From positions 3,162,480-3,226,479 of the forward strand of contig OZ316898.1 in the NCBI GenBank assembly GCA_973895155.1: DNA of 64,000 nucleotides, read 5' to 3'. Below, in pieces: positions 1 to 64,000 of the stretch (positions are counted from its first letter, which is position 1; each line of letters opens with the position of its first letter). Source of the stretch: Marsupella aquatica. Its lineage: Eukaryota > Plantae > Marchantiophyta. Both the position numbers and the translations under genes were made by a program. A model generated the notes under the pieces. It searched no databases, was not told the origin of the DNA, and saw only the letters and a program-made list of their open reading frames with translations.

Positions 1-486
1 TTACAAGGGATCATGCTGATGAATCTTAGAATACCAAACAATGACAATACTATCTGGGAAGATACTCATGCTCCCCAAAGCCATGGGGTCAACACAGTGA
101 GCCCGTCTTACAATTTAGTGAGCACGTCTTAATAAAATTTCGTACCCGCAAGTCCTGCTTGTGATGCATTATCGCAAAACGCAACAATGTCAGTGCGTGG
201 AAAGGGATCCGGTCCACAGGCACACCTATCCACTATAAAAGCCCAAGCAGGACAATTTTAACATATTGAATGCAGCTTGGGATTGGACTTGCGGGTACGA
301 AAAAGAACACTATCTTCTTTCAACAGTGTCGACTACTGTTCATCAAGCTTGAAATTCAACATCTATCAATTTACATATTCAATTACCAGCTTCTGTAACA
401 CGCACCAATATCTACGAGTCAGCATCAACCGTCAAAGCATTCGACTAAACTTCAGCTCTATCTGGTCGTTGTTCCAGGACATGTAC

Positions 487-1304
487 CTGTACTTGAGATG
501 TTTTCCAAGTGCGAGCTTATCGAATTCAGTTGGGACTTCGTAATGTTGAGCTTTGGAGTCCTCGGTATTCACCGCGATGGGCATCTCCTTCAACGCTGCC
601 AGAAATGAAATAACAGGGCAGAACCCTTCGCATCAACTCGCTTCATTCAGCCACACACTAAGATATGTTGTTGACCCGTAACACCAATTCAGTGAATCCA
701 CGGACGTAGAAGGGTTGAATCATCTCTTTCTTTTGAACTCTCTGCTGAGACTCTGTCCTGTCGCAAAGCACATTTCTGCTTTTCCCATTCTACTTACCTC
801 TTTCTTAGACGACCTTCGCCAACTGGACGGAACAGTTTTTGTGGGCTTTGGAAGAAAAAGGACTAGATTAAAGGGAACATGGCAGGACAGGGGAACAGAG
901 TGGAGGAAAGAGCTGACCATAACTATCAATTTCGACGACGAACATTTGCCTGAGCTTTATTCTTAAAGATTTTTCGACCACATCACTTATCTAGGGATGC
1001 TACCAATAACAGAATGCATCAAAGAACGGATTCTTCATTTGTTCACTTGAAAGTACGTTTTGGAAGCCTGCACAAACACACATCTAAATCTACTGGATGC
1101 TCACAGACATTGGGCGAATTGCAAGAGGTCTTGGAGCTGCTTCTCTCCAGTGGGCTGCGTGAGCTCCGTCAGCCGAGACGCGAGCAGCTGCCGGGTGCCG
1201 AGCCGAATCAGCCAGTCTGGGAGTACATTTGTGTACAGAGCTCGCATTCCCATTCGTGCCGCATATTCGGGGGACGCTGCCACTATGGACTTCGACGAGC
1301 CCAT
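487..1304 (-). CDS. SAM-dependent methyltransferase, coclaurine N-methyltransferase/cyclopropane-fatty-acyl-phospholipid synthase-like; first two coding exons (1304-1109, 595-487), gene continues off the left edge
   Basis: Exon 1 MGSSKSIVAASPEYAARMGMRALYTNVLPDWLIRLGTRQLLASRLTELTQPTGEKQLQDLLQFAQ joins through a phase-1 GT..AG intron to SLKEMPIAVNTEDSKAQHYEVPTEFDKLALGKHLKYS. This matches the family pattern LPD..IR...R.LL..RL / MPIA..T.....QHYE.P..F....LG...KYS. Confidence 0.85.
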
Positions 1305-1606
1305 TCTCTCGGATTGAATTGAACTATCCTCCACTCCACTCCAGTGGAACCCAACTCGATCGCACTTCAAGCTGGTAGAAAGGCTGATCGATCAGAATTC
1401 CACCCAGGAAGAAGAACTGCAGGAGGTGGAGAATTCAAGTCTGCATTGTTTCTTCGAGTGGGTTTATCGTGTGCTGAGGGTCATCTGGGCTCAAGACTGT
1501 CTGCTTGCTTGCAGCAACGGCAGTGTGCTGCTGCTCCTTCGTTTCCTGAACTGTATTCGAAGAAAACAGACATTCAGCTCAAGATCGGAGTTCCTTCCTA
1601 TCCTCA

Positions 1607-1711
1607 AACTACATTCGAAGAGAAACACACAGTCACCTTGAGCTCCTCACAACTACATTCGAAGAGGTTTGACACATCAACTCGAGCTTCTTACAACTAC
1701 ATTTGAAGAGG
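1607..1711 (+). repeat. Three copies of a 16-bp motif AACTACATTYGAAGAG, spaced ~44-45 bp
   Basis: Copies start at ~1607, ~1651 and ~1696, upstream of the methyltransferase ATG. Confidence 0.6.
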
Positions 1712-2938
1712 AACACACATACACTCTAGATTGGAGCCTCTAGACGAGAGGAGTGATGAGAGGTGGTAAGTATGGAATCCAGTATGGAATCCAATATGTT
1801 GGAGTGAGTTTCCAGCCACAAATGAGATGTAGTAAAGCACATTTGTTAGGTAGTAAAGTTGGGCGCAAAACACTATTTTAAGGGCCAATGTTTAGGGTTT
1901 AGAAAAAATAAATGCCTCCCTCTATTTTGGAGGCTAACCTATATTTCCACTTAACAGAACAAGAAGCTCTGTCATTCATTGGAATGGGAACACATTTACC
2001 AGCACATATTTTCTCGCACCTGAGATATCATATTTTTACCAAGGTGTACTCTCTAGACTAAAAAAACTCTGCTGGCCTTTCCTCTGCCCAACAAAATGCA
2101 CATCCAACACCGGCAATAGAATTTAGGATCAAATCAATGGTATTTGTTTTTGTAATCTTTATTTTTATGGTAGGTTAAAAAATAGGCATGATAGGAATAT
2201 CTGGTGCAAAAAATTTGATATGGCAGCAGGTACGCACATGCATGCCCCCCCCCCCCCCCCCCCCCCCTTGTACAAAAAATTTGGTATGGCGAAACCTGTG
2301 TGACAAATTTCCTATGGCATCGCGCGATACCTTTGTTGCGAACATTTTTGACCAGGTATTACAAGACAAGAAAAGTCTGGTCTGGTGCAAAATATTTTCT
2401 AGAACACACCTTTGGACTGGAGTTATCGCACGAAACAATGCAAAACAATTTGTATCATAGGAATTGGTGCGAAAAAATTGGTACCGCAGGAAATCATGTC
2501 CACAACTGAAACTTTGAGTGTGTGGGAAAAACTCATTCTTTACTGAGTTGGGAAAAAAAACTACAAAGTTAGTTAAGGGAGCCAATGGAGAGGCCGGAAA
2601 TTAATCCACCTATTCGATGCATTGTTATTAGTAGGACTTCCTGAAATTTGACTTTTCATCGCCGGATACTTTCTGGCCGTCAGGCCCACTCTGTTGCCGG
2701 GAGTTCTGGCCGGCCTTGCATTAGCACGAATTTGCATGCAAGACTCGCCAGGAGTGTAGGAACCAATTACCAGGTCAGTAAGTTAGGTGGCACCCTCAAC
2801 TGTAGTGGGAAGGGGTGATGTCCTTGGGGGTGGCAGGTAGGTGCCATTGCAGAACACGGCACCCTTACATTTACATTGAATGAATTGGGAGTGTAAGGGT
2901 TTCCATCGCAATTCCGTCTCACGTTTCAAGAGTGCTTG

Positions 2939-3165
2939 TACTGAGGGTACTCTTGTTGTAAATTCCACAGACGAGGCTCTTATTGCAGGTGAAGCACTTC
3001 CAGGGAAACAAGACTCCTTGTACTGAGGGTACTCTTACAGTAAATTTCACAGACCAGGCTCTTCTTGCAGGTGAAGCACTTCAAGGGAAAGAAGACACTG
3101 ACCAATTAATGTCGGCCGTCTAATCCTTATTTTATATGTCGAGTGCTTCTACTGAATGTACTCTT
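2939..3165 (+). repeat. Degenerate ~82-bp direct repeat (TACTGAGGGTACTCTT...GCAGGTGAAGCACTTC), two full copies plus one partial
   Basis: Motif starts at ~2939, ~3021 and ~3150. Confidence 0.65.
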
Positions 3166-4672
3166 GTAAACACAGGAAATTTGATACACTGCTTGAACTC
3201 GGGGTACTAAATATACACGGGAAAATATGTCCAGGGTAATGTAGTCCTCTCACAAGTTGGGGTTAATTAGGAAATATATTTACCAACAGAGGATTTGTCC
3301 ACTGAGCATTCATAACACTACCCCGTGCAAAAGATTCCTCCGATATAAGAGTACCCCGACTGGGTCCTCCAGACAATAAGTACACTTCGAGAGATTTTTG
3401 CGTTCCTTTTAGGGCTTGGTACTTTGCTCTCATCTCTATGGCTTCATTAACAATTCACTCTTCCTATTTCTCATGGTGGTCCCGGGCTTGCTTCCATTGA
3501 GAACATAACACCCTTTGGCATTGTCAGGAGCATAGTCGGCTGCATTTCATCGGTGGCTATTGTTTCCTTGCTAAAAATTGACTTGCCTTTTTTACTTTCA
3601 TCTCTTATGGAGGTTGAGAGAGTTTCTTCCCTCTTTCAGGTTCATTTGCAACAGGTGTGGTCATGACTACCGGATCCCGTACGAGCTATATTACCTTCAT
3701 TTTAGGAGTTTTTATCCTTGAACTTATCCATCGCCGAGGCACTTGAAACGTATTGAGCTCAGATTCTTCCTTCTGGAGGGAAGGGTGCAAGAGGGTGGTT
3801 TCAAGACAATCCGGCTACTCCTCATCTGCGGATGTCTTCAGAGGAGTTCTCGACAACCATGCGTCTTTGTATGGGGTTATCCCACCCACTTCTTGGAGAC
3901 TTACCTACTTCTTGCACATGTGGGAAGCCTTGTGATGCCACAAGGTCCATCTTATTTGGTGCAATTGGGTGGCAAAACCACAATTGTTGTTGATGCTATG
4001 ATGGATGCGATTGCTTAGGTTCTCTTTGGGTCTTTGGTACAAATGCAGCGGGAGGTGGTGCTGGCCTAGTCCTCCACCACAGCAATTATGGGTTGATCTT
4101 ACCATGATTCATGATGGTCGGCATACTTTGGCTAATGTGTGGTGATGAACCCTTTGTGTTAAGACATCATTGGGACAGCGGCAATTACGATAGACAGTGA
4201 TAGTGGCTTCATGAGCGACAATGACAAAGAGGGCGCAAAATATGGTGCACAAACTACATTTTATAGCTTCCTCCACTTGCTCTTGAGATCTTTGGGCGTT
4301 TCCATCATCAGTTTGATGGGCTTCTTCGACAGGGTGCTTATGATATTCATGGATGTATGGGTCCCACCAGACCCTGCTATCTATTTTGACCATGCATCTT
4401 TGTTAGTGCATATCAATGACATTCCAGTTTGCTCAAGCTTGAGCAATCTATCGTCTATCTCTCATAGTGGGTGTTAGTGTCCCACTTGCAAATTTAGTCT
4501 TGACACTGGAGGACCAATAACTTTGGCCACATTTGCTAAGTTTGATGAGGGCTGTAGTGAGACCTTAGTCCATACCACTGGTGAAGTGACAGCAAATATT
4601 CCCGGTTCTTTTCCTCATTTTTCATTTATCAAGGTCTGATTTTCCTTCTTTCTTGTTTGGTGTTTATACTCT

Positions 4673-5160
4673 TTGGACCTCTTTTGCTTTCCCTTCATTG
4701 TACTTTGTTTTCTCCCTTTTGTCTAAATTATGGTATCTGTTTCCTTTAGGGGACTCTGGGAAAAAAAGGGGGAAAGAATGAGAGTAACGGTTTTCCTCAC
4801 AAAAAGAAGGAATTCTGACCCAAGTATAGTAACATTGGACCTCTTTTGCTTTCCCTTCATTGTACTTTGTTTTCTCCCTTTTGTCTAAATTATGGTATCT
4901 GTTTAGTTTAGGGGACTCTGGGAAAAAAAAGGGGGAAAGAATGAGAGTAAAGGTTTTACTCACAAAAAGAAAGAATTCTGACCCAAGTATAGTGACATTG
5001 GACCTCTTTTGCTTTCCTTCATTGTATTTTGTTTTCTCCCATTTGTCTAAATTATGGTGTCCTTTTCGTTTAGGGGACTTTGGGAGAAAAAGGGGGGAAA
5101 GAACGAGAGTAAAGTTTTCACTCACAAAAAGAAAGAATTCTGACAAAAGTACAGTAACAT
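4673..5160. repeat. ~162-bp tandem repeat, 3 copies
   Basis: TTGGACCTCTTTTGCTTTCC...TCTAAATTATGGT...GAATTCTGAC starts at ~4673, ~4835 and ~4998. It produces the repeated peptide HNLDKREKTKYNEGK in ORF 4664..5215(-). Confidence 0.85.
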
Positions 5161-5227
5161 GTACTGTACTTGGTATTATTTGAATTTTGGTCACATTCCT
5201 TCGATCCCCCCTCATTCATCGATCGTA

Positions 5228-5630
5228 CCTCGACATTAATCTGCTCTGCATCTCGAAGTGATCGCTCCCGAAAATTGAGATGTGTCTCTGCGAGCATTTT
5301 GCCTGAAGGCGGCCATTCGCCTCAAGCCATCGAGCTCGAAGGAAGGAACGGAAAGCGCCATGGGAGGAGCGAAGATGAAGAGTGAGTTTCTGGATCGCTT
5401 CGCTCCTTTTTTTTGTGTTGATTGTTCCTCAACATTAATTTGCTCTGCATCTCGATGTGATCGCTCCCCAAGATTGAGATGTCACTCTTCGAGCATTCTG
5501 CCTGAAGGCGCACATTGGCCTCAAGCCATCGAGCTCGAAGAAAGGAAGGAAGGACTCGAAGGAAGGAATGGAAAGTGTCATGAGAGGAGCGGAGATGAAG
5601 AGTTGGTTCTGGACCGCTTTTGCTTCGTTT
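5228..5630. repeat. ~200-bp direct duplication
   Basis: CTCRACATTAATYTGCTCTGCATCTCGA...CCTCAAGCCATCGAGCTCGAAG...GATGAAGAGT starts at ~5228 and ~5428. Confidence 0.8.
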
Positions 5631-6189
5631 CGCAATTTTTTTTTGTGATTGATGGAGATGTGTTTGTTGCCGACCGCGTAAGAGAGATTCATAGATTGGC
5701 CTTCCAATGGAAACGGCAGAGCAGCCTTCTTGCCATGATCGTGCTGCTGCTTGGAAAAAGTAGAGTACGTTCGAGATTTGTGAGATAGTTCAGTGGTACG
5801 ACGTCTATGCGGGAAGTGAACAGTGGTGAAACGCTGGACGGCCATTGTTTTCGAAACATGGAGGAGCGGGGTTTGAAGGGACTGCACTCCCTTTCTCTGA
5901 AAAATCTTCATGACTGAGGGCAAAGATTACCTGGTCAATTTCTGCGAAGTCCTTTTGAGTTCAGCCTGGTCGTCGTTGCGTGTAAATGTTTCCTCTGCTA
6001 TTGTTATGTTTTCGAAGCAATGTAAGCACTTGACAGATGCCTTCAATACTCAATGTTTCAGTGGGAAGGAAAGAGTCTTCGTTGGCTCCTTCTTCGTCTT
6101 CGTCTTCGTCTTCATCTTCTTCTTCTGCAACTGTCCCTGGGCTAGAAGGACAACTTCCAACCATATGCAGAAGGAGAGTTCCGGGTGCA

Positions 6190-9100
6190 ATGCTCGATTT
6201 GTGGTGTCTTTGCTTGCTGCTTGTCGCCATTGTTGGGGGTTCGCAAGTTCTGGCTGGTGGAGGAGAAGTCTGGTCTTCTATGCGATTTCCCGATGAGGAG
6301 TTGGGACTTGGCAGTTGGCGGTATTACCGAGGTTGAGATTTCCCCTACTCTTTTGGTTTTGCTATTCCGAGATGGTTTTTGTGGAGTGCTCAGATCCCTC
6401 CTCGCCATCCCCATTTTTTGAAGAGTGCAAATTTCTGGGGCCTCCTAACTTTTGATGGAGCTCCATTCAACTTAGTCAGACACGTACTGTTTGGAATACG
6501 TACTCATGCTGGAAAATGATGATTGAAAAGAGTACATTTTGACAGTATTATTCTTCCCTGAATGTGCGTTGAAGAGGTCACAAATAAATTTCCTTCTGGT
6601 CAGTAAATCGTAGTGGAAACACCTCGGGACACTCAAAACTAACCTTGACAGTTAGATTAGAAGTACTCCAGTGTGAGGTTGTTTTTTCTCCCTTTCGCAG
6701 TTAGACATTGTAAAAAATGTTTACCAGCTTGATCAGCAGGTCCAACCAGAGACCCCCAGGCATAGTCAAAATCCATGCTTGACATAACTTGTCGAGGACC
6801 GTGCACATTAGGAGTATCTTGCTCCCTCCAGTCTTTGTTCGAGAGCTTAGAAAAGGGTTCCCTCCTTGATCAATAAATTGAACTACAGAACCGTTCGGCA
6901 CAGCCGTAACGCTACATCATTTAGAACGATTATATTCAGTGATCTAAAACACGTTTTTGGATGCAGGACAGTTGAGTTGCCTCCAGTGTTCTCTTTACTT
7001 AAAATCTCATTTGTCCAAGATTCGGCCCAAGTAAGACTTCGTCACATTCAGCATTTGAGCAAGTCCGGCAATGAGTAATTACATCGTACAAGGACTCAGG
7101 ACTGAGTGTTTTATGATGAGCGTCTTTAACGTGGTCTCTTTGAATTACTGGTGATGAAGGATGGCAATGGGAGTCCTACCGTTACAACAGGATCTCTCGT
7201 CTGCTTTTGTTTTCATGGACTCCCTCTTCCGGTGGAACCAAGTGAGTTTGTTTTTCCGTTTTATCTTGCGGCATACGAGTCCACTCTACATCTATTTTGG
7301 TGTTTTACATCTACAAATAAGTGGCATTGTTATTACTAGCTCGTTGTTCTCTCTCGTGTAAACATGTGCAGGAACAGAGGCTCACGAAGCTGTGTATGGA
7401 TCAGCTAGTCTGATGTAGGGTGTTTACGTTGTAACACGAGGGTTGAAATTCTGGCTGTAGTTCGTGTTCACCTTTACTTGTGGACTTGAAAGGCACTCCC
7501 GTTGAGATACTCGGTATTCTTTCCCTGATTTAACAGGAAATTCCTTGCTGGAAGCGGCCATAAGTGCTGGTGCGAGTCAGAACGCATCTGCCACAGGGGA
7601 GTGTGGGTGGTTTAACGAGACACTAGTAGTCAATGTCACCAATTTACAGGTCTGTTTCTGTTCCCTATTCGCAAACCAGGTCTGCGAAGTGATGAGATTT
7701 TCTTCAGTTGGCGTACAAAACTATACCGATGTTATCCGAGTTGGTTCATATGTCTTTCCAATCATTTTCTGTTCGGCAGGTGCGGTCTGGACTGCTACAC
7801 GTTGGAATATTTAGTGATCCAAGCCCAACTCGAACTCAATCTAAAATGGTAGGCCTTTGATACTACATGTAATTTGACCTCGTGGTACTTTACTAGATTT
7901 GGTTGTAAAGTTTTTTATAGACGGGCATTGTTTCTGACGGGTTTCTACAGTTCTTAAGTCTCACGCGTAATGTAGGTGTTTTTTTTTAAAGGACATGTGA
8001 TCCGTGCCTGAGTGAAAAGCGTTTAAAGGTCAGGCAAGGAGATTCTCTGAAAATATGTAATGATTTTGTGCCTTCTTGCCGTCATAAATGGCAATTTTTG
8101 TGGAGGATATTGGCAGATAGCTCGGGGGAGAAAATACAGATTTGCAATGGATATTCAGGTGTTCTGGTGCGGAACACAAGCACTTGGGGGTCCTGAGTGC
8201 AATTGGGGAATTGGCTCTCTTCCTCCTCGTGCGTCCTTGCAGTCCTTGTACTCCATGAATACCCCACTGCATGATGACAGATACGTTTTATCATCCAGGT
8301 CTTCAGGGACTCACGAGTTGGGTGCTCAGTCGTATGATAAATTGAGTTCAAAATACACGCCTCCGCCGGAGTCCGAATTATCCGATGGGCCTGGACTAGG
8401 TCTACAACCAGAAGGGGGTGAAGATAAGGATCTGGTCGGTACGAGGAACAGGATGCAGGATGATTTGGAGACCGAAGCCGAAAGATCAGGATGGTCGGAC
8501 TGGATCTCATCGAGCCAACAATGTATTGGCCTGGACGAGAATGAGTTCTTTCGTTTACAGATAGTGGATTTCTTTCAAGAGCTAGAGATCAAATACGACT
8601 GTATTTCTAACGTATCCCACGGAATTTCAAATTGTGAAGAGTTTGAGAGTATGGTGAAGGAGAGTCGAATACCATTGATACACTTGAGACATGGTGCACT
8701 TCCTGGAAGAGACACAAGCGATTATCTTGGAGAACCGAGCACAGGATCTTTAATTATCACAGAACCAAGGCGTGGCCTGTGGTTCTTGGCAATTTTCAAT
8801 CCAATGGTCACTTCAAGGCAAGAAGGAAAGAATGCATTAACTGCAGGGGATGACATTTGCTTACAACTGAAGTGGAGATCCAGGAGTTGTGGACCTAATC
8901 TGACTGGGGACGATTGCCAGTGGCCAGTCCTATTCTTAGAAGTGAGAATTCTGTCCTCGATGACTGGATTTTGATATGTAAAAAACTCTCAATCGTCTAG
9001 TTGTTCTGTGCGCTTGGAAGGAGCATTGAAATGCGGAAAGTCACCAGACTGCCCTCGAACTCCCGTGGATGGTCATCATTGTCCTCTCGTTTACGTCGGG

Positions 9101-12100
9101 AGAATGTCAAACGCCGGATGTAACTATGACATTTCCCGTTTTAGCGTGGTTAGGTGCTTGCTTGAGAACGCATATTTGGTATAACCCAGAGTGCTTATTC
9201 TGTTGTCATGGAGCGTGCTCAACAGCGTCTTAGACTGAGTTTCTTGCATACTTTGGTGGGTGCAGAGAATCCTGAAAGAAGAAGTTGAGTCACCTTTTGA
9301 CTCGTACTATTATCCCGCAACCAAATCGGAATCTTTGGACCGTATTAGTGAATGGTTCTCTCTGGAATCTTTCTCAAATGAATCAACATCCAATATCACC
9401 GCTGAGCAGTGGAGATTCACCATCTTGAAAGTCCCAGATGGAGCAGCTGGGGCAGTTTTGTCCGTTGATGTGAAGACGTTGCTCACAGTAAATACGGAAA
9501 TATATGCCCGATACGAAGGTTGTCCATCAAATAGTACATGGGATATAAAAGTCACGAAGGAAAATGGCCAGCGCTTGTCAGAGCTTGGAAATTATTCCCA
9601 TGGCCTTGGACGACAGGACGTAGATGGGTCTCATTTGCTCATGGCCTCAAAATACCTGACCCTGTCTCTACCTGCTGTCTATCCAGTAGAGGGTCACTGG
9701 TGCATAGGGGTGAAATATTTATCCCACGAGACAAATCTGCACGCAACCGAATTGGATAACTCTCAGTATCCTCATAGGAAGGCTACCAGACGATCTGCAG
9801 TCGATTTGATGCAAAGGTGGAAGCTGTCTATCACCGGTTACGTAGAAAACTTTTCTTTCTTGAAAAAGCCTTTCTCGAGTAAAGGAACAGGACAAATGAG
9901 TAAACCCAGTCCGGGTGATGGTTCGGCCAGAGGCCAGGGAAATCTATCTTCAGGAGTTGGACACGAGATGGAACTAAGATTTACATTGCATGGATGTCCA
10001 AACAAGTGCACAGGTCATGGGATTTGTGAAGTAATGTACGAGGCCAGTCGTCTGCACTTTATTAGGTGCTCCTCTTGTCACTAAGAGTAATCTTTCTGAA
10101 GAATGAATGATTGGTCACAACTTACCGCAGAATTCTTACAAAATATAAGGTCCTTATATTTTGTAAGAATGCCAAGCATAGAAATATGCTTTTTGTCAGT
10201 CGTCATGTTACAGCTACTCATGCCAGGTAGTTTTCGTATTTGCAGCTATTGTCATTGTGATGTTACACATGGAGGCTTCGACTGTTCAGAAGGCGTTTTG
10301 GGACCTTGGAGTGAGCTCTTAACTCTAACTTTTCGTTCTGGACATTCCGCACACTATATTTCCTGGAGCTGAGCTTGGATATTTTTGGAACGAGGTGTTG
10401 GCTGACACCTTCCCTTTATACCAAAGCACCTCAAGTATCCGTACTGATGCTGTTGGAAAATATTCAGATGAGTACAGTCAACTTTTTCTGCTCATCTTCT
10501 CGAATGCAGCAGCAATCCTACCCAGTGCATGGGCTTTGCGTCACAAGGTTAGAAAACGTTGCTGCTTAAATTTGGCTGTTTATTCTTTAATATTGAATTC
10601 GAGTCGATATGATATAAGGTAATAATTGTTCTTTTTATTAGTTTTCTCACGTATGGATAATATTAATTATTGCCTGTAATTTGTCATGAACAGGCCTACT
10701 CGGAATGGATTACGTTCACACTTAGTGGAATTTGTAGTGCAACCTACCACTCGTGTGATGCAGGAGGCTGGTGTGCCATGTCCTACTCCACCTTGCAGGT
10801 TTGAAAAATCTCCTTTTCCTGTCTCGTGATAATAAACGCTGGGTTCGCTGGTTCATGGCCCAATCCGTGAAGAATTAACACTTATTCAATATTCTGCTTA
10901 GTGTTACGGCGCATAGTAAATTTTGATCTCTGTGAGGAATGTGGGTAATACTGAGACGATGGGCCTCATATATCCAAATTTTTCCGCAACAGTCTTTTGC
11001 CTGTCCACATGGACGAGTATATATTGAGTTGAGTCACTGCAATCATGATTTTGACATAGACCAAGTAGTACATTTTAATATATGGATCATTCAAATGTCT
11101 CCTGGCTTTGTGCAGTTTCTCGATTTTTGGCTTTCATTTGTGGCAATAATTATGACTTGCCTCCTCCTCGCCGGATTTTATGGTCCTACCAAAGCAATGC
11201 TGCATATTGGCTGTTCTGTCTTAACCGCTGCTGTTGCAAAAGAGGATGCCACCAGGTAAAATTTCTTCATGGTCCTGTTTCATGAGGAGTGTGTTTACAT
11301 CCGGACAACCGCAAGGCCATGTTGCGGGCCTACTCTTTCTTGAGCCGTATTTGTTTTATGTATAATTCCTTCAAGTACTTCCTAGATAGACCGTCGATGG
11401 TTTTTCCCATCTTCTGCGTTTTCACCCCGTTCACATGCGTCTGAGTATTTGGTAGTGTTGGATAGGTTAAGCAGGCTGATATTTATTCTCCATGTGCCAT
11501 GAGAGTAGTATGTCAACATTTTCATACAATGCTCTACTGGACATTCTTCGGTGATCGGCTGGAGGATGAATGTCAGTGTCTGATTACACACGAGTGAGTT
11601 AGAATTATCCCACAAGTTGGTCTTGCCGTGGATTATGTTTTGATCAGTTAATGTCGCCTTTGTGTCACGCAGTGGGTGGAGTATCGTTGTGGTGGTATTA
11701 ATCAGCAGTATTGGACTTTTACTGGGATGGGGACTAGAGACTCAAAAAATATCTTCTCTGCGACTTAGACTGTCTGCTTCCACTACTGGAGCCAGGGCAG
11801 CTTGGTTTCAAACGGGTCAAAGGTAATAACTTGGCTAAATCTTGTGACGTTCTCTGTTTGGAGCACTAGTAATGAGAAAAGTTTTGGACTGCTGAATATG
11901 TTTGTCATATCTAGTGTATGATCTATCTCATCTAGGTATTGGAGAGGTAGAGGGTTATATTCAGGGGTATGCTCAGAACGGGGGTCATTTCTTGAGTTGA
12001 TATCACAATATGCAACTAGGTGGGTCGCTCCTCATATATGGGCTTCAAGAAGGATATAGGTATGCTTTGGACTGATCCATAGTGCGAGCTTGTGCAGGCT

Positions 12101-12587
12101 TGTTCGGTCATTTTTCAGGCAACTTAGGGACAGATTTCGTTGGCCCTACCTTTTCTTGGGACTTGCCCTCCTTTTGAGTGCCTTGATCAGCAATCTCATG
12201 GAGTCCCCAGAAACATATTGGATCTTGCACAGGTATGTACCGCTTTTCTCGTTTGGCTCACATGTTGAATGACAAGTGTTTATGAAAAGGAGTTGCCTTA
12301 GGTAGCTTAGATGTTGTGAGCTTTCCTAATTTATTTTGTGATCTGGAATGAAGAGCCTTGAGAAATGTGGTGTGTGCAGCTGGTGGCACATCGGTATATA
12401 CTCGTCAGCATTTATCCTCCTACACTCAATTATGAATGTAGATGGACTATTGTCTAGGAGAGTAGATGATTTGGAGGAGTATCAACATATTTCAACCGCC
12501 CAAAGACAGGACGAGGATCTCATTACTGATTCTCATGACGTCCTGGTATCAGAGTTGGATACCTTTCCAGACAGTCGTATCCATTGA
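6190..12587 (+). CDS. TMEM8/PGAP6-like membrane protein (signal peptide, EGF-like domain, DUF3522/CREST-type multi-TM domain), multi-exon
   Basis: Signal-peptide exon MLDLWCLCLLLVAIVGG...WRYYR (6190-6331) splices to VELPPVFS (6972), then LVCFCFHGLPLP, VNVTNLQ, HVGIFSDPSPTRTQSKM and IARGRKYRF. Later exons give EGF-like GCPNKCTGHGIC..YCHCDVTHGGFDCS, then FSNAAAILP, CSATYHSCD, QFLDFWLS and YWILHSWWH; stop at 12587. Confidence 0.88.
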
Positions 12588-13342
12588 ATCATCTAAGTTA
12601 AAGAAACTTTCTCGCTCCATGAGGACGAATGAAACTTGAATAATTGTCAAATTTGCACTGCCTATGTTCCGTTGCTGCTCTGTAGATTTTAATACGATAT
12701 CCGATGTCGTCTCCAACTCGTTGTGGTCTGCTTCTCTTTTTTCACTCTAGTGAACATTTCACCAGTCATCCCGAAGAGTTTTCCCGAGATTTGTGTGAAA
12801 CCAAACATGTCCACGAAAAGAAATTTATTAATTCAACTTGTGGCTTGTGTCAACGTCGCTGATGCTACAGACCCATATCCAACAGTTAGGTACTCCAAGT
12901 TTGAGATGTAAAGTTTTGGAATTCAGCATTCTGGAAGGGATTTGTAAAACTAGCAATGAAGACTGAGCTGATGATTCAATCCTGCGGAACAAAAAATGTC
13001 TGCCAGCACATGTGCCAAGACAGTGCAGCATCATGTATTTCTCAATGATTTTAGGTACAGCCTAAAAATTGATCCCTGCCTAAAGTTCGATTGAAGTATC
13101 TTGCTGCTACGTTGATGGCTCCACTTGCAATGCAGCCGCCATTTGGAAACATTAAAGAATGTGAGTTTGATGTAGTTTCCAAACTAGGAGATGTTCAGAT
13201 GCACCACTCTGTTACACGGTAGGTCCTGTTTAGATAGACCACGAATGGCATCGGATGCACAGATTCTTCCCGCTAAGGTAAGAAAATCCTACTGTTATCA
13301 TTTAGTACTTCATTATGAGGAAAGAAGGATTAGACAAATGAT

Positions 13343-16300
13343 CTACACAGCTAAGCTCCCGTACTGTTTGTTCCAGTCTTCGTACATTCCAAGTTCATCT
13401 CGAGAGACAGATGATCTCACTTGTTGCAAAGCAGACACGAAATCCTGTATTGGAAGAGAACAAAGATGCGCTGGTCAGATTCCAGTCTGTAATTTTGACC
13501 TTATCTCCAATCATTAGTAGGAATTAAGTAGCATAGCTTGGTGCAGCAGGTTAGTGATTTAATCTTCATATTGAGGATTCTCACCTGGAGACTAATTGGT
13601 CTCATGTCGTCGTTTCTAATGTCATTTATGTGCTTGCCGTTCATCAATGCCTCACGCAGTGGCCCCATGGATGCCTCTTTAACCAAGTTCTTCATATCCG
13701 AACCAGAGTATCCTGCACACCGTTTTGCGGGACGCAGTGCATCATTGTCAAAAACTATTGATGAGGAAAAATATGCAGAGCTATGAAGAATCTGTTCGAC
13801 ATTTCTGTGTGACAACTCGTTATTCGATAGGAAACAGAAACGGAGACAACCATAAGTCTCCCATCCAGGGTCATAGAGACCGGCCCAAGCATTTCCTTCT
13901 GCCCTTGACTGCCTCCTATTTTGAAAGAGATATTCTATTTCATGAATCGATCATCAAATATGGGCTCAGATGAATTCTATCCTATGTGCAGATTCGTATC
14001 TGATCAACTATACAATACTAAAAACATTTATTTGGAAATAGGAAGGAATTCGTAGATAGATTTTAAAAACGTTTTTTCTGCGAGTAAGGATTGCATAATT
14101 TCCAATTGTAAGGCAAGCATCAACTGATGATCCAAGAATTTTACCATCTGTAAAAGTACATATTTCATCAATTTCTTCATCCGATAGTGAGAGAAGCCCA
14201 TCTTTGCCCAAAAGGTTTTGCACTATCCATGACCTTGCCGCTGCAGACACACGCGAAAGTTAGACTTGGCTTTATTTTTCAACTATGGCAGCACTACCGT
14301 GACCACAAATAAAATGAAACGCATCAAAAGCTTCATTTGGAAGATAGCAGAAGCAGAGCACCAGAAGAAGGCAACGGTATATAAAGACGCTTGGAGAGTC
14401 GCCTTCTTGCTGCTTCATCCAGTTCTTGGGGTCTATTTGTAGCCCCTGAGAACACACAGTGCAACAGTTACAACCTTGGACCAACGTGATGCTCGCGTTT
14501 TCTTAGTCTCACAAAGTCTTCCTCTTACACAGAAACGCGCTGATCGTCAAAGTGATGCTTAGATTTAAATCAACAAACCTATAACGAGGACTTGCTCAGT
14601 GCCCGTTCCACATCCCTCCATCTCAACAAGAAATTGGGTTTTGATTTTTCGACTGCACTCATTCTCCCCCTCGGATTTACGCTGCACGAAGTATCCAAAT
14701 CTTGAGGATCCATGAAAAGCAATAATGTGCCAAGACATTTGAAAGCAAGCTAGTTTGCTATTTCTAGAACTATGGTCGCAACAGGATCGCTAACAATCTC
14801 CCGCTCACCTGAGATAACAGGGAATCGACTTCATCTATAAAAATTACAGCTGGTTGTCGACAAGCTGCAACTCCGAACAATGCTCTTACTAATTTCTCCG
14901 CCTCCCCCATCTGTTCATATGAACAGATTTCTAAGCTTAACCACTGTGCAGAGTGTAGTAGAAAATAATCCTGGTGACCTCTTACGAAATGACGAAATGA
15001 CATGAAGGTAGAAGGAACATCAAACTTGTACTGCAAGAAGGGCAAATCCTGGTATACAAAGTCCCTTTATCATGACCTTCGAATAGAGGGCCGATGCTAA
15101 CTGTCTGCGACTAAAAGAGACGGGAAGCATGCTCAGGAAACAAAATTATTATCCCGACTAAGTGAACATCTTGAATGCTGGAAGGTATAACTCACCCATT
15201 TGCTCATGATAGAGCTAGCTGATATGGAAAAGAAAGTTGCCCTTGCTTCTCCTGCAATAGCTTTCCCAATCATTGTCTTCCCAGTACCCTGCAGACCAAA
15301 GAAAGACCTGAGAACAGTTGCACTAGTGGTACATATCACCTGAACAGTTCCTAAAACCAACTGAGATCTGAGACAATTCCCGCAAATTATGCAAGCACTG
15401 GCATTACACAAAAGCAGGTTCTAATAGAAAGGGATAATCAGGACAGAACAACTGCTCGAAGTGAATTTCACTCACAGGAGGTCCAAACAATAGAAGACCC
15501 TTCGCAGGAGCCCGACAACCTTGGAAGATGTCAGGACGCAAGAGAGGCCAGATGACCATCTCTGTGACACACTTTTTCGCATGCTCAAGTCCAGCTGCAA
15601 GCAACCAAACAATCCTAGGAATTAAATCCGAGATGCCTTAGGAACGTATGTAAAGGACATCAAACCGCAGAGGAATGGAATTTTATGCGGGAAGTCTTTG
15701 CACATACCAATGTCATCCCAACGCACCATAGGATCTCGTTCCATAATTTCATTTGTGATATGTTCTAAGAGTTTGGGCTCAATATTACGAAGTCGATCCG
15801 GTAGCTCTCCGTCAGGCCCAGAAAGCATCTCCAGACTGCAGCCGTGACCGAGACATTTGTATTAGTGAAAGATTTTCAGAAGGCAGTTCAAAGGACACTC
15901 ATAGCCAAAAAAACTGCAACGATATGAAACCTATTGCTCTAACAAGGATGAATTTCTAACCATCGTCGTGTAGACTCGTCGGCTTTATTGTCTGGGTTGT
16001 CTTCAAATCGTGATGTTCCAGAGTTGACCTTACTACTCCTAAAAGGAGGTCTAAATGCACCTCTTGGTCCACGAGGCCGCATTCCTAATGTCTTATTCCC
16101 ATAATTGACCGGGTTAGTCTTTACCGCTTGGGGCGGATTTCCCTTGTTCTTGTTTGCTTCCTGTATGGCCTGGTAGAAAGACATTCAATTTGCTCATCAT
16201 AAAGGTGAAATGCCGCAAAGATTCTTCTACTTGGCCCTCCCATACAACAACAAGAGGAAAGAACGCAATAACCCCTAAAACGCTCGTGGGGAAGCAATGC

Positions 16301-18069
16301 AGGAAACACTAAGACCCCAAGTCTCTGAAGTAAATGTATTCCGAACGAACTCCACTTGGGTGCACAGTCACAAGAATCCCAATATCGGGGCACATGCACG
16401 AGCTTAGAGTTGTATGAAGTAAAACTTTAAGGGAAGGTGTCCAAAGGGATGCTTTTACCCACCAATTGCTGTCTAGCAGTGATAAAACTCGTGGGAAGCT
16501 CCTGCACATCATCATCGCTTATATCGTCATGTTCAGGCTTTGTCTGTCGCCGGTTCTTGTTGAAGTAAGGATTATGACTTCGTCTGCCCCTGTCCTCGTC
16601 ACCATCGCTGTCACCTCTGGTAGCTGGCCTTCCATTGCTCTGAGATCTCCTTCGATAACCACGTTCACTATCATCCTCACTCTCAGGCTTCAGCCTCTTC
16701 TGGGGTGGCTGATCAAAGTCTAAAAATGGCCCTCGTTTTCCATTCAACTGGTCATCTAGGTTGGGCGAAGGACAAGCATTCACAGCAGGCAATGATCGAG
16801 AGCTGCTGGCTTTTCTGTTGGAATACTGAAGACCTGAAGAGCCTGTCCCCGTAGCAGGTGGCCTGAATTTTTCACCAGGGTTCGTGCGTGAACCAGTGTA
16901 AAGACTAGTCAGCTTTGATTGGCACAAAGAACGGCCAGATGTGGACTCGTTTCTCTCCACCAATGTAGGATGGTCTACTTTTGAAGCTGGGGTTCGTTCC
17001 CTTAACGATGTTGAGGGCTCTGATTGCACAGTAGGTCCTATTCTCATTGAACTTGGCTCCTGTACAAAACCATTCGTACCAGAAATCACTACTCCATGAG
17101 ATCTCATTAACACTAAAAGCAGCAACAGCAAGCTGCTGCTCGTCGAACCAAGCGCTTGAATTGGGGACAACTGTCCTGATGCATTGTATCCATTACACGA
17201 AGGAGTACCCTACAGTGGTGAGACAGGAACTGAGAAAGACTTACCGATTCTTTCTGCAGTGTTCCCGTGGGGGGAAAAACGTTGCTTAAATATTTTGATC
17301 TTTTCAATCTATCACAGTCGGTTGGCCGGCCCTTAGGGAATTGAAAACTGGTAGAACAGTTTGCTAGCTCCAGAACTTCTCTGGTTGACAAATGCAAAAA
17401 GAAATCAGAAAATCCAGAGCAATAGAGAATACTGACTCGCGGTGAAGAAGAAAAATCCAGTGGCAAGAAATGACGAAATTTTTCACAAATCTCCTTTTAC
17501 CCTAGTTTCAAAAGCATTGTGGTTCGTTTTGCATATACTATATCAAAAGGTACAACTGTCTAGCACGACGACGAGTCCAAGCTAAGACGCCCTCGAAGCC
17601 CCAAATAGACCTATCCACACACCCATCTCTGCTTTATGCCTCGGAGTCCCATGACGCAATGGCATGAAGGATATGACCAGAGTGAGCCGTTAGGAAGATA
17701 CAGACAGTTCTATCCTTCGAAAGATTGTGGATATTGTTTCCTGTTTGAGATCCTAATGCCCACTCAAACCTTCTGAGATTCAATCGAGCGGGAATTGTGA
17801 ATTAACCTGTCCGACTGAGTTGCTCGACATGTGGAGGAAATATTATCATGGACTTGCAGTAAGATCTTTTGGATGTACACCTCGTCTTCCGGAGTTTTGA
17901 CTTCGCTAGCAAGAAACCCAGCCAAGCGCAACCCCAGGCCCAGGGAGGTTTCCTGATCCTCAGTGGCTAATGCAACATCCGTTCCGAATAGGAGGGAATG
18001 AAATCTGCCGAGCTTAGCTCTCTGATCTGAGACTTCAGCGGGATCCTTCATGGCGTGCGCCGCAACCAT
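13343..18069 (-). CDS. FIGL1: Fidgetin-like 1 AAA ATPase (meiotic anti-crossover factor), multi-exon
   Basis: Plant FIGL1-type N-terminus ([10 protein letters not shown]...LGLRLAGFL) and [12 protein letters not shown] core: [30 protein letters not shown], Walker A GPPGTGKT, Walker [47 protein letters not shown]. Vps4-C-type end [17 protein letters not shown]. Confidence 0.93.
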
Positions 18070-20180
18070 TATAACAGCCAGGGTTTAGCTGCGCTCAATG
18101 CTCCACCCACTTCCTCCTCATGATCAAAGCAATTGATTGGACATGGAAAACTCAGCTGTCCATTATCGAATCAAACTCTCAAGTGCTACGGGAGACACCT
18201 TCTAATCTTCCACACGCCCAATTTCATGAATCGATGCGACTGAGAACCTCGGATAGCATCCACAATACCAATAAGCTCTAACGAGATGCTTCCAGAGAAT
18301 CGTTCCAAATCGCTTCAAGCGGTCGTTTAAGCTCTGGTAGCAGCTCGAACTTCTCTTCTGTCAGTGCGGATTGACAAGATGGAAACAAGTAGTCAGAAGA
18401 TTGTTCACTGAGATTCACAAATCAATCAAGTCGAATATGTAAGGCAAGCAGCTACAAATCGTTCTAAAAGCAAATTCAAAGCAGTCACATAATTTGATAA
18501 ATCGATTGAGAATGATTTCGATTTAGCTTTTAATATTTTAGAAACTCTGCCTCGTGATTTTGCTCACTCTCTATTTTCGTTAGCATCCCTCTCAGCTCGG
18601 TAGTGACAACAAGCGAACCGAGAGAAAGAAAATTAAAAAACAGAAATCGTCGAAACAAGTGCTCCGAGACCATACGGACTACTTCGAATCAAAACTCACC
18701 AACTCCTCGACGCCAATATAAACCCGACAGCTCCCTAAAACCCTCTCAAAGGCCCTAAAGTGCAAATCATTCCGACAAAACACGTCTCCAAACGGGATAT
18801 GATCGCAAATGACCGACGCAATCCGATCTCCCAAACAGACTCCAACGAGATCATCTACTGCACATCCAAACAAATCCATAGCAGCTCTCACTCACCATCA
18901 TAATGTCCTCATTCACTTCTCGTTGTGAAGTTTTGTGATTGCACAAATCAGAGAGCCATTAAAAAGCCATCGAAAGGCCGTCAAAAAGGTCGAACAGGAC
19001 TGAAACAATAATCGGACCGTGAGAGCTGAGCGAGCCGATACAGAGTGAGAAAGGGGACGGGTGGATTCGAGAGTGAGACAGCATTGATTGAATTGGATTT
19101 GGAGAGAGTACAGAAACGCGACCTATCGATCGATCGATGGAAATGGACTAATGGAGTGCGGAGATTCTTCGCTGCATTCAAACACTGTAAAATGAGGAAT
19201 GACGGATTTCAGATGGCGGGAAGGAAGGAAGGAAGGAAGGGAACCCAAGGGGGCCCACTGTGGTGACCTGAGGCCAAACGGTAACCATGGTACGATCGGT
19301 ATCCCCTTTGTTTTCCTCCTGTTTTCGGGCAAGGACCCGTCTGGCGCATATCCTGGACTTAACAGGACCCCTATGTGAAAAAAAGACTTAACAGGACCCT
19401 GTGACTAATTTACAAGGATTGACAATATATGCATATCCCGCGCCATTGCCCTTCACTAGAACTAATATAATTACAATTAAAAGAGCCTTACCAGCTGTGA
19501 AGCAGACGCTGCCTGCATGGTAGTCGAGCAGCCATGGGCCCAACAGGGCAGGGGTTTGAAGCCCGCCTGGCACAGTTCTCTTTTGTAACAAACCCCACCC
19601 AAAAGTGGGTTCATTCATCAACTTTGACACTTAGAAAAAATTTACGTCCACATTCTTTCGCGGGCAGCCAACAGGGATGGTCGCGGGCAGGGAGCGTGCG
19701 AGGCTCATTAATGAGCCTCAATATTGTCATTCGCGCTGTGACTACCTATTTTGCTCAGATCTTGATGGCATTTTAGTCACTTCCCTTAAAACCAATAATT
19801 ATTTTATTGTTTGGCGTATGTGATGTGTGGATTCTATGGAAATGAAACACCCGAGAATGAATGCTTCTAGGACCTGAACCTTGCACTTCAATAGCCCCCC
19901 ACTCTACTTGTCTACCATAATTGATCCAGGATTTGGTGGACTCAACAGCATGCCCATGAACATCCAGCAAACAAGTAGTTGACATCGAGACATCGACTGC
20001 CCATTAAATGTTTTTTCTTTGCATGCCTTGAAACCAAAAGCTGACCCATCCAAGAGAGGATAGATGATCAACTCCGTAGCATGCATCTTTGTAGGGTAGC
20101 CCACAAGGGGGGTTATACCCAGGACCAGGAGAGAGAGAGGGTTGAACCAGAGCCCAAAGCCAACCGGCCAAGGCTGACGA

Positions 20181-20550
20181 GAAACCAATACTCCCACCAC
20201 TACACCCCACCCACACTCACATTCACCCTCCACAACCCTTGTATGTGGAGGGGGCAATTGAACCAATACTCCCACCATTACACCCCACCCGCACTCACAT
20301 TCACCCTCCATAACCCTTGTATGTGGAGGGGGACCATTACACCCCACCCACACTCACATTCACCCACCATAACCCTTGTATGTGGAGGGGGGGAACTCCC
20401 ACCATTACACCCGACCCACACTCACATTCACCCTCCATAACCCTTGTATGTGGAGGGGGGAATTGGCTGAGGAGAAACCAATTCTCCCACCACTACACCC
20501 CACCCACACACACTCACTCACCGTTCACAACCCTTTTAAGTGCAGGAGGG
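20181..20550. repeat. C-rich minisatellite, ~60-78-bp unit, ~5 copies
   Basis: CTCCCACCAYTACACCCCACCCRCACTCACATTCACCCTCCAYAACCCTTGTATGTGGAGGGGG repeats tandemly 0.7-1.0 kb upstream of the + strand NLR. Confidence 0.9.
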
Positions 20551-21242
20551 GGATTGACTCTCTCTTGGAGATGCTCTGTGTGTCATCTACTTGAAGACCT
20601 TCTGATCTTTCTACTAAGTGATACCTTATACCTTATGCTCGTGTTTATGTTTACAGAAGCATGATTGGTGAGCGCGAGTTGGGTGATCGTCACGGCGTGG
20701 AGGACAGGATGTATTGAAAGGGCTTCTGCGCCAACAGATGTCTATGTTTACTTCCTCAGCGTTACGACACTGTCTTCCTTTGGCCAGCAATGTCAGCGTG
20801 GGAGGGGAGGCGAGCCTAGCGGCACTTGCTTTTCGTCCTTGAGGTTCGTATTTTCATTTTTGCTTAGCTTCCCAGTGCGCACTTTCATGTTTGCTCAGTT
20901 TTTCCTTTTAGTGGATGAAGTGCGGGACGGGTCTGAAGTTGCTCACTCTGACTCACATTTGGTCCACACGCTATTCTCCGAGCTAGCTTTCTTTTCTCCT
21001 TGCATCCTGAGTGTGTCCTATCGATCTGCATACTTTTGAGTGGAAGCTCCTGAACAACATTCTAGTGTACATTTTAATGGAAGAATTCAAAACTTCAGGG
21101 ATTTCAGGTTCCTTCATGACGATGTGGGATCTGACTGGTTGACTCATTCTGACTGGGGCTACTGCAGGTTTCGAATTCGAAAGGGCCGGCTCCTGAAGGC
21201 AGGATACGATCTTGAACTTTATTCGTCCTGCTCAAGTTAGTC

Positions 21243-24200
21243 ATGGGTCTTTTAAATTGGGTTATCGGACTCATAGCGATATGTGCTCCAAAGGCTGGTG
21301 GCCAAAGAGAAGGCAACCGAGCTCTCCATGGCTGTCTTGGTGGGACTGATAGTATTCCGTCGTCGAAGCACACTCCTTGGTTGGAATCGTGGTCAGGGCG
21401 AGTCTTCACGGCTCAAACTGGCTGCTCGGAAGGTAATCTATTCAAATGGTCCTTGATTGCAAATTGTTCAGTCTTTCAATACCTAACTTTTAAACCTAGA
21501 CAAGATAAATCGTGAGATTGAAGAGAAATCATTGCTGCTACGATATCATGTGAACTTGTTTTGGCGTTCTGTTCAAACTAGATCAAATAGAAAGATGACC
21601 AGTGAACGATAATTTCGCTTTTGTGCTTTGGTTGTCTCAGGTGAATGACTCCTTATATGAGCTTTACAAACCTGAGGGTTATCCCGCGATGCAAGTATTA
21701 TTCTTTCACGGGCTTCCATTTGGGGATTGCTCAGAAGCACACCTATCAACCTGGACGAGTGCGGACGGATCTTGCATTTGGCCAAAGGTGTGGTTGACGG
21801 AGGAGTTCCCTCGTGCTCACATCCTGGTTGTCTCTTACGGTGAAGGCCTCAGAGAAGGTTCTGCTGAAAGCTTTGACACGCGCATCATTGTTGAAAACTT
21901 GATCAAAGATCTGATGGAGGCGAACATTGGTCAAGCCCCTCACTGCCCAGTGGTCTTGGTGGGCCACTCTTTTGGGGGTTTGGTCATCAAAGAGATATGC
22001 CTAGAAGTGGAAACTCTAATTTCCCGCCGGATTTCCGACCGGCAAATTTTCAGGGTTAGGAATTTTTTTGATAACTTGAGAGGGTTATTTTATTACAGTA
22101 CTCCTCATCACGGCAGTCCTCAGATAGGAGGAGCACGTAGGGTCTTGAGCGGCCCTTTGTTTAAGTACTTCACAGCATTAAGTACTAAGGCGGGCCAGTT
22201 AAATTACGAATTCAATCGTTTGTGCGACGCTTACCCTAAGTGGCAAATCGACGGATTGGGGGAGCTCCTGCCTGTAGAAACGGTACAGTTGCAGTTACTA
22301 CCTCTTCTATGACATAGTAGCAATGACATAGTCATGGATTTTGCCATTCGTTTGACGGATCTATTGCACGCTGCGCACTGGTTGCTGGATGAGCTTAAAC
22401 TCAGAAGTTTCCGAACGAGCACTACTGTCATGGCTTTGAGTTTATTCAGCTCATTTTGATGAATGCCAAAGAGACCGGTAGTTTACGTACATGTTAGCAT
22501 AGTCTCAAGTATCGAACTGTTATTGAGTACAAGGCTGACAATGTAGCGCCAAAAGGAATGCCTTGGTGTCTTTGTAGTTGCATCAAACTTACTTATTTCT
22601 TGCCGTTGGGCAGGGCCCATTCCGAGATATTGTTATCGTACCAGAAAAATCAGCCAGAGACGGGGATAAGTTTAAACTTGAACGTGCGGACCACTTCTCC
22701 GTGTGTAGACCAGAGGATAAAACCTCAGGAAGGTTCCGCGCTCTCGCAAGATTCCTTCGCGAGATTGTTGAAAATTCGGAGGTTGGCTAACTATGACCTT
22801 ATATTCAGAAGTTACTTCTATTGTCATTCTAAGTAACATGCAAAGTGTCTATATATGTAGTTGACAATCTGTTTCATGTCTCCTTGATTGAAAAATGGAA
22901 AAATCGTCGAAGACGAATTTAGGATTGCTTCTTTAATGAACCAGGTCCCACATTTGAGTACAGTGTTTTGTCCCTGTTTGTGAAGTTGATAAAGGGAATA
23001 TTGTGGAGGTGAAGAGGTTGTGCGGAAACAGGATGTACCAGTAAACCGCAACAGGAAAGAAATCTACCTTAAGAAACTGTGTATTTGCTATACTTACTAT
23101 ATTGGATTGATCTTTGCAGGCAATCGTGCATGGGCTCCCGGCTTTGGAGAGGAGTGTTTTTGAGGTTCAACAGAAGCTTACAGATACTCCAGTTCTAGGA
23201 ATAGTGGGTATGGGTGGAATAGGGAAAACCACCATCGCAAAAAAAGTATTTGAAAATATCTCTCCACAGTTTGAATACACGTGCTTTGTGGAAAACTACA
23301 GTCGAAACCCAATGCTCGCATTCAACGAAGGGATACTCAACCAATTTTTGAGGGCAGGCACTAGGTGTGACCGTAAGTCGGTACAATGGGAAGATCTTGA
23401 GAATACGAGCGTTCTGATAGTTATGGATGATGTTATCTCGCTCCCTGAACTCTTTATCCTGCGATTCAATAACTTTCGATATGATAGTCGAGTGATCATT
23501 ACAACGCGTGATCGGTCCGCCTTGGATTCTTTCCCAGAGTGTCCAATCTACGATGTTAATTTCCTCACCTTTGGCGAGGCGAAAAAGCTCTTTAACCAAA
23601 TGGTATTTGGGGTAGAAGAAATTCCGGACCATTTTCTGGAGATGAATCACTTGCAAGAAATAGGCGAAAAAGTGGTACTGATATGCAATGGCTTACCATT
23701 GACGCTGGAAGTAGTGGGGAGCTATCTTCGACGTCACAAGAGTAATGCCGAGGCCTGGGTGGAGACATTGTACAGGCTTGGGCTTGGGAACGCCCAGTCT
23801 GTTGGTGGACTTGCTAACGACGTAGTGTGGCAGTCATTGCGCCTGAGCTATGATTCTCTCACACTTGACGAGCAAGAAATGTTCATCGAAGCTGGGATTT
23901 ACTTTTTTGAGCAGCCGGTAGAAAGAGCCCTTGCAGCTTGGAGCACTGTTGATGGAAAAGCAGAATCGATTTGGGTCGGCTTGCTGAGGTCATCCATGGT
24001 GAAGGAAGTCTATAAGAGTGAATGGAATGATTCCTGGTTGAAGCACCGAAACTATAAGACTGTATGGATGCACGAGCAGATGCGTGATATGGCCAAGGCG
24101 CTGTCGAAAGGGGCAATGATATCAAGGTCTGTTGGAGACAGTTACAAATCAGTGGATCCTTTCAATGCAAATACGGTAAATACTGAACCAAAAACTGCGC

Positions 24201-27200
24201 GTCGGTAGTCTTGTATTGAGCAATTGAATGCAATCGCTGCCAGTACTTATCAATTTTCATGGAAGCGTTGATTCCCCATTTTGTTTTTCTTACGGGTTCT
24301 TATTTTAAGTTAGTCTTGTTAGGAACGTTTCAATTGGGATATGACAGCAATTTTATCGATGATTTATGTTCAGGAATCCAATCGCACGACAAATTATGTT
24401 GTCTTCTCCTCTGTTGTCGTCTGCATATGTAGCAAAAACCTTATTGCTTAAAGAAGGCTTATTCAGGATGTACATTGTCATTAGGTGGAAGGACAGACAA
24501 GAATTCTGCGGCTCGCCTACAATTCTGTCAGTTTTCCTGCGAATTACCCAAAGCTTCAGTTAGAACTGCTGGATAAGTTGGTGAACCTGAAGTATTTGGA
24601 ACTGGTTAATGTTGTGCCTGAGGGGACGAGCAAGAATTTACCAAGGAAGCTTTCCTTACTTAAGTGGAATTTGAAACGGGAAGGGGATATGTGGACTCAG
24701 ACCCCCCCAACCCTGCTTACTATTAGCCTGGCAGACATGCATTATTTGGCGGTCTTGGAACTCGAGTATTGGGAGATGCCGGACGAGATTCTTGAAGCAT
24801 TGGGGAAGCTCAGCAACCTGCGCATTTTATCACTTTCTCATATACGAGGGCCTGCCCGTCTCCCGGAAAATTTTGGTCATCTGTCACGGTTGAGGCGTTT
24901 TGAGTTGAAGAATGTGAGGTTAACGACGTTGCCGCATTCGTTTGGCAACCTCTCGGCCCTGGAATATTTCTCCTTACACGATACAGATGTTGCGGAGCTG
25001 CCTGAGTCTTTCGGGAATCTCTCCTCCCTGTCAACATTAGTTATTCGTGAGTGTCACACTCTTGCAAGTCTGCCCGCGAGTTTCGGGAATCTCTCCTCCC
25101 TGTCAACATTAGTTATTCGTGAGTGTCACACTCTTGCAAGTCTGCCCGCGAGTTTTGGGCTTCTTTCAACCTTAGAAGAACTTGAGTTGAATGAGTGTAC
25201 GTTCCTCAAGACGCTGCCGGAAAATTTTGGCCAACTGGAGGCTTTAGAGAGATTGATCATAGAAGGGGCTAAACATCTGAAAGCCCTACCTGATAGCTTT
25301 GGTAGATTATGTGCCCTCTCATATTTGCGTCTGAACAGCTGTCAGAGGCTTGAAAGATTGCCAGCGAGGTTCGGTGATCTCTCGGCCTTGCAAGAATTAG
25401 AGGTAATAGATTGTTGCCGATTGCGGAGATTGCCGGACAATTTCGACCTACTCGTCGGCCTTCAGAAGTTGATTATAAAGCGGGCCTATCAGCTAGAGAT
25501 GCTACCTGATGACTTTGGGAACTTAGCTTCTCTTACATATCTAAGTCTAAGAGGTTGTCGAAGTCTTGGAAGACTGCCTGAGAGTTTCTGTCTTCTATCT
25601 ACCCTGCAAGAACTGGCGTTGGAAGGGTTGGAGGAATTAAAGAGACTGCCGGGCAATTTCGGCCAACTCGGGCTCTTCAGAAATTGACCATATCGTCGGC
25701 CGTCAACCTGGAGGCTCTGCCTGAGAGTTTCTGTTTCTTGTTTGCTCTGCAGGAACTCCATCTGAAGCGTTGTGGACAATTGCAGAAGTTGCCAGATAAT
25801 TTCGGCGACCTCTCAAAGCTTAACAGGTTAAGCATAGATAGTGCTGAGCATCTTGAGACGCTATCCAATGGCTTTGGGAACTTAGCTTCTCTTACATATC
25901 TAAGTCTAAGAGGTTGTCGATGTCTTGGAAGACTGCCTGAGAGTTTCGGTCTTCTCTCAGCCCTGCAAGAACTGGAGTTGGAAGGGTTGGAGGAATTAAG
26001 GAGATTGCCGGGCAATTTCGGCTACCTCTCAGCTCTTCAGAAACTAACCATATCAGCGGCCGATAACCTGGAGGCTCTGCCTGAGAGTTTCTGTCTTTTG
26101 TCTGCGCTGCAAGAACTCCATCTGAAGCGTTGTGGACAATTGCAGAAATTGCCAGAAAATTTCAGCCACCTCTTAAACCTGAAGAGGTTAAGCATGGATA
26201 GTGCTGAGCATCTTGAGACGCTACCTGATGACTTTGGGAACTTATCTTCTCTTACATATCTAAGTCTAAGAGGTTGTCGATGTCTTGGAAGACTGCCTGA
26301 GAGTTTCGGTCTTCTCTCAGCCCTGCAAGAACTGGAGTTGGAAGGGTTGGAGGAATTAAGGAGATTGCCGGGCAATTTCGGCTACCTCTCAGCTCTTCAG
26401 AAACTAACCATATCAGCGGCCGATAACCTGGAGGCTCTGCCTGAGAGTTTCTGTCTTTTGTCTGCGCTGCAGGAACTCCATCTGAAGCGTTGTGGACAAT
26501 TGCAGAAATTGCCAGAAAATTTCAGCCACCTCTTAAACCTGAAGAGGTTAAGCATGGATAGTGCTGAGCATCTTGAGACGCTACCTGATGACTTTGGGAA
26601 CTTATCTTCTCTTACATATCTAAGTCTAAGAGGTTGTCGATGTCTTGGAAGACTGCCTGAGAGTTTCGGTCTTCTCTCAGCCCTGCAAGAACTGGAGTTG
26701 GAAGGGTTGGAGGAATTAAGGAGATTGCCGGGCAATTTCGGCTACCTCTCAGCTCTTCAGAAACTGACCATATCAGCGGCCGATAACCTGGAGGCTCTGC
26801 CTGAGAGTTTCTGTTTTTTGTTTGCTCTGCAGGAACTCCATCTGAAGCGTTGTGGACAATTGCAGAAGTTGCCAGATAATTTCGGCGACCTCTCAAAGCT
26901 GAACAGGTTAAGCATAGATAGTGCTGAGCATCTTGAGACGCTATCCGATGGCTTTGGGAACTTAGCTTCTCTTACATATCTCAGTCTAAGAGGTTGTCGA
27001 TGTCTTGGAAGACTGCCTGAGAGTTTCGGTCTCCTCTCTACCCTACAAGAACTGGAGTTGGAAGGGTTGGAGAAATTAAAGAGATTGCCGGGCAATTTCG
27101 GCCAACTCCTGGCCCTTGAGAAACTGACCATATCGTCAGCCGACAACCTTGAGGCTCTGCCTGAGCGTTTCTGTCTTTTGTCTGCTTTGCAAGAACTCCA

Positions 27201-28620
27201 TCTGAAGCGTTGTGGACAATTGCAGAAATTGCCAGATAGTTTCAGCGACCTCTCAACGCTGAACGAGTTAAGCATAGATAGTGCTGAGCATCTTGAGACG
27301 CTATCCGATGGCTTTGGGAACTTAGCTTCTCTTACATATCTCAGTCTAAGAGGTTGTCGATGTCTTGAAAAACTGCCTCCGAGTTTTGGGCTACTTTCAA
27401 CGTTAGAAGAACTTGAGTTGAATAAGTGTACGCACCTCAAGACCCTGCCGGAAAATTTTGGCCAACTTTCGGCTTTGAAGAGATCGATCATAGAAGGGGC
27501 TGAACACCTGGAAGCCCTACCTGATGGCTTTGTTAAATTAGGTGCCCTCTCATATTTGCGTCTCAACACCTGTGAGAGTCTTGAAGGATTGCCAGAGAGG
27601 TTCGGTGATCTGTCGGCCTTGCAAGAATTAGAGGTAATAGATTGTTGCCGATTGCGGAGATTGCCGGACAATTTCGACCTACTCGTCGGCCTTCAGAAGT
27701 TGATTATAAAGCGGGCCTATCAGCTAGAGATGCTACCTGATGACTTTGGGAAATTAGCTTCCCTGACATATCTGAGACTACAAGGGTGTCGACGGCTTGA
27801 AAGACTGCCTGAGAGTTTCTGTCTTCTATCTACCCTGCAAGACCTGGAGTTGGAAGGGTTTGAAGAACTACAGAAATTGCCGGGGAATTTCGGGCAACTC
27901 CTGGCCCTTCAGAAATTGACCATATCATCGGCCGACAACCTAGAGGCGCTCCCTGAGAGTTTGTGTCTCTGCTCTGCCCTGCAAGAACTCCATGTGAAGT
28001 GGTGTGGAAAATTACAAAGATTGCCAGAAAATTTCGGCCAACTCTCAGCTCTCAAGACGTTAAGCATAAAAGGGGCCGACCAGCTTGAGGCGCTACCGAA
28101 CAGTTTTGGGGACCTCTCTTCACTGGAAGATTTGTTCATTGGGGCGAGAATGTTGCAAAGGTTCCCGGTAAGTATAGGGAACCTTCATGCCCTGAGAAAG
28201 CTGACTGTTTTGGCCCAAAGGCTGAGGAGTTTACCGGAAGAGGTTGGTAATCTCTCTTCTCTAGAAATCCTGAAGATTGAACGATGTCGAAGCATAGAGA
28301 CTCTTCCGAACAACTTATCGGACATTTCCTCCCTGACAAAAGTTATACTTCAATACTGCAGCAGATTGAAAAGTATACCAGGTAGTTTGGGAAAGTGCAT
28401 CTCTCCTCATGGGCACTGCAGTACTGGGACGAGTAGACCAGTAGGGGGCGGCCAGTCCTCCCAAATAGCATCCACGGAGGGGTTCCAGCTACATGTAGAG
28501 GAGTGCCCACTCCTTGATAACTCGGTGCTGCAAGGATTGGGTTGGATTCAATCTGATAGAAAGGGTTATGATTGTGACAGTAATGGCAATCTACTACTGT
28601 GGTATAGAGAAATGTTGTAA
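21243..28620 (+). CDS. Alpha/beta-hydrolase-NB-ARC-LRR NLR ('NLR-A'); exons ~21243(or 21328)-21432, 21641-22282, 22614-22781, 23120-24175, 24485-28620; apparent frameshifts at ~21290 and ~25670 (possible pseudogene or assembly error)
   Basis: Hydrolase: VLFFHGL, IWPKVWL, GHSFGG, STPHHG, IVPEKSA, DHFSVCRP. NB-ARC: GMGGIGKTT, IVMDDV, IITTRD, CNGLPL, LSYDSL, MHEQ. More than 50 24-aa LRRs of type LPESFGxLxxLxxLxLxxCxxL. The LRR ORFs 24485..25687 and 25684..28620 are in different frames. Confidence 0.9.
25502..27370 (+). repeat. Coding tandem array of a 360-bp (5 x 24-aa LRR) unit, 5 full copies plus a partial
   Basis: Unit starts CTAYCYRATGRCTTTGGGAACTTA at 25502, 25861, 26221, 26581, 26941 and 27301. 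25921-26280 and 26281-26640 are essentially identical. Confidence 0.95.
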
Positions 28621-28647
28621 CAGCGGAAATGGCCTGTTGAGGACTCC

Positions 28648-28707
28648 TTCAGTTGAGTTATCCAGGCAAGACTAGAATTCAGTTGAGTTATCCAGGCAAG
28701 ACTAGAA
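28648..28707. repeat. Perfect 30-bp tandem duplication between the two NLR 3' ends
   Basis: TTCAGTTGAGTTATCCAGGCAAGACTAGAA at 28648-28677 and 28678-28707. Confidence 0.9.
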
Positions 28708-28807
28708 TCCCTCTATTCTGTCATATTCTCCTCGAACAATCATGAGTGCCCCTTAGATCTATAAGCTGGGAATAGTACGCATAGAGAGCCGAATATGATG
28801 AAGTTCC

Positions 28808-29152
28808 TCAACTTTCAGAAATGCATCCAACAGCTCTCAAAGAATCATCAGTATCTAGGTCACTCTGGCAATACCGGTATATAATATTCCTGAAACATTC
28901 CATCCACACGGTGAACACTACATGACGAGTATAATTTCTTGCCGTGACAACCTTGCGTAGGCCTTCCGGCAAAGAAGGGAATCCTGCTGTCTTGACCCAA
29001 CTTAGTCCAAGAATTTTCAGCGACCTTAGTTTCACAAAATTGGGGATGCGCTGCAACGATGTCTCTTTCAGCTCCACGCGTTGTACTCCTTGCAATTGCA
29101 GAAATGTCTCTGGCAAAGAGTGCAGACAACCACACTCCAGAATTTTCACTTC
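28808..29152 (-). pseudogene. In-frame LRR tail of NLR-B cut off by a premature TAG
   Basis: The frame continues ...DLRTL*EVKILECGCLHSLPETF...LKETSLQRIPNF..LSW..T..FPSLPEGLRKVVTARNYT, homologous to the ends of the two upstream LRR modules. Confidence 0.8.
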
Positions 29153-32100
29153 CTATAGGGTCCGTAGGTCCCCAATTGATTCTGGCAAGGCTGCTAGAGA
29201 ATGGCAAAAGCCGATTTTCAAAGTTTCCAAAGCAACCAACGCTCCCAGACCGTCAGGTAGCCTCCGCAAAGCAGGACACTCTTCAATAATGAGATGTTTC
29301 AGCTTTGCTAGCCCACCAATTGAATCAGGTAAGCTCTTCAAATGATTCCACCCCTTGATTTCGAGCTGCTGCAGGTTCTGTAGGCGCCCAATCGATTCTG
29401 GCAGGGCTAATAGGGAATCGCAAAAGCCAATCCCCAAAGTTTCTAAAGTCACGAACCCTCCAAGATTCTTGGGTAGCAGCTTCAAAATAGGACACCACTT
29501 AATAATGACATGCTTCAGCTTTGGTAGCGAACTAAGTGAATCAGGCAAGCTTTCCAAACAATCACACCCATTAATTTGAACCAGCTCCAGGTTCCGTAAG
29601 CGCCCGGTTGACTCTGGCAAGGCGTCTAGAGAATGGCAAAAGTAAATCCTCAAAGTTTCCAAATCGCTCAACTGTCCAAGGCTTGCAGGTAGCGACCTTA
29701 AAGCAGGACACCGTTCAATACTGAGATATTTTAGCATTCGTAGCTTTCCAAGTGAAGTCTGCAAGCTCTTCAAACCATCACACCCATCAATTTGGAGCTG
29801 CTTCAGGTTCCGTAAGCGCCCAGTTGATTCTGGCAAGGCTTCTAGACAACTACAAAAGCCAATCCTCAAAGTTTCTAGAGCCACCAACTGTCCAAGGCTT
29901 TCTGGTAGCGAGCTCAAATAAGGGCACCGTTCAATACTGAGATGTTTCAGCACCGGCAGGTTTCCGAGTGAATGAGGCAAGCTCTCCAAATCACATCCCC
30001 TAATTTGGAGCGTCTGAAGCAGCAGTAAAGACCCAATCGACTCTGGCAAGGCTAACATGGAATAACAAAAGCCAATCCTCAAACTTTCTAAAGGCACCAA
30101 GTGTCCAAGACTGTCAGGTAGCCTCCTCAAAGCAGGACACCACTCAATGCTGAGATGTTTTAGCATTGGCAGGCTTCCGACTGAACTATGCAGGCTCTTC
30201 AGATAATCAGACCCCTTAACTTGGAGCTGCTGCAGGTTCTTTAGGTGCCCTACTGATTCTGGCAAGGCTCCTAGAGAACGGCAATAGTGAATCCTCAACG
30301 TTTCAAGAGCCACCAACTGTCCAAGGCTTTCGGGAAGCAACCTCAAAAAAGGGCACCGTTCAATACTGAGATGTTTCAGTACTGATAACTTTCCGAGTGA
30401 ATGAGGCAAGCTCTCCAAACCACACCCCATAATTTTGAGCGTCTTAAGCATCCCTAGGGATCCAATCGATTCTGGCAAGCCCAACAAAGAATCACAAAAG
30501 TTAATTTTCAAACTTTCTAATCCCACCAAGTGTCCAAGGCTATCAGGTAGCCTCCTCAAAGTAGGACACCGTTCTATACTGAGATGTTTTCGCATTGCTA
30601 GATGCGACAGTGAATCAGGCAAGCTCCCCAGAGTATTAATACCCTCAAGTATCCCAATAATATCCATGGATATATGTTGAAAACTCCCCGGACGATCTGC
30701 TCGAAGTATTCCATTTACAACGCTGAAGGTTAATGGAGACGTATAATTCTTTGTCGTAACCAGCTCCCGGAGGCATGTAGGCAAAACCGGGAATTCCGAT
30801 GTCTGGCTCCAACTTAGTTGAAGAGTTTTCAGCGACTCTAGTGTCGTTAAGTCTGGAACACGCAGCAAAGATGTCTCATTCAACTCAATGTGTTCGAGTG
30901 CTTGCAGTCCCAGGAATTCCCCTGGCAGTTTCTGGAGACGACTACACCTCGTAAGTCTGATATCCGTGAGCTTTGATAGGTACTCGAGGGATTCTGGCAA
31001 GTTTGAAAGAGAATCGCAAAAGCAAATCCTTAAAGTTTCCAAAGCCATCAAATGCCCAAGGCTTTCTGGTAGCGACCTCAACCTAGGACACCGTTCAATA
31101 CTGATATGTTTTAGCATTGATAGCCTTCCGAGTGAATCAGGCAAGCTCTCCAAATGACACCCCACAATTTCGACCGCCTGCAGCTTCCGAAGAGATTGAA
31201 TCGATTCTGGTAAGGCCACCAGCGAATCGCAAAAGCCAATCCTCAAACTTTCTAATGCCATCAACTGCCCAACGCTGACTGGTAGCGACCTCAACTTAGG
31301 ACATCGTTCAATACTGAGATGTTTTAGCTTTGCTAGATTCCCAAATGAATCAGGTAAGCTCTTCAAAAATTGATTGCCCTTAATCCTTAAAATCTGAAGA
31401 GACCTTAGTTGGCTGAAACTCTCAGGTAAATTACGAAATCCAGCAATATTACTTAGACTCAGAATGGCCAGACAACTGTGGCGGCTTGGGTTCAAAGGAA
31501 GACAAGAGAAGCTCATCCTGGACAAATGGAGGCAGACAATTGTGGAAGGTAACGTCGAGTCATGTATTTCGTCAATGTCGAATCCTTCTAACGACAAATA
31601 TTGCAACTTGTTCATTTTGCACAATGAGCTTCCCGAAATGGTGACTTGGTTCGCAGGTGCCGATGCCATGGCCTGCAGAACCTGATCCAGAGCACCACTG
31701 AATGGGTTAGTCTCTGAGTTCGCTGAAGTACTTCGTCTACTTCTAAAACCAGAAATATGAAATCAAAGTTGATTGCAGGGTGCTGAAGTATGTGCCTTGC
31801 GGTACATTTTAAAAATTGTTGTTGTCAAATTATCTCAATATCCCATTATGGGAAAAACAATATCGTCTAAACTAGAACTGTCATCTATTTTCCCACTCAT
31901 GCGTGTTCTAGGGACTGGAAAATAAAACTATCATTTCATGACGAGAAAACAGAAACTCAACAAGCGCCACAGGGCACATCCCACGAACGAGCTAATAGTT
32001 CTACGGATCATATCGAAGAGTACAAAATCCTATTGAAGAGGACGAAGAAATAGTCCAATCCTCTCAACAAAGGCAATCTAGGGACAGATAACATAAACGG

Positions 32101-35100
32101 ATGGATCTGTTTTTGACAATGAAGGCAGAGCCCAGCATTTTTTGCTAGAAAGTACCAAATTGAGTTTGCATTGAAAAAAGTACTTATTAGCGAATCGTCA
32201 TAATAGTGCATGAGTGGAAAAAGGATACAAGAATTGAGATCACCAATCTTATGTTTTTCACAGCAATTACGGAAAAATTTCTGGGTCTGAATAGGGCTAT
32301 TCTATGCAGTGCGGAAGACTGGATTGGTTTGCTATCATAGGGAATCCATTCTCGTTGCCTTATCTCCAATTGTATAAGCCAAGAAAGCTTGGAGGGTAAT
32401 TTAGTCCTATTCTGTTAGATAAGTTTCGGAGGTTGTTTCTCAACAGAGGTCTTACCGAGATCTTATCAAACAACATTTACAATTAAACTGATTGTGGCCT
32501 CGACATCTCATACAGTTTATTTCTATGAATCTGAAAGATGAAAGCGTTAGCAAGTTCTAACAAAAGTAACGTCGGAATGTGTAGAACGAGTCTTAGAACT
32601 TCTTATATATACCATTATTTCCGGCATATGAAGGTGGGTGCCCCAGATGTAGAACGGAGACTCGTCCAGACACCAAGATATTCTTATCCATTTCATATGT
32701 CTAGACGCTTAATGTTCAAAGTGTTGGCTTTGTCGGCATGAGGTGCTTTATGGTCTACAAATCATATCAGGTAAGAATGTTCTTACTCGTGCCCGGCCAA
32801 TGTTCTGTGAATCGAGGTTCTTCTCCGGGTCCCGCTCCGGGTCTTCGTTGGATTCCTCCTGTATATCCTCATCGAATTCCTCAAACTCCTCCTCCACATC
32901 CTTCTGCAAACCGAAACCCTGCATATTATGCATCCAGATCTTCTGCATATCCAAATCCCGCCTGCAACACTTCAGACCAATGACGTCCTGCAATATGCCA
33001 ATCCCGGGCCGATTTATGCTATTTAGTTTTTGGCTCAAAGTGCAATCTTCGTTTACGTTTGGAAAGCATTAGAACTTGTGGAAGAGCAAACAAAATGTAA
33101 GCCATAATAGTTGTAACGCATAGAAAATTATGTAGCTGGGCCTGAACCCGCTGTTGCCAAATCACCTTCATATCATCCCCATTGTGGTTGTTTGCTGACA
33201 ATAGTTCGAATGCTGTCGCACTATCGTTCCAGATCCTGAGGCCATTTTCTCCACGAGTAAAAGCTATCGTCCTGCCGAGACTCTGAAGCTGAGCCTGCAT
33301 GCTAATCTGTATCTTATCTTTATCGATGCGTTCCTCCCACACCAAAGAAAGATCTACAAGACGTTGCCATTTAATGTCTTGCTGTCCCTTCGTGACGATG
33401 CTCCATGCTGACTTTGCAGTGCTTAAGTCCGACTTGAAGAATGAGGTAGCACAATCTAGAAACATATTCTGCTCCACCTTGTCAAGGTCATTGTAACTGT
33501 CCCTCAATCTAGCCCACAGTCTCTCATCAAAATCACTTAACGGCAGTTGGTTGTCCAACGCCCACACAACTTGCTGCTTCGTGTCTTTGGGGACGACATG
33601 ATGCTTTGTGGATTCTGCCTGAAGATATTTGCCTACAACTTCTAAAGTCAAGGGTAATCCGTCACATTTACCTACAATATCATCTACATCATGAGTCAAA
33701 CGAGGACCTACCAAGGCGGACAAGAGTTGTTTTGAGAACTCTTGGCTAAGCAATGGGACATGAATAACGTTGCCCGACAACCTTTGGCAAAGTGAGAAGT
33801 CCCTAGATGTTACTACGAACAGACTTTCTTTGTGAAGAACTTTCGCTCGGAAGATGGGTAATATCTGACGGTCTATCTGTTCCTCTTCTTCCACATCGAC
33901 ACCATCCAGCATCAGCAACAGCCGTTGCCCGTTCAAAAACTCCATATCTTGCTTCCTTTCCTTCTCACTAATTTTTTTGCCCCATCGATGCATGTGCTCA
34001 GATACTGCCCTAATAGTTTTAACACCCGTTATGAAACAGGTGTATTCATAATCACGCGCCAGTTCATTGAATAATGCCACGGCCAGGGTAGTCTTTCCTA
34101 TCGCAGCCATGCCAACGAGACCCAAACTATTTTTGGACTTAAGATTGGATTCAAGTTCCACTAAAACCTGATCAATCCCGACAAGCTCTGTCGGTATTTC
34201 TTGAAAATTGTTTGCACGATCTGTTTGAAGTACACCATCCACAACACTGAAGGTTAATGGAGCAGTATAATTCCTGTCCGTAACCTGTTCCCGAAGGCAT
34301 TCAGGCAACGATGGGAATTTTGATGTCTGGCCCCAACTCAGTCGAAGAGTTTTCAGCGACTTCAGATTCTTGAAATTGGGCACGTGCAGCAACGATGTCT
34401 CGTTCAGCTCAATGTGTTCGATTGCTCTCAGTGTCAGGATTTTCTCCGGCAGCTTCTCAAGACGACTACACCTCGTAATTCTGATATCCTTGAGCTTTTG
34501 AAGGCCCCCAAAGGAATTGGGTAACATTGATAAAGATTCACAGGAGTCGATCCTCAAAGTTTCCAAAGCCTGCAGCTGTCCAAGGCTATCGGATATCATC
34601 TTCAATATAGGACAACCTTCCACTATCAGATGTCTAAGCTTTTGAAGGCTCTTGAGTGAATCATCCAAGCTCTCCAAATCACTATTACCCTCTATAGTTA
34701 ACATCTGAAGAGATATTAGATCGCCAAAAGGTGCAGGAACGGTGCGCAATCCAGAAATGTTGCTTAGACTCAAAATGGTTAGACGACTGTGGCAGCTTCG
34801 GTTGAAAGGGAAGTTCACACTGGACAAATGGAGGTAGACAATTGTGGATGGTAATGTCGAGTCGTGAGTTTGTTCAATGTCAAAGCCGTCCAACCATAAA
34901 TATTGCAACTTCGTCATTTTGCACAGTTGGCTCCCCGAGATTTTGCCATAATTCTGACGTGACAACTCCGTACCCTGCGCAACCCAGTCCATATTACCAC
35001 ACAACGGCGTCAGGAAGACAAGGCTTTCAAAACCAAGATTGCTTGCTATGGCCGGGCTGGAACGCGGTGCTTGCTCGAACAGCCGGACAATGAGGAGCTT

Positions 35101-38100
35101 GAAAAGTCGAAACGTGGGCCTTTACACTCCCCCAAACCTCACCAAGATCTACCACTTCAATGTCCGTGGGGCTAATCAAATTTTAGAATGTGACTTCTAA
35201 AGAAGAAATGGATTTTTCCCTCTTTCAAGTTACTTTCGTTACGGTTACTAACTGTGGACCATACGTTTGGAAGATCCCAGGATTTCGCTTGCTTACTCGC
35301 AAAGAAACTCACTCCTCACTCACTCCTCTTAATCGTATAGTCCGTTTGGGTTCTTGTTTTTCCGTTTAATTCAGATTGAAGGTCGTAAGTCAATCCTGCC
35401 GTCGTCGCAATTATATTATTTGCATTCCAATATGCCTTCAAACTCCATATCCTCTAAATCACTTGTATATCGTTGATGTTCAAATTGAACGTTTGACTGT
35501 TCTCTGGAGTTTGCATAAGGTGGTTCTGGGTCTACACAGCAATCCAATTCACTTAGGAAGGTACTTACTGAGATGCTGCCGGTAATCTCCGGATCTAACT
35601 CCCTCGTGCAAGACTTCAAAGCAACGATGTCCTGCAAAAGCCAAACCCGAGGGTACTTACGGTAGTCATCCTTTGAGTGAAAGACCCATACTCGTGTTGT
35701 TTGGATTGCAATTGAACGGCATGAAGTGGGAAAGTCCGGTAAGGCATATTAGCTTTTAACTGATTGGGAATGGCCCGATTATACTCTGGCTAATTTACCT
35801 TCACATGATCTGGATCCACGGTATCTGCTGACAATAGCTTGAACGCCTTCATACTATCGTTCCAGATCCTGCGTCCACTTCTCTCAGAAGTAGAACCTAT
35901 ACTCCTGCCGAGATCCAACAGCTGCTCATGCATGCCAATTGCAATCTTTTCTCCATCACGGACTTCCCACACCAAAGACAAGTCTACCAGGCGTCGCCAA
36001 TGCAAGTCTTCGAATCCATCCGTGATGATATTCCAAGCTGCCTTTGCAGTAGTTAAATCAGATTTGTAGAATACGTCAGTAGCATCGAGGAACATTTCCT
36101 TCTCGGGCTTTGGCAAAGCGTCGTAGCTGAGCCTCAGTTTAGCCCATAGTTGCTCTTCCAATCCACCCACATCCTTTGTCTTTTCCAGTGCCGGAACAAT
36201 TAGCTTCCAAATTGATAAGTCGCACTCCTTGGATTTGGTATTAAGATACTTGCCTACGACTTGTAAAGTCAATGGCAAGCCGCCACACTTTTCCACGATG
36301 TCATCTACATAACTTTGAAATGGATCGGAAGCTCCACTCTGGGCACATATGAGGAAAAACTTTTTCGAGCTTTCAGGAGAAAGATATGGAACAGTATGCA
36401 CTTCAAAACCATTTGATGCTAACAGTTCTTTGCTTCTGGATGTTGCAACAAATCGATATCTATCTTTGGGAATCTCAAATTCGTCTGTCAAGAACCGCAC
36501 AATATCAAAGTCTCGTTCTGAGCTCACATCATCCACTACAAGTAGCAGCGTCTTTCCTTTCATCTTCACCTTCAACCTTCCTATATTCTGTATAATTTTC
36601 TGCCCTCGATGATACATATTTTTCAGTATGATATCTTCGACCTGCTGAGGTCGACCCATGATATCTTTCATATCTTTCACGCAATTAAGGAAACAGGTGT
36701 AGTCATAGACAGGCTCCAAGTCGTTGAACAAGGCCATGGCCAGGGTGGTCTTTCCTATCCCTCCCATGCCATCAAAGCCCAACCTGGTAGTCTTATTGAG
36801 CTTGCCTTTGACTTCTTTCAAAACCCCTTCAATTCCAGTTATTGACCGCGGTAACCTTTGAAGGTTCCCAGTGTGTTTATCCTGCAGTTCCAACAGTCAA
36901 GCCCATCAACGTCAGTTACAAGATTTCAAATGCAAATATAAACTGCCTAAAAGGTCTCAGTCACAGAAAAGGTTGCGTTGCACTAGCGAACCAAGCCAAT
37001 AAACATTGGTTCGATGTCTTCAGATCGAGGTAGGAATTGGCATGCATCCGAAATGCCTAAGTCTCAAAATCAAAAAATTCATTAGTGTACTAGCGAACCA
37101 TAAGAACTTTAGAAAACTGAGTGTAAAGGATCGGGAGAACCCACATTTGAATCCATAGCAACCTCCTTCAGAAGTTGTGTCAAGGCAGTGAACCTTCTAT
37201 TGACTTTGCTCGGTGGCCTGGAAATTGAAATATGATCTGCTGCTTCCGCCATGTTGAAATTCATACCATCTCTTGCAGATGCTTCGGGTACAACTAGACC
37301 ACGGAACTTACCCTGCACAACGATGACGAAAGGTTTACATAATCATACGATGGATCGCGTTAAACGAGTCCTCGAGTAACTAATCATTGGCTTGCCTAGA
37401 GTATGAAGACTACACAGACTTTCTGAATTGGGTGATGGGATAGGATAATCAAAGAACACAAATGCCCAAATTGGTCACAACAACTCGACATCCCGCCAGC
37501 ATAAGATCCAATAGTTTCTCTCCTAGGGCCATGACCGTTCTCACGCTATCAGGAATACTGCAAAATATTCAGGGATGAAGCATAGCGATGAGCATGTTCC
37601 TTGCCCACTGCGACAATGAAACGAACCTTAAGCTCATTACCTACTCTTGCAGTGATTCTATTCGGCGTTCGGGGACCAAGAGACTCATCAAGGGCTCCAA
37701 ATTCACAAAGAACACAGACATCAAATTCAGAAGGTGAGGGCTGCGAACTGGTCGGCTCTGCACAGTTGTTTCATGATTGAGATGGGACGAACTCCGAGGG
37801 TCTCTACAAGCATATAAAAATATTCCTACACAGACGAACCTTTTCTAGCTAAAACAGGTTAGTCCAAGGAACTGCGAAGCAGATTTTAAGAGACAATTCT
37901 TCCTGGTTGGGCTCTGACTAGATGCAAATCATGTAAGCTAAAACCGACAACAGTAATGCCAAATGAAGACTTCCATTGAACAGTGAGCTACAAGACATCT
38001 CGAAGGGTTACTCAAACTCTCGGGTGGTCACGTCAATGATTCTTTTTCATCACGTTAATTTGGTGGACATCTACATACGTACCCATTTGCTTGCACGAGT

Positions 38101-39080
38101 TTCTCCGAGTCCTGCAATCTTCCATGTCGCATGTCGCTTGCAGAGCCCAGTAAAATCAAAATTCAGTCTTGCCGTGTCTTTGCTTAAGGTTTTCACATAA
38201 GTTAGTAAAGGGCTCTCGGGCCTGAACGACCTTGGGGGGTTCATAAAAGAAATCTTGGTATCGGAAATACCATGATGAGGTGTTGCATAAAAAAACATCC
38301 CCATCAAGTTATCTAAAAAGATTTCGAGTCCCGGCTTTGACTGGACATTCTGGCTGAATGCGTACACGCATAGCCTCTTTAGCACCAAACCCCCAAAACT
38401 GTGACCAACCAGTACGACTGGGCAACGGGGCTCTTGTCCTATCGTTGGTAATAAATCTGAGAGTAAGTTCTCTACGAATAGGTACATGTCAATTTGTCCA
38501 CTTTGTTCAGGGTCTATCATCATGCCTAGCCCTCCATTATAAGATATAGTCAGAATGTGCGGATCAGGAAATTCCTTCACGAGCCAGGTTTGTGGCCAAA
38601 TACACAACTCGTCTCCAGATAACCATGTGAAGAGGTGTGCATTTTCATAACTCCCACGTTGAAAACCGTGAAAAAACACAACTTGCATACTTGTTACAGT
38701 GTCTTTTGGGCGATACAACTCATACAATGAGTCATTCAGTTTCACCACCTGAAGAACACGGACAACAGGAGACGATCAGTACTGTATAGGAAATAGTTGT
38801 TTCTTGGCCTAGTACCGGCTGTTGGACACAGCAAATAGTCATTATATGGAATCAAAGTGAAGGGAGCAATTGACATTGTAGTTGGACGAATGCCGGCAAT
38901 ACCAGGCCTCATGATGTGGCGTACCTTATCAACCTGCTCCTTGATTTTGGAAGCACTTCCGACCAATTCCCTTGGCCGGTTCCATCCGAGCCTCTGCAGA
39001 AACCGGGTTGATTTTTCTGTGGCATAGAGGGCCGCGCATATTCCAACAGCGACCTTGGTCAGCCACTCCAGGAAACCCAT
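29153..39080 (-). CDS. Tandem-NB-ARC hydrolase NLR ('NLR-B'): N-terminal helix - alpha/beta-hydrolase - NB-ARC1 - LRR - NB-ARC2 - acidic linker - LRR, ~2,220 aa; exons 39080-38925, 38748-38083, 37312-37145, 36881-35799, 35631-35569, 34974-33166, 32987-32787, 31672-29153
   Basis: All seven introns are GT..AG and phase 0. Hydrolase: FFHGF, IWPQTWL, GHSFGG, ATPHHG, VVPEASA, DHISISRP. NB-ARC1: GMGGIGKTT, VVDDV, CGGLPL, MHEQ. NB-ARC2: GMAAIGKTT, MLDGV, CDGLPL, MQAQ. Both LRR blocks begin ISGS.LCKM.KLQYL.L.GFDI...HDSTLPSTIV. Confidence 0.88.
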
Positions 39081-39339
39081 CGCGACGCGGCGATAAAGCA
39101 ATTGCTACACTAGAGATCGACTGGGAGAAACTTCTCACACGAGATCGGAGGGACAAAATGAAGGCAAAATTGACGGTGGCGGCCACTCAAGGAGCACGAC
39201 GGGACATTAGGCGAACATACTGCATCGGCGAGAAAGTTTAGCTCGTCAATGGGCGGGGAGACAGTAGTGATCATCATGATTGTCCAGCAGACGAGAAGGG
39301 CGGCGAATCCAAGCTAGCTACTGTAGCTATGATGGACAA

Positions 39340-39520
39340 ATCGTCAAATCCGGAGGTCAAGATGCTTAGAACACCGTGAGAGCTTGGATCCAGGCGGGTT
39401 CAAGTTCGAGATGGGAGTGACACATCTCTCACAGGAGACCCAATAAAGGGGAAACCAACGAGTCAAAGGTCCAAGTGTCCCAAGGGAAATGAAAATCCTA
39501 GTACACCTCATGAGTCAACT
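39340..39520 (-). promoter_or_regulatory. W-box (TTGACY, WRKY site) cluster upstream of NLR-B
   Basis: GGTCAA at 39355, AGTCAA at 39461 and AGTCAA at 39513 (overlapping TGAGTCA), all reading TTGACY on the NLR-B strand. Confidence 0.5.
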
Positions 39521-40254
39521 GCATAGTGGTCACGAAAAGTAATCTGACTAGAGTCTCTAAAACCAACGTCTTTCTCCCCTCTGAAGAACAGTGATAGGGG
39601 GTCACCAAGAGTAATCTGAGTAGAGGCCATAAAACCAACCGCTTCTACCCAAGGAAGAATAGCGATAGCAATTTTTACACAAGCCCAGGGTGTCTGATGA
39701 CATGGACTTCAGATCTTAGGGGCTTCAATTTGGAGGTGGAAGGAAGGGACATCGGTCCATTTGCCGGACGTGAAAACCGCAAAAAGGCTCTGCAACTAAT
39801 GAAGAAATGTCCCATGCTTCCATAGCCGGGCGAAGAAGTTGGATCCAGAGTCCAGACCGATTGACAAGGGGTTGCCGAAGTCCGAAGGGGATTCACAGCA
39901 GAAGGTGCGCCATAGCCTTAAAGTGGCAGTCAGAGCGCATTATTATTTTTTGTACAGATGGATTAATAAATGTTTTTCACGCCAAACGAGGAAGCCCGTT
40001 CATCACCAGCCTGACAGGATGCTTTTTCTAATTTTCTTTGTCTCGCGACGTCAATTTTCGCCTGTATGCACTGCTGACAACATGTCTCGAGGTGAAGTAA
40101 TATAAGAATCACAGAGTTCGTTCTTCTGCGTTTCTTTGCTGTTAGCTCTATGTATAGGGTAATGACGGCTTGGTGGTAACGACGGCTTGGTCTGCAGGTT
40201 CTTGTTGTTAGCTCTATGTGTGCCCCAGTTTGGCCTTGCCCGGCATATTGGGGT

Positions 40255-40790
40255 CTAGACCCCGTCAAATTGTCATCCCTGTAGCCTGGTCCAGCCCTAT
40301 CCTGGCCCCGGCCTTCTGGACCCCAGGTCCTTCAACCCGGGCACGACCCCGGCCTACCCCGACCCCGGCCTACTTAGTCCCCGCCCCCAACCCCACTAGC
40401 GCTCCATTATAGTAATAGGGTACGCATAACCTGACGGGCAAGTGGATGGCTTGCCGGGCATGTACAACCGTCAAATGATGGCCCCAAAATGGGAAGTTTG
40501 ACAGATATTCCCTGAAATTCCCCGGATTGTTCCCCCGGACTCCCCCGGACTCCCCCGGTCAGTTGAGCCAGTCACCCAGTTCGGCATCACGGCCAGGCAG
40601 GACCGGGCTGGGGTCGGGGCTGGGGTCGAGGCCAGGTTGGGGTTGGGGACAGGGCTGGCTGCAAAAAGGTCAAGGCGGGGTCGGGGCAGGAGGGGTCGGG
40701 GCTGGGCCGGGGTTGGGATAGGGCCCAAGTATACCCTAGACTGATAGGGCCCAAGTACCCAAGTATACTGTCGGGGCCTATACATAGGGT
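40255..40790. repeat. Opposed C-rich and G-rich motif arrays (loose inverted repeat; possible transposon subterminal region or G-quadruplex)
   Basis: CCCCGRCC/CCCCGACCCC motifs at 40295-40395 face GGGGTCGGGG motifs at 40605-40720, followed by duplicated GATAGGGCCCAAGTA. Confidence 0.55.
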
Positions 40791-43753
40791 CCACCTTCTG
40801 ACTTTTGGACAGTATACTTGGGGAGATTAGTTCTGGCCGGTATATGTTACCTGGTTGAGAGACTACTCAGGTTAGTGTATCCTATTGAAATTTTGTTGTG
40901 TTTTTTTGTTTCAATATACCTTAAAGCCCCACTTTCCTAGAATTTCAATAACCTGGACCCACATTTTGAATTTATTTTATATTTTAGTCCAGGTGGATTG
41001 AGGTTACTAAAATAAATCTAAATTATTCTCAAGAAAATAAATTTTGCACCTAGTACTCCACCCGATGGCCAGTGAATTTTATGAATTCTCGGATGCAATT
41101 GCCTTAATTTGTCCCCTGCCCCTACTTGGTAATTATGTCCTCTTGCTTTTAATTTTCTTGTCTGGAGTTCTGATTTGCTATATATTTATTTATCAATCTT
41201 ATTTGTCCTTTCCAATAACATGTTATGTTTATCCTTATATTCAATTAATATTTAATTGACATTTCATGCAGAGGGATACATGAGGGAGATGCTATCTCTT
41301 CCCTGGAGTGTGAGAAAGAACTATATATAGCACTGCCAAAGAACAATGTGAGCCATACAGGGGATCCAAAGACAAGAAATCCAATAAAGGGGGGAAAACA
41401 AGAAAAAACCAGGAAGCCCAAAGAGCCAAAAAGTCCAAGAGTCCCCAACAACAACAATAGGACTAACAAAAGGAAAGCTTAAAGATAATACCTACCTCCC
41501 CATTTGCAACTACTCCTCTCAGTTTTGCTTTCCTAAGGTTTATTGTTCTGAATGACTAATGTGTCACTCACTAACTATAAATAATCATTATCATGTGAAA
41601 AGTACATGAAAGTCCCACCACTGTTTTGGGAGAGATTCATAATATTTTAGAAGCTAAACAATTATCTATAAGAAAAAACTACATGGTGGGGGGGGGGGGG
41701 GCATTTTAAAGTGGGACTACACTTGTAAGGTCATAAAGCAGCTAGGAGAGGACACAAGTACCAAGTCACCCAAAACTAATTTAATGTTGCTTTAAGGTAG
41801 TTAGGAAAAAATCAGTTCAGCTTTGAAACTGAATGATAAATCAACATCTGAATCGTTTTGAGAGGGGAACACTGTACAACACAAGCTACTTTACTTTCCT
41901 TATGGGGTTCCTGAATGAAGATGGTTGCAGTTGGCTCTACAAGAACTTGGCCTGTTCAAGTACCATATCTACCGATCCTACATACTGATGTGGAGTGTTT
42001 TTTCTAGACTTTTAGACCACCACGAGAGATGGTGGTCCAAACATTTCCAAACTTTGTCACCTCGAGGGCCAAATTGTTTCTTGAACTTTATTTGGTGGTC
42101 CAAAAAATTATAAACTTACATTCAAGAGATTTACACATATTGAACTTCATTTCAAAAGATTTTGGCTTGGAGTCTGTCAAAGAACAAGTAGTGGCCTTGC
42201 ATGCACTTTGCCTTGGTGTTACAAGTGCCCCCATCTAGCTAATACTTTGCAATCTAAACTAAGCTACTCTTTGGACCCTATGGCGTAGAGTGAAGTCTCA
42301 GGTGACAAAAAGTTTCAAGGTCATGCAACAGGTGGAGAAGGCAACCATGAGCCTGTCTGAGCAAAGCTTGGGCAGTCAGGCTAGTGTCTTGTGAAGCGAC
42401 ACTCAGTGTAAAACATAGTATGTAAACCATTCAAGTTACCCATTGCAAAGCTAAATCATTGTAGCAAGGGGCACAACTGGACTGAGTGGCATAACCAATC
42501 CAAGGCGCCAGTGTATTCAGGACACTTGAGCTGACCTCTACATACTCTATGCCATCAAAAGATCCCCTCAAGAGAGTGTCACACTCACTGAAAAGCCATA
42601 CAGAGTGGTGTGAGTAGGCTGTATCTGAACTAAATTAAAGCAGAAGAGCATTGAGGTCTGATGGAGCAAATTTCTTTAAACATAGTCATGTCCGACCAGA
42701 GGAAAATCAAGAAAGGTAAGGACTTCTTACACACAAATTACAGTAGGGATGATCAGGCCCACGCAATAAATTAAACAATTATTGAAATTTTCAATCCCTG
42801 AGACAACACATTGAGGTGCCCGTACAGAACTTGCAAAAATATTGTTTGAACTGAGGGTTAGGGCAAGAAAGCAAAACTCTCTGAATTTTTGGGTTCCCAG
42901 ATTTGGGATATATCTTTTGGTAGGTCTGGTCTTTGCCAAATGCAAGGAAAGTTCATAATGCCTAGCCATATTTGGATTATAATAAATTAATTGGTGCACA
43001 ATCTCACTCAAGGCCACTGAAAATAGAAGGGAAACTCAAAACAAAGTTTGAGGCGCCATTTTGCATTGTATTACTTTGTGTGCCACTTAGCCCCCTTGGA
43101 CTATTCAGGAATTGAATGAGCAGAAATAAATTGAGTTTTTTTGGCTGAAGCATGAGAAATTAGAGGTCCTGGGGTCCATCAGTTGCTGCATGAGAGTCAA
43201 TTATAATGAAAGACATTTTCTTGGAGCCCACAGGTGAACAATTCAGGAAGGAAAGAGAAGCTATAATTGTCCATGGAGAACTCGTGAAGAACAATGTGAA
43301 AAGGTTGCAAGGCTGACCAGGAAGTCAGCAAACAAAGGTAGAATCTAATAACTCTACTCAGTTAGTGAGGATAGGACTCTTGCAAATCTTGCCCTCTGGC
43401 AGTAGATAAAGATTTACAGCAATTGTTTCTTAGTAATCACACATGAGATGTACAATGTACAATGCCAAGCCATGATAATTAAAGAAATGGATGTAGGAAA
43501 TCACAAGAGATATATTTGATGGTCCCCAGAATTGAAAAATGTTAGTTGATGAACCCCTGGAATGATCTAATGTTAGTTGATGGACCCCATGAATGATCCA
43601 GACCATGGACCTTAAATCAATGTACCCAAACCCTATGGGGCCTGATGTGGTCTATCAAACACCAGGTTTCAATTTAGGGGTCCATCAAGTATATCTGTCA
43701 GGAAATCACAGATGAACTCACTTCCTCTTGGCCTTTGATGTGCAGATTTGGAA

Positions 43754-43950
43754 GACCTTATCTATCATTTCTCCATGCTTCCCCATACTGTGCTTTGGCC
43801 AGTTACCAATAATAGTACGAGGGACCTTATCATCTCTCAATGCTTCCCCATACTGTACCTTGGCTAGTTACCAATAGAAGTACAAGGGACCTTAGCATCT
43901 CTCAATGCTCCCCCATACTGTACCTTGGCCAGTTACCAATAGATGTACGA
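43754..43950. repeat. ~65-bp tandem repeat, 3 copies
   Basis: GACCTTA.CATCTCTCAATGCTYCCCCATACTGTACCTTGGCYAGTTACCAATA starts at ~43754, ~43823 and ~43888. Confidence 0.85.
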
Positions 43951-45331
43951 TAGTGTATTTCTCATTCAAGTAAGATTGCAATAATTGTGCGTAGAAGGCA
44001 CTGAATGGCTCAGCCTCCCAAGCATGACCCAGGTACAATGGCAGGCACTAAGTCTTCCCTTTTTTTTCTTTTTTTCTTTTTCCCCTTTGTAGTCTGAGGG
44101 AGGGTCGAGCCTAGCTACTGTAGAGGGATTTGTCTTGCAAACAATAGCTAGCCTGGCTGAATTTGAAATGTTCAAATCTTGTGTAAAACAAAGTGTCAGG
44201 TTAGTACCCTTACTAACCTGTGGCCTGTTTAGTGGGTCATGAGTGTAAGGATTATAACCCATAATCCCCTCTAGGCCATGAGTTACCCTACACTTAATCC
44301 ACATACTCAATAGGTTTTGACCCTTTGGGTGGATTGTTTCTTAGATGCAATTTTTTGCCAGATCCAATCTCCCTTTGGAAATTTTTTGTTACATTATTTG
44401 TATCCCATTATAGCCAGTGGATAGTCTAAACTCGACTAGCCATTGGCCAGGATCTGTACTGACCCGTGTCGTCCTATACTGAAACCGGGGCCTGGGGGGC
44501 CAGAACTGCACGGTGGGCAGTTTGACCGGAATTTTTATTTTGCCACACTTCTCCACATTTTCCCAGCTCCAGCCATCTTCAATTGATGGACCACATCAGA
44601 TAATTTAACGAGGGTAGGGGACTACTGTAGGGGCTGGAGAGAAAACCAACGGACCCTGAAGTCAACAACAGCCTCGTTTTTCTGACTTCTGACAAAGAGT
44701 AAAGTAGAGATGCCTGGAGGACCCAGGTACATGCAGCTCTCGATCAGAATCGAGCACTGTTGTGGATCGCTCTGGACCGACGATTGAAACCCGTTTGACC
44801 GATGGCAAGCTTCTGGGCAATGTACACTGATGATGCAAACAGGACCTGCGCCCGAGTGGATCGAATTGTATGCGTCTCTGAGCAGCACACTGATAGACAT
44901 GGGGGAAAACTTGATCTCAAGTTGATGTTTTTCGATGAAACAATACCCGAGTACTTATCATATCATTTTGTTGGACCGTGCTTCAAAGTTGATCTTTCTG
45001 GTGAGGCATGGCATGCGAACTTTCTAGTTGTTGATAATGAAAACAGTGCCTTTTCTGTCGAGGTAAGTGTTCTCGGCCCTAGGTTTGGTCTGGAGGGTTA
45101 ATTAAGGTGGAGGAGTTTCCACAGGACCCGAAAAACAGCCGTGATCTGCTGCGGATGTGATCCATTCGCTGTTTCCATATGGGCGTGCTCGGAAAGATGG
45201 AATGTTTGGTGGAGAGTGGATACAACCTGCACGAGCCGGCCAACGATTAGAGAGTTGGCTGACTGGGCTAGAAGAGCTGGGAGATTCTGTGAAAGGTTGT
45301 GTTAATTGTTTTGTGCAAGCGAAAGTCGATT

Positions 45332-46687
45332 ATGGCGGATCCCAGTTCATCAGTGGATCGTGGTCCGACGTGCAGTTCTCCCGAGGCACAAAGAGCTACA
45401 GTTTGGTTGCAGAGTTTGAAACGTATTCAGTGGAATCCGGACTTTGTCGACGCTCGGATCAATGACCTTAGATCTCACTTTCGTTACTCCTGTGAACGGA
45501 GAAGTTCTGGCACCCAAACGAATGCCTTCAATCAATTGCGGACCACCTGGGATTTGAGTTTGGGAGATGCGGACCGCCAGTGTATCGTGGCCGCAATGAT
45601 AGAGCTATTCGAACCCGTTGTAGACCAGAAGACTGGAAAAAGAACTGGTGAGATGGCCGTGATGCATCTAGCAGCCTTTCTGGGACTACATGATTTGATG
45701 GAAATGCTTGCCAGGAGGCCCGAATTTTTGCAAACGATCAATGCCACGGATTCTGACGGAAAGACTCCTTTGCATCTGGCGGCACTGACGGGAAGTCTGG
45801 AGGCCGTAAAGTTTTTGGACGGCCAGGAAATGTTGAGAGCAGATTTGGAGGACGGCTCAGAGCAAACTGCGTATGAGATAGCGGACGAGATCGGATGGCA
45901 CGAAATCGTGAAAGTCTTCTTGAATCGAGCGGATGTGAACAATTATCTCAACAAGCGGCGCGCTGATAGGAGTATGTATGGTGACGGGACAAACGCCATA
46001 CTTGTAGGTGCTGCCCTGATTGCCAGCATCACTTTTGCAGGATGGCTTCAACCGCCATTGGGCTACCAAAAATACTACCAATACCCTAGAAATGCAACAA
46101 TGCCGGGTGCTCCTGTAGATGATTTCCAGCAATATGCGGCAATCCTCGAGCATTTAAGTGTGAAGATATTCTGGGTCACGAACAGTCTGTCATTCTACTT
46201 CGCCATCGCTGCAATCTTGACTGGAGCAGGTGCTATGGTTCCTCGCCGTGGGTTGGGGGAATTAGCGGAAGTGAAGAGGAAACGTGGCGCTGCGTACTTG
46301 ACCGGCTTTGTGTTCTCTTGGGCAGTCGTTTTTGTAGTCGTAGCTTTTACAGCAGCTGGGTTTGCTTCCCTACCTCCCGGCCTTACCTATGGAACTTACA
46401 TGATAACCACATTGGTGGTGGGGTGTCTCGTTTGTATTCTAAGCTTCAGTAGTGTCCGCATGTCAGATCCGAGCTTATTTCTGAGTTACACGGAATGCAT
46501 AGACCCTGCTTGGTACTTTTCTAAGTTGTCCAATCTCTTCGAGCGGTGTTGCCGACCGTTTGGCTACAATTCATTCGAGTCAAGGACCCGTCAAAGGAAA
46601 AAAACTTACAATCCTGGTCAAGTTAAAGGATCCAGCCAAGGAGGGTCCGTTCCGGGCCTCGTCCCCAAGTTTTGCAGGTGTGTCTAA
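45332..46687 (+). CDS. Ankyrin-repeat, PGG-domain transmembrane protein (ACD6/ITN1-like), intronless
   Basis: About 3 ankyrin repeats (VMHLAAFLG, DSDGKTPLHLAALTG, DGSEQTAYEIA). PGG-domain signature ILVGAALIASITFAGWLQPPLG, then FWVTNSLSF and further hydrophobic helices. ATG at 45332. Confidence 0.88.
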   Translation: MADPSSSVDRGPTCSSPEAQRATVWLQSLKRIQWNPDFVDARINDLRSHFRYSCERRSSGTQTNAFNQLRTTWDLSLGDADRQCIVAAMIELFEPVVDQKTGKRTGEMAVMHLAAFLGLHDLMEMLARRPEFLQTINATDSDGKTPLHLAALTGSLEAVKFLDGQEMLRADLEDGSEQTAYEIADEIGWHEIVKVFLNRADVNNYLNKRRADRSMYGDGTNAILVGAALIASITFAGWLQPPLGYQKYYQYPRNATMPGAPVDDFQQYAAILEHLSVKIFWVTNSLSFYFAIAAILTGAGAMVPRRGLGELAEVKRKRGAAYLTGFVFSWAVVFVVVAFTAAGFASLPPGLTYGTYMITTLVVGCLVCILSFSSVRMSDPSLFLSYTECIDPAWYFSKLSNLFERCCRPFGYNSFESRTRQRKKTYNPGQVKGSSQGGSVPGLVPKFCRCV

Positions 46688-49600
46688 CGGTGGACCCCTA
46701 GTTTTGTTCAGATACCTCGAGGCAATTCGGTAGAAACAGTGTTTTGATGCCAAAGTGGATCATGTTGCAGCAGCAGACCGGGGGCAATGCAAGCGCTCTC
46801 TTCTAAGCTCGCTGGAAAGTTGACTCTGCATTATTCTAGCTGCTTTCTGTGGCATTCCATCCACGAATTCAGTGCCTGAAATGTAACGTACAGTGCTACC
46901 GTGAAGATAAGTGTGTACATATATATGAGTGAAAGTTTTGTTTCTGGGATGATAACTATAGAGGCGGATGTCTTGGTTGAGATCGTAAGAGCAAGTAACC
47001 CAATGACTTGTGCCAGAATCGTTGTTTTGGTGTGTCAGTGAAGCAATTTGCGAATCTGTGTCTGTCGGTGAGGTGTAGCTTATGCTGCGTAAAACCTCTG
47101 TCGCATGCGTTTGAAAGTAATAGAGTGGGAAAGTTTTCTCAACGCAGAATCGTTTGTTCTGTGATGATCATTTGAATTTATTTTCCGACCTGTAAGCCCG
47201 GCCTCTAAGTACATTGCCAGATCTTTTTCTTCTGCTCTCACACTTACTTTACATCGTTTCAATTTTCAGAGAAGCACCTTCTTTGCGCCAGTCTTTGGTG
47301 TCCGCGTTGAGCACCAACCACGCTATACTTCCGACATATTCAAGCTTAGTGTACCACCTGCCAGACAACTCTAAACCCTAAAACATTAAACCCTGAAGTT
47401 CCTACTTAAGGAGGCGTTTTCACACTCCAGCACATTGCATTTCATCATATATTGCATCTCATCATGTTTGTGAACGATGATGATACTGATCTATCCACCC
47501 ACATTCTGAAATGTGAACGATAGATGAGTTCATGCTTGTTTCTTTCTTGGATCAATTTAAATGTTCCATTTTTGGCCACCGACAGTTGGTATGATATCGA
47601 TTGCTGCATTGAAGTTGATTGAACGAGGAAAACCCTGCAGCATGGTGATATAGTTGCCAGCTTCAAACTGTTGGCCGAGGGTTTTACCTGCCTCCCAACT
47701 TCCTGTCTGCCCTCGGTAAGTAATGCACTTCTGATGAAGGCTGTGTAGGAGGTCAAGTAATTTAGCCGTGGTCTTTCAGACGCAGTCTCCCGTCAACTCG
47801 GTAAGTGTGAATTATGTAGGTACCAAGGATCTTGATGTCGTAGATTATACAACTCGAGGAGCGAATTGCCCAGCAATTGGCATCTCAGAGTCCACCACTT
47901 GAAATTGTTCATGGTCTTTGCAAAATGTGCTTCAAACTGACTGAGCTTCACAAGCAGTGAGTGTACCACGGGAGACTTAGATTTGAAGTGTCAACCAAGC
48001 AGCCCGAATGTCCACGGCCTATACCATGCTCCTGCTTGGTGATCAGCCAGGATTAGTTTCAGTGATGAGTTTCTCAGGGAGATTTCCAAATAATACATCA
48101 AATAATTGAGTCTCGCCAATGAAGAGGGTAAAACTCAGAGCAAAGGCGTGAGTTTAGTGCATTTGACTCTTGACAATAAGTGCCAGGTTATCCTTCAATT
48201 CCATATCCCGATCTTCCCAGCTTTCATAGAATAAAATCCTGATGTTTCTCTCTTGTCACTCCATGCTATCCTTTCTTCTCTTCGGATCCTCCTCTCCCGC
48301 CCACTGCGAAGTTCCCATTGCAGAGCCATGAAGTGTCTCGTTAGAATTCTGGGTGACTTAGGGTAGAGCCACTCTAAGAGGAGATGTAATGTAGCCCAGT
48401 TATCTCTACCCAGGTCCTAGAGTTTCCAAATGTAGAGAGCCCAGTAGAGAGTATATCGTTGATTGCTATGAGAAAGTTACTGCACTTAGAACGGGGATCT
48501 GGTGCAAGGAAAACCCCGAGAATAACTAACTCCCTTCCACGATTTGGGATCTCTCATTAACCCAAGAATGTGAGTGGAAGGTTTCAACAGAAATTCATGT
48601 TCAGTCTAGAGCTTTCGTTCTCACCGTGGAAGAGAAGATCCAGACCCATTGTCAAAATCGGCACAATCTAGCTTTCAGGTGGTACAATATGTTGGGAAAA
48701 AGCACCCATTAGAATTTAATTGAACAACCGCTGGGACTGATTTGCTATCATCAAGATCACTCTAAGTCTGATCGAGGGAGGAATCCAACAGAAAGTAGTC
48801 GTTACCATGATCCCAAACTCTCCAGTCTCAACGAAGAGTGAATGAATTTCAAAGGAATCGTCGTGTTTATGTGTTCCTGCCATAAACTACAATGCATCTT
48901 GATACGGCCTACAAATTGTCTGTGAGGGAGTTTCATTTGAATCTGTGGTTTTCTCCAAAGTTTAGAACCGAAACGTCCTCATGTCCTCAAAGTGAAAGGG
49001 CCACAGCAACGTCGGGTGCTACCGATCAAAAAGGCTTTCGCCAGCAGTATGAGTAACAGCAGCCCAAATCGAGCTTCAACCAGATTCTGACTCGAAGGCT
49101 TGGTTGGGACTCCATCGACAGTACTACCTACTTTGATAGGTGCCACAGGCAAGGCAGGGCCTTATGTGATCCCAATTCCACAATCTTACTAAGAAGTGCA
49201 ATGCATTGCTACTTTGAAGGGCTACTATCTAGAGTGAAGCCTTTAAACTGTAACTCTCAAAACAACAAAATTGTAAAATGAAGATTGGGTCAAAGATTAA
49301 TAAAACTGACATTAATTCTAAATAAGGGCAAAACTAATAATGACTTTCAGTAAAGACAAAATAGAAGTGATAGTGAAAAGAAAGGGACGGAGGCAAAGAT
49401 GAATTTGTTTTGCAAGATTTTTGTTTGTCTTCATCTCTGTTTAAGTAATCAGGCTAGTAAACACAAGAGTTCTTCTGGCATTTTAGAAAAGTAGTACCGT
49501 TGGTCTTGTGTTGGGGTGTCCACTGGACAGGTTGGAGTGGGTCCTCAGTTAATTTCTTCCTACCCATTACTTATAAAGTTTTATTTTAATTGTGTTTAGT

Positions 49601-49999
49601 GGGAGCCTTGTAAATTTTTGTGGAAAAAGGTTGAGTGTCTTAATCCAATTTCAAGGATTGTAAGAATTACAGGGTCTTCAATACCCAATTTGGTTTATGC
49701 ATAAAATATTCCAAAAATTAGGGGGGAAAATTAATTTCAAAATAACTTATATTTCTTATTTTTAGGGTTTTTATTATTAAAACATAGTGTGTGATATGGG
49801 ACTGTCCTTGGAATGACCCCCAAGGGCTGGAGTAGGGTTTGGAATTGGGGATAAGTTTGAGCCTGGTCCACTCTTGAATTTTGACTAGGGGGTGCTTTTA
49901 GCACTGTGGAGTTTGGTTGACTTGTGTTGTGGTGTTTGGTTGACTTGTGTTCTGGTCTCTCGGATTTTGTTTTCTCTTTGCCCTCTTGATTTTGTTGTA

Positions 50000-50195
50000 T
50001 ATGAGGTCTTGGAAAAACATGTTGCACATTGTTGCCTTTCATTTAAAAAATTCAAAAGCAGTTGAGAATTTAATAATCTTGAAAGACAGCGGAGAATATG
50101 AGGTCTGGGAAAAACATGTTGCACATTGTTGCCTTTCATTTAAAAAATTCAAAAGCAGTTGAGAATTTAATAATCTTGAAAGACAGCGGAGAATT
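50000..50195. repeat. 97-bp near-perfect tandem duplication
   Basis: TATGAGGTCTKGGAAAAACATGTTGCAC...GACAGCGGAGAAT starts at ~50000 and ~50097. Confidence 0.9.
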
Positions 50196-52883
50196 AAAAA
50201 ACTGATTGGATAGACTAGTAACTTTAAAGCTAGGAGATTAAGAACAGAAGAAGTCAACCCACCAAACATATATCATTTCAGAATCCACAGAAAATTATAA
50301 ATAGTTCTTGGAAAGTAGAAACCGACCACTAGCAAGCAGCTGGCTTGCAAACAAGACAACCCCATTTTTTGTATTTTTGTCATATATAATTAAAGTAAAC
50401 TCTCTTGAGAGGGTTTGGAGCGGAACATGGTTTTTCAGCATCTGTATATCATTTGCATAGTGGGTATTTTTTATGCTCTTATAATGGCAACACACTTTGG
50501 TTATCTTGTCTTATTAGAATTGCTTGTTACACAGTTTATTTAAATCTTGTCCATTCTATGTTTTTACTTCGTATTTTGTTTAATTTAGTAATTTCATTAG
50601 TTTTTATTATATATGTTTGAACTTCTATTAATTTTTGATAGACGACTATGACTGAGCAATGGATGTGCACAACCTTGGAATGGCCTTGCACAGGAGAAAC
50701 TGATTGCAGACTTTGGAATATATTTGCCTAGAGTTGTATGTGGAGACAACTGGAATTGATAAACCACGTTGTTATGGAATTTGACTTGCTGCACTTTGTC
50801 TATGATACCAGCCATGCTAATTTGGCACATTAAGTGTGTATCTTCAAATTTGTAGACATTGGGTTGTCTATCTGATGATGGAGATTAACTGAACTTAAGA
50901 TTTATGTATTCTATAGAGGGTCTGGCAGGAGTCGTGGGCACTGGTCAGGTTGTGTACCAGCTCCACTCCTGGGCACTGGGCAGCATGGCATGCTTCAATT
51001 CTGAGGGAGGGAGTCTTGGGCAGTCGAGCATAGCAGGCCTGACTTGACAACGGAGTACCCTGCCTCGCCCCTATTTGCATTCAAGGGTCTCCTTTTTGCA
51101 TCGAACAGTTAGGGAAAAAGTGCAAAAGAATCCAAAGGCTGCTGATCATTCCCGCCCAGAAACTGTTTTTGTAAGGGGATGACTAAATACTGTTTTTGTA
51201 AGGGGATGACTAAATTTGGCAGGATTGGATATTATAGTTGTAGATCATGTACTCGAGGATGTGGTTTGTGCACATGGCTCACATGAAGGCTTTGGGTCCT
51301 CCTGCTTTGTAACCTATGAAATGTTCACTAAAGAGTTGAAAAAATAAATTGAATCAACGAGCATGTTGTGCAAATTTCAAGAGAGCTTATCTGCTCCAAT
51401 TCAAACATGCTCACATGCCTCGACTATTCCTCGATGAATACCTTGTATCATGGGGTCTGCGATGGATCCACCTGCCTTCAAGTACTCAACATACTACCCT
51501 GGGAATTTGGTTGGACTCAATTCCCCTACCACTCACTACTTGAGTGTGTGCTTCTCGAGCTAACTCTCTTTGGATTTAGGCTTCTGAGGTTTTCTATTGC
51601 TCCCTCTCTACTGATCCACTTGCTTTCAACACTTCATAGACACATCTGCTTTGAGCACAGCTTTGCACGGTTTTAGATTGATGAAGGTACGGTTGACTAG
51701 CTAGTCTGCTTCACTCTAATGCCCCGAAATTGTGACAGTGCATCCGACTGTTTTGCACTGATCACCCCAGTCCTTTGATCCCCTCACACAAGGATCGGTT
51801 GTCCATCCAGCGGCTGGCGAAAAGTAATGGCAAAGTGTTGGACATGTTTGATTTTAGAAAAGCTTCGAGGGAATTGTGTCTATCTCATGACAAAACTGGA
51901 TTAAGTGTGTTGGAGAGCTGCGGTAAGAAGATCACCCACAAAACCTGATTGTTCTGGCAAGTATTGTGAGGAGGATTGAACTCAACCTGCACCACGTACA
52001 GTATTGACACTAGTCATGGTAAAGAAGCAACGATAGATTGCATCGAGAGTCAACATAGATTACTTAGATGTCATTGTCAAGTTCGCAGTCTCGAGTAATT
52101 TGGCAGGCATATCTTTGATATGGACTTTTGCTTCTATGCACTTATCGCATTGGAACATGAATCCGACAACAAATATTAGACACTTTGATTTAGGTCAACC
52201 TGCTCATCGACGAAAAGGCAAGGGTCCGACAGAATTCCGAGGGATTCCCCGATGCAAAACTTCGAGACCCATTACAACTTTAATGGGGACTGGTCGGGGT
52301 TCGAAGGTAGATGTTTGATGTGGACTACCGGCTCGAAATTGGTGGAGCACTTGCTCATGCATATATTCATAATTGACCAACACGTTCAACACAAAGAACA
52401 GTATTTCATGAAAATCCCAGTTGAAACAGTTCACGGTAGGAAAGTAGTTTTCATTAGAGACTCTTTACAGAGTAAAGGGTAAAACCACGGCCACAATAAA
52501 ATACCAATCAAAGACCAAATCTATTGGTAGAATGCGGTCTTGCTGTAAGCGTTCTAAATCGCGTTCAGGAAAAATACCACGGGTCCGGAGTGGTCTGAGC
52601 ATCAACTTTGGATCCGCTCTGTTTACAGAACGCAGTTCCTAATTTGCATTGTGCAGTTTGATCCTCTCGACCTACTCCCAATCCTACAGTGTACATTATT
52701 GTGCTGCGTATGAACTTGAACTGAAGCCTCCCACGCAGATGGACAGCGGGACGGTACCTCGTATCAAGCGAGGGAATCACTGGTAAAGCAGATGATATGC
52801 GTTGTGTGTTGAATGTGTGCTTAGTGCCAATGTGTTGTCCTCCAGATGCTTGGATACTTGTGAATTGATCCCACCAATCCTCT

Positions 52884-53642
52884 CTATGTCGAGCTCCCAA
52901 CATGGTTTTCTTCTCCAGACGAGTGATCATGCGTGCTCTTGCCGGAAAAACTACTAGATTCCTCATCTGGGTGACTGGATTGAAGGGCTTCGACTGTTGG
53001 AGCCGGTTGAGCGACGATGGGTCTGTGATCTGCAGGCCTGGGCGTGCTGGGTAAAGCCGTGACAGCAGCTACAGCAGCGTTAGCAATGTCGTCTATGTCC
53101 TCTCGGGACAATGAGAAGAGTCCAGATTTTGTTTGAGATTGTGAGGCGATGATGTACGACTCCTCTGCCGACAAATCGAAGGTCGACATGGCGAACGGCA
53201 GATGGGACGAGGACTCTTCAGGGAAATTGGGGCTAGCATGATCATCGAGGTCGTCCTGGTAAGTGAGGACCAGCGCATCGTCTTGAGTCCACCAAGGCCG
53301 AATGCCTGATTTTTTGTGGGGCTCTTCGATCTCGGAGACATAATTGTGTTCCCATTCTTGCGTCGTCACACCCGAGTCTTCCTCCTCCTCATCATCAAAA
53401 ATCCTCCTCCTCGCCGTTGCTGGCGGCGTCTTAGGGGCCAACAACAGCGACTCCTCACTCCGGGAGCTTGGCGACCTGCCTCTCTTTCTGCTGACCACTA
53501 TAAACAGGCCTCGCTGTTGGGATTCGAGCGACATTGCTCGTGTTCGGGCCAGTATGAACCTCTTCCTTCTTCCGATCGATGGATCGAAAAATCGGGGAGA
53601 TGACGAGTACCAGATCAATCGAATGCTGACTGTCACGCCCAC
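52884..53642 (-). CDS. Hypothetical low-complexity ORF (basic NLS-like and acidic stretches), possibly TE-derived
   Basis: 252-codon ORF with RKRGRSPS, RRRIFDDEEEED and an Ala/Pro-rich tail. No family recognised. Confidence 0.25.
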   Translation of the reverse strand: MGVTVSIRLIWYSSSPRFFDPSIGRRKRFILARTRAMSLESQQRGLFIVVSRKRGRSPSSRSEESLLLAPKTPPATARRRIFDDEEEEDSGVTTQEWEHNYVSEIEEPHKKSGIRPWWTQDDALVLTYQDDLDDHASPNFPEESSSHLPFAMSTFDLSAEESYIIASQSQTKSGLFSLSREDIDDIANAAVAAVTALPSTPRPADHRPIVAQPAPTVEALQSSHPDEESSSFSGKSTHDHSSGEENHVGSST

Positions 53643-55440
53643 TACTCTGGCAAGCCGATCGTTGACGGAAGTCGATGGGTGTACACAAGAAGGTAATTCA
53701 GTTGCTCACAGCCCTAGAACTTTGCGAAAACAGAGATGAACGAACGAATTACTAGTTTCGAACAATCCCTCGCGCGTGAATGCGGGTCACGTACAGGAAA
53801 TACACGAAATCTGCGGGTGAGAGTCTTCAACGCTAAACAAGAGAATCGCCTGTTCTGTTTGCTCGTTCTAATATTCTGCTAGCTCGTTCTACTACAGTTG
53901 TTTTTACAGCTAGATATGCGCTTGATCGGGAACAACAATAACGGGTAGAGCTGAACCGAAGCGGCACGATGGCAAGTCTTGTCGGACTCGAATGTATAGA
54001 GAATCGAGATGGAAAGCGCTCGAGAGAGACTTGATGGTGAATTCAACCTTAGGCTCCAATTGTCTAGGGGAAGGAAGAAGAAGGGCTAAAGAGGGACCCC
54101 TAGCAAATACACAGTAATCCAACTGCAGTCAAAATGATTGAAATCTACCGACATTGAACTACTTCCAAGGACCAACTGGTTCTAAATTGTCACAGGCAGG
54201 ATTCTTTTCACCAACAACATTGAACAACGACTTGAACCCTATCGAACCAAACCAACGAGGGATAGTTGTCACTTTTGCAGGATTCTTCCACCGACATTGA
54301 ACAACCCGTAAACCAAACCCAAAACAAGCCACCGAGAAACAATTCTCAATACATCTCAGGAATGAGATGATGGGTGACACTCAAGGAGCCGGAGGAGTTG
54401 ACTAAGGTCGAGAGATTGATTCGAGCTCCGAGGGAATACGTGGAAGTGAGGGAATGGATGCGACCCAAGAATGGGTTTGCTGGTTTTGTGCAGGGGCAGG
54501 CTGTGCGCACGGGGGAATCCGAAATGCAGCCTTGAACCTCACTGAAATTGGTCAAAAGATTCCTGTGAGACTAGGACCCAAACAAGGTCCTAAGACAGAC
54601 TGTTTGTCATCAATTACACAAGGTTGCTCGCTCGCCGGGCCCACAGATGACTAATCTACCAGAGGGCAGCCGCCTGGAAGTGCAGTCGTCATCGAGGCAG
54701 GGCCTAGTAACAGCAAGTTGATAATTAATTGTGTCTTCCTCATCCTCGCCTCCTCTCTGAAACCACAAATGTTTGATTAGTTCCGCTATGCTACTGCAGT
54801 TCTTCGTCTTCTTCTTTCTCTAATCCAACTCTTCAATGACATCAATAGCGTCAACTCCAAATCTACTTCGTCTCGTGAACGCAGGATCTGGATGTGCAAT
54901 TATGAATCATCCGATCCGGGATTGAAGGAGCAGTAAGGCGGCGTGTCCCTTGAGGTGGGACATTGAATCCATTTTGGAATCGTCTGTTAGCAGCCACTAG
55001 ATTTTGAAAGTCTCCAAGACTTTCTTTTGACGTAATGCATAATTGTGCCGGACTGTATGACTGTCTTCAATAGTTCAATCTCCAGTACAGGCACTCAGGC
55101 AGTCTACCGTACTCTGGTCTAGTGATTGCAAGACACGGTACGGTACTCTACTAGGGAGCACGGGGATGGTCGGTGGATATGGATGGCGTGAACGATGTGA
55201 AGGAGCTTTAGATTAAACTATGGAGCAGCCAGGAGAGGGCAGATGAGATGAGTTACTTACAGTTAATCAAGGGATCTGAAAACGCAGTGATGGATTCCAG
55301 CTTTCGGAAATGAGGATTCAAGGTAGGCGGTCAAGACTCAAAACGTCATCATGACAAGTGAACTTTCTCTTCGATGAAAAGGAGTCAAACGACACTGGAA
55401 GACTTGTTGAACGATTTTGCTGCCAGCGACTAATGAATAG

Positions 55441-55845
55441 AAGTGTAGCTAAATCTATAGAGTACTAAGGGCCCATATATTACACAATTTGAGAGCAAAA
55501 GGTTACTTTTATTAGAGTTACAAGAATGTACTCTATCTTCTAGTAAGAGTGTACCTAAATCTATAGAGTACTAAGGGCCCATATATCACAGAATTTGATA
55601 GCAAAAGGTTACTTTTATTCGAGTTACAAGAATGTACACTATCTTCTAGTAAGAGTATAGCTAAATCTATGCAGTACTTAGGGCCCATATATCACACAAT
55701 TTGAGAGCCAAAGGTTACTGTCATTCTAGTTATAAGAATGTACACTATCTTCTAGTAAGCGTGTAGCTAAACCTATGGAGTACTAAGGGCCCATATATCA
55801 CATAAGTAGAGAGCCAAAGGTTACTTTCATTCGAATCATAAGAAG
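55441..55845. repeat. 106-bp tandem repeat, ~3.8 copies
   Basis: CTAAAYCTAT..AGTACTWAGGGCCCATATAT starts at 55449, 55555, 55661 and 55767. Confidence 0.92.
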
Positions 55846-57160
55846 GGACAAAATGAAACTCAGAAACGTATGTTGAGTTAAGCCCCCAAAGGCTCACCAC
55901 ATATAAGTACTCCCCTTAAAGCTCAGGTTGGGTTTACTAAGTACTCTCCACTCTGAGGCACTCCACAGATTGCTGAACGTAGACTAAAACATCGAGATGA
56001 AACAAAACAAAATTCTTCACTAGCTCAACCAAAACAAAATTGCAATCCCAACATAGACCTGAAATTTCAAAATCAACTAGAACAAAATTGAAATGAATCA
56101 AAATCAAAATGAATCCCTAGGCTGGGAATTCAAGTTGTCAACCAGAATACACAATCATCAATTCACCAGTCCTGTCCCGAAACTAAACTTGAGTCAATTC
56201 AATGGAGCTCCTAACTCTGAAAGCCATGGGAGCATATACAATGTCTGTGGCTTCTTACAAAGTTGAACACGAAGTATATTGGAGCTCACCAAGTAAAACA
56301 CAAAAGTAGGGGTACTCATAGGAACAGGGGGCATATGGAAATCCATCCACAAATGGACCGTTTGAATAGCTTAACGTCCTGGTCAGAGGACAGCGAGATA
56401 TCATGCCCCCAAAATGAGGCTTCGCCCAAGTTTAATTGAGGGGATTTTGTGGCCCACAATGCCCAGAACCAGAACATGAACTTATGTAAAAACTTGATAT
56501 GGTTTTGAAAGAGACAAAACAAACAAAGTCCCTGAAATTCAGGTCCCACAATATTGCGGTCAGAAAGAAGAAGACTAAGTCAAAATGCCAAGATTTCAGG
56601 CCATGCAAAGATTGTCAAATTTGAGTTTTTTGTTATAGACTTTGAGTAACATATGCCTTGATTGATGGGCCTTTGCATTATGTCCTCCTCAAAGCAAGGT
56701 GTGTATTAAATAGAAAATAAATACCCTGAAGCTATCAGATACTTTCAAAAATATTGAAACAATTATTATAAAAAATAAATGAAAAAAAAACATATCATTA
56801 AAGTGAAAAGATGTACAGTACTTGCTTGGTGAAAGACAACTTACTACATTAACTTGAATGTACAAGTCAGCACTTCACCTTGTAGGAACAATATGTTGTG
56901 ATTTAAGTTAACTTTGTATCTTTATAGTTTTAGGCGCTATTTTGAGGAGCTCTCTCTTTAGGTGACACATACTGACCTATAAACCATAAGCATTGGAATT
57001 TTTCTAAACAATAGACATATAAGTTACAGTGCATCGTTGGATTGTGTCCTAGTTGCCTGGTTGAGTTTGGAGAGTTGGACCTTATCAAAGAATTCTCATG
57101 AAAAGAAGGAGTAATACCTATATCATAAATAAACTATAAATTAAGAATAGAGGAATAAGA

Positions 57161-57568
57161 TATTAAGGTGTCCTACTAGTGCTAGCATTCAAACCATTCT
57201 ACCCAACATTAGGTGCGGAGATAAAAGTACTGGGTTACAGTGAAGAATGTTGTGGACAATTGCTGTTACTGTTGCCTCATGCCCACGGTCCAATCCTCCT
57301 CCCATCAATGTACCTAGTTTAGAGATGTTTGTTTATCTAGATTGTCTTGGAACATATGAACTGTATTAAGGTGTCCTACTAGTGCTAGCATTCAAACCAT
57401 TCTACCCAACATTAGGTGCGGAGATAAAAGTACTGGGTTACAGTGAAGAATGTTGTGGACAACTGCTGTTACTGTTGCCTCATGCCCACGGTCCAATCCT
57501 CCTCCCATCAATGTACCTAGTTTAGAGATGTTTCTTTATCTAGATTGTCTTGGAACATATGAACTGTC
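57161..57568. repeat. 204-bp near-perfect tandem duplication
   Basis: TATTAAGGTGTCCTACTAGTGCTAGC...GGAACATATGAACTG starts at 57161 and 57365, with ~2 mismatches. Confidence 0.92.
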
Positions 57569-60192
57569 AGTAACTTTCAGGTCCAATGGTGGGATTCACT
57601 TCTATACAAATATACTAGGTTTTTGCAACTTGAGATATCAAACAGGAATCATTTGGTAGACAAAGAAATGGCAATATAAGAAAAACAAATAGAGAAAAAA
57701 AGGCAAAAACCTAGGGGGCCTCACTCCAAGAGGGTACTATACTCATTGGCGCATGATGTGTCAAAAACGAAGAAGTGAGGACCCAAGGGTAAAACAATAG
57801 GCTAGCCTGCACAAACATATTTTACTTGAACATAGGAATGATCTTAGTAACAAACAACTTTATTAATCTCTCTGATGCTTTAGCAGCCTTAGTAACAGGA
57901 TATAACTCACCTGAACAAAGTAATCAAATCCCAAATCTCTTCATACTATCATAGCGCAGTAGTTGCCAAGTCATCAATCCCCAAAAATCTCTTCATACAT
58001 AGTGCAGTACAGTAGATGTCAAATTATCAATTATTACAATTTTATTAGTTTAGGTGAAACATTTTCATGGCCATAAGTAAGCAGCATGATCATGCTACTA
58101 CTCTCTTGGGGATGCGTTCTCTTCAGAATTTTTTTAGCTACAAGTAAGGGCCTTGCTCTGGTAAAATTTTGCAAAATCTACATTGGATTGCATGGTTAGG
58201 TGATCATAGAACAGCTGGTCAAGTTTCAAAATACAAAATTTCTTGCTCGTTTATGAAAATGCTCAAAGCAGCATATAATAGCTACTGTACTTGGTTTTAC
58301 ATGTCACCTCACGACTCGAGGATCCTAATCTTGTGCAACAACAGTAACAGAAGGCAAGATACATCCTGGTTCCCTTCACTTTTGTCTTCTGTGAAATGTC
58401 AGTTAGTCCAGCAGTAATCTAGTGTTCAACTATACTTTTCGAGCATCACAGATTACAAGACTGGGACAAATCTATCACACTGCCAAAAATACAGAAGCAC
58501 CAAACCGAGAGACATCGTCCCACAGGCAAAAAAGGCCCAATTATATAAGGGGAGGAGAAAAAATGAAGAGGTTGGGACCAACATAACTGATCCAACCAAG
58601 GTGCCAAGCCATATAAAGCATCTCCGGGTCATCGGACTAGTAAAAAACTGTCCTTACTACAAGTATAGAAGTATCTCCTACTAAGCAAGCTATCTCATAT
58701 TATACTAATTATATTTAAATTACTTGGAACATGATCTTATACCAAGAATGCGAGAATTGTCCTCGAAGGATGGAGGAAGCGCAGACAAACCGCCGTTAGG
58801 TTTCTGCTTGATGTAGCTGAAAGCAAATTTGCCATCATTCGTGACTTCTGCAATGCTGGGTATATAGAGCTCGTTGGTTTGGCCTGCGTGCCGTTGTGTT
58901 TTCTAAATTCCCTTGACCCAAAGCTTTCGATCGATCCTGCAGTCTGATTGTATTCCCGCGGCAATTCTTCAGATTTCCAAAGTATGAGTGATAGCACCAA
59001 TGCTGGCAATCAAAATCTTGGACGCAAAGACAAAGGGGGAGAAAGGAGATGTACAGAACAGAAATTAAAGGGGACAGGATCCAGAGGTATAAATTTTCTG
59101 AAATCGAGGGTCACAAAAAATGTACTTCAATTCAAATGGTTGGGGTTGAATCCAGCCAATTCTGCTCGTAAGCAGACCATGGCCAAGAAAGGGTAGGATC
59201 CTTATTATAGTGTGTGTGATGTTATGTGATATATTGAGAATGATCACAACATATAAAAGCAATACATTTAGTACGAAATATAAAAGCAATCTATTGAGAT
59301 TACAAACTGAATTCTGCGGAGGTAGTTCTTCGCCGGTTGTTGCAATATTGATATAGGTCGGCAAAATTTATTGATAGAAGTGCGAAACTTTGCTCGTTGA
59401 AATTTTGGAAATTCATTTACTTGGGCCGGGATCAGACGAAAGGGATTGAACTCTTGACCATCTCGACTCGATAATCTAGATTGACTTCAAACGCCAGTTG
59501 CAAATGTCAAGTCCCGAATGGAATTGAAGTTCCCTCTCGTCCCACAAGCACCGGATGGGACTTCCCAATTGTGAGGGGCAACGACTGTATCATCGAAAAT
59601 AGGCACAACCAAGACAAACTGTGACATAGTTTAGGTCGGTTAGATATCAGGCAAAATGATTGTGTTTACAAAATGTGTACGTAGTCATTTGCTCGATGAT
59701 TGTGCAGTCCCTTCCGTAAATCAAGCTTACGGATAGCGACTGGAAATTTTTACTTGTCTGATTGAATACTAGCTAGCCCAGTGGGGAAGCTCGAAGTGTA
59801 CGCATGATAATTATGGAGGTGTGGTCACACTCCCTATCCCCACTGGATCGCCTTCACGGTACAGTACGGTCCGACTCTGAGTTGTGGGTGCCTATACCTA
59901 CGGGAGTCCTACGTGTGAAACAGTTAATTGACGACTACTTCCGATGAATTTTGTAAGATCCAATCAAATCAAAGTCACGATAGCTATCTTGTTCACATGG
60001 AGTATATCTTGTTCATTACGCTCCGAGTTTAATTTGAGTTGCGGGTGCATGGACATACGAATTGACTAGTTGCAAGATGATGTTACTCCAAATATCGCAA
60101 TGACAACGGGACACATCAAGTCAGAGTACCTCAGTACAATCTCCACTCATACGAAAGCCATCCCCGAATCGAGGTCATGAAGTACTGTTATA

Positions 60193-61816
60193 ATGAGCAA
60201 CGATTTGGAAAGAACTTTCTCGAGCATGATCAACGTACATCCTGAATGCGACTTGTTCAGAAGTGTCGGGGGAATCATTGTAATTCCCACGAAGCCACAA
60301 CCATGGCTTGATAATTATATCAGTGGGCAGGTGCTTTTGACATGTTTCTCAGTCTTCTGTTTGTGGTTGTTCATTTATTCGTTGGGTTGTTGCCCAGACT
60401 TCGATGAACGGATAAAACCGTCTGATTGATGTTGGAGCAGATATATATATGACCAGGTTTAAGGAATTTGACTGAGGGTAGAGCATACATTCACTAGTCT
60501 GTCCGCGTTGCAGAAGCTTAAGGAACTCCAAGGGTGCACAGAGTCTCCAAGCGATGGGGAATTTAGTCTCTGTGATCTGCACTCCTGTCAGACACCTGGT
60601 CGATACTGAAACTAGTGCAACTCTAGTGACTGAGACAGAGTTAATTGGCTTCTATTGTTGTCAATCATTATTCCAGTTTGCAGCTGCTTGTAATTTTTGT
60701 GAAAGAATATGAAGCCAGATCCCGTTTACAAATAGCCTAATATTGGATCAGCTTTAGTGCAAGTCGATGCTAGCTAGTGCTTGAATTTCAGGTTTCGTTG
60801 ATGTCAAATTGAAGCGCAGGTAAGGCACATGTAACCCGGCATGTAACTGATCCTTGTACTTCAAACTTCAGCTGTTGCAGGTTGGCCGACTAGTAAGAGT
60901 TCGGGATGTGGAAGCCCTGGAGCGACTTCAATTCTTGACTTCTCAAAATAGGGAGCTAAATGAGCAGAACGAGACCCTGACGCAAGATCGGCTTCTTCTG
61001 TTACAATCAAATGGAAGTCTCGAAATCAGGCTGAAAAGGATTCAGCAGGAGCTGTGTTTGGAGCTGGAAGGAAGAGGCTCATATGCGGACGGTTCTGCAA
61101 CCCCGTATCTTCTCCAGTCCACTTTAGAGACCGTCCATGTGAAAGTTTCTGGTTTGGCAAAGGTGTTCGTCGATCTCATGAAAAGCTATGGTCTCGACCA
61201 TGAGTTGGCCTTGGTGACACATTACAAGGGAATCTACCTGACTAGGCGCGCTCACGTGAACTTCATGCTCAAAGCTTGGATCTACTCTGTGCTCTTCGCA
61301 AACTTCGAGAATGAGAGCTTTCTATCTGGAGGACCTAGACAGTTCCTCAACAGTAATGATCGAAAGTTGGAGTCGTTCGATTACTTCCACAGGATTTTGA
61401 GCAACGCTGATTCCACCGCGGATTACTTCGCGTCAGATTGCGCTTTCCGGACATTTTGCCACAAAAAGTTCCTGTGCTTTTTCGCATTGTGGCAATCTTT
61501 CAGACTTCATATTACTGATGACCTCTCCATGGCGAGCGTCGAGGCCTTAGAACCAAGAACTCGGAAGCTCATCCAAGGGTTTATGTCAGTGGCGCAGATT
61601 GTGTGGGCCATCCATAAACTCTCTCTTTCCTTCGAGCCATGCGCAGGCATTTTTAGAGTTAAACGAGGGTCCGAATTCAAAGAAGACTACATGAGCAGCG
61701 TGGTATCGAAAGACGAAGATCCAAAGTTTGTTTCTGAAGTTGGATTTATGATATCCCCGGGTTTTTGCATCAGGAAGTCGGTTGTGAAGTGTCAGATATA
61801 TCTTGCAGGCTGCTGA
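60193..61816 (+). CDS. GIL1/IRK-interacting-protein-like coiled-coil protein; probable exons 60193-60330 and 60881-61816
   Basis: Coiled coil, then LFANFENESF, FRTFCHKKF, VWAIHKLSLSFEP..GIFRVKRGSEFKEDYMSSVV and VGFMISPGF.IRKSVVKCQIYL, typical of the GIL1/IRKI C-terminal domain. The first exon is tentative. Confidence 0.8.
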
Positions 61817-63393
61817 GTTACTGTCGCTTAGAGCAGTTAGCATCCTGATGGTGTTATAGTCCCGTAGAGACCCATCATAGGTACACCTCTGGCAAGAGCC
61901 ACATTTCTTTTCTGTCTAATTGCTAATTTCTTACGGAGTAAAGTAAGTGGCTCCAGACATTTTTCAAGAAATGTTCACCGGCCGTTGTCAAGATCTACAA
62001 TATAATTATGATTTTAATGTACAGTCATACATACGTCAGTCTTGTGCATGAGAGTCCGATACAGGGATAATGTGCGTTTTTTGAGTAGAATGGTGCTGAG
62101 GGAAGGTTGTCGGGTCTAGTTCATTGTCAAATCTTTTGTTGCATACGATAAGTCAAGATGCAATAACTCGCCATTTCTCACATAGTTAGGAGATTAGTCA
62201 AACGGCTGACCTGGGAATGTGTTTTTAGACAAGAACACATGCTCGAAAGAAATTCGAAATTGAGACTCCGGTGACAAGGAATCCTAAATAATATCAGAAT
62301 AAGTCTCACAATTAAGTACGGTGTCCATTTTCCAAGTTGAAGCCCAAGCACAACACCTTAATTTTGTCCACGCTGCTACAATACAATACAATCCCGAAAG
62401 CTAGTTAGGTTGATTCTATTCAAGAAGTTCCAGAAGTAAATCATGAAAGTGCGAAGATGATCAATCTACAGTTTCCAAGGATTGTGCTCGCATACCCTAA
62501 ACTCCTGCCGTGTCATGAAGTTGTTTTTCCAATGATTGAATTCCACAACACTTTATCGTTACTAGCGGGGGTCACAAATTTTTTTTAGCGGGGGTCACCA
62601 AAAATATTTCATTTTGTCTTTCAGAGTGTCTGACGTGGTAGTTTATGTGGGAAAGTCTATTTTGGATTGCCAGCTTTAAGCTTCTATGCATATGGATGTT
62701 TCTATATAGTAGACGTGGAACTCGCTAGTCACGAGAGAGCATATGCTGCTCAATCAGCTGCTGTCACATCGTCCATGGAGCTCAAGTTAATCACAAGGTT
62801 TCAAGTGAACTCAAATGCTATTGAAGCAGAAGTAGATTGCACTCAATCATTCGGATCGAGACGCTATCATCCGTGGAGAAAATCTTTCAACTTATTAATC
62901 TGGTAGTATCTACTGAACACTGCATGAACATGTCTTTCATGATATATATACAGAAGCTTGTCTCAAAGGTGCTTCGAAAACATAGTATAGGAAGCTTGTT
63001 GCAAGTTGGTCTAGCTAACCCAGCAAACCCGGCACAACTGTTCGAAGTCTATAACATTCAAGTTGAAGAAAAGTGCAGATTAAGCCAATTTATAGAGCAA
63101 AAATTAGGCCAAGTTAAGCTTTTTTACAACGAGGAAAATCTTAGACCGAACCACAAAAGCGCAAGTGCCAGTACAGGATGTAGCAGGGTGGAGGGATTGC
63201 TTATGTTAATGTGCGGTCCTAATTAGCGCTATCTGACTTATCATATATTGCTAGACCAGTTGTAACATTCCGAACTTCTCAAATTGCCGATTCGAACGTT
63301 AACAGAAGACAGTGCTCAAACATCTTCACTAATGCTAAGTTCTCCCTCTGAGATCCTTCTGGGAGAGACAATCGACAAGATTGTATTTTGAAT

Positions 63394-64000
63394 TCAGAGA
63401 GCCGTACGGTCGAAGGACCTCTCAAAAGTCACCGGTGGCATCACAAATTCTTCACCTTGGCCGAAGTTCTTCCCTACTGCCATCACCTGAATAGTAGTAC
63501 ACCCGAAATACATTGAGACCTCAATGTCGGGCCATGCTCCTAATACATCTTTACTAGGATGCTTCACAACAAACCTGCCTTCTTTATGTGTGCCTGGCTC
63601 TGTTACGTATTTTGGATCAGTGTTAGAGTTGGAATACAGCGAGATACTCGTCTCAGTTAGATTACGGGAAATGGGCACGAACCTATGGCTCACACAACAA
63701 TCTACGAGGACAGTCTCGCCATTTCTGGTGAAGACTTCGAATGTATCATCAGATCGTGTCGCTCCGTCGTGATCTACAAACTTCATATGAAGTGGGTCAC
63801 CCTGACGGAACAGCCTATAGACCGCAATTCCGTAAGTCTTCTTGGAGATACGCGACATTACGAGGTCAGATCCAACTCCAAACGCGATTGCTCCACAACA
63901 GATCGCGCTTCCCGGCACCTCGGGGAAAATAATTTTTCCCGGGGCCAACCTCTGTGAGTAGACCGCCTTAATTCGCTTTGTTAGATACGGTGATGCTGAA
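63394..64000 (-). CDS. HSPA12-like atypical Hsp70-family protein, C-terminal part (gene runs off the right edge)
   Basis: The frame is open to the edge: SASPYLTKRIK...IIFPEVPGSAICCGAIAFG....VMSRISKKTYGI, FEVFTRNGETV, SLYSNSNTDPKYVTEPG, IEVSMYFGCTTIQVMA. This resembles the HSPA12 pattern (F..SPYL; SR....TYG; F.FG.TEI) rather than canonical DnaK/Hsp70, and there is no EEVD tail. Confidence 0.7.
   Translation of the reverse strand, partial: SASPYLTKRIKAVYSQRLAPGKIIFPEVPGSAICCGAIAFGVGSDLVMSRISKKTYGIAVYRLFRQGDPLHMKFVDHDGATRSDDTFEVFTRNGETVLVDCCVSHRFVPISRNLTETSISLYSNSNTDPKYVTEPGTHKEGRFVVKHPSKDVLGAWPDIEVSMYFGCTTIQVMAVGKNFGQGEEFVMPPVTFERSFDRTAL

What the first reader, a model, noticed from the sequence alone, without database searches (positions are those of the whole stretch)
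29153..39080. Hydrolase-NLR with two NB-ARC domains in one protein (Hyd-NB-ARC-LRR-NB-ARC-LRR)
Seen: eight exons join in frame through phase-0 GT/AG introns into ~2,220 aa. ORF 33019..35004 fuses an LRR block directly to a second complete NB-ARC with no intron or stop between them, so NB-ARC2 is not the start of a separate ordinary NLR. The repeated module (NB-ARC, short D[IV][VI].LK.C.R.LD exon, ISGS.LCKM.KLQYL LRR block) indicates intragenic duplication. Known: hydrolase-NB-ARC-LRR proteins occur in liverworts, and typical NLRs have one NB-ARC. Inference: this may be a covalently fused sensor/executor or double-ring resistosome that switches on a lipase-like effector. I do not know this architecture to be characterised.
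Basis: partly seen in the sequence, partly recalled or inferred. Interest (0 to 1): 0.9.

Follow-up and report, generated by a model that had tools for sequence, protein, structure and literature searches.

The report
Liverwort hydrolase-NLR with two NB-ARC modules
A liverwort immune-receptor gene really does encode a lipase-like domain followed by two successive NB-ARC–LRR modules in one reading frame; relatives in Calypogeia fissa share this layout, but no RNA data could be checked and this copy ends at an early stop codon.

Summary
On the minus strand, eight exons (39080 to 29156) are each a whole number of codons. They join through seven GT..AG introns and sum to 2,221 codons.

- **Fused exon.** Exon 6 (34974-33166, 603 codons, no stop) runs from an LRR block through the family's normal C-terminal tail straight into a second NB-ARC.
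- **Conservation.** Three annotated Calypogeia fissa genes, about 57% identical, have the same exon structure, including one 615-624-codon LRR1+NB-ARC2 exon.
- **Phylogeny.** NB-ARC1 and NB-ARC2 form separate, fully supported clades, so the layout predates the split between the window gene and the C. fissa genes.
- **Selection.** NB-ARC2 is under purifying selection (dN/dS about 0.46, like NB-ARC1). It also carries clade-specific changes: Walker B DD to DG and MHD-type MHE to MQA.
- **Assembly.** A roughly 2% diverged second organism has contigs across the junction. All nine listed frame-breaking indels lie outside the exons.

Caveats:
- No RNA run was available, so a single transcript is inferred, not shown.
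- This copy has an in-frame TAG at 29155-29153 that removes the last 114 codons.
- NLRs with two NB-ARC domains are already known (WTN1, Sr62-NLR, RPP2A; NLN/NLNLN survey classes).

Verdict: a new variant of a known kind. The resistosome mechanism is untested. The scan had not noted this architecture on other DNA.

The parts
38925..39080 (-). Exon 1 (52 codons): ATG, then a hydrophobic N-terminal stretch; donor GTACGC
   Evidence: The N-terminus resembles that of the neighbouring NLR at 21243. No counterpart was found in the C. fissa loci, so this exon is the least certain.
38083..38748 (-). Exon 2 (222 codons): core of the alpha/beta-hydrolase domain with the GHSFGG nucleophile elbow
   Evidence: Pfam Abhydrolase_6 at 23.6 bits, below the 26.3 cut-off. 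It is 53-57% identical to the DUF676-positive N-termini of P0001 and P0002. The elbow aligns to solved hydrolases.
37145..37312 (-). Exon 3 (56 codons): end of the hydrolase domain (VVPEASA ... ADHISISRP)
   Evidence: The donor GTGGGT is identical to that of the C. fissa genes.
35799..36881 (-). Exon 4 (361 codons): NB-ARC1 with canonical motifs (GMGGIGKTT, VVDDV, GGLPL, MHE)
   Evidence: Pfam NB-ARC 8.8e-21; motifs. The acceptor position equals P0001's annotated exon boundary.
35569..35631 (-). Exon 5 (21 codons): short linker exon DIVALKSCTRELD...; donor GTAAGT
   Evidence: It is homologous to the 19-22-codon exon of P0001, P0151 and P0152.
34231..34974 (-). Exon 6, first part: LRR1 ending in the family's C-terminal tail (ELNETSLL ... 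NYTAPLTFSVVDG)
   Evidence: Pfam LRR_14 and LRR_8. The tail equals the C-terminus of single-NB-ARC relatives.
33166..34230 (-). Exon 6, second part: NB-ARC2, continuous with LRR1. The P-loop is GMAAIGKTT, Walker B is LDGV, GLPL is intact, and the MHD position reads MQA.
   Evidence: Pfam NB-ARC 1.8e-17. Best solved match is the Roq1 NB-ARC, 1.4e-20. Motifs; dN/dS 0.45-0.48.
32787..32987 (-). Exon 7 (67 codons): second short linker exon DVIGLKCCRRDLD... with an acidic insertion; donor GTAAGA
   Evidence: Its end ...RAR|GTAAG matches the C. fissa exon ends ...AR|GTAAGT.
29156..31672 (-). Exon 8 (839 codons): LRR2, an internal scar, then a third LRR block
   Evidence: Pfam LRR_14 4.6e-77; internal repeats.
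30629..30745 (-). Scar inside exon 8: a C-terminal tail plus the first ~20 residues of an NB-ARC exon, followed directly by LRR. This is the remnant of a third NB-ARC unit.
   Evidence: It is 74.8% identical at the DNA level to the exon 6 junction region (34682-34195 against 31158-30671).
29153..29155 (-). In-frame TAG stop, at a position where the paralogous LRR unit has a Lys codon
   Evidence: comparison of units.
28811..29152 (-). 114 further open codons in the same frame, carrying the last LRRs and the normal C-terminal tail. This is the ancestral 3' end of the gene.
   Evidence: P(114 codons open by chance) is about 0.001. Tail motif compared.

Best explanation
**What it is.** This is a genuine single-ORF hydrolase-NLR of a leafy-liverwort (Calypogeia-type) clade. 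Its layout is alpha/beta-hydrolase, NB-ARC1, LRR1, NB-ARC2, LRR2, followed in this copy by the scar of a third unit and a further LRR block.

**Shown**
- The layout arose once, before the window gene and the C. fissa P0001/P0151/P0152 genes diverged.
- It arose by joining the full C-terminal tail of one NB-LRR unit to the first residues of the next NB-ARC exon.
- Selection has kept it open and constrained.

**Inferred mechanism**
- NB-ARC1 has every canonical motif and sits next to the hydrolase. It is taken to be the nucleotide switch that oligomerises and brings the lipase-like executor domains together.
- NB-ARC2 keeps its P-loop and GLPL motif but has lost the second Walker B acidic residue and the MHD histidine. 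It is taken to be a nucleotide-binding but non-cycling module that acts as a regulatory or sensor platform together with a second LRR surface.

**This copy.** It carries a recent nonsense codon that removes the last 114 codons.
For: - **One frame through the junction.** Exon 6 has 603 open codons with LRR then NB-ARC. P(open by chance) is 7e-16.
- **Same exon structure in C. fissa.** Three annotated genes each have a single LRR1+NB-ARC2 exon of 615-624 codons and matching donor sites.
- **Conserved junction sequence**.
- **Separate clades.** NB1 and NB2 each have 100% SH-aLRT support and each contain the window and C. fissa members.
- **Purifying selection.** dN/dS between the window and C. 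fissa is NB2 0.45-0.48, NB1 0.46-0.47 and LRR1 0.40-0.44, with Fisher p from 1e-6 to 8e-8.
- **Clade-specific motifs.** DG and MQA occur only in the four NB2-clade sequences out of 56 NB-ARCs compared.
- **Decay without constraint.** The P0003 locus has an NB2 remnant with 6 stops.
- **Second organism.** Its contigs cross the junction, the 9 listed frame-breaking indels all lie outside exons, and the only exon indel is 3 bp.
- **Tail origin.** Single-NB relatives end in the same tail that precedes NB-ARC2.
- **Executor role.** Hyd domains of Marchantia Hyd-NLRs trigger cell death in N. benthamiana (PMC11218826).
Against: - No RNA evidence. No RNA run holds the stretch, and all four runs laid were DNA-like contigs without splice joints.
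- The C. fissa gene models are predictions. Their RNA support was not checked.
- The in-frame TAG at 29155-29153 truncates this copy.
- Between the two close organisms, the listed exon 6 changes are 19 non-synonymous to 5 synonymous. That is about the neutral ratio, so this copy may be relaxed or diversifying.
- Exon 1 has no counterpart in C. fissa.
- The structure model of exon 6 was unusable (pLDDT 50).
- The functional roles assigned to NB-ARC1 and NB-ARC2 are inferred from motifs only.
Confidence: 0.66

Rival explanations
1. The architecture is real and was functional, but the window copy is a young pseudogene. The nonsense codon and relaxed constraint mean it no longer makes a working receptor.
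For: - In-frame TAG with 114 still-open codons behind it.
- The listed A-versus-B substitutions in exon 6 are 19 non-synonymous to 5 synonymous, close to the neutral ratio.
- The family shows birth-and-death turnover: P0003 has a decayed NB2 and P0002 a truncated one.
- An internal deletion scar lies in exon 8.
Against: - There are no stops or frameshifts in the other 2,221 codons.
- None of the 9 listed frame-breaking indels between the two organisms falls in the 3,429 exon bases (P = 4e-4 if uniform).
- A high non-synonymous ratio between close accessions is usual for NLRs.
- Loss of the last 114 residues need not inactivate the protein. The annotated models of P0001 and P0151 also end without the tail.
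Confidence: 0.22
2. Two transcription units: a Hyd-NB-ARC1-LRR1 gene ends inside exon 6, and a separate NB-ARC2-LRR2 gene starts there from an internal promoter.
For: - No RNA data were available to exclude it.
- Tandem NLRs are often merged by gene predictors. Several angiosperm two-NB-ARC models in the hit list may be such merges.
Against: - No stop codon lies between the LRR1 tail and NB-ARC2 in any of four genes, despite dS of 0.5-0.7.
- Single-NB relatives stop soon after the same tail.
- The junction itself has dN/dS of about 0.5.
- NB-ARC2 has no N-terminal domain and no upstream in-frame start outside LRR1.
- There is no intergenic DNA at all between the two parts.
Confidence: 0.1
3. 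Assembly artefact: two paralogous NLR copies were collapsed or chimerically joined.
For: The region is an NLR cluster rich in repeats.
Against: - A Logan contig of organism A covers the whole 5.9 kb identically.
- Independent contigs of a ~2% diverged organism B cover 34028-35022, across the junction, as well as 32697-33975 and 35341-37090.
- The units are only 66-75% identical, too diverged to collapse.
- The same structure occurs three times in C. fissa.
Confidence: 0.02

Closest known systems
Bryophyte hydrolase-NLRs (Hyd-NLR / HNL class; e.g. Marchantia polymorpha Hyd-NLRs tested in PMC11218826)
   Same: [quoted passage not shown] The NB-ARCs of the window gene fall inside a liverwort Hyd-NLR clade. 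The hydrolase domain is the presumed executor.
   Different: Described Hyd-NLRs have one NB-ARC and one LRR block. Here a second NB-ARC-LRR module, and the scar of a third, follows in the same frame. NB-ARC2 also has conserved non-canonical Walker B and MHD motifs.
Calypogeia fissa predicted proteins CAM6128917.1 (P0001), P0151 and P0152 on contig CBCUJL010000062.1
   Same: They share the domain order and exon structure, including the single LRR1+NB-ARC2 exon, the two short linker exons, and DG/MQA in NB-ARC2. They lie in a syntenic region: the neighbouring Ank-PGG gene has its homologue on the same contig.
   Different: They are only about 57% identical and come from another genome. They are shorter (1,642-1,788 aa) because they lack the third LRR block. 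They are unnamed predictions with no published analysis that I could find.
Wheat WTN1 and Sr62-NLR (CC-NLRs with tandem NB-ARC domains working with tandem kinases)
   Same: One polypeptide carries two NB-ARC domains. In Sr62-NLR the second NB-ARC is modelled as a docking surface rather than a plain switch. This is a precedent for division of labour between the two domains.
   Different: There the two NB-ARCs are adjacent (NB-NB-LRR), with a coiled-coil N-terminus and a calcium-channel output. Here an LRR block separates them and the N-terminus is a hydrolase.
Arabidopsis RPP2A-type genes and NLN / NLNLN classes in angiosperm NLR surveys
   Same: They have more than one NB-ARC, sometimes in NB-LRR-NB(-LRR) order, in one predicted protein. 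RefSeq models such as Potentilla TIR-NB-LRR-NB-LRR (P0150) show the same module order.
   Different: They carry TIR or CC N-termini. Most are unvalidated predictions, and conservation across species with matched NB1 and NB2 clades has not been shown for them here.
Genetically paired sensor/helper NLRs (e.g. RRS1/RPS4, RGA5/RGA4; from general knowledge)
   Same: One module has canonical ATPase motifs and the other has degenerate ones, so the gene may work like a sensor/helper pair.
   Different: Pairs are two genes, usually head to head. Here both modules are one polypeptide, and only the first has an executor domain.

Membership tests
Plant NLR (NB-ARC + LRR STAND ATPase) | NB-ARC domain scoring above Pfam's gathering threshold | tested here: met
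   NB-ARC1 scores 74.7 bits and NB-ARC2 63.9 bits against a cut-off of 23.5.
Plant NLR (NB-ARC + LRR STAND ATPase) | P-loop GxxxxGK[ST] | tested here: met
   NB-ARC1 has GMGGIGKTT and NB-ARC2 has GMAAIGKTT.
Plant NLR (NB-ARC + LRR STAND ATPase) | Walker B hhhhDD and an MHD-type histidine | tested here: inconclusive
   NB-ARC1 meets both (VVDDV, MHE). NB-ARC2 fails both (LDGV, MQA), and the changes are conserved in its clade.
Plant NLR (NB-ARC + LRR STAND ATPase) | C-terminal leucine-rich repeats | tested here: met
   LRR_14 scores 4.6e-77 in exon 8 and 9.1e-13 in exon 6.
Bryophyte Hyd-NLR class | N-terminal alpha/beta-hydrolase domain with a serine nucleophile elbow | tested here: inconclusive
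   The window exon scores 23.6 bits for Abhydrolase_6, below the 26.3 cut-off. GHSFGG is present and aligns to the elbow of solved hydrolases. The 53-57% identical P0001 and P0002 pass DUF676 (27.7 and 25.7 bits against 20.3). The Asp and His of the triad were not verified structurally.
Bryophyte Hyd-NLR class | NB-ARC groups with liverwort Hyd-NLR NB-ARCs | tested here: met
   Both NB-ARCs fall in an 18-row clade of C. fissa Hyd-NLRs with 95-100% SH-aLRT support.
Bryophyte Hyd-NLR class | Hydrolase domain triggers cell death | not testable with these tools
   This has been shown only for two Marchantia domains (PMC11218826).
Tandem-NB-ARC NLRs of WTN1 / Sr62-NLR type | Two adjacent NB-ARC domains before a single LRR, with a coiled-coil N-terminus | tested here: not met
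   About 250 residues of LRR1 separate the two NB-ARCs, and the N-terminus is a hydrolase.
Single transcription unit (one gene) | mRNA continuous across all eight exons | not testable with these tools
   No RNA run holds the stretch, and only DNA-like contigs were laid. The support is indirect: ORF continuity, selection and the C. fissa gene models.

The most novel reading that the evidence does not exclude
A covalently tethered sensor/helper NLR. A canonical NB-ARC1 switch controls a lipase-like executor. A conserved, hydrolysis-dead NB-ARC2-LRR2 module acts as a built-in second sensor or brake. Activation would then assemble a resistosome with two kinds of NB-ARC per protomer. This would be a liverwort solution to what flowering plants do with NLR gene pairs.
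Probability: 0.15. Interest if true: 0.8.

Novelty: new variant of a known kind. Interest (0 to 1): 0.58.

Why it matters
Hyd-NLRs are a bryophyte-specific receptor class whose activation mechanism is unknown. A small clade repeats the NB-ARC-LRR module in one polypeptide and keeps it under selection. In that clade, one NB-ARC is canonical and the other has conserved degenerate motifs.

This offers a natural experiment on how NB-ARC modules divide labour within one chain. It is comparable to sensor/helper pairs and to the wheat tandem-NB-ARC helpers, but evolved independently and carries an enzymatic executor.

It also shows how NLR architecture can grow and shrink by whole modules. Intact double, scarred triple, truncated and decayed forms all occur in the same family.

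Tried and rejected
- **RNA evidence.** The look-up of sequencing runs found no RNA holder. Read laying on 31400-37300 (5,901 letters, within the operators' limit) gave only DNA-like contigs and no splice joints.
- **Window-encoded proteins in the databases.** None of 243 fetched proteins exceeds 65% identity to the window. An exact look-up of a window ORF found nothing. The source species therefore stays unidentified; it is not the annotated C. fissa assembly.
- **Transcript-derived fragments spanning the junction.** The third homology search, with exon 6, found only three genome-derived proteins.
- **Structure of the exon 6 product.** AlphaFold with a 4-row alignment gave pLDDT 50.4, so no fold search was run.
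- **Origin of NB-ARC2.** Intragenic duplication versus fusion of paralogues was not resolved (p-AU 0.42).
- **Joined protein.** All searches were exon by exon, by reference.
- **Alternative donor for exon 7.** A 30-codon version was considered and rejected, because the ...RAR|GTAAG end matches C. fissa.
- **Intron across the TAG.** An intron that would skip the TAG at 29153 was considered and rejected, because the sequence is colinear with the paralogous LRR unit.
Full report
**1. What is in the sequence**

The region is a minus-strand plant gene.
- Pfam on the long ORFs gives a weak alpha/beta-hydrolase hit (38071-38748, with a GHSFGG elbow) and an NB-ARC (35790-36893, 8.8e-21).
- It also gives a 661-codon ORF (33019-35004) holding LRRs at residues 74-227 followed by an NB-ARC at 279-468 (1.8e-17), and an 838-codon LRR ORF (29153-31669).
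- Reading the splice sites gives eight exons: 39080-38925, 38748-38083, 37312-37145, 36881-35799, 35631-35569, 34974-33166, 32987-32787 and 31672-29156.
- Each exon is a multiple of three and every intron is GT..AG. The codons sum to 2,221.
- I did not build or search the joined protein. Every search was made exon by exon, by reference.

**2. The fused exon is real and not chance**
- Exon 6 has 603 open codons. At the local base composition the chance of that is about 7e-16.
- The two NB-LRR units are only 66-75% identical in DNA, and the similarity runs through the intron after each NB-ARC. This is an old duplication, not a collapsed repeat.
- Contigs from a second organism, about 2% diverged, cover 34028-35022 (across the junction), 32697-33975 and 35341-37090. 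A contig of the first organism covers the whole 5.9 kb identically. Misassembly is therefore very unlikely.

**3. What the junction is made of**
- Single-NB-ARC relatives end with a characteristic tail (…ETFLQLQ…L..T.L..VP…LKTL…W…FP.LP.CL…NY…F.V.DG.F) followed shortly by a stop.
- In exon 6 that complete tail is followed within two or three residues by the sequence that normally opens the NB-ARC exon (…NFQ..P…VGI…).
- So the join is 'end of one NB-LRR unit to first residues of the next NB-ARC exon'.
- The same join, with the NB-ARC deleted after about 20 residues, sits inside exon 8 at 30629-30745. The gene therefore once had three units.

**4. Relatives**
- A full HMMER scan with exon 6 gave as top hit a 1,766-residue protein that aligns colinearly over residues 5-601, that is, straight through the junction.
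- It is an unnamed Calypogeia fissa protein, CAM6128917.1, with DUF676/hydrolase, two NB-ARCs and two LRR blocks.
- Two further C. fissa genes on the same 2.29-Mb contig (P0151, P0152) cover the junction region fully.
- Exact mapping of these proteins onto their loci shows the same exon plan as in the window. The plan has a 19-22-codon linker exon, one LRR1+NB-ARC2 exon of 615-624 codons and a 29-30-codon second linker exon.
- Their donor sites are the same or nearly so.
- None of 243 fetched proteins is encoded by the window (best 65% identity), so the window comes from another, unidentified leafy liverwort.
- Its neighbouring Ank-PGG gene has its closest named homologue on the same C. fissa contig, which suggests synteny.

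**5. History**
- In a tree of 56 NB-ARC domains, the window's NB-ARC2 groups with the three C. fissa NB-ARC2s (100% SH-aLRT).
- The window's NB-ARC1 groups with their NB-ARC1s plus P0002 and P0003 (100%). Both clades sit inside a Calypogeia-type Hyd-NLR clade.
- The double layout therefore predates the split of these genes.
- Whether NB-ARC2 came from NB-ARC1 (intragenic duplication) or from a neighbouring paralogue is not resolved (one-clade test p-AU 0.42).
- The family also contains decayed forms. The P0003 locus keeps the junction, but its NB-ARC2 remnant has six stops. The P0002 locus keeps only about 150 residues of NB-ARC2.

**6. Selection**
- Between the window and C. fissa, dN/dS is 0.45-0.48 for NB-ARC2, 0.46-0.47 for NB-ARC1, 0.40-0.44 for LRR1, about 0.5 for the 50 codons around the junction, and 0.26-0.30 for the hydrolase exon.
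- The departures from neutrality have Fisher p values from 1e-6 to 8e-8 for the three large segments.
- NB-ARC2 is thus as constrained as NB-ARC1.
- Between the two close organisms, the nine listed 1-2-bp indels all lie outside the 3,429 exon bases, and the one exon indel is 3 bp. P = 4e-4 if indels fell uniformly. Two indels were not listed by the tool.
- The listed substitutions in exon 6 are 19 non-synonymous to 5 synonymous, close to the neutral ratio. None creates a stop.

**7. The two NB-ARCs differ in a conserved way**
- NB-ARC1 has GMGGIGKTT, VVDDV, GGLPL and MHE, like nearly all relatives.
- NB-ARC2 keeps the P-loop consensus (GMAAIGKTT; GMVGIGKTT in C. fissa) and GLPL, but has LDGV at Walker B and MQA at the MHD position.
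- Among the 56 domains, DG and MQA occur only in the four members of the NB2 clade.
- From general knowledge of STAND ATPases, the second Walker B acidic residue supports hydrolysis and the MHD histidine holds ADP in the off state.
- I therefore infer that NB-ARC2 binds nucleotide but does not cycle like a normal switch.

**8. Caveats for this copy**
- The stop at 29155-29153 is in frame with 114 more open codons (to 28811). These codons carry the last LRRs and the normal tail.
- The TAG sits where the paralogous unit has a Lys codon.
- The chance of 114 open codons is about 0.001, so the nonsense change looks recent.
- Together with the near-neutral substitution ratio, this leaves roughly a one-in-five chance that this allele is on its way to being a pseudogene.
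- Exon 1 (a hydrophobic N-terminus shared with the neighbouring NLR at 21243) has no counterpart in the C. fissa loci and is the least certain exon.

**9. One gene or two?**
- No RNA run holds the stretch, and the four runs laid were DNA-like, so transcript continuity is not shown.
- The indirect case for one gene is strong. There is no stop between tail and NB-ARC2 in four genes at dS 0.5-0.7, whereas single-NB relatives stop right after the tail.
- The junction itself is constrained, and NB-ARC2 has no N-terminal domain or separate start.
- There is no intergenic DNA, and the C. fissa annotators made the same call three times.
- I put one coding unit at close to 0.9, and the full best explanation, including the inferred roles, at 0.66.

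**10. Comparison with what is known**
- Hyd-NLRs are an established bryophyte class, and two Marchantia hydrolase domains trigger cell death in N. benthamiana (PMC11218826).
- NLRs with two NB-ARCs are also known. Wheat WTN1 (bioRxiv 10.1101/2024.08.30.610185) and Sr62-NLR (bioRxiv 10.1101/2024.08.30.610287) are functionally studied. In Sr62-NLR, NB-ARC2 is modelled as the kinase docking site.
- Arabidopsis Col-0 has four such genes, including RPP2A (PMC7747988).
- Domain surveys list NLN and NLNLN classes (PMC11899730).
- Predicted NB-LRR-NB-LRR proteins occur in Riccia and in angiosperms.
- I found no description of a Hyd-NLR with repeated NB-ARC-LRR modules, nor of such a layout conserved with matched NB1 and NB2 clades.
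- Hence the finding is a new variant of a known kind. It is of real but moderate interest, and the proposed 'double-ring' or 'fused sensor/executor' mechanism remains a hypothesis.

Noticed in passing
window 21243-28620 (+ strand): A convergent neighbour is a single-NB-ARC hydrolase-NLR (Hyd 21602-22312, NB-ARC 23114-24208, LRR ORFs 24485-25687 and 25684-28620). Its LRR cassettes are very long and near-identical, so regular that the antisense strand carries ORFs of up to 304 codons. Its C-terminus differs from the tail motif of the gene studied. Only about 190 bp separate the two genes' ancestral ends.
   Followed up: partly
window 39080-38925 and 21243-21300: Both NLRs in the window start with MG[FL]L[EN]W followed by a hydrophobic stretch, which may be a membrane anchor. 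The C. fissa gene models have no such exon; they begin with a 5-codon exon instead.
   Followed up: partly
L001, L002, L003 (C. fissa contig CBCUJL010000062.1): Between paralogues P0001 and P0151, dS is 0.05-0.07 in the LRR1+NB-ARC2 exon but 0.35 in the hydrolase and NB-ARC1 exons. This suggests gene conversion or recombination confined to the 3' half.
   Followed up: partly
L004:13889-14863 and L005:14218-14652: There are decayed or truncated versions of the double layout. The P0003 locus has an NB-ARC2 remnant with six stops and a frame break in the hydrolase exon. The P0002 locus keeps only the first ~150 residues of NB-ARC2 and retains DD at Walker B.
   Followed up: partly
L003:10028-10100 (end of P0152): P0152 stops exactly where the window's exon 8 scar continues into NB-ARC-like residues. 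Module number at the 3' end therefore varies between family members.
   Followed up: partly
P0004 (C. fissa CAM6098506.1, 1,447 aa): Another non-canonical Hyd-NLR has hydrolase, a partial NB-ARC (P-loop near residue 304), a full NB-ARC (684-886), a ZZ-type zinc finger (1102-1138) and LRR. The zinc finger may be an integrated domain.
   Followed up: no
window 45299-46684 (+ strand): An ankyrin-PGG gene lies here. Its closest named homologue (56%) is on the same C. fissa contig as the double-NLR cluster, which suggests conserved synteny around the cluster.
   Followed up: partly
window 32787-32987: Exon 7 carries a roughly 37-codon acidic insertion (rich in E and D) relative to the 29-30-codon C. 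fissa exon.
   Followed up: no
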